IMG/VR virus record: IMGVR_UViG_3300045410_000071
Coordinates: 1 to 39,759 of that record
DNA: 39,759 bases
Reading direction: 5' to 3' (one strand)
Source: a virus
Taxonomy: Duplodnaviria; Caudoviricetes
Below are positions 1 through 39,759 of the stretch, one piece after another (the first letter of the stretch is position 1; every line of letters starts with the position of its first letter). The notes under the pieces were generated by a model that worked only from the letters and a program-made list of their open reading frames with translations, was not told the DNA's origin and did not search any database. Made by a program: the position numbers and the translations under genes.

Positions 1-158
1 CCAACCGCGACGCCAACCGCGCCGCCAACCGCGCCGCGAACCGCGCCGTCAACCGCGCCGCCAACCGCGCCGCGAACCGCGACGTCAACCGCGTCGCGAA
101 CCGCGCCGCCAACCGCGTCGCCAACCGCGTCGCCAACCGCGACGCGAACCGCGACGCG
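1..158. repeat. 12-bp coding tandem repeat, left part (~13 units)
   Basis: Units such as ccaaccgcgccg / cgaaccgcgacg / tcaaccgcgtcg; minus strand GCG-GTT-(GGC/CGC/GAC)-(GGC/GAC/GTC) encodes A-V-[G/R/D]-[G/D/V]. Confidence 0.97.
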
Positions 159-434
159 TTTGCGCAGTTGGATCAGCAGCGCCGCAACCGGCGCTGCAAG
201 CGCAATGACGAGTGGCGATGAAACCCACACCACGCGCCCTGGCCAGGGGATCTTCGCGTGTTCGTAGCACTTGCGCGCCGCGACCTCGAACGTCTTGCGG
301 TCGGCCGGGCCCGTGCGGAGCCCGACTGAAATCCACTTGTCCGCGTGAGCGTCGAACATCGCACGCTGCGCATCGGTGAGCGCATCGACGCGCGTGACGG
401 GGCTCGAGCTGATTGTTTTCTTGTTGGCCTTCAT
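1..434 (-). CDS. 5' part of DUF6745-like protein with AVxx repeats (continues across the window junction to 38169)
   Basis: ATG at 434 after GAGGTG; reads MKANKKTISSSPVTRVDALTDAQRAMFDAHADKWISVGLRTGPADR...VVWVSSPLVIALAAP...KRVAVRVAVGDAVGD open to position 1; not in the ORF track because it runs off the edge. Confidence 0.85.
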   Translation of the reverse strand, partial: MKANKKTISSSPVTRVDALTDAQRAMFDAHADKWISVGLRTGPADRKTFEVAARKCYEHAKIPWPGRVVWVSSPLVIALAAPVAALLIQLRKRVAVRVAVGDAVGDAVGGAVRDAVDVAVRGAVGGAVDGAVRGAVGGAVGVAV

Positions 435-444
435 GGCGCGCACC

Positions 445-777
445 TCAATCCGCAACCTGGATGGGCTCGTTGTCGTCGCTCCATTCGCGCTGCCGGCGCA
501 CGCGATAGAGCCCGGGCGGCAGCTCGATCTTGCTGTGCTCCTCGTGGCGCAGACTCACGGGCGCGAGCACCTGCAGGAACACGTCGGTGTTAGCGGAGCG
601 GCCGCGAAACAGCGTCGCACTGTCCTCGTGGATCGCGTGCGCGTGGCCGGTCACTTCGCCGTAGGCCAGTACGATGCGGCCCACGTCGCGCGGCAGTGCG
701 TCGCCGAGCTCGGCGCGGTCGATCATCTCCAGCAGCACATCGCCCTGGCGGACGATGAAGGGGACTTTGATCTTCAT
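445..777 (-). CDS. Small His-rich protein, usual upstream partner of DUF6745 genes
   Basis: RQGDVLL...GEVTGHAH...HEEHSKIELPPGLYRVRRQREW motif set; AGGAG before ATG 777. Confidence 0.8.
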   Translation of the reverse strand: MKIKVPFIVRQGDVLLEMIDRAELGDALPRDVGRIVLAYGEVTGHAHAIHEDSATLFRGRSANTDVFLQVLAPVSLRHEEHSKIELPPGLYRVRRQREWSDDNEPIQVAD

Positions 778-878
778 GGATACTCCTGTGGGTTGATGGA
801 TCAACAAATCTGCAAACGTCTGCACTGGTAAAACCTTGCCGTTGCTTGCCGTCGGGAAACCCTCTTTTCCCCTCCCGT

Positions 879-1373
879 TCATGCCGCGGCCTCCATCTGC
901 ATGTCGGCCACCATTACGCGGTAGCCAGGCTGATCGCCGTCTGCTGGCACGATGACGCCGGTGATCTCGACGCCGTGGTTGTGGCGCATTTTCCCGGTGA
1001 GATCTGGCGCATCGAACTGGCGGCCGATGTACGTCCAAGGCAGGCGCAACTGCGTGCGGGTGAGCGTGCGATGCTTCAGGACGAAATCACACAAGCGCTC
1101 CTGCATCGACGGACCGCTCTGTCCCGGCGACGGCGCTTTCGCCTTCGCGAAAATCGCATCGAACTCCGGGAAGGTGGGCGGGTGCGTGACATGCTTCAGC
1201 CGGATCTGCGACAGCGCGCGCTGCACCGTCTCGTTGTCCGCGTCGTCGACGATCTCGCACCAGTCGGCCGGCGGGGTCGGGCCGTACTGCTCGGCCATGC
1301 GTGTGCCGTACCACTCCGACAGGCGTTTCCACGTGCGCAGCGCGCGAGGCGAAGGTTTAGAACGGGATGACAT
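879..1373 (-). CDS. Replication protein P-like (putative helicase loader)
   Basis: Follows the O-like gene with overlap; W...YG...W...HPPTFPEF pattern resembles lambdoid P-like proteins. Confidence 0.6.
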   Translation of the reverse strand: MSSRSKPSPRALRTWKRLSEWYGTRMAEQYGPTPPADWCEIVDDADNETVQRALSQIRLKHVTHPPTFPEFDAIFAKAKAPSPGQSGPSMQERLCDFVLKHRTLTRTQLRLPWTYIGRQFDAPDLTGKMRHNHGVEITGVIVPADGDQPGYRVMVADMQMEAAA

Positions 1374-2337
1374 TGCCGTCCTCGTCGAGGGGTTTGCCGT
1401 CGTTGTCGTAGCGCATGTCCGCCTCGGATTGGGCGTGCACGCGGTCGAACTTGGTCAGGTACTGACTGTTGCCGTTGGGCTTTCCAGGCCCGTTGCGATC
1501 GGCGTCATTGCGGCACCAGTTGCGCCATGTCGCGTCCCAGTCGAGCTTGCGAGCCTTCGCTCCGGATGCAGCGCGCCAGTAGTCGCAGAACTTCGCAAAC
1601 GTGCGCTCGGCGGGCAGTGTTTCAGCCTCTGCCACGAGTCGGCGTTCGTCGGTGAGCGTGAAGTCCGCTGGCAAGCGTGTGGCGCTGGCGGCTCGGGTTT
1701 TTGCTCCGGAAACCTTCCGTTCCCCAGTGCTCGCAGTGGGCGTCGGCGGAGCCGAAGGCGACGCACGCGCGCTTGCGCGCGCTCTAGACTCTGGTCTGGT
1801 CTTGGTCTGGTCTGGTCTGGTCTGGTCTGGTAACGCACCCATCACGCTCGCGTCACGCTGCTGCGTGACAGGTGTCACGCTACCGTCACGCTGTAGGCGC
1901 GAGCGCTTGCGTTCCTGCCGCTTCGCATTGAGGTCGCGCTTCTTTGCTTCGACGCCGTTATGTGCTTGATAGCCCGGGAGTTCCACGTGGCCATCGTCAA
2001 TCTCGACGAGCCAATCTTCTGGCAGCGCACCGGCGAATCCAGGAAGGCAAACAAGCTCGTCGATATCCGCCAGGCCGAGATCGAGCGTGTCGTCGGATCG
2101 GATGTGAGTGTCAGCGTACGACCAAAGTTTGAGCAGGCAACCCATCGTTACGATGGGAACAATCCGGTCTGACAGCGTCACCGGAACGCACGTGTCACGC
2201 TCCGGAACGCCAGCGTCACGCTCATGCGTGACAGTAGTCACGCTGGCGTCACGCAACAATTCGCGCACTTTCCTGACCGCGCGCGTGAAACGCGGATCGG
2301 TTTCGAGATCCTTCTCCCATTTCACCCAGCCGGCCAT
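1357..2337 (-). CDS. Replication initiator, O-like
   Basis: MAGWVKWEKDLETDPRF start coupled (TGATG) to upstream ORF; C-terminal FCDYW...KLDWDATWRNW initiator-type motif; internal iteron-like repeats; position after cII. Confidence 0.75.
   Translation of the reverse strand: MAGWVKWEKDLETDPRFTRAVRKVRELLRDASVTTVTHERDAGVPERDTCVPVTLSDRIVPIVTMGCLLKLWSYADTHIRSDDTLDLGLADIDELVCLPGFAGALPEDWLVEIDDGHVELPGYQAHNGVEAKKRDLNAKRQERKRSRLQRDGSVTPVTQQRDASVMGALPDQTRPDQTKTRPESRARASARASPSAPPTPTASTGERKVSGAKTRAASATRLPADFTLTDERRLVAEAETLPAERTFAKFCDYWRAASGAKARKLDWDATWRNWCRNDADRNGPGKPNGNSQYLTKFDRVHAQSEADMRYDNDGKPLDEDGNVIPF
1790..1830. repeat. Pentanucleotide tandem repeat (7 x TCTGG + 1 TCTTGG) inside O-like gene
   Basis: Direct reading; encodes PDQTRPDQTKTRP. 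Confidence 0.9.
1850..2254. promoter_or_regulatory. Putative replication origin iterons within O-like gene
   Basis: Two 42-bp blocks (1850-1891, 2213-2254; 36/42 identical) built from GTCACGC/GCGTGAC units. Confidence 0.6.
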
Positions 2338-2426
2338 CAGCACTCCCCCACCGGGCGAGGGTCGCAGCCGGCCGCATCGAGCGCGACCAGCAAGTCCTGA
2401 ATCTTGATATGGGGCGGCAGGATCAT
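2337..2426 (-). CDS. Hypothetical 29-aa protein
   Basis: ATGA overlap with cII-like stop and TGATG overlap with O-like start. Confidence 0.5.
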   Translation of the reverse strand: MILPPHIKIQDLLVALDAAGCDPRPVGEC

Positions 2427-2770
2427 CGCTGCCCCCTCCCCGGCCCCGCGTTCCCCGAAGCTCCATCGGTCCAGATGATGTCGTCCGCGGTTTCGATACC
2501 GGCCAAATGAGCCTTGGCAAGCGTCAGCAGCGCTTCGATCTTCTCGGCCGGAAAGCACTTCACTTCGACCGGCACGATCTTCAGTCCCGCATGCGCGAGC
2601 AGCTCGCAAAGGGACTCCAAGTGCTCATTTTTCAGACGCGAGACGGTGCTCTCGGATACGCCCATGACGGCCGCGATCGCGACCGCCCTTCCAGGCTCTT
2701 GCAGCGCCTGCAAGACGGTAGAAGTCATGTTGCGTGCCCTTTCAGCGGCTGGTGTTGATGCTGACGACAT
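2423..2770 (-). CDS. cII: CII-like transcriptional regulator
   Basis: HTH AIAAVMGVSESTVSRLK followed by LCELLAHAGLKIVP; position between cro and O. Confidence 0.75.
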   Translation of the reverse strand: MSSASTPAAERARNMTSTVLQALQEPGRAVAIAAVMGVSESTVSRLKNEHLESLCELLAHAGLKIVPVEVKCFPAEKIEALLTLAKAHLAGIETADDIIWTDGASGNAGPGRGQR

Positions 2771-2994
2771 CGGCCCTCGGCCCTTGTAGGTAAGCAACAA
2801 CTTGGTCGGCTTTCATGACTTGCGCGCCAATGCGGTCGCCGCAAAAGCGTGGTTCAACATCCGGCGCACACACGATCGCCTCCCCCAGGTCGAGCGCTTC
2901 GGCATACGCAACCTTGCGCGCAAAGGGAGCCGGGACCCTCGCTGTAAACTGTTGGGAGCTACCACCAACGGTTCCAACACGAGGAGTCCCGACA

Positions 2995-3468
2995 ATGGTT
3001 GACCTTTCATCCATTCAATCCGCCTACTCCGCGCTTCAGAGCGCAGGTCAAATCGTCAAGGCAATGCTTGAGCTTCGCGATGCTCAGTTGCTGAGCGAAA
3101 AGGCTCGCGAACTGTCCGGCTTCATCATCGCCGCACAAAGCCAGACACTTGAGGTTCAGGCGAAGCTGTCGACGGCAGTTGAGGAAGTACGCGAACTGAA
3201 AGAGCGCTTGATGCAGATGCAGAACTGGGAAACTGAGAAGGCGCGTTACGAACTGAAGGAAGTTGCTACCGGACGCTTTGCCTACGCGATTCGCGAAACA
3301 CAGCGAGGCATGGAGCCGCCCCATTGCCTTTGTGCAAACTGCTACGAGCGCGGCCTCAAATCGATCCTGCAGGAGGAGCACCTTGCCCATGGCCGCACGC
3401 ATCTGCTTGTGTGCCACGCCTGCAAGGCCGATGTGGTCATCAAAGGGCTGCGGCAGCGCGGTGAGTAG
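2995..3468 (+). CDS. Accessory protein (coiled coil plus C-terminal CxxC...CxxC Zn ribbon), antisense within early operon
   Basis: GAGGAG SD, ATG 2995; PHCLCANCY...LVCHAC; orientation opposite to cro and cII. Confidence 0.75.
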   Translation: MVDLSSIQSAYSALQSAGQIVKAMLELRDAQLLSEKARELSGFIIAAQSQTLEVQAKLSTAVEEVRELKERLMQMQNWETEKARYELKEVATGRFAYAIRETQRGMEPPHCLCANCYERGLKSILQEEHLAHGRTHLLVCHACKADVVIKGLRQRGE

Positions 3469-3486
3469 CGGCTTGCGCTTCATGGC

Positions 3487-3717
3487 TCAGGGCGCGGCGC
3501 GGCGCGCGGCGGAGGGTGCTGTGGGCTGCTGCCCGTGCTTCACGCGTTGTTCGTGCAATGAATGCAGACGCAGAGCTGCATCGCCACGAGGCGATGAACT
3601 CCGGCCACTTGCGAGATCCCCGACGGTCGAGGTCGCGAGCCCGGTCTGCTCACCGATTTCAGCCAGCGTCATGCCGGCGGTTTGAAGTTCCCTGATACGC
3701 GAAGCCCATGTACTCAT
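3487..3717 (-). CDS. cro: Cro-like XRE HTH regulator
   Basis: 76 aa, HTH MTLAEIGEQTGLATSTVGDLASGR; divergent from repressor. Confidence 0.8.
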   Translation of the reverse strand: MSTWASRIRELQTAGMTLAEIGEQTGLATSTVGDLASGRSSSPRGDAALRLHSLHEQRVKHGQQPTAPSAARRAAP

Positions 3718-3724
3718 GTCGCCG

Positions 3725-3778
3725 ATCCTACGGCATCCCGTAATCAGTGCGCAACGGCATCCCGTTACGGAAATCCGT
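3725..3778. promoter_or_regulatory. OR-like operator cluster and putative PR
   Basis: ACGGCATCCCGT at 3730 and 3754, ACGGAAATCCGT at 3767; minus-strand TTGCGC-18-TAGGAT ending 7 nt before cro ATG. Confidence 0.8.
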
Positions 3779-3790
3779 CAATATTCCTAC

Positions 3791-4186
3791 ATGACGGTCG
3801 GCGACAGAATCAAAGAGCGGCTCAGTGAGCTAAATCAGGACGTTAAGTGGCTGCACAGTAGAACGCACATTCCCGTCAGTTCTCTGTACGAGATCATGAA
3901 TGGCCGCATGAAAAGCACTCCGCGGCTGCCAACGATTGCGGCAGCTTTAGGACTGCGCGCCCTTTGGCTAGAACGCAAAACCGGACCACGGCTGGTCAAT
4001 GACACGGACGATCACCCAATTGCTGATTCTCAGTGGCCTTTTCGCTTCGCGCGCTCTCGATGGGATCAGCTTCCTCCACCACAAAGAAAAAAAATCGAGG
4101 GGGTCGTCGAAGAGCTGCTCCGGGCCTACGAGGCCGGCAACCTCCCGGCCGCGGCCAAAAGCCGAGCGACCCGGAAGGCCGGATAA
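3791..4186 (+). CDS. cI: CI-like repressor (XRE HTH, no S24 peptidase domain)
   Basis: MTVGDRIKERL...HIPVSSLYEIMNGRMKSTPRLPTIAAALGLRALWL; divergent from cro across operators; start chosen at ATG 3791. Confidence 0.78.
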   Translation: MTVGDRIKERLSELNQDVKWLHSRTHIPVSSLYEIMNGRMKSTPRLPTIAAALGLRALWLERKTGPRLVNDTDDHPIADSQWPFRFARSRWDQLPPPQRKKIEGVVEELLRAYEAGNLPAAAKSRATRKAG

Positions 4187-4235
4187 CGTGATCTGGCTGG
4201 CGGAATATCGGGACAAATAACGAAGGGGATTACTC

Positions 4236-4601
4236 GTGAAACTCAAGATAAATACGCTGGGTGGTGCGGCCGCGCTCCCCACCGGAACCCTGAGCATAGG
4301 CTTCAAGAATGATCGGGGGGAGCACACGCTGGAGCTGAGCCGAGCCGCACAAGAGCAACTTCTCCTTGCTCTGTTAACCAGTGCGCCCAGTGATCCCACT
4401 GGACCGGCGTTGCGTCACTTCGCACCGAACGGAGTTGGCCGATTCCAGTTAGGTCAAGACGTGGGGCTGTCATTCCTGGTGGCGCGACAAGCCGGAATCC
4501 ACCTGGTGCTGAAGCGTCCTCTTGCCAGTACGGTTCAAAAGTTGATTGAGACATTCGACGATCACTCCACTTGGAATCTGAAAGGACCGACGGCGCACTA
4601 G
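4236..4601 (+). CDS. Hypothetical protein downstream of repressor
   Basis: AGGGG SD, GTG start, 121 aa. Confidence 0.6.
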   Translation: MKLKINTLGGAAALPTGTLSIGFKNDRGEHTLELSRAAQEQLLLALLTSAPSDPTGPALRHFAPNGVGRFQLGQDVGLSFLVARQAGIHLVLKRPLASTVQKLIETFDDHSTWNLKGPTAH

Positions 4602-4625
4602 CGAAAATAACTTGAGGGGATTGCG

Positions 4626-4976
4626 ATGACCGAACAAGACACGGGCGTTACTGCCACGGAGGTATTCACCGTGCTCATTGGCTCGGATGTCTCCGGCAAG
4701 TTGTGGACAGCCGATGCCATAGCACACGAAGGAAAGCTTTGGGTCGTGCCACACTGGAGCGAAGCGCCAGAGCAAAAAATGCGTAGGCCAACGCGAATGA
4801 TCCGATTCGATCATTTGCGGCATCAGGAGCAGGGGGCGCCGTATGCGCATCGATACCTACTAGACGCGTCAATACCAGAACCTGTCCTCGATGGGCGATC
4901 AACCGAAGGATTCGAAGTTCTTTCGGGAGCTGACATAAAAGTCTGGTGCCCGATGCCGAGTCACCGACTGAATTAG
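4626..4976 (+). CDS. Hypothetical protein
   Basis: GAGGGG SD, ATG, 116 aa. Confidence 0.65.
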   Translation: MTEQDTGVTATEVFTVLIGSDVSGKLWTADAIAHEGKLWVVPHWSEAPEQKMRRPTRMIRFDHLRHQEQGAPYAHRYLLDASIPEPVLDGRSTEGFEVLSGADIKVWCPMPSHRLN

Positions 4977-5057
4977 GCACCGCGTATCCTGAAGTCGCTG
5001 GACCCGTCCGGTTGATTTCCCGCAGCTTCTCTAGCGCCCTGATGAACGGTGCGAGAC

Positions 5058-5303
5058 TCACGGCAACAACCCCTGCGTTTTGAGAATCTTTCGCACCGAC
5101 GCTACAAATTCCTCGACGCCTGGCACATCAAGCTTCTGCACCACGAGCTTTTGCGTCTGAGCGTCCAGCAACAGTACTGGCGGATCGTCGTAACCAAGCC
5201 GCTCGTAGTAGGACTTCAGGGATTCAATCTCGCGAGGGCGAGACAGAGCGCTTGCGGCCACCGGCAGCGCGAGCGCGAGGGATAGCAGGGTGCGGCGGTT
5301 CAT
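5058..5303 (-). CDS. Small exported protein made of portal-derived segments (mini-portal mosaic)
   Basis: MNRRTLLSLALALPVAASA signal, then LKSYYERLGYDDPPVLL, DAQTQKLV and LDVPGVEEFVASVRKILKTQGLL, each matching a different part of the portal at 30728-32803. Confidence 0.75.
   Translation of the reverse strand: MNRRTLLSLALALPVAASALSRPREIESLKSYYERLGYDDPPVLLLDAQTQKLVVQKLDVPGVEEFVASVRKILKTQGLLP
5169..5220. repeat. 52-bp direct repeat, copy 1 (copy 2 at 31607-31658 in portal gene)
   Basis: caacagtactggcggatcgtcgtaaccaagccgctcgtagta(g/c)gacttcagg, 51/52 identical. Confidence 0.95.
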
Positions 5304-5310
5304 GCCGCGC

Positions 5311-5340
5311 ATTCTGCGCTTTGCGGGCGCCGGTGCTCAA
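5311..5340 (-). promoter_or_regulatory. Putative sigma70 promoter for the mini-portal gene (leaderless)
   Basis: TTGAGC-18 nt-CAGAAT-7 nt-ATG(5303). Confidence 0.4.
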
Positions 5341-5417
5341 CCAGGGGAGTTCGCGCTGCAGGAGGAGCTTATCTAACCTGTCGCGGCGAGGGTCGCTATC
5401 CCGGCAGGAACGAGCCT

Positions 5418-5702
5418 TTAATTTAGCGGTTTGCATGAGAATGGCTTTAGACAATCTCGGCCGTTCGTTTCTGCGCAGGCATCCACGTTCAGCCCACTCA
5501 CCATGATCTGGCAGCCTTCGAGATCGTCACCGAAGCCGTGGACAGTTGCTACGTGATCGTTGCCCCACTTGACGACAGCGTAGTCTGTTGATGAACCGAT
5601 CCGGTTTCTCTCGAAGAAATTGGCCGGCTTGTCCAAATTATCAGACGAGCACGCCGTGAGGGTCACTGCTACGGCCACCGCCCGCAAGCAAGCGCTAACC
5701 AT
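5418..5702 (-). CDS. Putative lipoprotein (moron)
   Basis: Hydrophobic stretch ending in lipobox-like LTAC; four further Cys; exact start uncertain (5711-5702). Confidence 0.6.
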   Translation of the reverse strand: MVSACLRAVAVAVTLTACSSDNLDKPANFFERNRIGSSTDYAVVKWGNDHVATVHGFGDDLEGCQIMVSGLNVDACAETNGRDCLKPFSCKPLN

Positions 5703-5937
5703 CACATGCACATCCTGGAGGCTGGTGACAGCGTTTGTTTCGCGAGATGCATGAGTTCCCGCACGCCTTTCCTGTCGTACAGACCTTGCAGCAATACTGA
5801 TTCATGTGGGTCTCGATGCCTAGTAATCGCTGCATGATGGGTGAATGCGGCACTGGAGTTTCCAGCCTGGCATAGTCATCCGCCATCGCGGCCGATGAAC
5901 TGAGCGCCAGCAAGGCGCAAACGATCAGCTTTTTCAT
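5695..5937 (-). CDS. Secreted Cys-rich small protein (moron)
   Basis: Sec signal MKKLIVCALLALSSSAAMA; CCKVCTTGKACGNSCISRNKRCHQPPGCAC; GGAG SD. Confidence 0.75.
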   Translation of the reverse strand: MKKLIVCALLALSSSAAMADDYARLETPVPHSPIMQRLLGIETHMNQYCCKVCTTGKACGNSCISRNKRCHQPPGCACDG

Positions 5938-6010
5938 CTGGGGAATCTCCGCGTTGTTGTGACGCGCGCAGTTTGGGAATCACTCAATCCAGCGCGCCCT
6001 AACGTAGTTC

Positions 6011-6118
6011 ACGGAACTTCGTATACAAACCAGAATCGTGACCCCGGTCACACAACGGCATCCCGTCGCATTTGAATTACGGAATCCCGTTGACAGTAGA
6101 AACGGCATCCCGTAATGT
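6011..6118 (+). promoter_or_regulatory. OL-like operators and PL-like promoter
   Basis: ACGGCATCCCGT at 6055 and 6102, ACGGAATCCCGT at 6079, degenerate copy at 6011; TTGACA(6090)-17 nt-TAATGT(6113). Confidence 0.85.
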
Positions 6119-6143
6119 CCGCTCACCGAACAGGGAGACCGCC

Positions 6144-6317
6144 ATGCCCCGCACGACCCAGATCGAATCCATCCGCAGCGGCGCGACCGTGACGACGCTG
6201 GTGAGCCGCGTTGATCCGCGCACCGGCGAGCGCCGTGACGAGGCGGTCATCACGCAGCGCTACGAGCCGCTGAATCTGTCGCTGGAAGATCGCGGCCACG
6301 AAATGGTGCTGGCGTGA
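6144..6317 (+). CDS. Hypothetical early protein
   Basis: GGGAG SD; first gene after PL. Confidence 0.65.
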   Translation: MPRTTQIESIRSGATVTTLVSRVDPRTGERRDEAVITQRYEPLNLSLEDRGHEMVLA

Positions 6318-6475
6318 GCGAGCAGCACCAGGCCCTGCTCGGCATCCACAAGGGCCATCCCGCGATCTACTGCCCCGTCACCGGCGCATGCGTGATCGTG
6401 TTCCGTGCGAGTGCTCACGGCTGGCAAAAAGCCGTGAAGCTTGCAGTGGAGCTGTCGAAGGAGCTGCAGGCATGA
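6314..6475 (+). CDS. Hypothetical 53-aa early protein
   Basis: GTGA and ATGA overlaps on both sides; below ORF-track cutoff. Confidence 0.55.
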   Translation: MSEQHQALLGIHKGHPAIYCPVTGACVIVFRASAHGWQKAVKLAVELSKELQA

Positions 6476-6651
6476 GCACGCGCGAGGGCGAGACATATTT
6501 GGGGGATGCCGTTTATTGCTCCTTCGATGGCTGGCAGATCTGTCTGCGCACGGGCGACGGCAACAATCAACGCATCTACCTGGAGCCGTCTGTGTATGCG
6601 GCGCTGGTGGCGTATGTCGCAGAGCTGAAAGCGGCTCAGGTGCAGCCGTGA
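6472..6651 (+). CDS. Hypothetical early protein
   Basis: AAGGAG SD; YLGDAVYCSFDG motif; coupled overlaps. Confidence 0.65.
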   Translation: MSTREGETYLGDAVYCSFDGWQICLRTGDGNNQRIYLEPSVYAALVAYVAELKAAQVQP

Positions 6652-6896
6652 TCCCCGTCCTGCAGCCGATCACGGCTCACCCTATCAGGCGCCCCAGCTA
6701 TCACAACACGCCCGAGAATCTGGCGAGCTGGAAGCTGTGGTTCCGCGCGAACCAATCGAAGTGCTGGGACTACTGGCGCGAGCTGGAACGCGCGGCCGAC
6801 GCCGATCCGGAGCGCGCCGGCGCGATGGACGAGTTCTGGGACTTCGCGCATGCCCAACTCGACGTTGAGCGTGCTCGCCACGGGGTGCCGTTGTGA
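6648..6896 (+). CDS. Hypothetical early protein
   Basis: GTGA overlap; Trp-rich 82 aa. Confidence 0.55.
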   Translation: MIPVLQPITAHPIRRPSYHNTPENLASWKLWFRANQSKCWDYWRELERAADADPERAGAMDEFWDFAHAQLDVERARHGVPL

Positions 6897-7051
6897 GCGA
6901 GTACATCAAGGAACGCCACGGCATCGCCTGCGAGTGCCCGGAGTGCGAGCGTGCTGCGCGCCTGCGCCACGAGCAGCAGGACGAGCCGCGCGCTGAGCGC
7001 TGGTCGAACATCGAGCCGGACACCGGCCTGCGCCGTCACGGTCCGCTATGA
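6893..7051 (+). CDS. Hypothetical 52-aa protein (CxCxxC)
   Basis: GTGA/ATGA overlaps on both sides. Confidence 0.5.
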   Translation: MSEYIKERHGIACECPECERAARLRHEQQDEPRAERWSNIEPDTGLRRHGPL

Positions 7052-7239
7052 GCCCGCGCATGAACGCCACCGTCGCAATGAAGGGGAAGTGCACGACATG
7101 CCACAAGACGTTCGTCGTCACGCAGCAGCAGCAGGCCGAGGCGCGCGAAATGGGGTGTCTGTTCAGCTCCTGCTGCCACGCGGTGGCAACGGTTGAGCAG
7201 GTTGAGGTTCGTCAGTCCAACAAAGGCCGGCGGCAATGA
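7048..7239 (+). CDS. Hypothetical Cys-containing protein
   Basis: ATGA overlaps; CTTC...SCC. Confidence 0.55.
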   Translation: MSPRMNATVAMKGKCTTCHKTFVVTQQQQAEAREMGCLFSSCCHAVATVEQVEVRQSNKGRRQ

Positions 7240-7424
7240 ACTGCTTGGCGAGCATCAACGTCAACGCGATGGATCCGGTCAGCGATGCTCCCGCCGTTGC
7301 CGCCGGCCTGCGCGACGCCGCCGCGCTGTGCCGCGAGGACCAGGCCGGGCTCGCCGCCCGCCTGCTGATCGCCGCGGCGGTGATCGATGGCTTGCTGGCG
7401 CGGTTGAAGGAGCTGCCGCGATGA
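7236..7424 (+). CDS. Hypothetical protein
   Basis: ATGA overlaps on both sides. Confidence 0.55.
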   Translation: MNCLASINVNAMDPVSDAPAVAAGLRDAAALCREDQAGLAARLLIAAAVIDGLLARLKELPR

Positions 7425-7597
7425 GCGCCGCACGCAAGCCCGTCACGCTGCTGCCCGTGCCGCTGTTCCTGCTGGAGCTGCACTCCGAACGCATGGTCGA
7501 TGCGCTGCTCGCGCTGTCCGAAGCGGGCTTCAAGGTTACCTACGTGAAAGACACGGCGAATAGATATCGGATCGAAGACACACGGGAGCAGAAATGA
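7421..7597 (+). CDS. Hypothetical protein
   Basis: AAGGAG SD; ATGA overlaps. Confidence 0.55.
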   Translation: MSAARKPVTLLPVPLFLLELHSERMVDALLALSEAGFKVTYVKDTANRYRIEDTREQK

Positions 7598-8328
7598 GCG
7601 CAGTAGTGGAATCGAAGCCCGAGCCGCAAAGCACGGCGCTGGCGCCGACGAATCCGATGCAGATGCTGGCCATCGCGGTCCAGCAAGGCATGCCGATTGA
7701 GACCTTGCGCGAGCTGATGCAGCTCAAGAAAGAGTGGGAAGCCGATGAGGCACGCAAGGCGTTCGTCGCCGCGATGGCCAAATTCAAGGCGAATCCGCCC
7801 GAGATCATGAAGGACAAGCACGTGTCGTTCACGACTCAGAAAGGCACGACCGCTTACGATCACGCGACGCTTGGCCGTGTCTGCTCGGCCATCATCAAGG
7901 GCCTTGCGCAGCACGGTATCAGCCACCGGTGGGAGGTAGCGCAGCACGACAACCGCATCAAGGTGACATGCGTGCTGACGCATGCCCAGGGGCATAGCGA
8001 GAGCGTCAGTCTCAATTCCGGCGCTGACGATTCGGGCGGCAAGAACAGCATCCAGGCGATTGGATCTGCCGTCACCTATCTGCAGCGCTACAGCTTGTTG
8101 GCTGCCACAGGCCTCGCTGCACTTGACCAGGATGACGATGGCAAGACGACTGCGAAGGTCGAATACATTAGTGAAGGACAGATCGCCGATCTGATGGCGC
8201 TGGCGGACGAGGTTAAAGCTGACCGGCAGAAATTCCTCGCCTACATGAAAGTGTCCAAGCTGGCGGAAATCACTACCAAGGATTTCCAGAAGGCCGTCCG
8301 GGCGCTTGAATCAAAGAGGGCGCGCTGA
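7594..8328 (+). CDS. erf: ERF-family ssDNA annealing protein
   Basis: YDHATL...LTHAQGHSE...IQAIGSAVTYLQRYSLLAATGLAA..DDDG. Confidence 0.9.
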   Translation: MSAVVESKPEPQSTALAPTNPMQMLAIAVQQGMPIETLRELMQLKKEWEADEARKAFVAAMAKFKANPPEIMKDKHVSFTTQKGTTAYDHATLGRVCSAIIKGLAQHGISHRWEVAQHDNRIKVTCVLTHAQGHSESVSLNSGADDSGGKNSIQAIGSAVTYLQRYSLLAATGLAALDQDDDGKTTAKVEYISEGQIADLMALADEVKADRQKFLAYMKVSKLAEITTKDFQKAVRALESKRAR

Positions 8329-8951
8329 TGGACCTGCAGATTTTCAACTGCGACCAGGGCAGCGCGGAGTGGATTGCCTGTCGAGCTGGCATTCCAACGG
8401 CAAGCCAATTCGATACCGTTCTGGCCAAAGGCAAGGGCGGCGGCGAGTCGAAAACTCGCAGAACGTACATGCTCAAGCTGATCGGTGAGCGGCTCACAGG
8501 CGCGCCCATGTACAGCTACAACAATGACCACATGGAGCGCGGCAAGGAAATGGAGGCAGAGGCGCGCGACCTGTACTCCATGGTCTCGGATGTCGAACCA
8601 GTACAGGTCGGGTTCCTTCGCCGCGGCGAGGCCGGTGCCAGCCCGGACAGCCTGATCGGTGAATCAGGGATGCTGGAGATCAAGACAAAACTGGCGCACC
8701 TGCAGCTCGAATGCTTGCTCGGCGACAGGTTGCCTCCCGAGCACAAGGCCCAGTGCCAGGGGCAGCTGTGGATCGCCGAACGCGAGTGGGTGGACTTCTG
8801 TTCCTACTGGCCCGGCTTGCCGCTCTTTCGACATCGAGTCTATCGCGACGAGGTTTACATTACGCAGATCGCTGCGGCAGTCGACGCGTTCAACGCCGAG
8901 ATGCTGGAGCTGATCGCGCGCGTCAATGGCTACTCGCAGAAGGTGGCGTAA
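8328..8951 (+). CDS. Lambda-exonuclease/YqaJ-like recombination nuclease
   Basis: QGSAEWIACRAGIPTAS, MERGKEME, GASPDSL, LEIK, QCQGQLW motifs. Confidence 0.9.
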   Translation: MDLQIFNCDQGSAEWIACRAGIPTASQFDTVLAKGKGGGESKTRRTYMLKLIGERLTGAPMYSYNNDHMERGKEMEAEARDLYSMVSDVEPVQVGFLRRGEAGASPDSLIGESGMLEIKTKLAHLQLECLLGDRLPPEHKAQCQGQLWIAEREWVDFCSYWPGLPLFRHRVYRDEVYITQIAAAVDAFNAEMLELIARVNGYSQKVA

Positions 8952-9367
8952 TGGATATTTATCTCACGCGCACCCTCGCCGGCGCCGCTCCAGCCGATGA
9001 GGAAGCGAAGCAAGCCTTCAGGCGCTGGAAGATCGGCGAGACACTGAAGTGCGCGGTTAAAAAACCGCGTGACTATACGAACCACAAGCGCTACTTCGCG
9101 CTGCTGAATCTCACTTTTTCGAATCAAGAGCGGTATACCAGCTTTGAGCACTTCCGCCGCGCCGTGCAGATCGCGGCGGGGCATGTCGATGAGCTGATCA
9201 CCCTGGACGGTGAGGTCGTGCTGATCCCGAAGAGCATCGCCTATGACGCACTGGATGAGCTGGAGTTCTGCAAGGTATTCGGCGAGGCGATGACGGTGTG
9301 CGCAAAGATCCTTGGCGACTTGGATCTCGATCACCTGCGCGCTGAAGTCGAGAGGTACGCCGCGTGA
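8951..9367 (+). CDS. DUF1367-like protein
   Basis: KKPRDYTNHKRYFALL...AGH...IPKSIAY; TAATG coupling. Confidence 0.7.
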   Translation: MDIYLTRTLAGAAPADEEAKQAFRRWKIGETLKCAVKKPRDYTNHKRYFALLNLTFSNQERYTSFEHFRRAVQIAAGHVDELITLDGEVVLIPKSIAYDALDELEFCKVFGEAMTVCAKILGDLDLDHLRAEVERYAA

Positions 9368-10962
9368 GCACCGAACTGCAAATGCTGCCGCTGGCGAAGC
9401 TCAAGCTGTCGGCCACCAGCGCGCAGAGCGAACGACGCGCGCATTTCGACCCAGCCGGCATCGCCGAGCTCGCGGAGAGCATCAAGGCCGTCGGCATGCT
9501 GGCGCCGATCGTGGCACGGCCGTGGCACACCGCGGCCGGCCTCAATCATCTCGTGACCGATCCCGACTATGAAGTTGTGGCGGGTGAACGCAGATTGCTC
9601 GCCGCGAAGAAGGCGGGACTCACATCCGTCCCGGTCAGCGTGCGCGAGCTCACGGACGAACAGGTCCTGGAGGTGCAGCTGGTCGAGAACCTGCAGCGCG
9701 AGGACCTGCACGAGCTCGCCGAGGCGGAAGGGTACGAGGCCCTGCAGAAGCTCGGCCACAGCGTCGAGGAAATGGCCGGCAAGGTCGGCAAGTCGAAGGC
9801 GACGCTGTACGCGCGCATGAAGCTGCTCGCGCTGTGCAAGGACGCGCGCAAGGCATTCTATGACGGGACGCTGACCGCATCGGTGGCACTGCTAGTCGCC
9901 CGCATTCCTGATCATAGCTCGCAGCGCGAGGCACTCGAACAGCTGCGTTACGACAGCGACGATGGTGAGTCGATTTCGTACCGGGAGGCCGTCGAATACA
10001 TCCACCGCGAGTTCACGTTCCGTCTCGACCAGGCCGGCTTTCCGACCACGGACGCGACTCTGCTGCCCGCCGCCGGCGCCTGCAGCGCCTGCCCGAAGCG
10101 CACCGGCAACCAGCCCGAGCTCTTCGCCGACATCAAGCGTGGAGACGTCTGCACGGATCCGGTGTGCTTTCGCCAGAAGCGTGAAGCGATCGGGGCGCGC
10201 AAGCTCGCCGAGGCGAAGGCTTCCGGACAGCGCATCATCGAGGGCAAGCAAGCTGCATCGATCACGAAGTACGGCACGCACAGCCTGCAGGACGGGTTCG
10301 TCAAGCTCGATGCTACGTGCTACGACGATCCGAAGAATCGTACCTATCGCCAGTTGCTCGGCAAGCAGGCGACGCCGACGCTCCTGGTGGATCCGAAATA
10401 CGGAGTCATCGAGGTCGCTGAGAAGAAGGACTTGGCGCCGGCGCTCAAGGGGATTCGCGAGCGTTCATTGAACCCGGATGCTGCCCGGGAGAAACGGGCG
10501 AAACTCGAGCGCAGCTTCCGCCAGCAGCTGTACACCACGATTCGCCCCAAACTGCCCGAGAAGCTCGGTCGCACCGAGCTCGAGCATGTCGCGCTGGTGT
10601 TCTTCAAGCGCCTGGAAAACGAAGTCCAGAAGCAAGTTCTCAAGCTGTGGAACTGGGAGCTGGCGACGACCAAGCGCGACGGCTACACGCATACGTCGGC
10701 CGATGTCACGGGCGAACAGCGAGTGCCGAAGCTCAACGACGCCGCGCTTGCCCGGTTCATGCTCGATTGCAGCTACGCGCAGGAGCTGCGCGTGTTTACG
10801 TGGTCGGATGGCAAACCCGAACTCCTCCTGGCGGCCGCGAAGCGGCTGAAGATCGATCCGGAAAAGATCCGCAAGGATCTAGCCGCGGCCGCTAGCGCGA
10901 AGGCCAAGAAGCCGGCGCCGGCGAAGGCCTCGAAGAAGAAGGCCGCGAGGAAGCCGAAGTGA
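9364..10962 (+). CDS. Large ParB/Spo0J-family protein
   Basis: ELAESIKAVGMLAPIVAR, YEVVAGERRLLAA, ENLQREDL, HTH; internal CSACPK...CTDPVC; Lys-rich tail. Confidence 0.88.
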   Translation: MSTELQMLPLAKLKLSATSAQSERRAHFDPAGIAELAESIKAVGMLAPIVARPWHTAAGLNHLVTDPDYEVVAGERRLLAAKKAGLTSVPVSVRELTDEQVLEVQLVENLQREDLHELAEAEGYEALQKLGHSVEEMAGKVGKSKATLYARMKLLALCKDARKAFYDGTLTASVALLVARIPDHSSQREALEQLRYDSDDGESISYREAVEYIHREFTFRLDQAGFPTTDATLLPAAGACSACPKRTGNQPELFADIKRGDVCTDPVCFRQKREAIGARKLAEAKASGQRIIEGKQAASITKYGTHSLQDGFVKLDATCYDDPKNRTYRQLLGKQATPTLLVDPKYGVIEVAEKKDLAPALKGIRERSLNPDAAREKRAKLERSFRQQLYTTIRPKLPEKLGRTELEHVALVFFKRLENEVQKQVLKLWNWELATTKRDGYTHTSADVTGEQRVPKLNDAALARFMLDCSYAQELRVFTWSDGKPELLLAAAKRLKIDPEKIRKDLAAAASAKAKKPAPAKASKKKAARKPK

Positions 10963-11237
10963 GCGGCCCGCAGGTTCAAATCGGACGCCTTGCGTTACGC
11001 CACGAAGGCGAGAACTGGAACGCGTACTACGCGCTCACCGACACCATGGATGGCGCGGTGTTTCTCGGCTCCATACGCATGGGCGCTGTCATCAGCAACA
11101 CGCGGCGCAGGCAGCACTTCATGAATCTGATGCGTGATGTCGTATCGGACATCCTGAAGGACGCGACCGGTCAGCAGCCGACCTGGCCGAATGCACCGCA
11201 GCCTGCGCCAGAACACGAGAGGTCCGGACACGGATGA
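10959..11237 (+). CDS. Hypothetical protein
   Basis: GTGA overlap, 92 aa. Confidence 0.65.
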   Translation: MSGPQVQIGRLALRHEGENWNAYYALTDTMDGAVFLGSIRMGAVISNTRRRQHFMNLMRDVVSDILKDATGQQPTWPNAPQPAPEHERSGHG

Positions 11238-11440
11238 ATACCGCTGTCTGCATCGGCTGCGGCTGCACCGACACGAACGCGTGCGACGGCGGCTGTTCGT
11301 GGCTGCGCGTCGATCGAGCCGCAGGCCTGGGCGTGTGCTCGGAGTGCCCGGAGAAGGTCGCACGCTTCGACGCCGGCAAGCGCGCTTTGTCCGAGGACGC
11401 GCGCATCGAAGTCGAGTTGCGCAAAGTGTTTGGCGGCTGA
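11234..11440 (+). CDS. Small Cys-rich (Zn-finger-like) protein
   Basis: CIGCGCTDTNAC..GCSW...CSEC. Confidence 0.7.
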   Translation: MNTAVCIGCGCTDTNACDGGCSWLRVDRAAGLGVCSECPEKVARFDAGKRALSEDARIEVELRKVFGG

Positions 11441-11455
11441 CCCCGGGAGACACCA

Positions 11456-11971
11456 ATGAGCACCACGGTTCACCACTTCGCCACCTCCTCCTTCGGCCGC
11501 TATCGCCGGGAGTTACATCGCTACTTGATGCGTCGCTTGCGGGAACCGCAGGACGTGGATGACTTGGCGCAATCGGTCTACGAGCGATTGCTGAGATTCG
11601 ATGATGAGAAAGTCGTTCATAAACCCCTCGCCTACCTCTACGGTGTCGCCTCTCACGTCCTGGCCGACTTCCGCATTGAGGAGGAGCGCGATCACGAGCA
11701 CGTCGTCGCGCATGACGAGTCCGAGGACTGGGCGGAATGCCCGTCCTGCATCCTGCCAGACGACCTGGCCGACCGCCTGAACCTGCAGCAGCAGATCGAC
11801 TTGGCGATAGCGCAATTGCCGCCGACGCACGCCGCTGTGCTGTTATCGCACAAGCGTGACGGACTTTCATACGAGGAGGTGGCCGAGAAACTCGGCCTGA
11901 GTATCCATACCGTGGAAAAGTACGTCACGCAGGCGAAGGCCAGGCTGAGGACGATGACATGGGAACGTTAG
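11456..11971 (+). CDS. ECF-type sigma-70 factor (FecI-like)
   Basis: Region 2 ELHRYLMRRL..DVDDLAQSVYERLL..PLAYLYGVASH; region 4 LPPTHAAVLLSHKRDGLSYEEVAEKLGLSIHTVEKYV; GGGAG SD. Confidence 0.9.
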   Translation: MSTTVHHFATSSFGRYRRELHRYLMRRLREPQDVDDLAQSVYERLLRFDDEKVVHKPLAYLYGVASHVLADFRIEEERDHEHVVAHDESEDWAECPSCILPDDLADRLNLQQQIDLAIAQLPPTHAAVLLSHKRDGLSYEEVAEKLGLSIHTVEKYVTQAKARLRTMTWER

Positions 11972-12252
11972 AGCAAGATATCCGGAGCACGCTCGATGCG
12001 AAGCTCGCGGACATGCGAGCGCGCGCGGAACGATGCCTTGCCAACCGCCCTAGTTCGCCGCCATTCGTCAACCCGCACGAGCTGCTCGTACTTGTCGAGT
12101 GCACGGAACGGCTGCAGCTGGTCGTTGCGGCCGACGAGAAGGCGATTCGCGAACTGCGCGAAATGTTCGGCGTCACGGTTGATACACAGGCTGAAAGTTT
12201 TGAACTGATGGACGGCAACAAGGCCGCGCTCGCCAAGCTGGGAGCGCTATGA
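11959..12252 (+). CDS. Hypothetical protein
   Basis: Coupled ORF, 97 aa. Confidence 0.55.
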   Translation: MGTLEQDIRSTLDAKLADMRARAERCLANRPSSPPFVNPHELLVLVECTERLQLVVAADEKAIRELREMFGVTVDTQAESFELMDGNKAALAKLGAL

Positions 12253-12473
12253 GCTTCGACGACGACGAAACAACAGAGGCCCATGAGAAGCGCATCACGC
12301 GCTGCCGCTCATGCCAGGCGCGAATTATTTTCCTTAAGACGGCCGCAGGCAAGAACATGCCCGTCGACGCCGATACGGTCGAGCCTGACGATGATGAGTT
12401 CGACTCGGAGCGGCACGAATCGCATTTTGTTTCGTGTCCGAACGCGGACAAGCACCGGAAGCCTCGCAAGTGA
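12249..12473 (+). CDS. Small Zn-binding-like phage protein
   Basis: CRSCQARIIF...GKNMPVD...SHFVSCP. Confidence 0.7.
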   Translation: MSFDDDETTEAHEKRITRCRSCQARIIFLKTAAGKNMPVDADTVEPDDDEFDSERHESHFVSCPNADKHRKPRK

Positions 12474-13096
12474 GCCTCGAGCCCCTCATCGTCGGCAGCA
12501 TCAAGGACCTGGTCGTCTGTTCCGTCTGGGCGTTGGGCGAGCTCGCCACCAAGGCGCGGCTGCACAAGGCCGTCGATAGCAATGACGCGGTGATATCGAT
12601 CGCGATCAATACCCTGGTGCGCGACGGCTACATGCGCCCGCACCAGGCCGGCCATTACGTGCTCGCCGATGAGTTGGCGGCCACGCTCAAGCCGGCGGAT
12701 CGCACGCCGATCGCCGCGGCCGCAATTCCATCGGAGGCTCCGACAATGGCGAAAAAGACCTGTACCGAGTGCAGCCAGACTAAGAACGAAAGCGAGTTCT
12801 ACGCCGGCAACGCCAAATGCAAGCCGTGTTTTTTGAAGCGGCAGCGCGCAAGCAAGGCGGCGAAGAATGGGAAGGCGCCAGCGCCGCCGAAGCACGAACG
12901 CGCCCTAGCACCGCCCTCTGGCGATGAGTTCGTGATTCCCGCCGCCGGACAGATCCACTGCCGAGTACTCGACGCCGGCGCCGGACCTAGCTTTGTCTTG
13001 CAGCAGGGGAACGATCAGGTCATCTGCTCGGTCGAGCAGCTGCAGATCCTGCGTGACTGGGCGAGCGGCGTGATCAAGAAGGCATCTGCAGCATGA
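12470..13096 (+). CDS. Hypothetical protein with Zn-finger-like CTEC...CKPC segment
   Basis: GTGA overlap; KKTCTECSQTKNESEFY...CKPC. Confidence 0.6.
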   Translation: MSLEPLIVGSIKDLVVCSVWALGELATKARLHKAVDSNDAVISIAINTLVRDGYMRPHQAGHYVLADELAATLKPADRTPIAAAAIPSEAPTMAKKTCTECSQTKNESEFYAGNAKCKPCFLKRQRASKAAKNGKAPAPPKHERALAPPSGDEFVIPAAGQIHCRVLDAGAGPSFVLQQGNDQVICSVEQLQILRDWASGVIKKASAA

Positions 13097-13353
13097 GCGA
13101 GGCGATTCAGCAACTGCCATGCCCTTTCTGCGGCTCCGACGATCAAGGCATGATCACGATCTGCAGCGATGACGGCGACTTCGAGGCCGTCACGTGTAAC
13201 AACTGCGGCGCTCAGGGACCGACCAAGCCGACGAGCGACGAAGCCGAGGCCGCGTTCGATGCGCAGCCGGCCGTGGCCGAGCTGGAAATCGCCCGCGATC
13301 GCATGGCGCGCTGGGCGCTGCTGATTGGTGACACCGAGCATGGGCTGGAATAG
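13093..13353 (+). CDS. Lar-family restriction alleviation-like protein
   Basis: LPCPFCGS...VTCNNCGAQGP. Confidence 0.7.
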   Translation: MSEAIQQLPCPFCGSDDQGMITICSDDGDFEAVTCNNCGAQGPTKPTSDEAEAAFDAQPAVAELEIARDRMARWALLIGDTEHGLE

Positions 13354-13358
13354 ATCTG

Positions 13359-13562
13359 ATGCTGGTGCTTACGCAGCAAGAACTGGTCGAGTTGACGGGC
13401 AAAGTCCGCCCGAGCGCCCAAGCGCGCGCGCTAGATTTCATGAGCATCCCCCACCGCCCCCGCCCGGACGGCTCCCTGGCGGTCCTGCGCATCCACGTCG
13501 AGACATCGGAAGGGCGACCGAGCGGTGCTAGACTGCCGCCGGAACCACAGTTGCAGCCCTAG
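13359..13562 (+). CDS. Putative excisionase (DUF4224-like)
   Basis: LTQQELVELTGKVRPSAQARAL..IPHRPRPDGSLAV; directly upstream of integrase. Confidence 0.8.
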   Translation: MLVLTQQELVELTGKVRPSAQARALDFMSIPHRPRPDGSLAVLRIHVETSEGRPSGARLPPEPQLQP

Positions 13563-13572
13563 CAGACGCCAA

Positions 13573-14577
13573 GTGACACGACCCCGCAAGAAGGATCGGC
13601 ACCTGCCCGCGTGCGTGTATCCGAAGCACGGGGCTTACTGGTACGTCAAAAGCGGAAAGTGGCAGCGGCTCCCTCCAACCGGTCCGTCGACACTCGTTAG
13701 CGCACTTGAAGCCTATGCCGCGCTGGTCGAGGCGCCGAAAGGGGGCATGCCGGCGCTCATCGATGAGGCGCTCGTGGTGATCTGCAAGCGCGTCGCGGCA
13801 TCGACCGCCGATCAGTACGAGGATGCGGCGAAGATCCTGAAGCGCAAGCTCGTGCAGTTCGCCCCGGGCCAGGTGCGTCCGGTGCATGTGGTGGCGCTCA
13901 GGCAGTCGCTCGTGAACACCCCGAACATGGCGAATCGCTGCCTGTCGGTGTTGCGCTCGGTATTCGACTACGCGCTCGAGCAGCAGCGGGTGGAGAGCAA
14001 TCCGGCGATCGGCGTGAAGCGCCTCAAGGAGAAGAAGCGCGACCGGCTCATCACGCCGCAGGAGTACGTCGCGATCTACGCCGAGGCGGGACCGCGGCTC
14101 CAGGTCATCATGGACCTGTGCATCCGCACCGGCCAGCGCATTACGGCAGTACTGCGCATCCGGCGGGCCGACCTCACCGAGGAAGGTATCCGCTTCGGTA
14201 GGCACAAGACCGATGGTAAGGGCGTCACCGCCTGGACCCCCGAGCTGCGGGCGGTGGTCGAGCGCGCTAAGACGCTGGACGGTAAGATCTCGGCCCTCAC
14301 GCTTCTGCGCAATAAGCGTGGCAAGGCGCCCGACTATCGCACCGTGCGCGATCAGTGGGACGAGGCGGTACGGGCGGCGGCCGTGAGCGATGCGCACCTG
14401 CACGACCTACGTGCGGTGGCCGCCACCTGGGCGAAGCGGCAGGGGCTGAACGCCACCGCGCTGCTCATGCATTCGAGTCCCGCGCAGACCGAGCGCTACC
14501 TTCGAGGCAGGGAAGAACCGGTGATCGAAGGCCCGAGTTTTGGGAGCGTCATCGATGTCGCGTCTGAGAAAAGTTGA
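13573..14577 (+). CDS. int: Tyrosine integrase
   Basis: Catalytic set TGQR...HKT...HDLRA...LMHS...TERY; N-terminal LPACVYPKHGAYWYV segment; start taken at GTG 13573. Confidence 0.93.
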   Translation: MTRPRKKDRHLPACVYPKHGAYWYVKSGKWQRLPPTGPSTLVSALEAYAALVEAPKGGMPALIDEALVVICKRVAASTADQYEDAAKILKRKLVQFAPGQVRPVHVVALRQSLVNTPNMANRCLSVLRSVFDYALEQQRVESNPAIGVKRLKEKKRDRLITPQEYVAIYAEAGPRLQVIMDLCIRTGQRITAVLRIRRADLTEEGIRFGRHKTDGKGVTAWTPELRAVVERAKTLDGKISALTLLRNKRGKAPDYRTVRDQWDEAVRAAAVSDAHLHDLRAVAATWAKRQGLNATALLMHSSPAQTERYLRGREEPVIEGPSFGSVIDVASEKS

Positions 14578-15082
14578 TACCGATCTCCCGCCGCGGGTGT
14601 ATCCCAAGCATGGACGGTTCTGGTATGTGCTCGGCGGAAAGTGGACAGGGCTATCGACGGATCGTGCGACGGCCATCGAAGAGGGCAAGCGGCTCAACGA
14701 AATCCGGCATCCTGGCTGGAGCCCCGCACTAGAGGCCGCCCTTGGTTTGACATTCAAGTCGCGGCGATCGAACGCAAAAAGCCGCAGTATCGAATTCTCG
14801 ATTGGCTGGCCGGAAGTTCTAGCGCTTGCCAGTGCTGCGCGTTGGCGCTGTGCGGTGACGCGAATTCCTTTCTCGCTGGAGAAAACGGACGGCCGCAGGC
14901 GAGCCCCTTTCTGCCCCAGCATTGACCGAATTAAGTGCGGTGCCGGATACGTGAGCGGCAACGTGCGCGTGGTCTGTTTGGCGACAAACTTTGCCATGAA
15001 CGAGTGGGGTGATGCAGTGATGCAGAAGTTGGCGGAAGGGTGGCTGAAAGCCGAGTTTCAGCGCCGCGTATTAGACGTCTGA
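14555..15082 (+). CDS. HNH-like endonuclease with integrase-like N-terminal domain
   Basis: N-terminus LPPRVYPKHGRFWYVLGGKW parallels Int; C-terminus RCAVT...PSIDRI...GYVSGNVRVVC..TN.AMN. Confidence 0.7.
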   Translation: MSRLRKVDTDLPPRVYPKHGRFWYVLGGKWTGLSTDRATAIEEGKRLNEIRHPGWSPALEAALGLTFKSRRSNAKSRSIEFSIGWPEVLALASAARWRCAVTRIPFSLEKTDGRRRAPFCPSIDRIKCGAGYVSGNVRVVCLATNFAMNEWGDAVMQKLAEGWLKAEFQRRVLDV

Positions 15083-15112
15083 AACTATTTTAGACAGCCA
15101 ACCTATATCACC

Positions 15113-15169
15113 ATGATAAAACAAGCACTTATAAACGCAGACCAGCACACGCCAATAATGCAGCAGTAG
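15113..15169 (+). CDS. Replacement 5' end for host mutS (MIKQALINADQHTPIMQQ*)
   Basis: In-frame ATG 11 codons before HTPIMQQ, matching the conserved MutS N-terminal HTPMMQQY; TAG replaces the Tyr codon. Confidence 0.7.
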   Translation: MIKQALINADQHTPIMQQ

Positions 15170-15198
15170 CTGGTCAGAGTGCACTCAAGGTGTTGAAA

Positions 15199-15220
15199 CG
15201 CTGAGCGATTCCGCTCAGCG
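15199..15220. terminator. Hairpin between convergent early and late units
   Basis: CGCTGAGCG-ATTC-CGCTCAGCG perfect 9-bp stem; no long U tract. Confidence 0.45.
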
Positions 15221-15297
15221 CTGTCCAAAATAAACGCGGCGCTACGCTTCGATATTTGCCGATGAAAACAGGTGCGCAGGGCGAGTTTTAGACAGCC

Positions 15298-15495
15298 CTA
15301 TCGCCCCTGTGCTTTCGCCTCGGCGATCGCATCCACCAGCGCCGCCCGTGCGCTGTCATCCTGATCGAACGCCGCTTGCAGCTCCTGCGCAGTGAGCTTC
15401 CTCCCCTCGGCATGAGCCTGACGGATCGCCGTCGACACGGGGCCGGCGCTGTTGATGAGCGCCAGCAGCAGTTCGATTGCAGCGGCACTGTTCAT
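15298..15495 (-). CDS. Small lysis-module protein
   Basis: Last late gene, ATGA overlap. Confidence 0.6.
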   Translation of the reverse strand: MNSAAAIELLLALINSAGPVSTAIRQAHAEGRKLTAQELQAAFDQDDSARAALVDAIAEAKAQGR

Positions 15496-15833
15496 GACTG
15501 GCTCCTTTCTCGCAGGTGTTGCTGAAGTTTCACGAGGATCGTGGTCGCGAGACTGAGCCGCGCTTCTGCCGTTGACAGATCGCCAACTCCAGATGCCACA
15601 CGCGCGGCATCGAGCAACGCGCGCGCCTCGTCGGTGATCTTTAGGACCGCCTGCGCATCTGTTACGTCGATGTCGCCGGCCTCAAGGGAATTGGCCGCTG
15701 CTGTCCTGACAGCGGCGTTCTGGCTCACGGCATACGCAAGCTTGTCCTCAAAACTCGATGCCGGCGCCAGGCCGATCGATGCGCAGCCCGCCAGCATCAG
15801 TATGAGCAGTGGAATGATCGATAGCTTACGCAT
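15492..15833 (-). CDS. Lipoprotein in lysis module (possible spanin component)
   Basis: MRKLSIIPLLILMLAGC lipobox; follows holin-like gene. Confidence 0.65.
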   Translation of the reverse strand: MRKLSIIPLLILMLAGCASIGLAPASSFEDKLAYAVSQNAAVRTAAANSLEAGDIDVTDAQAVLKITDEARALLDAARVASGVGDLSTAEARLSLATTILVKLQQHLRERSQS

Positions 15834-16017
15834 TGGGTTTCTCCTGTGTGCGTTGACGCTGGAACCAAAAGAACGCGATGAGCATGATCAGCTCGTTCAT
15901 GTCGCCGCTCGTCGCCTGGATCAACTGCAGGCCTTCGGCGATCTTGATGCCGAAGTAGCCGGCGATGATGAAGAACGACAGGCCCACCTGTGCGCGGGCG
16001 ATGAGTAGATCGTTCAT
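15826..16017 (-). CDS. Putative holin
   Basis: 63 aa, two hydrophobic segments, basic C-terminus, next to endolysin. Confidence 0.6.
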   Translation of the reverse strand: MNDLLIARAQVGLSFFIIAGYFGIKIAEGLQLIQATSGDMNELIMLIAFFWFQRQRTQEKPNA

Positions 16018-16352
16018 TTCCGGCCCTGCCAGCTCAGGCTGTAGTGGTTGCCGTCATTGAAGCGTCCACCCCAAGCGCACGACGGGTGAAGCGATTCCCA
16101 AAACTCACCCAGCGGCTTGTGCGCGGCGGTGCCCGTGACGTACACGCCATCGATAAACAGATTCAAGTCGATGGCCAGTCGGTCGATGTGCAGACTGGCC
16201 CTGATGCCCTTGCCGTTCTTGGCATTCAGCGCCGCCTGTTCCGGTGTGCGCCAGGCCTCGCCCAGCGTCAATTCGTAGCCCTGGGCGTAGGCGAAGTCGA
16301 TCAGCCGCGGCAGCAGCTTCACGAACAGCGACTGGTGATCGCGCAGCGTCAT
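16014..16352 (-). CDS. Endolysin, peptidase M15 family
   Basis: GEAWRTPEQA, SLHIDRLAIDLNL, WGGRF.DGNHYS. Confidence 0.88.
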   Translation of the reverse strand: MTLRDHQSLFVKLLPRLIDFAYAQGYELTLGEAWRTPEQAALNAKNGKGIRASLHIDRLAIDLNLFIDGVYVTGTAAHKPLGEFWESLHPSCAWGGRFNDGNHYSLSWQGRK

Positions 16353-16789
16353 CCGCGCAGCTCCTCGCAGTCTGGAATGCGCCAGCTCTGCCCCGTGAGC
16401 ACGAAGTACTCCCGCAGCAGCTCGTTGAAGCGCTCGGTGATGAAGCGCTTGTCGGTCGCGACGCACTGGCGTGAACGCGTCTCCAGCAGCGTCTGTTCGA
16501 TCTGCCGAACCTCGATGCGCGATATCTGGCCCTTGATGCCGGAGAATTCGCGCTGCACCTCCTCGCGCGAGGCGTAGCCGCTATAGATCGGCGTGAGCCC
16601 CCAGCTCGCGGCGACCTGCACGGTCAGCACACTGAAGATCAGCAACAGCGAATAGAACACGGTCCACCTCCATTGCCGGGCGCGCATCTCGTAGCGCTGC
16701 ACGCGGTAGATGTCATCGTGCACCTCGCCATTCTCGTCCAGGCTGGGCGGGGCGAGACGGCGCAGCAGGGATAACGCCCGATCAATCAT
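16349..16789 (-). CDS. Single-pass membrane protein (lysis-associated)
   Basis: TM WTVFYSLLLIFSVLTVQVAASWGL; coupled to endolysin. Confidence 0.6.
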   Translation of the reverse strand: MIDRALSLLRRLAPPSLDENGEVHDDIYRVQRYEMRARQWRWTVFYSLLLIFSVLTVQVAASWGLTPIYSGYASREEVQREFSGIKGQISRIEVRQIEQTLLETRSRQCVATDKRFITERFNELLREYFVLTGQSWRIPDCEELRG

Positions 16790-16953
16790 GCAGATCCCGC
16801 CTGCTCTTTCGCTATCTCAGGCCCGCTTGCCTGCGACGCGAAGTGCACGGAGAGTTTCTGCAGCAGTTGCGCAGCGGCTTCGGCCTCGGCCATGTTCTGC
16901 AATGGCGCGCGGCGCGCGAGCGTGATGATCTGGGCGATTTCATTTTCAGTCAT
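16786..16953 (-). CDS. Hypothetical 55-aa protein after tail fibre
   Basis: MTENEIAQIITLARRAPLQNMAEAE...; fills the gap exactly, ATGA overlap. Confidence 0.6.
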   Translation of the reverse strand: MTENEIAQIITLARRAPLQNMAEAEAAAQLLQKLSVHFASQASGPEIAKEQAGSA

Positions 16954-16954
16954 A

Positions 16955-19138
16955 TCACACCACCAGATAAGTGAAGGAGAAGTACAGGCCGGTCGAGACG
17001 GCGCCGGTGGACTGGAAAGTAAACGTTGCGGCGTCGTTTATCGCATCGCCGCGTATGAGAACCGAGTTCGGTGGAGGCCCGTAGTTAGCAAAACCGGTGC
17101 CGGCTAGTTGCCCCAAAGACGCTAAGTTGGAGGCTACTGGCAGGGTTATGCGGAAACTTGTTAACGCCGCTGCTGTCGGATCTACGGTTATTTCGCCTGA
17201 CACGGTCACGACGTTACCGACGCGAAGCCATTGGCACACTTGGGGTGTAACCGAATCCAGGTTGCCTATGACGGTTGCTGTTGGCGTATACGTTCCGGCA
17301 TTGAGCACATGGCCGTTGAATGTATTCGCGGTGATGGCGTCGGCCGCAAGCGTGCCCGTGAACGTCGGCGACGCCGAGCGCACCGTCGAACCCGTCCCGG
17401 TGCTCGTAGTCGTACCAGTCCCGCCGCGTGCAACGGGCAACGTGCCAGAAGTAATGATGCCGGCGTCGCGGACGTTCGTGCCGTTGACGGTGACGGTGGT
17501 CGCCGCAAACGCGATACTAGGAACAGTCGTACCGGAACGCGTGACGAGGATAGGTGTTGCACCGACGCCGTCCACATCCGTTCTTGTGAGCAATGACCAC
17601 GAAGACGCAGCGACGTTCATCAGCCAGTATTTTTCATTTACCCCCGCGCCGGTTATCTCAAACGCCATATTGGTCGAAGAGGCGTTTTGCAGCTTTATCG
17701 CGCGGGCTCCCGTCGCGTTAGCCAGGAAAGTGTGCGAGCCGGTAGAGGTTGGCGCGCCGGAAAGCGTTATCGTGGTCGCAGCGAGGTTGATGCTGTCTAT
17801 GGTGTTGTTGCTACGATCAACAGCCATGAACGACGTAGAGCTGCTGCCGGTGTCGTTGACCGCACGCATAGTGAACTGCTCGCCACTGGCTACCGCCCAC
17901 CACCTGCCGTTATTGGCCGCCGCGTCGGTTTCCACCCACGCGAAAAGGGGCGTCGTATTCTGGATGGTGATCCCTAGCCCGTGGGTGAAGATGTGCTGCC
18001 CGGTCCACGTCGGCGCAATGGACTGCGAGAGCGCGGGGGCCGCGTCCGAGCGCATGGCGGTAGTAGCAGAGCCGTTGCTGGCGGCTAGCCCAATAGTCGC
18101 AGTTGGATTCGCAAACGCAGTCACAGTAGACAACAGCGGATTGCCGTTCCACGTCAACGCGGTGGATGCGAGCGCGATGCTGCTAACCGTCGTACCGGAC
18201 CGGGTGACATCCATCCAGTTGGTTCCGCCACCCCCGGCGTCCGTTGCGGTCTGAAATCGCCGAATCGACCCAGTCACGAACTCCCGCCATCTGCCGCTAT
18301 CCGCGGGTGCATCGGTCTCGACTAACATGTAGCCGGGAGTAGCGCTGGAGAGTATCAACGGGAAATTCAACCCGCTGGCGACTCCGGTAAATACGTTGTT
18401 GCTCGCCGCGAACGTGTGCAGCCCCGTCCAGGTGGGCGTGAACGATTGGTCTATAGCTAGCGTACCCGTCGTAACAATCGGGTCCGGGCTTGCGCTGATG
18501 CCGGTGCCGGCGGCAATGCTCGTCACAGTGCCCGTGCCGCCCCCGCCGGAGGCGTTTATCGTCAGCACGTTAGGCACGGAAGTATCGAACGCGATGTTGG
18601 TGCCGGCGTCCAGGCGAAACGATGCCGGGAAACTCGCAGTCTCGTCCGACTCGGTGATGAACGTGAACGCGGCGAAGTCGCTAGGCACCAAGTACCCGGC
18701 GTCGTTTACCAGCTCCGACACGTTGTCACCAGGCTGCAGCGATGAGTCGGCGAGCGCAAGTGACGCAAGCACTGCCGCACTCAGATCTGCGCTGATCGCA
18801 GGCGTGCCGTCGTAGGTGAACTCGATGGTCGCGGTGTTGGTCAGAATCCCGCCGACCGCGTCCTGCGCAGCCTCGATGAAGTCGTTGATATACGTGTTGT
18901 CGATCGGGGAGAAGGCGAGCGCGGTACCGTCTCGGTGCAGGACCGCCTTGTCGGCCGAGGCAACAATGTCCGCAGGGTCCCCGATGTTGTTCGCGCTGCG
19001 GCCGATGACAGACAGCGCAGCACTGTCGCGCAGCTTGACATCCGTAACTGCGTTGGCAACGATGGTTGCGACTGTACTGTCAGGATTGATCGTCAGATCG
19101 CCCAGCTTGCGCTGTCCCTGTGCGTCATAGATGCGCAT
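16955..19138 (-). CDS. Tail fibre / receptor-binding protein
   Basis: 727 aa, G/T/A/S rich, internal repeats, GTLPVARGGTG and GTYTPT...WLRVGNVVTV fibre-type motifs. Confidence 0.8.
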   Translation of the reverse strand: MRIYDAQGQRKLGDLTINPDSTVATIVANAVTDVKLRDSAALSVIGRSANNIGDPADIVASADKAVLHRDGTALAFSPIDNTYINDFIEAAQDAVGGILTNTATIEFTYDGTPAISADLSAAVLASLALADSSLQPGDNVSELVNDAGYLVPSDFAAFTFITESDETASFPASFRLDAGTNIAFDTSVPNVLTINASGGGGTGTVTSIAAGTGISASPDPIVTTGTLAIDQSFTPTWTGLHTFAASNNVFTGVASGLNFPLILSSATPGYMLVETDAPADSGRWREFVTGSIRRFQTATDAGGGGTNWMDVTRSGTTVSSIALASTALTWNGNPLLSTVTAFANPTATIGLAASNGSATTAMRSDAAPALSQSIAPTWTGQHIFTHGLGITIQNTTPLFAWVETDAAANNGRWWAVASGEQFTMRAVNDTGSSSTSFMAVDRSNNTIDSINLAATTITLSGAPTSTGSHTFLANATGARAIKLQNASSTNMAFEITGAGVNEKYWLMNVAASSWSLLTRTDVDGVGATPILVTRSGTTVPSIAFAATTVTVNGTNVRDAGIITSGTLPVARGGTGTTTSTGTGSTVRSASPTFTGTLAADAITANTFNGHVLNAGTYTPTATVIGNLDSVTPQVCQWLRVGNVVTVSGEITVDPTAAALTSFRITLPVASNLASLGQLAGTGFANYGPPPNSVLIRGDAINDAATFTFQSTGAVSTGLYFSFTYLVV

Positions 19139-19461
19139 CAGGTTTCCTCGACACCGGTGATCGTGAAATCAACCGCTCCTGCCGTAGTCGTCACGGCCTC
19201 AACTGTGTCGCCGCTTTCAAGTTGCAGCGACTCGCCATGCTCAAGCAGCGGCGCAGCCTCATTCTCCTGCAGCACGAGGCGATGCCATTGCCGCGGCGTG
19301 CCGGAGGTGTTCAACCACACGTCAATCGTTTGCGCGGCGGCATTCGTGTTGAACAGCAGCAGCTGCTTCACATAGGCCGCAGCACCAAAAGGCACGGTGT
19401 AGATCGCGGCCTGCGCGTCAGGGAGTTGGCCATCCGCGAGCACTCGTGCGGAGAACGGCAT
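19138..19461 (-). CDS. Small virion/tail accessory protein
   Basis: IYTVP...LFNTN...LESGDTV beta-rich pattern; within tail cluster. Confidence 0.6.
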   Translation of the reverse strand: MPFSARVLADGQLPDAQAAIYTVPFGAAAYVKQLLLFNTNAAAQTIDVWLNTSGTPRQWHRLVLQENEAAPLLEHGESLQLESGDTVEAVTTTAGAVDFTITGVEET

Positions 19462-19463
19462 CG

Positions 19464-19781
19464 TTAGATCCCCGCATGGCCGAGCTGCGCCGGATAGCCC
19501 GCATCCGCTGAAGTGCCAGCGCTGGCACTGATGCGCAACTGCCCGTCCACAGTGTCATCGAGCGTAATGTTGGTGCCGGCGTCCAGGCGGCGTGAATGCG
19601 GCAGCAAGCTCGTCTCGTTCGTCGCCGTGATGAACGACGCGCCAAGCAGGTTCGATGGGATCGACTGCGCGGCGCTCACCAGGCGCCGAAAGAAGTCATA
19701 CCACGGCTGCGTCGCGCGACCTTGCGCGTCGATGAGCTGCGCTTGGGCGGCAGGCAGAATGCGCCGATCGGGCGTCGTCAT
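19464..19781 (-). CDS. Tail accessory protein
   Basis: LIDAQGRATQPWYDFFRRL; shares an RLDAGTNI module with the tail fibre. Confidence 0.6.
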   Translation of the reverse strand: MTTPDRRILPAAQAQLIDAQGRATQPWYDFFRRLVSAAQSIPSNLLGASFITATNETSLLPHSRRLDAGTNITLDDTVDGQLRISASAGTSADAGYPAQLGHAGI

Positions 19782-20611
19782 ACCGGGCGCAGCTCCGCCC
19801 AGGCAAACCCATTGTTCGCGCTCGATGTCACGCTGTAGCTGCCCTCGGGGGGCACGCTGAACGAGATGGTAGAGGTGTTATCGGTCGAGCCGTTGGCAGC
19901 CGCCTCGCCCACCGTGACCGAATTGCACTGGGCGACGAAAGGCTGGCCACCCGCGCTTGCGCGACGGCAGCGACAGATCACATTGACCTCGATGCCCACG
20001 CCGGTGTCGTTCGTGTAGACGCTGCCCAGGTCACGTGAGGATGTGAGATCCGACCACTGCCGCGCACCCACCGACGGGAGCACTTTCCACGCATAGTCGC
20101 CCGGCGAGGCATCATCGCGGGTGAGCACCCAGCCATCGGCGATGCCGGCCGGATCCGGGACCTGGCGAGTGGTCGGCAGCGCCTCCCACGCGATGTTTCC
20201 CGCGCCGTCGGTCGTGAGTACGTTCCCATCTGCCTGCCCGGTAGGATCGGGCACCTGGCGGATCGGCGACCAGAAGACATCCGTCCCGTCGTTCGTCAGG
20301 AATTCCCCCGACTGCAGCGCCGGATCTGGAATGCCCACCGGGCCGCTCACGTCATCGCGCGTGACGAGCGTGGCGCCGAGGGAGTCTTTCAGCACCACGC
20401 GGTACGACCCATCACCCCAGATGTCCACGTCCGGCCGGCCGGCGCCATCCAGCGGTACCGGATGGGGATTCGGCGTCGTCATGCCAGGGTCCGACCAGGT
20501 CGTGCGCGGATCGGTCGTGCCGGAGTCGCTGAACGTGAGCGAGCCGTCGGCGAGGACTTGGCCGTCGTTGGTCAGGAACTGGACGGCGACGGGGAAGAAG
20601 CGGAAAGCCAT
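19778..20611 (-). CDS. Tail fibre/spike anchor protein
   Basis: N-terminal QFLTNDG..GTTDP..NPHPVPLDGAGRP..SYRVVLKD virion-attachment-type domain; three PDP..G..LT.D repeats. Confidence 0.7.
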   Translation of the reverse strand: MAFRFFPVAVQFLTNDGQVLADGSLTFSDSGTTDPRTTWSDPGMTTPNPHPVPLDGAGRPDVDIWGDGSYRVVLKDSLGATLVTRDDVSGPVGIPDPALQSGEFLTNDGTDVFWSPIRQVPDPTGQADGNVLTTDGAGNIAWEALPTTRQVPDPAGIADGWVLTRDDASPGDYAWKVLPSVGARQWSDLTSSRDLGSVYTNDTGVGIEVNVICRCRRASAGGQPFVAQCNSVTVGEAAANGSTDNTSTISFSVPPEGSYSVTSSANNGFAWAELRPV

Positions 20612-22446
20612 CAGCGCCCCCCTGAGAGTTGTGCCACTCGATTGCGCGTGCCCTTCTGCTTTGCGCGCGCGAGTTCCTCTTGCAGCATCACGTAGCGAGC
20701 GTCGAGCTCGAGCAGCTCAGGTGAGTTTGGCGAAAGAGTGTCTGCACGGCTCTGAATGGCGCGCATGTCAGATTCGATTTTCGCGACCGTGCGCGGGGCT
20801 TGGGTGCGTGTAGCCACTGCGGTACGCGCGGCAGTGCGCATCGGCGATAGTTGCCGCAAACGATTCTGAGGCCGCGTCTCAAGCGTGATCGCTTCAGAGG
20901 CCGATTCCCCAACCTCGTACCCACCGCGAGCGGCCTGAGCGGCGGCAGCGCGCTCTGCGTCGAAGGCTTCGCCGGCGCGTGCGATTTCGTCTGCCTGCGC
21001 TGACGCCGGCGCCTCGGCGGCTTCGGCCTCGATGTTCTTGCGCGCTGGACCGCGGCGCATGAGTTCCTCGGCGCGCTGAGCGGCGTTGCGCGTCAATCGA
21101 GTAGCACCAAGTCTGGCGGCAACACCAGCTGCAGGGACGGCAGCAGCCAAGGGATTGATCATCGTCGCGCCGATGCCGAGCCACTGCGACAGGCCACCCG
21201 TCGGCGCCAGCTTTCCAATCTGCCTGAGCGTGTTACTGGTCAGCGTTCCGAATGCGACCTCCTTGATGGCCTGCTGCTCCGCCTCATTGAATCTCCCCAA
21301 GCGCTTCTTGTTCAGCGCGAGCTGGCGGAACTCAGTGCGTAGCGCGTTCTCCTCACCGGACCCGGAAAACTGCGTGGCGCGTACCTTGGCGCGCTCCTGC
21401 AGTTCTTCGATTTCCATGGCCTTGCGGCTTCGCGCGTAAAGTCCGCGCGCTTCCTTTCTCGCCGCTACGGCTGCCGGGGCGTTGCCGCCCATCACAGGCT
21501 CTGCACCACTCGCTAATGCGTCGGCATAGTCATCGAGCCGATCGATGATCAGGCCCGCGACGCGGCGCTCATCGGCTTCGATGGACCGCTCCGCGGCAAG
21601 CGCCTGTCGTCGTAGGATTTCGATCTCATCCAGCGCAACCGGCTTGCCGGCTCCGGTGCCTTCGATCTCCTCGATAACGGCAGCGGCCTTGGGATGCAAC
21701 TTCGGATTGAAGCCTTGTTCACGCAGCGATGAGCGCAATCCGGATGCCATGCGGGAATAGCCTTCCGGCGCCGCCACGGCGCCGGCGTCCTTTGCGCGCT
21801 GGTAGGCCTGCTTGGCGGCTACGCCGAGTTCCTGCGTGCTGGGCGCGCGCTGGGATTCTTTGACCGCCGCCTGTGCTCCGCGCTTCGCCATGCCCTCTGT
21901 GAACGCCAGCGACTGCCTCGCGGGCAGGCCTGCGGCCCCTGCTGCCATAGGAAGCAGCGCGATATCCGCACCGGTGGCGCCGGCCAGATCCATGGCGGGT
22001 TTCGTCACCGCACCGATGGCGCCGAGCGTCGCCTTGCCCATCTGGGTGCGCGGCTCGTAGATCGCGGCTTCGGTAGCCTCCTGCAGCGGTTCGCCTGTCA
22101 CCGCCGATCGAACCGCACCGACGATGGGGGCAACCGCACCGGTTGCCATCGTGCCCAGCGCCTCGCCCGCGCCGACCACGTCGGAGAAGCCGGGGACCGT
22201 GCGGGCCTGGGTGAGTTGATCACCCGCAGTCTGCAGGCCCTGCAGATACTCCTGACCATATCGGCCGGCGCGCTGAAGCATCGAGGGTTCCGGCGTCGGT
22301 GTTACGGTGCTGCGCTCGCCGGCCGCCAGGCGCGACATTGCGACATCCGAGAGCAAAGGATCGTCGGCAAACGCATCTGGCCGCCCCGGCGCATCAGGTA
22401 CGAAGCGCGAGCGTCGAGGTTGCTGCTGGTCAGGTACGAAGGGCAT
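20611..22446 (-). CDS. DNA ejection (internal virion) protein
   Basis: 611 aa, Ala-rich helical; third large gene in ejection cluster. Confidence 0.6.
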   Translation of the reverse strand: MPFVPDQQQPRRSRFVPDAPGRPDAFADDPLLSDVAMSRLAAGERSTVTPTPEPSMLQRAGRYGQEYLQGLQTAGDQLTQARTVPGFSDVVGAGEALGTMATGAVAPIVGAVRSAVTGEPLQEATEAAIYEPRTQMGKATLGAIGAVTKPAMDLAGATGADIALLPMAAGAAGLPARQSLAFTEGMAKRGAQAAVKESQRAPSTQELGVAAKQAYQRAKDAGAVAAPEGYSRMASGLRSSLREQGFNPKLHPKAAAVIEEIEGTGAGKPVALDEIEILRRQALAAERSIEADERRVAGLIIDRLDDYADALASGAEPVMGGNAPAAVAARKEARGLYARSRKAMEIEELQERAKVRATQFSGSGEENALRTEFRQLALNKKRLGRFNEAEQQAIKEVAFGTLTSNTLRQIGKLAPTGGLSQWLGIGATMINPLAAAVPAAGVAARLGATRLTRNAAQRAEELMRRGPARKNIEAEAAEAPASAQADEIARAGEAFDAERAAAAQAARGGYEVGESASEAITLETRPQNRLRQLSPMRTAARTAVATRTQAPRTVAKIESDMRAIQSRADTLSPNSPELLELDARYVMLQEELARAKQKGTRNRVAQLSGGR

Positions 22447-23844
22447 CTATTGCCACGTCCCTGGGACGCCTCCAATGACGACGCGCGTGCCAGGGCGCAG
22501 ACCAGCCGCCTCCGCTTCTGCTTCTGTCGCAAACGATGGCGGCGCACCACCGCTTGATGCGGGCGTGGTCGATGGCACTGAAGGCTGTGGTGCGCGACCA
22601 GGCGTCAATCTCATATCCAGCGAGCGCTGAATTTCCTGCGCTGTAAAGTCGTCTCCAGCGGCTTGGGCAGCCTGGAGGCCGCGCCGTGCAGAGCGCTCTA
22701 CGATTGTTTTGACTTGCTCCATGAGCCGCTTGTTGGCGGCCGTGGACTTGCCGAAACCGGCCTCGATCCCCTCCAGGCGCTTTCCTTCCTCCTGGGTGAA
22801 CTGCGCGCCGAATGTTGCGCGCAATTGCGACAGCACCGCCTTGCCCAGGTTGTTGGACAACTCGCCCTCATCGGCGCCGGTGACTCCAAAGAAGTTCGTC
22901 GCGGCCAGCTTCGCGGCGTCCAGGCCACCGGTCGACACGGAGTCGAGCAGCTCAATCGCGCGATTGATGACGGGCATGGAATCTGCCGCGCTTAGACCTT
23001 CACTGATCTGCAGGGCTTGCCGTTCAGTCTGCGTTTTTGCCGTCGTGGACGCGGTTTGAGTTTGCCTCGCAATTTCCGGCGCTGTGGCGAGTTCAACATC
23101 CGCCTTCCCTTGCGCCTTCATGCGCTCCATCTCGGCCAGCGACGCACCGCCAATGCCGTCAACGTAGGTGCCCTGCCCCGTGCGCGGATCGACAGAAACC
23201 AGACGTTTGCGGCCTTGGTTGTCGACGATCTCCCGGACGGTGAGCCCAGCCGAACTCTGCCGTGGATCGAGCCCCAGATCGATGCGACGCGCGCGCTCAA
23301 CATCTTCGGGCGACATGCCCTGCGTCATCCCCTGGAACCCAGCCACTCTCGCGGGCGTCTGGCCTGCGCCCTGCATCGCCGCCATAAACTTCTGCGCCAT
23401 CTGCCCAACTTCCGGCGTGTATTCCGGCGGCGCATCGATCCCGAGACTCAGCATTTCCGGGCGCATCTGCTGATACATCAACATGCGCGCCGAGTTGTTC
23501 TCCTCCGGAATGCTGGTCAGTACGCGCGCAAACAAACCCAGGCGCTCCTGCTTTCGATCATCGTTAGCGCCCATCTGCCGATCCAGCGCCATCGCGCCTT
23601 GTGGATCAGCAGCAGCGGCCTGCGACATGATCGGCTGACGTTCGCCTGGCGTCTGCGCGCCATAGGCTTGACCTGCCAGGTGCCGGAACTGATTGCCGCG
23701 CTCCAACTGCGCGCGCATCTCCTGATCGGCGAACTGCTCGCGCTCGCGCTGTGTCGCGCGATCCTGCATCGCCAGCCCCTCCAGCCGATTGCGTCTGAGG
23801 GTACCGGCGATGTTGGGCAGCGCGATTTCGTATGGATTCGCCAT
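22447..23844 (-). CDS. DNA ejection protein (P22 gp20-like position)
   Basis: GAGG SD, ATG 23844 (MANPYEIALP); Q/A-rich helical. Confidence 0.6.
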   Translation of the reverse strand: MANPYEIALPNIAGTLRRNRLEGLAMQDRATQREREQFADQEMRAQLERGNQFRHLAGQAYGAQTPGERQPIMSQAAAADPQGAMALDRQMGANDDRKQERLGLFARVLTSIPEENNSARMLMYQQMRPEMLSLGIDAPPEYTPEVGQMAQKFMAAMQGAGQTPARVAGFQGMTQGMSPEDVERARRIDLGLDPRQSSAGLTVREIVDNQGRKRLVSVDPRTGQGTYVDGIGGASLAEMERMKAQGKADVELATAPEIARQTQTASTTAKTQTERQALQISEGLSAADSMPVINRAIELLDSVSTGGLDAAKLAATNFFGVTGADEGELSNNLGKAVLSQLRATFGAQFTQEEGKRLEGIEAGFGKSTAANKRLMEQVKTIVERSARRGLQAAQAAGDDFTAQEIQRSLDMRLTPGRAPQPSVPSTTPASSGGAPPSFATEAEAEAAGLRPGTRVVIGGVPGTWQ

Positions 23845-23848
23845 AACA

Positions 23849-24550
23849 TCATCCTCGCGGCGGGGCGTAGGGAGGCGTCCCATAACCACCTCTCCACCAA
23901 GAGTCGCTAGGTTGGCTTGCGCGCGGCGAGTAGCCGCCCGGTGTATCAAAGGCGCTGGTGGTATTCGGCGGCGTGCGCTGTTGCGTGAAGAGATCAGCGA
24001 TCTGTCCCGCGCCCTGCAGATACGTGCTTCCCTGAGCGAGTTGCGAGAATGCGTTGGCATTGGCTCCCTGCATGATTGCGTCGCCAGCCTGCCCCGCATA
24101 CGCCATGCCTTGATTGCCGACCCCCGCGGCCGCGTTCTGGCCGAGTCCTGCGAGGTTGGCGATGCGGTTGTAGTAGTCGCCGTAGGTTTGCGAGGCCAAG
24201 CCACCGGAGTAGTCCGCGAGCGCGGCGAGCTGTCCGCCGGAGTACTGAGTTCCACGTGAAGCCGCCGAGCGGTCCAGACCCTTGATGCCCTGGTCGCGCG
24301 CGAACTGGTAGTCGGGCGATTCGGTGAAACCTGAATAGTCGCCACGATTCAAGTTTTGCAGCTGTGTGAGCGCGTTTTGACCCGCCTGCATGTATGGGAT
24401 CTGATCCCGGCGCGATTGCTCGTATTGAGCCTGCGACAGTGCAGCGGCTTCGCGTGAGCCGCGCGCAGCGGCCTCGCCGGCTTTGCCCTGTTCGTGCGCA
24501 CCGTAGGCTGCTCCTGCAGTTGCGAGGGCGGCGCCCCAGACCTCAGCCAA
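23849..24550 (-). CDS. DNA transfer protein (P22 gp7-like)
   Basis: TTG start after GAGGTG; PYMQAGQNAL, SPDYQFARDQG, SAASRG..SG, LAGLGQNAA motifs. Confidence 0.75.
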   Translation of the reverse strand: MAEVWGAALATAGAAYGAHEQGKAGEAAARGSREAAALSQAQYEQSRRDQIPYMQAGQNALTQLQNLNRGDYSGFTESPDYQFARDQGIKGLDRSAASRGTQYSGGQLAALADYSGGLASQTYGDYYNRIANLAGLGQNAAAGVGNQGMAYAGQAGDAIMQGANANAFSQLAQGSTYLQGAGQIADLFTQQRTPPNTTSAFDTPGGYSPRASQPSDSWWRGGYGTPPYAPPRG

Positions 24551-25016
24551 AGTGCACCTCCCCCAATCGGGTTTTTTGCGCGGCGATGCGCAGAGCATCG
24601 ATGACCATCGCGAGCGTGACTTGCGTGAGCGGCAGATGCGCAACGCTGGCATAGCTCACGCGCGCGTTGCGGCGATAGTCGTTGGTGATTTCTTCACCGA
24701 GCGCGATGTCGCGCAGCGCCACTTGGTACAAATCGAACTTCTCATCCATGACGTACTGCGCGTTCGGGTTGCTCGCGTGATTCGTATAGCGGCCTGCGGG
24801 CGTCAGATGGCCCCTGAGATAAGCGGGCGCGATCGTTTCGCCTGCGTAAAAGGGCTGCGTTGCGAATAGGCCCTGTCCATGAATCGCCGATGGCCCCACG
24901 GCTACATCGGCCGCGTGTGGGAATGCGATCACATCAGTCGTGAGCTGCCCCAATCGAAGCATCGCGTCTTCGGTCAGATCGAACTCGGCGAGCATGTCAT
25001 CGTAGTCCTGGCTCAT
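24543..25016 (-). CDS. SET-domain protein (putative lysine methyltransferase)
   Basis: SAIHGQGLFAT, RYTNHASNPNA, ALRDIALGEEITNDY SET motifs. Confidence 0.88.
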   Translation of the reverse strand: MSQDYDDMLAEFDLTEDAMLRLGQLTTDVIAFPHAADVAVGPSAIHGQGLFATQPFYAGETIAPAYLRGHLTPAGRYTNHASNPNAQYVMDEKFDLYQVALRDIALGEEITNDYRRNARVSYASVAHLPLTQVTLAMVIDALRIAAQKTRLGEVHFG

Positions 25017-25612
25017 CGAGCTGCTCCTACGTCGAGACAGAAGTGCGACACCCATACGAGCCTTCCATCCTCCACTGTCGACCCAAATCCGTGCCGCGGG
25101 GTGCGCGCATGAAACCTTGGCGCATCGAAAATCACAGCGCGGTTGAGCTGCCCGCGCACGAAGTCGAGCAGCTCCCAGTCCTTTTCCGATCCCTCGACCA
25201 TATCGCGCTTGAGCAGATCGAATTTCCGGTCCTGCGCCATTTCCGCGAACGACGGCATGTGCGTCATGCCAGTCTCACGATGACGATAGAACCCCGTGCC
25301 AGATCGCTCCTCGTGCTCAGAGAGGTACACGATGCAAGTGAAGTCGCCCGACTCACGGTCCGAGTGTACGTAGGCGCCCTCGGTGTCCTCGTTCGTCACG
25401 CGGCAAAACATGCTGTTCGGATACACGGGTCGGCCCATGTAGTACGCGAGCGCGTGAAGCATGAGCGAGTGCTTGGCCCAGAATGACATGCCTTCGTAGA
25501 TCGACGAGCCGACTTCTCCAGCGTTCGGCCGCCAGGTCCCGAAGCCGCTGGCGAGTGCACTCTCACGCACCTCATCGACCCGCGGGGAAAAGTTGTCGAT
25601 GACCTGAATCAC
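25013..25612 (-). CDS. 2OG-Fe(II) oxygenase-like protein (DUF6445-like)
   Basis: VIDNF, HSD, IVYLS..SGTGFY, NRAVIFDA.RFH, RLVWV: HxD...H...R set. Confidence 0.8.
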   Translation of the reverse strand: MIQVIDNFSPRVDEVRESALASGFGTWRPNAGEVGSSIYEGMSFWAKHSLMLHALAYYMGRPVYPNSMFCRVTNEDTEGAYVHSDRESGDFTCIVYLSEHEERSGTGFYRHRETGMTHMPSFAEMAQDRKFDLLKRDMVEGSEKDWELLDFVRGQLNRAVIFDAPRFHARTPRHGFGSTVEDGRLVWVSHFCLDVGAAR

Positions 25613-27033
25613 GCCGCCCTCAGTTGCATGCTCGCGCGCAACAGATCGCGCTGCGATGGAGAGGACACCTGGATCTCGAACACGCGATTGCGGAAGTCGC
25701 CCAGTCGCTTGAAGCGCACGCGCTTGCCGTACTCGCCAATCGCACCCAGGCTGACGGTTTTCCAATTTGAAAAGTTTCTGCCGCCATCGTCGGAATAGCG
25801 CAGGCTGACAAAGTGATCGCTGTTCGCAATGGCCGTGTTGCCGGTGTTCATCAGCAGCTCGAATGCGGACAGGAACAACCGGTTCTGCTCATCATGCAGG
25901 TACGCCGTCTTGCGCGTGGCGATCAGCGGCCGATCGACGCCGGCCGTGAACTCCTCGGCGTGATACTTCCAGTCGACCACGTACAGCTTGCCGCTCTCGA
26001 AGTCACCCGCGATCCACTGGCCGTTGAAGTACACAAGCGCCGAGACGCGCCAGATCGGCAGGTTGTAGCTCTCGCGCCGATGCCAACGCTGCGTGGCCGC
26101 GTCATAGCCCCACGTCATCCCGTTTTCTTCCGGGAACGTGAGGTAGTAGATCTTGTGGCCGCGATCCTCGTAGGGCATGGCATACGCGTTCGCCCAGTTG
26201 AGCCCGCGGATCGCCTGCTCGATCGCGAACGTCGAGATGCGCTGCGGGGAGTAGCCGTTGGCTCGATACACGCTGCCGTCATCGCCGAGCCAGTGCGCTG
26301 CGTTGTCGACCATGGCGACCGTGAACGCACCCGCGCAGCCACGCCCGATCGTGGTGCCGGCCGCTGGCGCGAACGTGCCCTCCGCGGTGCCGACGTTCAC
26401 GAACGGCTGAATCGTGCTCTGCCCGAATACCCACAGATCCGAGTGCACGCGCAGCAGCGACACGATGTCATCGGGCAGCGCTTCGGCCTCGTAGAAGTCC
26501 AAGCCTAGATAAGACTTGGCGGTGTTGAGATCCGAGTGAAACCACTTCTTTCGATCCGGCTGCAGCTGCGCAAGATAGCCGTCGATGTAATCCACGACCC
26601 GCGCGCCGGGATAATCCGGGTCGATCACCTGCGAGAAGTCATTGTTGGCGGTGTCGAACACGAAGCCCGAGCCTCCGTTGACGATGAGCAGCTCATTGCC
26701 GCCGGCGATCTGGTTATGCGACATCGAGACGCGGCTTGAGCCTGGAATCGTCCCCAGCAGCGTGCCTGTGCCTGTGGTCGATACGCGATACAGCCGCGTG
26801 CCCGACACGACAAATAGCTGCCCCTCGACATTGCGCGCTCCGCGGATCGGCCCGGCGCCCACGATGCCGAGCAGCCGCAGGCCTGGAGCACCGCGCAGAA
26901 TCGCAGGCGAGCGCGCGTTGGCGTTCTCCGCTGCCTCGGGGATGTAGTTGACGCAGTCCTGCGAGTCGTAGGGACGGGTATCGTCCAGATAGGCGCCATC
27001 GACGATCTGCAGGGGTTCCAGGCGCTGCGTCAT
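25609..27033 (-). CDS. Tail hub / packaged DNA stabilisation protein (P22 gp10-like)
   Basis: PGL..GPIRG, AEALPDDIV, RIST.AIEQAI, TWGYDAATQRWH, SDDGG..W..LG.IGEY..RV. Confidence 0.85.
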   Translation of the reverse strand: MTQRLEPLQIVDGAYLDDTRPYDSQDCVNYIPEAAENANARSPAILRGAPGLRLLGIVGAGPIRGARNVEGQLFVVSGTRLYRVSTTGTGTLLGTIPGSSRVSMSHNQIAGGNELLIVNGGSGFVFDTANNDFSQVIDPDYPGARVVDYIDGYLAQLQPDRKKWFHSDLNTAKSYLGLDFYEAEALPDDIVSLLRVHSDLWVFGQSTIQPFVNVGTAEGTFAPAAGTTIGRGCAGAFTVAMVDNAAHWLGDDGSVYRANGYSPQRISTFAIEQAIRGLNWANAYAMPYEDRGHKIYYLTFPEENGMTWGYDAATQRWHRRESYNLPIWRVSALVYFNGQWIAGDFESGKLYVVDWKYHAEEFTAGVDRPLIATRKTAYLHDEQNRLFLSAFELLMNTGNTAIANSDHFVSLRYSDDGGRNFSNWKTVSLGAIGEYGKRVRFKRLGDFRNRVFEIQVSSPSQRDLLRASMQLRAA

Positions 27034-27449
27034 CAGCTGTACCAGTCGGACGGCCAGCCCAGGCGGCGCGCGCCGCCGGTCGAAGACATGGGGACATCCA
27101 GAATCGGCTCGATCGGCGTGGCCACCTCGTTGTCCCTGCGCAGATCCGCGAGCAACTCGCCGGCGCGCGTGCCGACCATGACGGACGGCATCACGTCGTA
27201 TTCCGGAGCGACCTCGAGCGCCAAGTTGAACGCAATGCACGCATCGAGCTCCGGCGGCGAGGGCATCTCCTGCGAGGGGTTGGCGACATCGCTCCAGCCC
27301 AGCGACTGCCCATTCGCCTCCCAGCGGCGGATCATCGCATTGAGCGCCTCGATGCCGGTGATGACATCGGACGCCTCCAGCGGCTCACCTGGGTCGTGTA
27401 CCCCGATGAGCCGCAGCGCGCGCGAGACGATCTTCTCGACCGTCGTCAT
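27033..27449 (-). CDS. Head-to-tail adaptor (P22 gp4-like)
   Basis: IVSRALRLIGV...ALNAMIRRW...FNLALEVAPEY. Confidence 0.8.
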   Translation of the reverse strand: MTTVEKIVSRALRLIGVHDPGEPLEASDVITGIEALNAMIRRWEANGQSLGWSDVANPSQEMPSPPELDACIAFNLALEVAPEYDVMPSVMVGTRAGELLADLRRDNEVATPIEPILDVPMSSTGGARRLGWPSDWYS

Positions 27450-27452
27450 GGC

Positions 27453-27893
27453 TTACGCAGGCGTCGCGTTGAGGCTCGGCACTACAAGCACGGGGACTAC
27501 GCCGCCATCGACGGCGCTCGCAAGTGCCACCGCGATGACGCTCTCATCGGCGCCCGCCGGCACCAGACGCGCCGTCGTGGTCTCTGCAGTCAGCAGTTGA
27601 CCGCGCGTCACCGTGTCGCCGGCTATGCCGGTCGTGAGACCGAGCAGCACCACCGGTACCGCCTCACCTGCAACCGCCGCACGGTCGCCTGCGTAGATGC
27701 CGATGAGCAAGTCCGTCTCCGCGTCGGCCTGGACCACGACGTTATCGGTAGCACCGAACTTGACGACCAAGCCCACACCCAGCACCTCCCCTGCGGTGTA
27801 GGACGCAATCACCGACGGCTGTGTGCCGACGGGCCCGATCGCCAACTTAGTCGAGTGGCGATCTGCGATATCGATCAATGGAGCAAGAGGCAT
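27453..27893 (-). CDS. Putative capsid cement/decoration protein
   Basis: After coat gene; IGI...AGEAVPV...AG.TV.RG..L...G pattern. Confidence 0.65.
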   Translation of the reverse strand: MPLAPLIDIADRHSTKLAIGPVGTQPSVIASYTAGEVLGVGLVVKFGATDNVVVQADAETDLLIGIYAGDRAAVAGEAVPVVLLGLTTGIAGDTVTRGQLLTAETTTARLVPAGADESVIAVALASAVDGGVVPVLVVPSLNATPA

Positions 27894-27950
27894 GATGTAT
27901 CTCCGGAAAAAAGTTGTTGCGCGCTATGGTGTGATGGGAGTGATATGTAT

Positions 27951-29165
27951 TTACTCCCCCGGCGCGTCGAGTGAGCCGTCATCGCCAAGACGCGCCGCCC
28001 ACTCCGGTCGCAACGCCCCGAACGCAGCCATGATGTCAAAGCGCATCATGATCACGTCGTTGACCATGTCGGAGCCGGTTGCGGTGCGCATCGAGATCGA
28101 CTCGAACACGCGCCGCGAACACGGTCGGTCCGGGTACTCAGGCAAATCGACCGTGCCGAAGGTGTAGGCATCGCGCGTGTACGCAAGTGAAATCGGATAG
28201 GGCGTGCTAGCGGCACCTGCGATCACGACAGCCTGACCATCAGCGACAGCGTTACTCACGTTCTGCTCTGTGCCGGTCGCAACGACGGCGGGATAGACTT
28301 GCAGATTCCCTGTGCCACCAGCGAAGTCCTCAGTCACGACGAACTGCCGCAGATAGCCTAGGTTCTGCTTGGTCTGTGGATGGACCGCATTCACGCCGGC
28401 GAACGTGACGATCTCGCCTTTGAGGATCGTTCCCAGGCCGCTATCAATACCGATCGACGAGCCGACTTGGGCCACGCCGTTCGTATCGTAATCGCCGTCT
28501 CCCGTGCCGCGCAGCTGTACCGGCAACACCGTAGAGGTGTTCCAGTCGAAGCCCTGGGCGCGTCCCATCTCGCCCTCTTCGTACTGCACGCTGATCTGCT
28601 TCTGCGAGTTGAACAGTCCACTACGTGCATTCAGTGTCTGAACTTCAGCGGTCGAGTTCAGCAGCATCTTTTTCGTGCCCTTGAAGCCGCCGTTGTCCTC
28701 GATCAGCTTCTTCGCCATGTTCGAATAAAAGATCGTATTCGTGGCGTCGAAGGGGTCGGTGATGGGTCCGGTCTGGTTCGGTGTTGCGGCCACTGCCATG
28801 GCCAGAACTTCGGCTTCCAGATTGATCACGAAGTCGGCGACCTGCTGCGACAGATAGCGCCGATCGAATTCCTCGATGTCGAGGGCCATCTCTGCAGACG
28901 AGTACTGAATGTCGAAGCCACGCTGACCGAACACGGTCACTGGCCTGACGATCGTCTGCAGCGGCGTGATATCCGCAACGCGGCCTTTGCGGTACTTGCC
29001 GTGCTGTGGGATTGGCACGCGCAAGGTGTCGCCGATCTTGGCTTCCTTCTGCGCAAAGGAGTCGTCGTAGTCGCGATTGATCCCCTTCAGGAACGTCGCG
29101 TTTTCAGAAAAGCGCATCAGTGCGCGATCGGCGATCTTGTCGGTTGTAAGCAGTGCGTTTGGCAT
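27951..29165 (-). CDS. Major capsid protein (P22 gp5-like)
   Basis: MPNALLT..I, KIGDTLRVPIP, RFDIMAAFGALRPEWA. Confidence 0.9.
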   Translation of the reverse strand: MPNALLTTDKIADRALMRFSENATFLKGINRDYDDSFAQKEAKIGDTLRVPIPQHGKYRKGRVADITPLQTIVRPVTVFGQRGFDIQYSSAEMALDIEEFDRRYLSQQVADFVINLEAEVLAMAVAATPNQTGPITDPFDATNTIFYSNMAKKLIEDNGGFKGTKKMLLNSTAEVQTLNARSGLFNSQKQISVQYEEGEMGRAQGFDWNTSTVLPVQLRGTGDGDYDTNGVAQVGSSIGIDSGLGTILKGEIVTFAGVNAVHPQTKQNLGYLRQFVVTEDFAGGTGNLQVYPAVVATGTEQNVSNAVADGQAVVIAGAASTPYPISLAYTRDAYTFGTVDLPEYPDRPCSRRVFESISMRTATGSDMVNDVIMMRFDIMAAFGALRPEWAARLGDDGSLDAPGE

Positions 29166-29199
29166 GTTCCTCTCTCAGAGCCGCGGCCCTGAGAGGGCG

Positions 29200-30138
29200 C
29201 TAGCGGCGTGCGGCTTTCTGTGACCGCCAATGAGCAATGCGTTCGGCCGTCGACATGTCGTCGATACTTTTCGAGGACTTGCCGGAGCCGTTGATGCTCG
29301 GAGGCGGTGCGGGTGTTTTCGTCACTTTGGGAGGAAGCTCTTCTTGCGTTGAGCCGGTCAGGCGCGTCTCGATCGTCGCGAGTCCACGGGCCATTTCCAG
29401 CTTGGATTTGCCGCGCAGCTTGTCGAGTTCGCCGGGGTGGTGCACCAGGTAATGAGCGATGTCGAGATCCTTCTCGTGCCCCGTGAGCAGGTCGATGACC
29501 TCCTGCGGCACGTCCACCTTGGCGGACACCATCTCATCCCACGCGCCTTCGCCGGCTCGCTTCTCGAATTCGCTTTTGCGCTTCTCGAACGCGGTGCGAG
29601 CTTCCTCGGCCGTTTTCGCTTGCCGCTGCCGATCGTTCTCCGCGTCACGATCCTTGAGGGCTTGTTGGACGCCCTCTCGGATCATGTGCGCGTTGTAACG
29701 CTCGATGTCGTAATCGAAGTCGGCCAGCGACTTCGGCTGCGCAGCTACGGCCGGCGCTTTGGGCTGATCTGTTTTCGCAGGCTCAGCGGGCGCCGTACGC
29801 ACGCTGCGTACTTCTTCGAGGGTCTCGGTGCGGCCAGCTCTACGGCCTTTTTCCTCCGCCCTTACCAGGCGTTTCTTCATCCAAGGAGGAATGGTTTTCT
29901 CGTCTGGATGGTCCGCTGAGGAATCAGCGTCGTCTTCTTTGCCCGCAGAAGTAGCGTTGGAGTCCGGCTTTACGTCAGCTTTTGGGGGCTTCGGTGGCGG
30001 CGCCGTGGCCGCTTTTTCTTTCAGGGTGTTTATAAAACCCGTGTCCCGGGATTTCATCTCTGGCTTGTCATCAGCCTTGGGGGCTGGCGCGTTGGCCTGA
30101 GTCTCCGTGGCGGACTCCACGTTGGCTTCGATATTCAT
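29200..30138 (-). CDS. Scaffolding protein
   Basis: Charged helical protein before coat; C-terminal TKTPAPPPSI..G...DDMST. Confidence 0.8.
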   Translation of the reverse strand: MNIEANVESATETQANAPAPKADDKPEMKSRDTGFINTLKEKAATAPPPKPPKADVKPDSNATSAGKEDDADSSADHPDEKTIPPWMKKRLVRAEEKGRRAGRTETLEEVRSVRTAPAEPAKTDQPKAPAVAAQPKSLADFDYDIERYNAHMIREGVQQALKDRDAENDRQRQAKTAEEARTAFEKRKSEFEKRAGEGAWDEMVSAKVDVPQEVIDLLTGHEKDLDIAHYLVHHPGELDKLRGKSKLEMARGLATIETRLTGSTQEELPPKVTKTPAPPPSINGSGKSSKSIDDMSTAERIAHWRSQKAARR

Positions 30139-30731
30139 GCCGCCTCTCTTGTGATGTCAAGTTTTTTTGACGGTCGTCCGAGCTTTTTACCGTCAAGCGG
30201 TTTATGTCCTAAATGCGTCCAGGTCTTCCCGCTAAGGATTTGGCTGATATGCCGCCGGCTTCCTCCAAGCCAGTCCGCTATCTGCCGCTGCGTACATCCG
30301 CTTCGCCGCAGATCAAAGATGCGCTCAATGTCGGTATCGTTGAACTTAGCACTGTGGTTGCGTTCCCCGCGCAAGCTTGTTCCATGCCTGACCTTATCTG
30401 CTTCATTGTTAGTTCTAGTATCCCAGCGCAGATTTTCCCGGATGTTATTGCCTTTGTCGCCATCATTGTGGCAGCCATGCATTCCTTCAGGACGAGGTCC
30501 GACAAACGCTTTGAGCACGAGATGATGAACCCGACGAGTTAGCGACGTGCCACGTGACAGATCAACAATTACATAGTCACGTTTGTCTTTCCCCTGTTTC
30601 AGAACACGCCCTTTGATTACTGCACGGCCGTCAGCGCGCATACGATCCAACGATCGCACACGCCCAAGGTCGCTGACCTCGTAAATGCCTTCGAAGTCAA
30701 CGACGGGAAGCCATCTTTCTTGTTCACTCAT
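30135..30731 (-). CDS. NUMOD4-HNH homing endonuclease
   Basis: ERWLPVVDFEGIYEVSDLGRVRS; VHHLVLKAFVG..CHNDG...NLRW..NEAD. Confidence 0.9.
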   Translation of the reverse strand: MSEQERWLPVVDFEGIYEVSDLGRVRSLDRMRADGRAVIKGRVLKQGKDKRDYVIVDLSRGTSLTRRVHHLVLKAFVGPRPEGMHGCHNDGDKGNNIRENLRWDTRTNNEADKVRHGTSLRGERNHSAKFNDTDIERIFDLRRSGCTQRQIADWLGGSRRHISQILSGKTWTHLGHKPLDGKKLGRPSKKLDITREAA

Positions 30732-32803
30732 TGCGATGGCGCTCCAGGCGCAGGCGTTCCAGGAGCCGGCCCGAAGATCGACGGCCCGATCGGCACCGTC
30801 GGCAATCCCTCGGCGATGCGCTCAATCGATTCGGCTGTCTGCGCGCGCGTCTTCTCAACCTGGGCCGGCGTCAGTGCAACGATCTGCTGCGTCTGTGCGT
30901 CGGTCTTTCGTGCCTGAGCGCCCTTCAGTTCTACGTCAGCGACGATCTTGGGATCAGGCTGCGGGGGTGGTTGCGGCGGATCTTTCTCACCTGGTTCCAA
31001 CAGCCCCTCTTTGACCAACACCTTGCGACAAGCTGCCAGGAATTCATCCATGCCTGGGACGTCCAAATTGCGAAACAACAAGTACTGCGCCAGCATGCCA
31101 AACGGTCCGGGCGTGCGCGCCATTGCTTCCGCAGCCTCCGCGACTTCCATGCGCTGCGTCTCGAAGCTCTTGCCGGTGGAAACGACGACGTCGTACTTGC
31201 CGCGCGAAAGGTCGTTGATGATCTTCACCTCGCCGGTCTGCATGTCGCGGATCGGGCGATTGACCTTGACGAATTTCGCCTTGCCATCCTCCCCGAGGAT
31301 GCGCAGGGTGCGCGTCGCGTCGTACACCTTCGGAATCAGGTCGACCAGGATGGCGCCGGTGAACTCCAGCGCTTTGAGGTGATTGTCGACGTACACGTAG
31401 TTGGAGATATCTCCCTCTTGCTTGCGCGCGAGAATGGCGCGGCCGGAGGTCTCGTTGCTTTGCGCGCCAAGTGATGCATCGTAGATGCCCATGGTCGCCT
31501 TGATCTCATCCACCGCGAGCGCCGAGACGTTCGCGAACGCGGCCGGGAACTGCGCCGCTGGCTCGCGCGTCGGCCGAGCGGCTGGCGAGGAAGGGTCGAC
31601 GTTGTACAACAGTACTGGCGGATCGTCGTAACCAAGCCGCTCGTAGTACGACTTCAGGCCCTCGATCATCTTCGGCGTGGCCGTGAGCGGCGAATTCGGC
31701 ATCTTCGCCACGATTTCGATCAGCGTCGACAACTCGAAGTTGTGGATCATCTGCGCATCGCGGCCGAAGCGCGTCATGCCGCTGTAGTACTGCTTGCCGT
31801 CGACCGTGAGCAGCTCGCCCCAGTTGAGCACCACGGGGAAGTACTTGCCGGGCCACTCCACCGGCTTGGTGAGCTTGTCGCGCCCTGAGATCAGGCAGCA
31901 CTTGACGATCTGCCGATCAATCTCGCGCGTGTCGGCGATCGTGATGCCTTCCGCAGCCGCCTCATCCGCGATGGGATCGAAGTCCGTCGCGTCGACAACC
32001 GTGCCGTCGTTGAGCAGGTAGATAACGCGCTTCTCGACTTCCTTGTACCAATACTTCGCGATGCGCACCGTGTCCTCGTACCACCAGTCTTTGTCGAGCG
32101 CGGTGGAGCCGGTGGCGGTGAAATCGACCAGTTGCTTGCCTGGGTACAGGCGCTTGAATTCGGAGCGCGAAATCAGCTCGGACACAAAGCAGTAGCGCGC
32201 ATCGATGCGGTGAAAATCGCGTGCCGCCGGGTCGAAGGTCACGGTGAACGGATCTTCGATCGGATCGATCCTGAGCACCTTGTCGAACGAGTTGGGCTTG
32301 AGCTGTCTCGCCGCTGCGTCGGCCCCGTAGCTTTGACCCTCCTCCACCTCATCGTTCGCGTAGGCGGTGGTGACTTGCCACGCCCCCACCCCTCCCGCGC
32401 AGGCCCAGGTGAAACCGCTGTCGTAGGCGATCTTGGCTTTGGAGTCCGAACTGTTCTGGATGGCGCGGATGATGCCGTTGTAGATCTCTGCCGTGTCGAC
32501 ATCGCCATCCTCGGCGGGGCGCACGTTGATCTGCGGGCGGTTCTGCAGCTGCTGCCCGGTCACGCGGCGAATCATCTGGCGCTGCCGATTGAACTCGTAG
32601 CACGGCCGGCGCCGACGCTTGGCGGTCAGGTGCTGATCCCACTGATGTCCTGGGACAAGCGCGAACTTGTAGTCCTCTACCGCCTTCTTGCGCTGCTCCG
32701 AGGCGTGCGTGTCAGCCTCCTCGAAGCGCTCGATCGCCTCGCGCACGAAGTCCTTGTCGCTCGGCGTCGGGATCTTGGTGTCGGTGTCGTCGCGCTTGGC
32801 CAT
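30728..32803 (-). CDS. Portal protein (P22-like)
   Basis: 691 aa; GHQWD..RRRPCYEFN, RDAQMIHN, SNETSGRAILARKQEGD, NDLSRGKYDVVV..G..FETQR. Confidence 0.92.
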   Translation of the reverse strand: MAKRDDTDTKIPTPSDKDFVREAIERFEEADTHASEQRKKAVEDYKFALVPGHQWDQHLTAKRRRRPCYEFNRQRQMIRRVTGQQLQNRPQINVRPAEDGDVDTAEIYNGIIRAIQNSSDSKAKIAYDSGFTWACAGGVGAWQVTTAYANDEVEEGQSYGADAAARQLKPNSFDKVLRIDPIEDPFTVTFDPAARDFHRIDARYCFVSELISRSEFKRLYPGKQLVDFTATGSTALDKDWWYEDTVRIAKYWYKEVEKRVIYLLNDGTVVDATDFDPIADEAAAEGITIADTREIDRQIVKCCLISGRDKLTKPVEWPGKYFPVVLNWGELLTVDGKQYYSGMTRFGRDAQMIHNFELSTLIEIVAKMPNSPLTATPKMIEGLKSYYERLGYDDPPVLLYNVDPSSPAARPTREPAAQFPAAFANVSALAVDEIKATMGIYDASLGAQSNETSGRAILARKQEGDISNYVYVDNHLKALEFTGAILVDLIPKVYDATRTLRILGEDGKAKFVKVNRPIRDMQTGEVKIINDLSRGKYDVVVSTGKSFETQRMEVAEAAEAMARTPGPFGMLAQYLLFRNLDVPGMDEFLAACRKVLVKEGLLEPGEKDPPQPPPQPDPKIVADVELKGAQARKTDAQTQQIVALTPAQVEKTRAQTAESIERIAEGLPTVPIGPSIFGPAPGTPAPGAPSQ
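31607..31658. repeat. 52-bp direct repeat, copy 2
   Basis: 51/52 identical to 5169-5220. Confidence 0.95.
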
Positions 32804-32805
32804 AG

Positions 32806-33609
32806 CTATGCAGTCACCGTCACACTGAACGGACCTGTCGTAATCGGCGGATCGTCAAAGAAGCCCGACGCCTCGCGCACGTTTACGCGTAACGCCTGCG
32901 CGTAGATCTCGCCGTTGTCGAGCGTCGCATCCACGCGCAGGTTGGCCCAGCCGCCGAGCTGAGCGGCGAACATCACCATGGTCTCGCGGCCATTGGGGCT
33001 GATCTGCGGGTTAGAGATCAGGCCGATCTCCGGCGCATCGGTGCGCCAGGTCGCCGACGTGATCGTGCGTGCCGGCGGGATCGCGCCGTTGAAGTTCGCG
33101 ACCATGCAGCGTCGCTCGAAGCGATACAGGCGCGACTGGTGCACGCGCGCACGGTCGTAGGCCGATACATAGGCGCGAGTGGCGCGACCCATCTCATCGC
33201 ATGCTGGCGGGGGCTGCGGGAGGGCCGGCCCGAGCACAGCGACAGTTGCACCGTACAGCGTCTCAGTGCCGCCGGTGCTGCTGATGCCCCATGCAAACTG
33301 CGTGGCGCCGTTGGTGTCGAGCTCTTGCGCAAATGTCCCGGTGGATGAGCCAAGATTAAACGAGCCCGGTACGCCGTCGAGCTCGTAATAAAGCTGAATG
33401 CCCTGACTGATCGGGGCAACGACGATTTCGGTGCTGAATTCGAGCGTTGCCGGCAGAGCCTCGGCGCCGATGTATGTAATCAGCTGTAGATTGTCTTGCT
33501 CGTCCGACCACCAGCAACGCCCATCGGCATCCAGCGCCTCGTACTGTACTGGCGGCGTGGCACCCAGATCATCCTCCCATAGGAGGGGATTGATTGCGCT
33601 AGCTGCCAT
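32806..33609 (-). CDS. Hypothetical, probably virion-associated two-domain protein
   Basis: Between glycosyltransferase and portal; beta-rich; Pro linker. Confidence 0.6.
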   Translation of the reverse strand: MAASAINPLLWEDDLGATPPVQYEALDADGRCWWSDEQDNLQLITYIGAEALPATLEFSTEIVVAPISQGIQLYYELDGVPGSFNLGSSTGTFAQELDTNGATQFAWGISSTGGTETLYGATVAVLGPALPQPPPACDEMGRATRAYVSAYDRARVHQSRLYRFERRCMVANFNGAIPPARTITSATWRTDAPEIGLISNPQISPNGRETMVMFAAQLGGWANLRVDATLDNGEIYAQALRVNVREASGFFDDPPITTGPFSVTVTA

Positions 33610-34123
33610 GTATCGCCCTCAAACGCAATCCGGCGCTGCGCCAGATCCTGTACACGTAGACCCACGACAATTCGTCGATGACCGTGCCAAGTTCAGCCGC
33701 GCGCACGACGCCCTTGAGCATCGATCCGGTCGGCAGTTCAAGGGGCAGCTCGCGTGCCACCTCGGCGTGGAATGCCGTCAGGTGATGACGACGGTTCGTC
33801 GGTATCACTCGCCCGTTGGCGAGCAACTTGATTTCGCGCGCACAGATGGCTGCAGGCGCCAGTGCAAAGTGCCGCTCCAGACATGCAAATGCGTTCGGGA
33901 GCACAAAGTCATCGTCATCGACAAAGGCTATGTAGCCTGCCGTGGATTTCGCAAGGCCACCGAGCATCGCTTTGCCGATGTGACCGGGCACGCCAGGCGT
34001 CTCAATGATGTTGACCGGATAGGGGCACAAATCGGCAGCGATGCGCGCCGAACGCCGAGCCTCGTTGACGAATCCACGCGGCGTCGTCTGCGATACCATG
34101 ATGAGAACATCGAGCCTCACCAT
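33599..34123 (-). CDS. Glycosyltransferase, GT-A/family 2-like
   Basis: GLAKSTAGYIAFVDDDDFVLPNAF. Confidence 0.7.
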   Translation of the reverse strand: MVRLDVLIMVSQTTPRGFVNEARRSARIAADLCPYPVNIIETPGVPGHIGKAMLGGLAKSTAGYIAFVDDDDFVLPNAFACLERHFALAPAAICAREIKLLANGRVIPTNRRHHLTAFHAEVARELPLELPTGSMLKGVVRAAELGTVIDELSWVYVYRIWRSAGLRLRAIHGS

Positions 34124-35508
34124 ACGAGCCCCACCGAGCCGCCCGAGCGATTCTCGAACTGCGAACCGAAATTCAGTTCAACCGGCGCGCGTCCCGTCTC
34201 GGCGAAGATCTGCTCGGCGACGACGCACATCAGGCCGAATGAATCCGCTGCATGCGAGGAAAAATCATGGTCCGGCCCGAGCCCGATCAGTCGCGTCGGA
34301 TCTTTCTTCTCGTGATACCAGCCCAGCGCCTCCAATCCACCCGTGGTCGTCGCCTCATTGAACCAGATCGACGGGAAATGCCGACGCGCAGCCTCGATGC
34401 GCTGCGACGCTGCGCCCTTTCCCTGGTTTGGAACGACCGTCACGTCATAGCCTGCAGCTCGCAGCGCAGAGGCATACGACACGTCATAAACCTTGTCGTT
34501 GGAGTCGCCATCGTGCGGTAGCCACACTTGCGCGTGCTTTGGCAAATACTCGCGCTCGCGCATCCAATGCAGGTGCGTGGCCAACGGCTGGCCCACCGCC
34601 TCGTAGTAATCGAGCATGCGAATCTCGCGCCCCACGAACTGCGCCGCCCAGATCGACACCGCGTCCGCCCGGGCGCCGGTGCCGCCGATGTCGAAGAACA
34701 GTCGGAACGTCATCAACGGATCGGCAGATACGCGGCCGATGCGCCCGGCCTGTCGGGCCTCGTTCAGGCTCTTGGCGTAGTACGCCCCGTCCAGCAGCGT
34801 CACGTACTCGCCTTCCCAGATGTGCGGATACTGCTCGGGCTGCGTGCGCATGAAATCTTGCCGTTCCTGCTCCAGCTCGCGCGTGAACCAGGGGTTGTCG
34901 CGCCAGTTGGCGCGCACGACGGCGCAGCCCGTTGGCGTCTGTGTGCCGCGCAAGAGCCCCTCGATGGGATCTGCTTTGCGCCGCGGATTCCACGAGAACC
35001 AGCGCTCTGCGCCTTCCGCGCGCAGCGTTGGGCGCAGCAGGTTCAGCGAATGCAGCGTCGCGGTTTGCGCCTCCTCCCACCACGCGCGCTTGAATCCCTC
35101 CAACGACTTGATGGAGTCGGCGGTGTAGTCATTCATGCCCTTGAAGATGATGAGGCCGTCGCCAGGCGTGACGATGGAGTCGCGATAGACCTTGAAACCG
35201 TCAGCCTCGGTGATCCCATGCTGGCGCAGCTTTGTTTCCACCAGCAACTTGGATGATTGCGCCAGATCCTTCTGTATCTCGCGAATGCACACGGCGCGCA
35301 TGCCTTCGCCGCCGCTATTGCCAGGCTCGGCGAGGCAATCCTCAATCATGAGATCGGCGAAGAAGGTCGATTTGCCCGAGCCGCGTCCGCCGAACGCGCC
35401 CTTGTAGCGAGCGGGCGCAAGCAGTGGCTGAAACGCCTTAGCCGTCGGGAGCTTTAGTGTTCTCGACGATCGTGCGTTCGATTTTTTCGATCTTGACTGG
35501 GCCGCCAT
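34117..35508 (-). CDS. terL: Terminase large subunit
   Basis: Walker A GGRGSGKS, Walker B WWEEAQ, WFSWNP, nuclease FFDIG and SHAADSF; true start uncertain. Confidence 0.93.
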   Translation of the reverse strand: MAAQSRSKKSNARSSRTLKLPTAKAFQPLLAPARYKGAFGGRGSGKSTFFADLMIEDCLAEPGNSGGEGMRAVCIREIQKDLAQSSKLLVETKLRQHGITEADGFKVYRDSIVTPGDGLIIFKGMNDYTADSIKSLEGFKRAWWEEAQTATLHSLNLLRPTLRAEGAERWFSWNPRRKADPIEGLLRGTQTPTGCAVVRANWRDNPWFTRELEQERQDFMRTQPEQYPHIWEGEYVTLLDGAYYAKSLNEARQAGRIGRVSADPLMTFRLFFDIGGTGARADAVSIWAAQFVGREIRMLDYYEAVGQPLATHLHWMREREYLPKHAQVWLPHDGDSNDKVYDVSYASALRAAGYDVTVVPNQGKGAASQRIEAARRHFPSIWFNEATTTGGLEALGWYHEKKDPTRLIGLGPDHDFSSHAADSFGLMCVVAEQIFAETGRAPVELNFGSQFENRSGGSVGLVW

Positions 35509-35740
35509 TTTCGCCAGTGAGTTCGGATCTCTGCAATTTTGGAATGTAGTACTCGATCATGCGCAAGAAGATGTCCGCCGCTTTATCCGGATCATCCACA
35601 GCAACACGCGATATCCATTCCTCCAACTTCTGCACGTTGCGTTCGGCGATGAGCGCAATCGCCTTGCGTACGTCCGCAGTCGCGCGATTGGGCTTGCCCT
35701 TGCGACTGCCGGCGAGTTTATTTTGTTTTTCAAATGGCAT
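35438..35740 (-). CDS. terS: Terminase small subunit
   Basis: FEKQNK.AGSRKGKPNRAT...PKLQRSELTGENGGPVKIE; directly upstream of terL. Confidence 0.75.
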   Translation of the reverse strand: MPFEKQNKLAGSRKGKPNRATADVRKAIALIAERNVQKLEEWISRVAVDDPDKAADIFLRMIEYYIPKLQRSELTGENGGPVKIEKIERTIVENTKAPDG

Positions 35741-35799
35741 TTTCACTTCATGTCACTTTGACATGCGCATTCGCCAGCGAATGCGCTCGACCTGGTTCA

Positions 35800-36255
35800 T
35801 CACCCGATCGTCAGCGTGATCGTCACCGACGTCGGCACACCGGGCAGCACCGGCACGACGATCAGCTTCGAGGCCTGGACACTGAAGCCGCTCTTACCGG
35901 CGGCGTTCACGGCTCGGATTCGGAAGTACAGCGTCTGCCCGTTGGTCACCGTGGTCGAGTACGGGAACGTCACCGTCGATCCGGTCACCGTGGCCACGGG
36001 CGCCGCGACGGAGTCGTCCGGGATCGGTGCGGTGCTCGCGTAGATCTCGTAGCCGGTGATGGCCGAGGCGGCGTCCAGCGGCACCTCATCGCAAGGCGTG
36101 ATGCCGACGGTGCAGCCCTTGGTCACCGCCGGCCAGGACAGATCGGCCTTGCCGGGCACGCTCTGCGCGTGCGCCTGCGTGAATGACAGCGCCACGCACG
36201 CAATGAAAAACAGCACTGCGCCCGTCAAGACTCGCTTCATCGTTCGTTCGGTCAT
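35800..36255 (-). CDS. Secreted fibronectin type III-like protein
   Basis: Signal MKRVLTGAVLFFIACVALSFTQAHA; LSWPAV, ITGYEIY, YFRIRAVNAAGKSGFS. Confidence 0.75.
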   Translation of the reverse strand: MTERTMKRVLTGAVLFFIACVALSFTQAHAQSVPGKADLSWPAVTKGCTVGITPCDEVPLDAASAITGYEIYASTAPIPDDSVAAPVATVTGSTVTFPYSTTVTNGQTLYFRIRAVNAAGKSGFSVQASKLIVVPVLPGVPTSVTITLTIG

Positions 36256-36279
36256 CGTCGTCTCCTCAATCGTTCCAAG

Positions 36280-36948
36280 TTACTTTACGTGAGCCCAAGT
36301 GCGGCCGATCCTCGCTGATTTGACCGTCATGCGATCTACGTTCAGCAGCAGACCAAGCTGCGCATCGGTCAACTGAGATTGCCGGATAAGCCTTACGCTT
36401 TCGGCCGTCAGTTTCGGCTTCATTGGGCCCTTCTTCGGTAGCAACGTGATCGGCGCAACACTGATATGCGCCCAGCGTTGCCCATTTCTCGCCTGCTTTA
36501 TCACGTGCCAGCTCACGCCGAACTTCTCAGCCCAATGACGATCCGGCATTGGCGTCAGTCTGATTTCTGTGACCTGTTGTTCGGACAGATGCGCGCCGTT
36601 TTTTTCGCCACGCGATTGTGTTCCATGCATGATGCGGTCAGCGGCGTTTTCAGTGGGCGTGCCCCATTCCAAATTAGCGAGCCTTGGATCGGTGCGAACG
36701 CCGTTCAGGTGCCTTGCCTCCATGCCCCGCGGACACGGCCCACGGAATGCGAAGAGCACTAATCGGTGAACTAGCACGGTCTGGCCTCGGTTCTCCTTCC
36801 ACAGAGAAACCCTCAAATAGCCATCGCGCTTGTTGCCGGTCAGTTTCTTCAAAACGCCAGCGGTCGTGCGAACTCGCCCCAGATCAGAGACTTCGTATAA
36901 CCGCTCGTACCCCACTGTCGGACGCCAAAGCTCCGTTAATCCATCCAC
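36280..36948 (-). CDS. NUMOD4-HNH homing endonuclease
   Basis: LWRPTVGYERLYEVSDLGRVR; VHRLVLFAFRG..RHLNG...NLEW..ENAAD; start uncertain. Confidence 0.88.
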   Translation of the reverse strand: MDGLTELWRPTVGYERLYEVSDLGRVRTTAGVLKKLTGNKRDGYLRVSLWKENRGQTVLVHRLVLFAFRGPCPRGMEARHLNGVRTDPRLANLEWGTPTENAADRIMHGTQSRGEKNGAHLSEQQVTEIRLTPMPDRHWAEKFGVSWHVIKQARNGQRWAHISVAPITLLPKKGPMKPKLTAESVRLIRQSQLTDAQLGLLLNVDRMTVKSARIGRTWAHVK

Positions 36949-37061
36949 GTAACTTTCCCTCCGAGACGCCTGCAATCCTCTTCGACCACGTGCCGCTGCC
37001 GGCGCAGCTCATCGCCGTACGTGCGCCGCCACCAGGCGTGCAGTGCGCGCAGCCAGTTCAC
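36936..37061 (-). CDS. Hypothetical 41-aa protein
   Basis: GTGA overlap with upstream nuclease gene. Confidence 0.45.
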   Translation of the reverse strand: MNWLRALHAWWRRTYGDELRRQRHVVEEDCRRLGGKVTWMD

Positions 37062-37357
37062 GCCGATGCCCTCGCGCCAGAGTCGCGCATCACATCGTCC
37101 TTCGATCGCCACACCAGCACGCGCCCGCCGCACGCGGCAACCTCGGCCAGGAACTTGCGCTGGTCGTGCGTGAACTCGTCCGCGTGACCTTCCTTCGCCG
37201 GATCCTTCACCTCGATCGCAAACCACTGGCCGCGACGCAGGCCCAACCAGTCGCACGGCGTATCCAGCTTCCAGAATCGCCAGCCGAGCTTGACGGCGAA
37301 GCTGATCACTGCGGGCTCGACGGCATCGCGACGCGCAGCGTGACGTGGCATCGTCAT
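37058..37357 (-). CDS. VRR-NUC-like PD-(D/E)xK nuclease (possible resolvase)
   Basis: PCDWL...FAIEVKDP...FTHDQRKF. Confidence 0.75.
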   Translation of the reverse strand: MTMPRHAARRDAVEPAVISFAVKLGWRFWKLDTPCDWLGLRRGQWFAIEVKDPAKEGHADEFTHDQRKFLAEVAACGGRVLVWRSKDDVMRDSGARASA

Positions 37358-37587
37358 CGCGATCCGCTCGCCAGATGCCATTTTCCGCACGCCCAGCACT
37401 TGTACGTGTACCGCTCCGCGCCGCGCAGGCCACCGCGGGCATTGCGCTTGCGTCGCACTTGGGCAAGCGCACGCTTCGCCTCGATCGATGAATACGCAAC
37501 CTTGGCGCAGCCGTGAGGCGTGCGCTCGCGGCGCCGGAAGTAGGCTTCCAGCGCATCGAGCACCATGGTGGCGTCGCTGATCTGCAT
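37354..37587 (-). CDS. Small Zn-finger-like phage protein
   Basis: C.KVAY...YKCWACGKWHLAS. Confidence 0.65.
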   Translation of the reverse strand: MQISDATMVLDALEAYFRRRERTPHGCAKVAYSSIEAKRALAQVRRKRNARGGLRGAERYTYKCWACGKWHLASGSR

Positions 37588-37590
37588 GGC

Positions 37591-38160
37591 TTAGTGCGCC
37601 CGGCGTTCGCCGTTCTTGCGAGGTCGGCCGCGGCCTCGTTTCGGCGTCGCTGGTTGCTCGCCGTCACCATGCTTGTTCAGCGGCAGATACTGCTGCGCAC
37701 CGGGCGGCTCAGCGCGGATCTCCACTTCCGCGGCGTTGCCGAATTGCTCGAAGAGCTCCGCGAGCGTCTCGTCCAGCGTCGGCGCCGTCGTGACCTTGCA
37801 CGACAACGCGGTCTTGCCTCCGTCGCACAGCGCGAGCTTGATCTTGCTGAGCTTGCAATCCGCGAATGCCATCTCGTTCGCATCGAGGCCGTAGGTGAGC
37901 GCGACGTAAGCGCTCTCGATGGATCCGTCGAGCTCGAGCGCCTTGAAGCACTTCAGGAACGGCACCGCGCCGTCAGGACCGTCGTTGTACAGCGAGCGCC
38001 AGGCGTGCGGCTCGCGGATGAACGCGTTCAGTTCGCGCTCATCGAGCATCACTTCCTTCACCTCGAAGGTCAGCGTGCGAATCTCCACGCCGTCTTTTTC
38101 CTTCACCTTGGCCGAGCTGTCGCCACCAAGCGTGCAATCGCGTTTGTCGAGTGTGAGCAT
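37591..38160 (-). CDS. Hypothetical protein with C-terminal AT-hook-like motif
   Basis: AGGAGG SD; ends PKRGRGRPRK. Confidence 0.7.
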   Translation of the reverse strand: MLTLDKRDCTLGGDSSAKVKEKDGVEIRTLTFEVKEVMLDERELNAFIREPHAWRSLYNDGPDGAVPFLKCFKALELDGSIESAYVALTYGLDANEMAFADCKLSKIKLALCDGGKTALSCKVTTAPTLDETLAELFEQFGNAAEVEIRAEPPGAQQYLPLNKHGDGEQPATPKRGRGRPRKNGERRAH

Positions 38161-38168
38161 GTGGCCTC

Positions 38169-39759
38169 CTAAGTCTCGGCCACTGGTTGGTACGTCTTCG
38201 CCGTCAGCCCGAACGTCCAGGCAACGGCTTCGCTAGCGGTCTTCACCTCCGGCGGCACGCGCAGGAAATAATCCTTGATCGAGCCGTCCGGCTCGGGCGT
38301 GGAGTTGCGCACCTCGACCATCAAGAGATCGCTGTCGTCGGGCCGCTCCTTGCGCCACAGCTTGCCGCGATTGTCCTCGTGCACCAGCGTTGCGCCGGCG
38401 TCGTGCAGGTAGCGTGCATGCCCATAGCGCGCGATCATCACGCGGCGCACTTCCGCATTGCGCTCCGAGTCGATGAGCGCCACGGTAATCCGCTCCGGCT
38501 GCTCGATGATCCAGCCGGGCACGCGCACGCCGTGGATCGCGTAGACGCCCCAGCCGTCCGGCCACGCAACCGCAGGACCATCGGCGCAGTGCAAGCGATG
38601 CGAGCCCCAGCCGCGCGGACGCTCGGGGTTGACGAGCTCGCGATGGATGACGGTCGGCCGCTCGCACACCATCACGAAGTCACGATGCGGATACCACCAG
38701 CAGGCCGATTGCATCGTCTGTTCGTAGGAGATGCCGCGCGACCAAAGATCGTTTGGCAACTCCAGGTTGCAGACTTCGCGAAAGAACGAGGTGAAGGCAC
38801 CGCCCCAGTACCACCCGCTCACCCAGAACTGGCCGCCGATGTAGTTGCTCCAGCCGCGGCGGATTACTTCCATGACGGCTGCATGGATCTCATTCGCTTG
38901 TGCGCCGCCAACCGCGCCGCCAACCGCGTCGCCAACCGCGTCGCCAACCGCGCCGTCAACCGCGCCGCGAACCGCGACGCGAACCGCGCCGCCAACCGCG
39001 CCGCGAACCGCGCCGTCAACCGCGCCGCCAACCGCGCCGCGAACCGCGACGTCAACCGCGTCGCCAACCGCGCCGCCAACCGCGTCGCCAACCGCGCCGT
39101 CAACCGCGTCGCCAACCGCGCCGCCAACCGCGTCGCCAACCGCGCCGTCAACCGCGTCGCCAACCGCGACGCGAACCGCGCCGTCAACCGCGTCGCCAAC
39201 CGCGCCGTCAACCGCGCCGCGAACCGCGACGTCAACCGCGTCGCCAACCGCGCCGCCAACCGCGTCGCCAACCGCGCCGTCAACCGCGTCGCCAACCGCG
39301 ACGCGAACCGCGCCGTCAACCGCGTCGCCAACCGCGCCGCCAACCGCGCCGCCAACCGCGCCGCCAACCGCGCCGCGAACCGCGACGTCAACCGCGTCGC
39401 CAACCGCGCCGCCAACCGCGTCGCCAACCGCGCCGCCAACCGCGACGCGAACCGCGCCGTCAACCGCGTCGCCAACCGCGCCGTCAACCGCGTCGCCAAC
39501 CGCGCCGCCAACCGCGCCGCGAACCGCGCCGTCAACCGCGCCGCCAACCGCGCCGCGAACCGCGACGTCAACCGCGTCGCCAACCGCGCCGCCAACCGCG
39601 TCGCCAACCGCGCCGCCAACCGCGTCGCCAACCGCGCCGCGAACCGCGCCGTCAACCGCGCCGCGAACCGCGACGCGAACCGCGCCGCCAACCGCGCCGC
39701 GAACCGCGCCGTCAACCGCGCCGCCAACCGCGCCGCGAACCGCGACGTCAACCGCGTCG
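38169..39759 (-). CDS. 3' part of DUF6745-like protein (repeat region plus C-terminal domain)
   Basis: Repeat frame runs AVGG-AQANEIHAAVMEVIRRGW...CWWYPH..CERP..RLHCADGPAVAWPDGWGVYAIHGVRVP..ERNAEVRRVMI..NSTPEPDG..YFLRVPP..AVAWTFG. Confidence 0.85.
   Translation of the reverse strand, partial: DAVDVAVRGAVGGAVDGAVRGAVGGAVRVAVRGAVDGAVRGAVGDAVGGAVGDAVGGAVGDAVDVAVRGAVGGAVDGAVRGAVGGAVGDAVDGAVGDAVDGAVRVAVGGAVGDAVGGAVGDAVDVAVRGAVGGAVGGAVGGAVGDAVDGAVRVAVGDAVDGAVGDAVGGAVGDAVDVAVRGAVDGAVGDAVDGAVRVAVGDAVDGAVGDAVGGAVGDAVDGAVGDAVGGAVGDAVDVAVRGAVGGAVDGAVRGAVGGAVRVAVRGAVDGAVGDAVGDAVGGAVGGAQANEIHAAVMEVIRRGWSNYIGGQFWVSGWYWGGAFTSFFREVCNLELPNDLWSRGISYEQTMQSACWWYPHRDFVMVCERPTVIHRELVNPERPRGWGSHRLHCADGPAVAWPDGWGVYAIHGVRVPGWIIEQPERITVALIDSERNAEVRRVMIARYGHARYLHDAGATLVHEDNRGKLWRKERPDDSDLLMVEVRNSTPEPDGSIKDYFLRVPPEVKTASEAVAWTFGLTAKTYQPVAET
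38902..39759. repeat. 12-bp coding tandem repeat, right part (~71 units)
   Basis: Same unit family as 1-158, with higher-order blocks. Confidence 0.97.

What the first reader, a model, noticed from the sequence alone, without database searches (positions are those of the whole stretch)
5058..5303. Exported mini-protein stitched together from three non-adjacent pieces of the phage's own portal
Seen: after a twin-arginine-type signal (MNRRTLLSLALALPVAASA), most of the mature chain matches the portal. LKSYYERLGYDDPPVLL equals portal ~383-399 (17/17). DAQTQKLV resembles portal ~635-642 (DAQTQQIV). LDVPGVEEFVASVRKILKTQGLL resembles portal ~580-602 (14/23). The pieces are in shuffled order, in one open frame, with a candidate own promoter, in the lysogen-expressed region between cI and PL. 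Established: this locus often carries superinfection exclusion genes, portals bind terminase and adaptor proteins, and Avs4-type STAND defences sense portal. Inference: a dedicated portal decoy, either in the envelope (blocking related virions or their ejection proteins) or in the cytoplasm (poisoning head assembly, or titrating a portal sensor). I do not recognise this as a described gene type.
Basis: partly seen in the sequence, partly recalled or inferred. Interest (0 to 1): 0.9.

Follow-up and report, generated by a model that had tools for sequence, protein, structure and literature searches.

The report
Export-tagged mini-protein stitched from portal pieces
A sediment phage carries a small gene that joins a predicted bacterial export signal to three shuffled pieces of its own DNA-packaging portal protein, a design seen in other uncultured phages that likely works as molecular bait, though its function is untested.

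Summary
In a temperate P22-like phage, an 81-codon ORF (5058-5303, minus strand) between cI and PL joins a twin-arginine-like leader to three abutting portal pieces in shuffled order: 383-399 (51/52 nt identical), 635-642 (19/24 nt; 0 of 1000 shuffles reach it) and 577-603 (41/69 nt in the core, no closer to this portal than to others). All share one frame. Differences in the two older pieces are enriched at synonymous sites. A leaderless-type promoter sits at the start and no CI operator is near. The repeat is two-copy in the source run's contigs.

No whole-length homologue was found, and none of 49 portal relatives has a second portal piece. The design does recur: 5 of 33 small phage ORFs with a similar leader carry pieces of capsid or other long phage proteins. 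This scan noted the same class before on other phages; six literature searches found no description.

Function is unshown. Best guess (0.35): a Tat-tagged bait that binds a cytoplasmic portal-recognising defence protein and tethers or exports it. Rivals are assembly interference, periplasmic exclusion and an unselected relic. Expression was not testable.

The parts
5311..5340 (-). Candidate sigma-70-type promoter: -35 TTGAGC (5335-5340), 18-nt spacer, -10 CAGAAT (5311-5316), 7 nt before ATG 5303, suggesting a leaderless mRNA
   Evidence: 1 of 1076 ATGs in the window; 30 of 22085 ATGs in relatives. Rule set after seeing the site; not listed.
5058..5303 (-). Mini-gene, 81 aa. The upstream ATG at 5312 overlaps the -10 box, so 5303 is the likelier start
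   Evidence: No whole-length homologue.
5247..5303 (-). Twin-arginine-like leader (RRTLL, hydrophobic stretch, A-x-A end); export is predicted, not shown
   Evidence: GC3 16/19; not matched by Tat HMMs; no significant portal match (181 of 300 shuffles reach its score).
5220..5246 (-). Nine-codon spacer of unknown origin; its last six residues weakly resemble portal 377-382
   Evidence: profile score -8 bits for residues 23-31, +1.3 bits for 26-31.
5169..5220 (-). Piece A: near-exact copy of portal 383-399 (stalk/clip, about P22 portal 359-373)
   Evidence: domain bounds from PMC5290284 passages.
5142..5165 (-). Piece B: portal 635-642 (barrel base, about P22 portal 608-615)
   Evidence: pS 0.58, pN 0.11.
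5061..5141 (-). Piece C: portal 577-603 (end of the crown, about P22 portal 557-583), diverged
   Evidence: pS 0.76, pN 0.29 for residues 61-83.
30728..32803 (-). Intact P22-like portal gene. Source stretches: 31607-31658 (A), 30995-31075 (C), 30878-30901 (B)
3730..4976 (+). OR operators, cI-like HTH gene (3791-4186) and two unknown genes (4236-4601, 4626-4976) that converge on the mini-gene
5418..5937 (-). Two upstream same-strand accessory ORFs with signal-like N-termini: a lipoprotein-like ORF (5418-5711) and a Cys-rich ORF (5695-5937)
   Evidence: weak hits to the signal region only. No relatives of 5418-5711; none of either.
6055..6118 (+). OL operators (6055, 6079, 6102) and a PL-like promoter (TTGACA 6090-6095, TAATGT 6113-6118; read by eye)

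Best explanation
The gene joins a predicted Tat export leader to three in-frame pieces of portal protein and likely makes a bait that binds a cytoplasmic portal-recognising defence protein and would tether it at the membrane or carry it out, shielding the real portal during lytic growth. Shown: the pieces, their shuffled order, the shared frame, the near-exact copy of piece A, and the recurrence of the leader-plus-piece design in other phages. Inferred: expression from its own CI-independent promoter, so already in the lysogen; repeated capture or refreshing of pieces by short-homology recombination (the phage encodes an Erf-like annealing protein and an exonuclease); Tat targeting; binding to a sensor; and the protective effect.
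For: Selection on a protein: A, B, C and the leader share one frame with no stop. B and C differ mostly at synonymous sites (pS/pN 0.58/0.11 and 0.76/0.29), and random drift of the own portal segment to C's 28 differences never kept 14/23 residues in 5000 trials. C holds residues seen in none of 30 portals at 5 of 24 positions (61-84) yet keeps the family motif, so it may have evolved outside portal constraints. The pieces differ in identity to the own portal (98%, 79%, 59%), which fits capture at different times or from different donors. A single-sequence model of the mature chain folds compactly (pLDDT 79.9, pTM 0.50). Same design elsewhere, in 5 of 33 leader ORFs: L247 (Pfam GP7 capsid, E=4e-7, two stretches); L242 (own major head protein, E=2e-4 to 6e-4); L220 (74% copy of an own Ig-domain protein); L228 (own 374-aa ORF, E=7.5e-5); L188 (two pieces of an own 784-codon frame in swapped order). 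Portal is a known trigger of Avs4, Avs11 and SpbK (passages of PMC13581612; PMC13728456). Tat can export a partner that lacks a signal (abstract of PMC4273604), which would explain a Tat rather than a Sec leader.
Against: The gene is a singleton, so selection cannot be measured on orthologues. C's pS and pN against other portals (0.76, 0.29) resemble portal-to-portal values (0.76, 0.24), so a recent copy from an unsampled portal also fits. Avs sensors read whole folds over extended interfaces, not short motifs (PMC13581612 passages), and binding might trigger rather than block them. The three pieces come from distant parts of the portal, and B is helical in the portal model but a hairpin in the mini model. 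The leader lacks the consensus Phe and missed the Tat HMMs; all five parallels have RRTFL. 28 of 33 leader ORFs showed no such piece, though only 5 were searched against whole records. Tat substrates span about 20-70 A, so a large sensor may be too big to export. The host and its defence genes are unknown.
Confidence: 0.35

Rival explanations
1. Lysogen defence by assembly interference: the protein would bind portal subunits, terminase or adaptor of superinfecting relatives through portal-like surfaces and trap or export them.
For: It lies in the accessory region between cI and PL with no CI operator nearby. Piece A maps to the stalk, which binds large terminase and gp4 in P22 (PMC5290284 passages; mapping). 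Prophage Tai systems block virion assembly (PMC11364771).
Against: Piece A is identical to the phage's own portal, so self-poisoning on induction is expected. PL points away from the gene, so no Tai-like antisense shut-off in lytic growth is evident. The pieces are short (8-27 aa) against large oligomer interfaces.
Confidence: 0.17
2. Periplasmic superinfection exclusion: the exported protein would mimic the portal lumen and barrel and catch ejection proteins of related podophages as they build the DNA channel.
For: An export-type leader, two neighbours with signal-like N-termini and P22-like ejection genes. [quoted passage not shown] SieA blocks this step (PMC10883804 abstract).
Against: Parallel genes carry capsid and Ig-domain pieces that have no obvious role at this step. 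The ejection proteins are described as disordered in the lumen, so a specific binding patch is not established. No similarity to any known exclusion protein was found.
Confidence: 0.13
3. An unselected relic of illegitimate recombination that happens to be in frame and is silent or inert.
For: It is a singleton in all searches. None of 49 portal relatives has a second portal piece, 12 of them at least 90% complete. C could be a recent copy from an unsampled portal.
Against: It needs three separate portal pieces to land in one frame behind a coding-like leader (GC3 16/19) and a promoter-like site. The same design recurs with other proteins. The relatives searched do not share this accessory region, so their lack of the gene says little.
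Confidence: 0.15
4. A released signal: the exported portal-like peptide would act on neighbouring cells, priming or tripping their virion-sensing defences, rather than acting in the cell that makes it.
For: An export leader plus pieces of a known defence trigger. An A-x-A site suggests cleavage.
Against: No uptake route or receptor gene was identified nearby. The known portal sensors are cytoplasmic and read folds.
Confidence: 0.07
5. The effect is at RNA level: read-through from the cI operon gives 52 nt antisense to portal mRNA, or the copy is bait for guide RNAs.
For: A near-exact 52-nt copy; no terminator was found between 4976 and 5058.
Against: B and C keep protein rather than nucleotide similarity. 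The RNA around the copy has no notable structure (z-scores -0.7 to 1.0).
Confidence: 0.05

Closest known systems
Twin-arginine (Tat) substrates and hitchhiker export (PF10518; HybOC, PaoABC; PMC4273604, abstract and start of text seen)
   Same: N-terminal RR motif, a hydrophobic stretch and an A-x-A end; a small chain predicted to fold.
   Different: RRTLL rather than RRxFL, and no Tat HMM match. The passenger is a patchwork of phage portal pieces, not a host enzyme. Export is untested.
Tai / Tab tail-assembly inhibitors of prophages and satellites (PMC11364771, abstract and passages seen)
   Same: Small accessory gene of a temperate element that may act against virion assembly from the lysogen.
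   Different: The passages read do not describe Tai proteins as copies of virion proteins or as carrying export leaders. They target tail assembly and some have an antidote gene; none was identified here.
P22 SieA superinfection exclusion (PMC10883804, abstract seen)
   Same: P22-like phage, envelope-directed accessory protein, possible action at DNA entry.
   Different: [quoted passage not shown] No match to any such family was found here, and the mature chain is portal-derived.
Portal-sensing defences Avs4, Avs11 and SpbK, and the SpbK inhibitor Nip (PMC13581612 and PMC13728456, passages seen)
   Same: They define the pressure that a portal bait would answer.
   Different: Nip blocks the NADase domain and is not described as a portal copy. 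Avs sensors read whole folds. No fragment-based portal decoy appeared in the passages read.
P22-like portal (PF16510; PDB 7SFS, 3LJ5)
   Same: Source of pieces A, B and C.
   Different: Only about 50 of 691 residues are present, out of order; it cannot form a portal.

Membership tests
Tat substrates | Twin arginine near the N-terminus followed by a hydrophobic stretch | tested here: met
   N-R-R-T-L-L, then 17 uncharged residues with mean hydropathy 1.84. The criteria are recalled, not from a call.
Tat substrates | Match to the Tat signal model PF10518 or NCBIfam equivalents | tested here: inconclusive
   No hit for this ORF. The other leaders hit PF10518 only below the cut-off.
Tat substrates | TatABC-dependent export of the folded chain | not testable with these tools
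   Needs a fractionation or reporter assay.
Undescribed class: Tat-type leader plus virion-protein pieces (noted earlier by this scan) | Small phage ORF with a twin-arginine-type leader | tested here: met
   81 aa with an MNRRTLL start; 33 comparable ORFs among 84 pattern matches in IMG/VR.
Undescribed class: Tat-type leader plus virion-protein pieces (noted earlier by this scan) | Mature part built from short pieces of the phage's own virion or packaging proteins | tested here: met
   Three portal pieces. Parallels in L220, L242, L247, L228 and L188; the source ORFs of L228 and L188 got no informative family name.
Undescribed class: Tat-type leader plus virion-protein pieces (noted earlier by this scan) | Common descent of the leader with other members | tested here: inconclusive
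   Residues 1-42 found only itself; patterns for the fuller leader gave 0 and 1 loci. Membership is by design, not by shown homology.
Tai tail-assembly inhibitors | Sequence or family match to Tai proteins | tested here: inconclusive
   No family hit in PHROGs, Pfam or NCBIfam. PADLOC was not scanned and no direct comparison with Tai sequences was made.
Tai tail-assembly inhibitors | Blocks virion assembly of incoming phages | not testable with these tools
   Needs an infection assay.
SieA-type exclusion proteins | [quoted passage not shown] | not testable with these tools
   Only the leader is hydrophobic; no assay possible.
Functional P22-like portal | Full wing, stem, stalk and crown (about 600 aa) | tested here: not met
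   The portal profile matches only positions 357-386 and 555-587 of 676.
Thioredoxin-fold proteins | CxxC site and full fold | tested here: not met
   The protein has no cysteine. Only weak likeness to the C-terminal half: DsbH E=0.12, Atlas features 0.77-0.80.

The most novel reading that the evidence does not exclude
Phages keep an adaptive, protein-level bait cassette: pieces of their own virion genes are captured one after another behind a Tat leader (here 98%, 79% and 59% identical from leader to end, like spacers ageing in an array). The bait binds cytoplasmic immune sensors, or rival virion subunits, and removes them by Tat hitchhiking.
Probability: 0.15. Interest if true: 0.95.

Novelty: categorically new. 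Interest (0 to 1): 0.7.

Why it matters
Bacteria sense most core virion proteins, portal included, and phages cannot easily change them. A gene class that copies pieces of those proteins behind an export leader would be a general, retargetable counter-defence or inter-phage weapon; I found none described. This example is unusually easy to test: it is 81 codons, its source gene is in the same genome, one piece is almost unchanged, and portal-sensing defences can be assayed in E. coli. It also shows how new small genes can arise by capture of short pieces from a phage's own genes.

Tried and rejected
Homologue searches, all without a whole-length relative:
- IMG/VR: 44 loci, 43 in long portal frames and one a frameshifted portal.
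- 5.8-billion protein set: only itself; with a piece alignment, itself and two portal fragments.
- 1.84-billion representatives: itself, one portal and one spurious repeat protein, P0005.
- INPHARED: no match.
- Metagenomes: one portal; only 6 of 64 parts were scanned.
- GTDB: nothing from 600 pattern-matched stretches, then one portal.
- Neighbour genes: no relatives.

Two readings of my own were dropped. I first took piece B as chance and the ORF as a collinear internal deletion; one search rejected that. The leader as a decayed portal helix 360-369 was also rejected (181 of 300 shuffles reach its score).

An assembly chimera is unlikely: the portal is intact across the repeat, B and C are diverged, and the repeat has two exits in the source run. 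That run may be the window's source, and contigs do not phase the repeat. No RNA holder was listed.

Fold searches of the mini model gave nothing clear (Foldseek best E=0.62; VIA best Z 4.3, rmsd 3.4 over 57 residues). The thioredoxin likeness is a lead only. The portal model was low-confidence around piece A. Complex prediction of the mature chain with portal gave no answer (score 0.02).

A self-copy scan of 21 relatives found no portal pieces in small ORFs. Among the 33 leader ORFs, 3 hit their held locus at E<=1e-3, one of them only a tandem paralogue (L179), against 2 of 165 shuffles. Whole-record searches for L247, L223 and L226 found no own source. Terminase-like motifs in L223 and L228 are by eye only and were not confirmed. 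PHROGs barely sees such pieces, including this gene's (E=0.35). The impression that piece A is the most conserved portal motif is biased, because the loci were found with that motif.

Full report
Setting. The window is a whole virus record of 39,759 bases. It is a temperate P22-like podophage with integrase, cI/cro/cII-like regulators, an Erf-like annealing protein, exonuclease, terminase, portal, capsid, adaptor, head closure and ejection genes. Operator palindromes cluster at 3730-3778 and 6055-6113, so the finding lies in the accessory region between the cI operon and PL. It reads on the minus strand, converges on the cI operon, and follows two other ORFs with signal-like N-termini.

The observation. 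The ORF is open for 81 codons from ATG 5303; numbers below use the 84-aa form. Piece A (32-48) equals portal 383-399, with 51 of 52 nucleotides identical and one synonymous change. Across 44 other portal loci the same 51 nt match at only 36-45 positions, so A comes from this phage's own portal or a near-identical one. Piece C (61-83, probably 58-84) matches portal 580-602 at 14 of 23 residues and 41 of 69 nt, no better than 39 other portal loci do (9-16 residues, 36-45 nt). I first took piece B (50-57, portal 635-642) for chance, since a window-wide DNA scan had another 19/24 match. Tested against the portal alone, 0 of 1000 residue shuffles and 0 of 1000 codon shuffles reached its score, and the collinear alternative scored below all 30 portals. 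The order A, B, C is therefore shuffled, with pieces abutting or one codon apart. By alignment to P22 portal and the domain bounds in PMC5290284 (passages), A is stalk, C is the end of the crown and B is the base of the barrel.

Artefact check. The portal profile covers the portal without a stop. In the contigs of the one run that holds this DNA, the shared 42 nt form one unit of depth 41.7 with exits of depth 15.7 and 17.2 into the mini-gene and the portal. That run may be the window's source, only 57% of it was read, and the left-hand contigs were not seen, so phasing rests on the assembly and on the intact portal.

Is it a gene? For: the leader has GC3 16/19; all pieces share its frame; B and C differ mainly at synonymous sites; and neutral drift of the own segment to C's distance never kept 14 residues in 5000 trials and gave a stop in 57%. 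A promoter-like site places ATG 5303 at +1, matched by 1 of 1076 ATGs here and 30 of 22085 in relatives (rule set after seeing it). The mature chain models as a compact beta-alpha-beta-beta-alpha unit at pLDDT 79.9 from a single sequence. Against: C's divergence pattern resembles that between portals, so a recent copy from an unsampled phage would look similar, although five residues in 61-84 occur in none of 30 portals. No orthologue was found, so selection cannot be measured directly.

Relatives. No search found the whole protein elsewhere; the metagenome scan covered 6 of 64 parts. A portal profile found the mini-gene in the window as a positive control, but no second portal piece in 49 related records, 12 of them at least 90% complete; I searched 49 of the 79 loci. 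Small ORFs of 21 relatives held no portal piece. Those relatives share the structural genes but not this accessory region, so the absence is weak.

A recurring design. Earlier notes of this scan describe twin-arginine leaders fused to virion pieces in other phages. I treated them as leads and tested the claim on new loci. A pattern for the first seven codons gave 83 IMG/VR loci and 84 matches, of which 33 are ORFs of 50-140 aa with a hydrophobic leader. Five carry identifiable pieces. L247 matches Pfam GP7 capsid above cut-off in two stretches. L242 matches its own major head protein. L220 is a 74% copy of an adjacent Ig-domain protein. L228 matches an own 374-aa ORF. L188 holds two pieces of an own 784-codon frame in swapped order. 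The last two sources got no informative family name. The other 28 showed nothing, but only five of the 33 were searched against whole records, and PHROGs barely detects even this gene's pieces. All five parallels have RRTFL where this gene has RRTLL, and common descent of the leaders is not shown.

Mechanism. Shown: structure, origin of A, recurrence. Inferred: the rest. Portal triggers Avs4, Avs11 and SpbK (passages of PMC13581612, and PMC13728456). Tat moves folded proteins and can carry a partner that has no signal (abstract of PMC4273604). A Tat-type leader therefore fits a protein that first binds something in the cytoplasm. I put 0.35 on bait for a portal-recognising defence protein, made from a CI-independent promoter before portal appears. 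The main objections are that Avs sensors read folds, that binding could trigger them, and that large sensors may exceed what Tat exports. Trapping the portal, terminase or adaptor of relatives (0.17) fits the stalk origin of A but risks self-harm. Blocking ejection proteins in the periplasm (0.13) fits their storage in the portal lumen (passages of 10.64898/2026.09.03.749273) and the SieA precedent (abstract of PMC10883804), but does not extend to capsid or Ig pieces. A relic (0.15), a released signal (0.07) and an RNA effect (0.05) remain; the rest is left for functions not considered.

Known systems and novelty. It is not a portal and not a thioredoxin. It works, if at all, like a decoy or like Tai (PMC11364771, abstract and passages), but no membership is shown. 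Six literature searches listed no paper describing export-tagged genes built from virion fragments. I read listings and abstract starts for these, plus passages of 10.1101/2023.04.06.535777, which concerns host decoy immunity rather than this.

Verdict. A real and unusual mosaic gene, a clear member by design of an apparently undescribed class, with one almost fresh copy of its source. Function is untested. Interest 0.7.

Noticed in passing
window 38902-39759 and 1-158: A long 12-nt tandem array runs off both ends of the record, next to a DUF6745 gene (38169-38873); the record probably breaks inside this array.
   Followed up: no
window 13444-14574 and 14525-15079: The integrase frame and the adjacent endonuclease frame share a similar N-terminal stretch of about 65 aa (43% identity, E=6e-7).
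   Followed up: no
window 19464-19781 and 16955-19138: A small tail-region ORF repeats a 63-aa segment of the 727-aa protein downstream (41% identity).
   Followed up: no
window 11456-11971: A phage-encoded sigma-factor-like gene (PHROG 1740, E=3e-16).
   Followed up: no
window 30135-30731 and 36280-36975: Two related HNH endonuclease genes (37% identity), one directly after the portal gene.
   Followed up: no
window 5231-5245 and 6481-6495: A 15-nt exact match between the spacer after the leader and a PL-operon gene read on the opposite strand; borderline for chance (E=0.068).
   Followed up: partly
L133 8947-9162 (G022): A 71-aa ORF near the terminase genes whose first 35 residues resemble the start of that phage's 404-codon ORF, the size of the capsid gene in this group (E=5e-5); it has no Tat leader.
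   Followed up: partly
L223 9745-10020 and L228 9748-10020: Two phage ORFs share an almost identical 26-residue leader but have wholly different mature parts; terminase-like motifs in both are by eye only.
   Followed up: partly
L128: The only GTDB match to the piece A motif is a portal on a contig of an uncultured Sinobacteraceae genome, a weak hint at the host group.
   Followed up: partly
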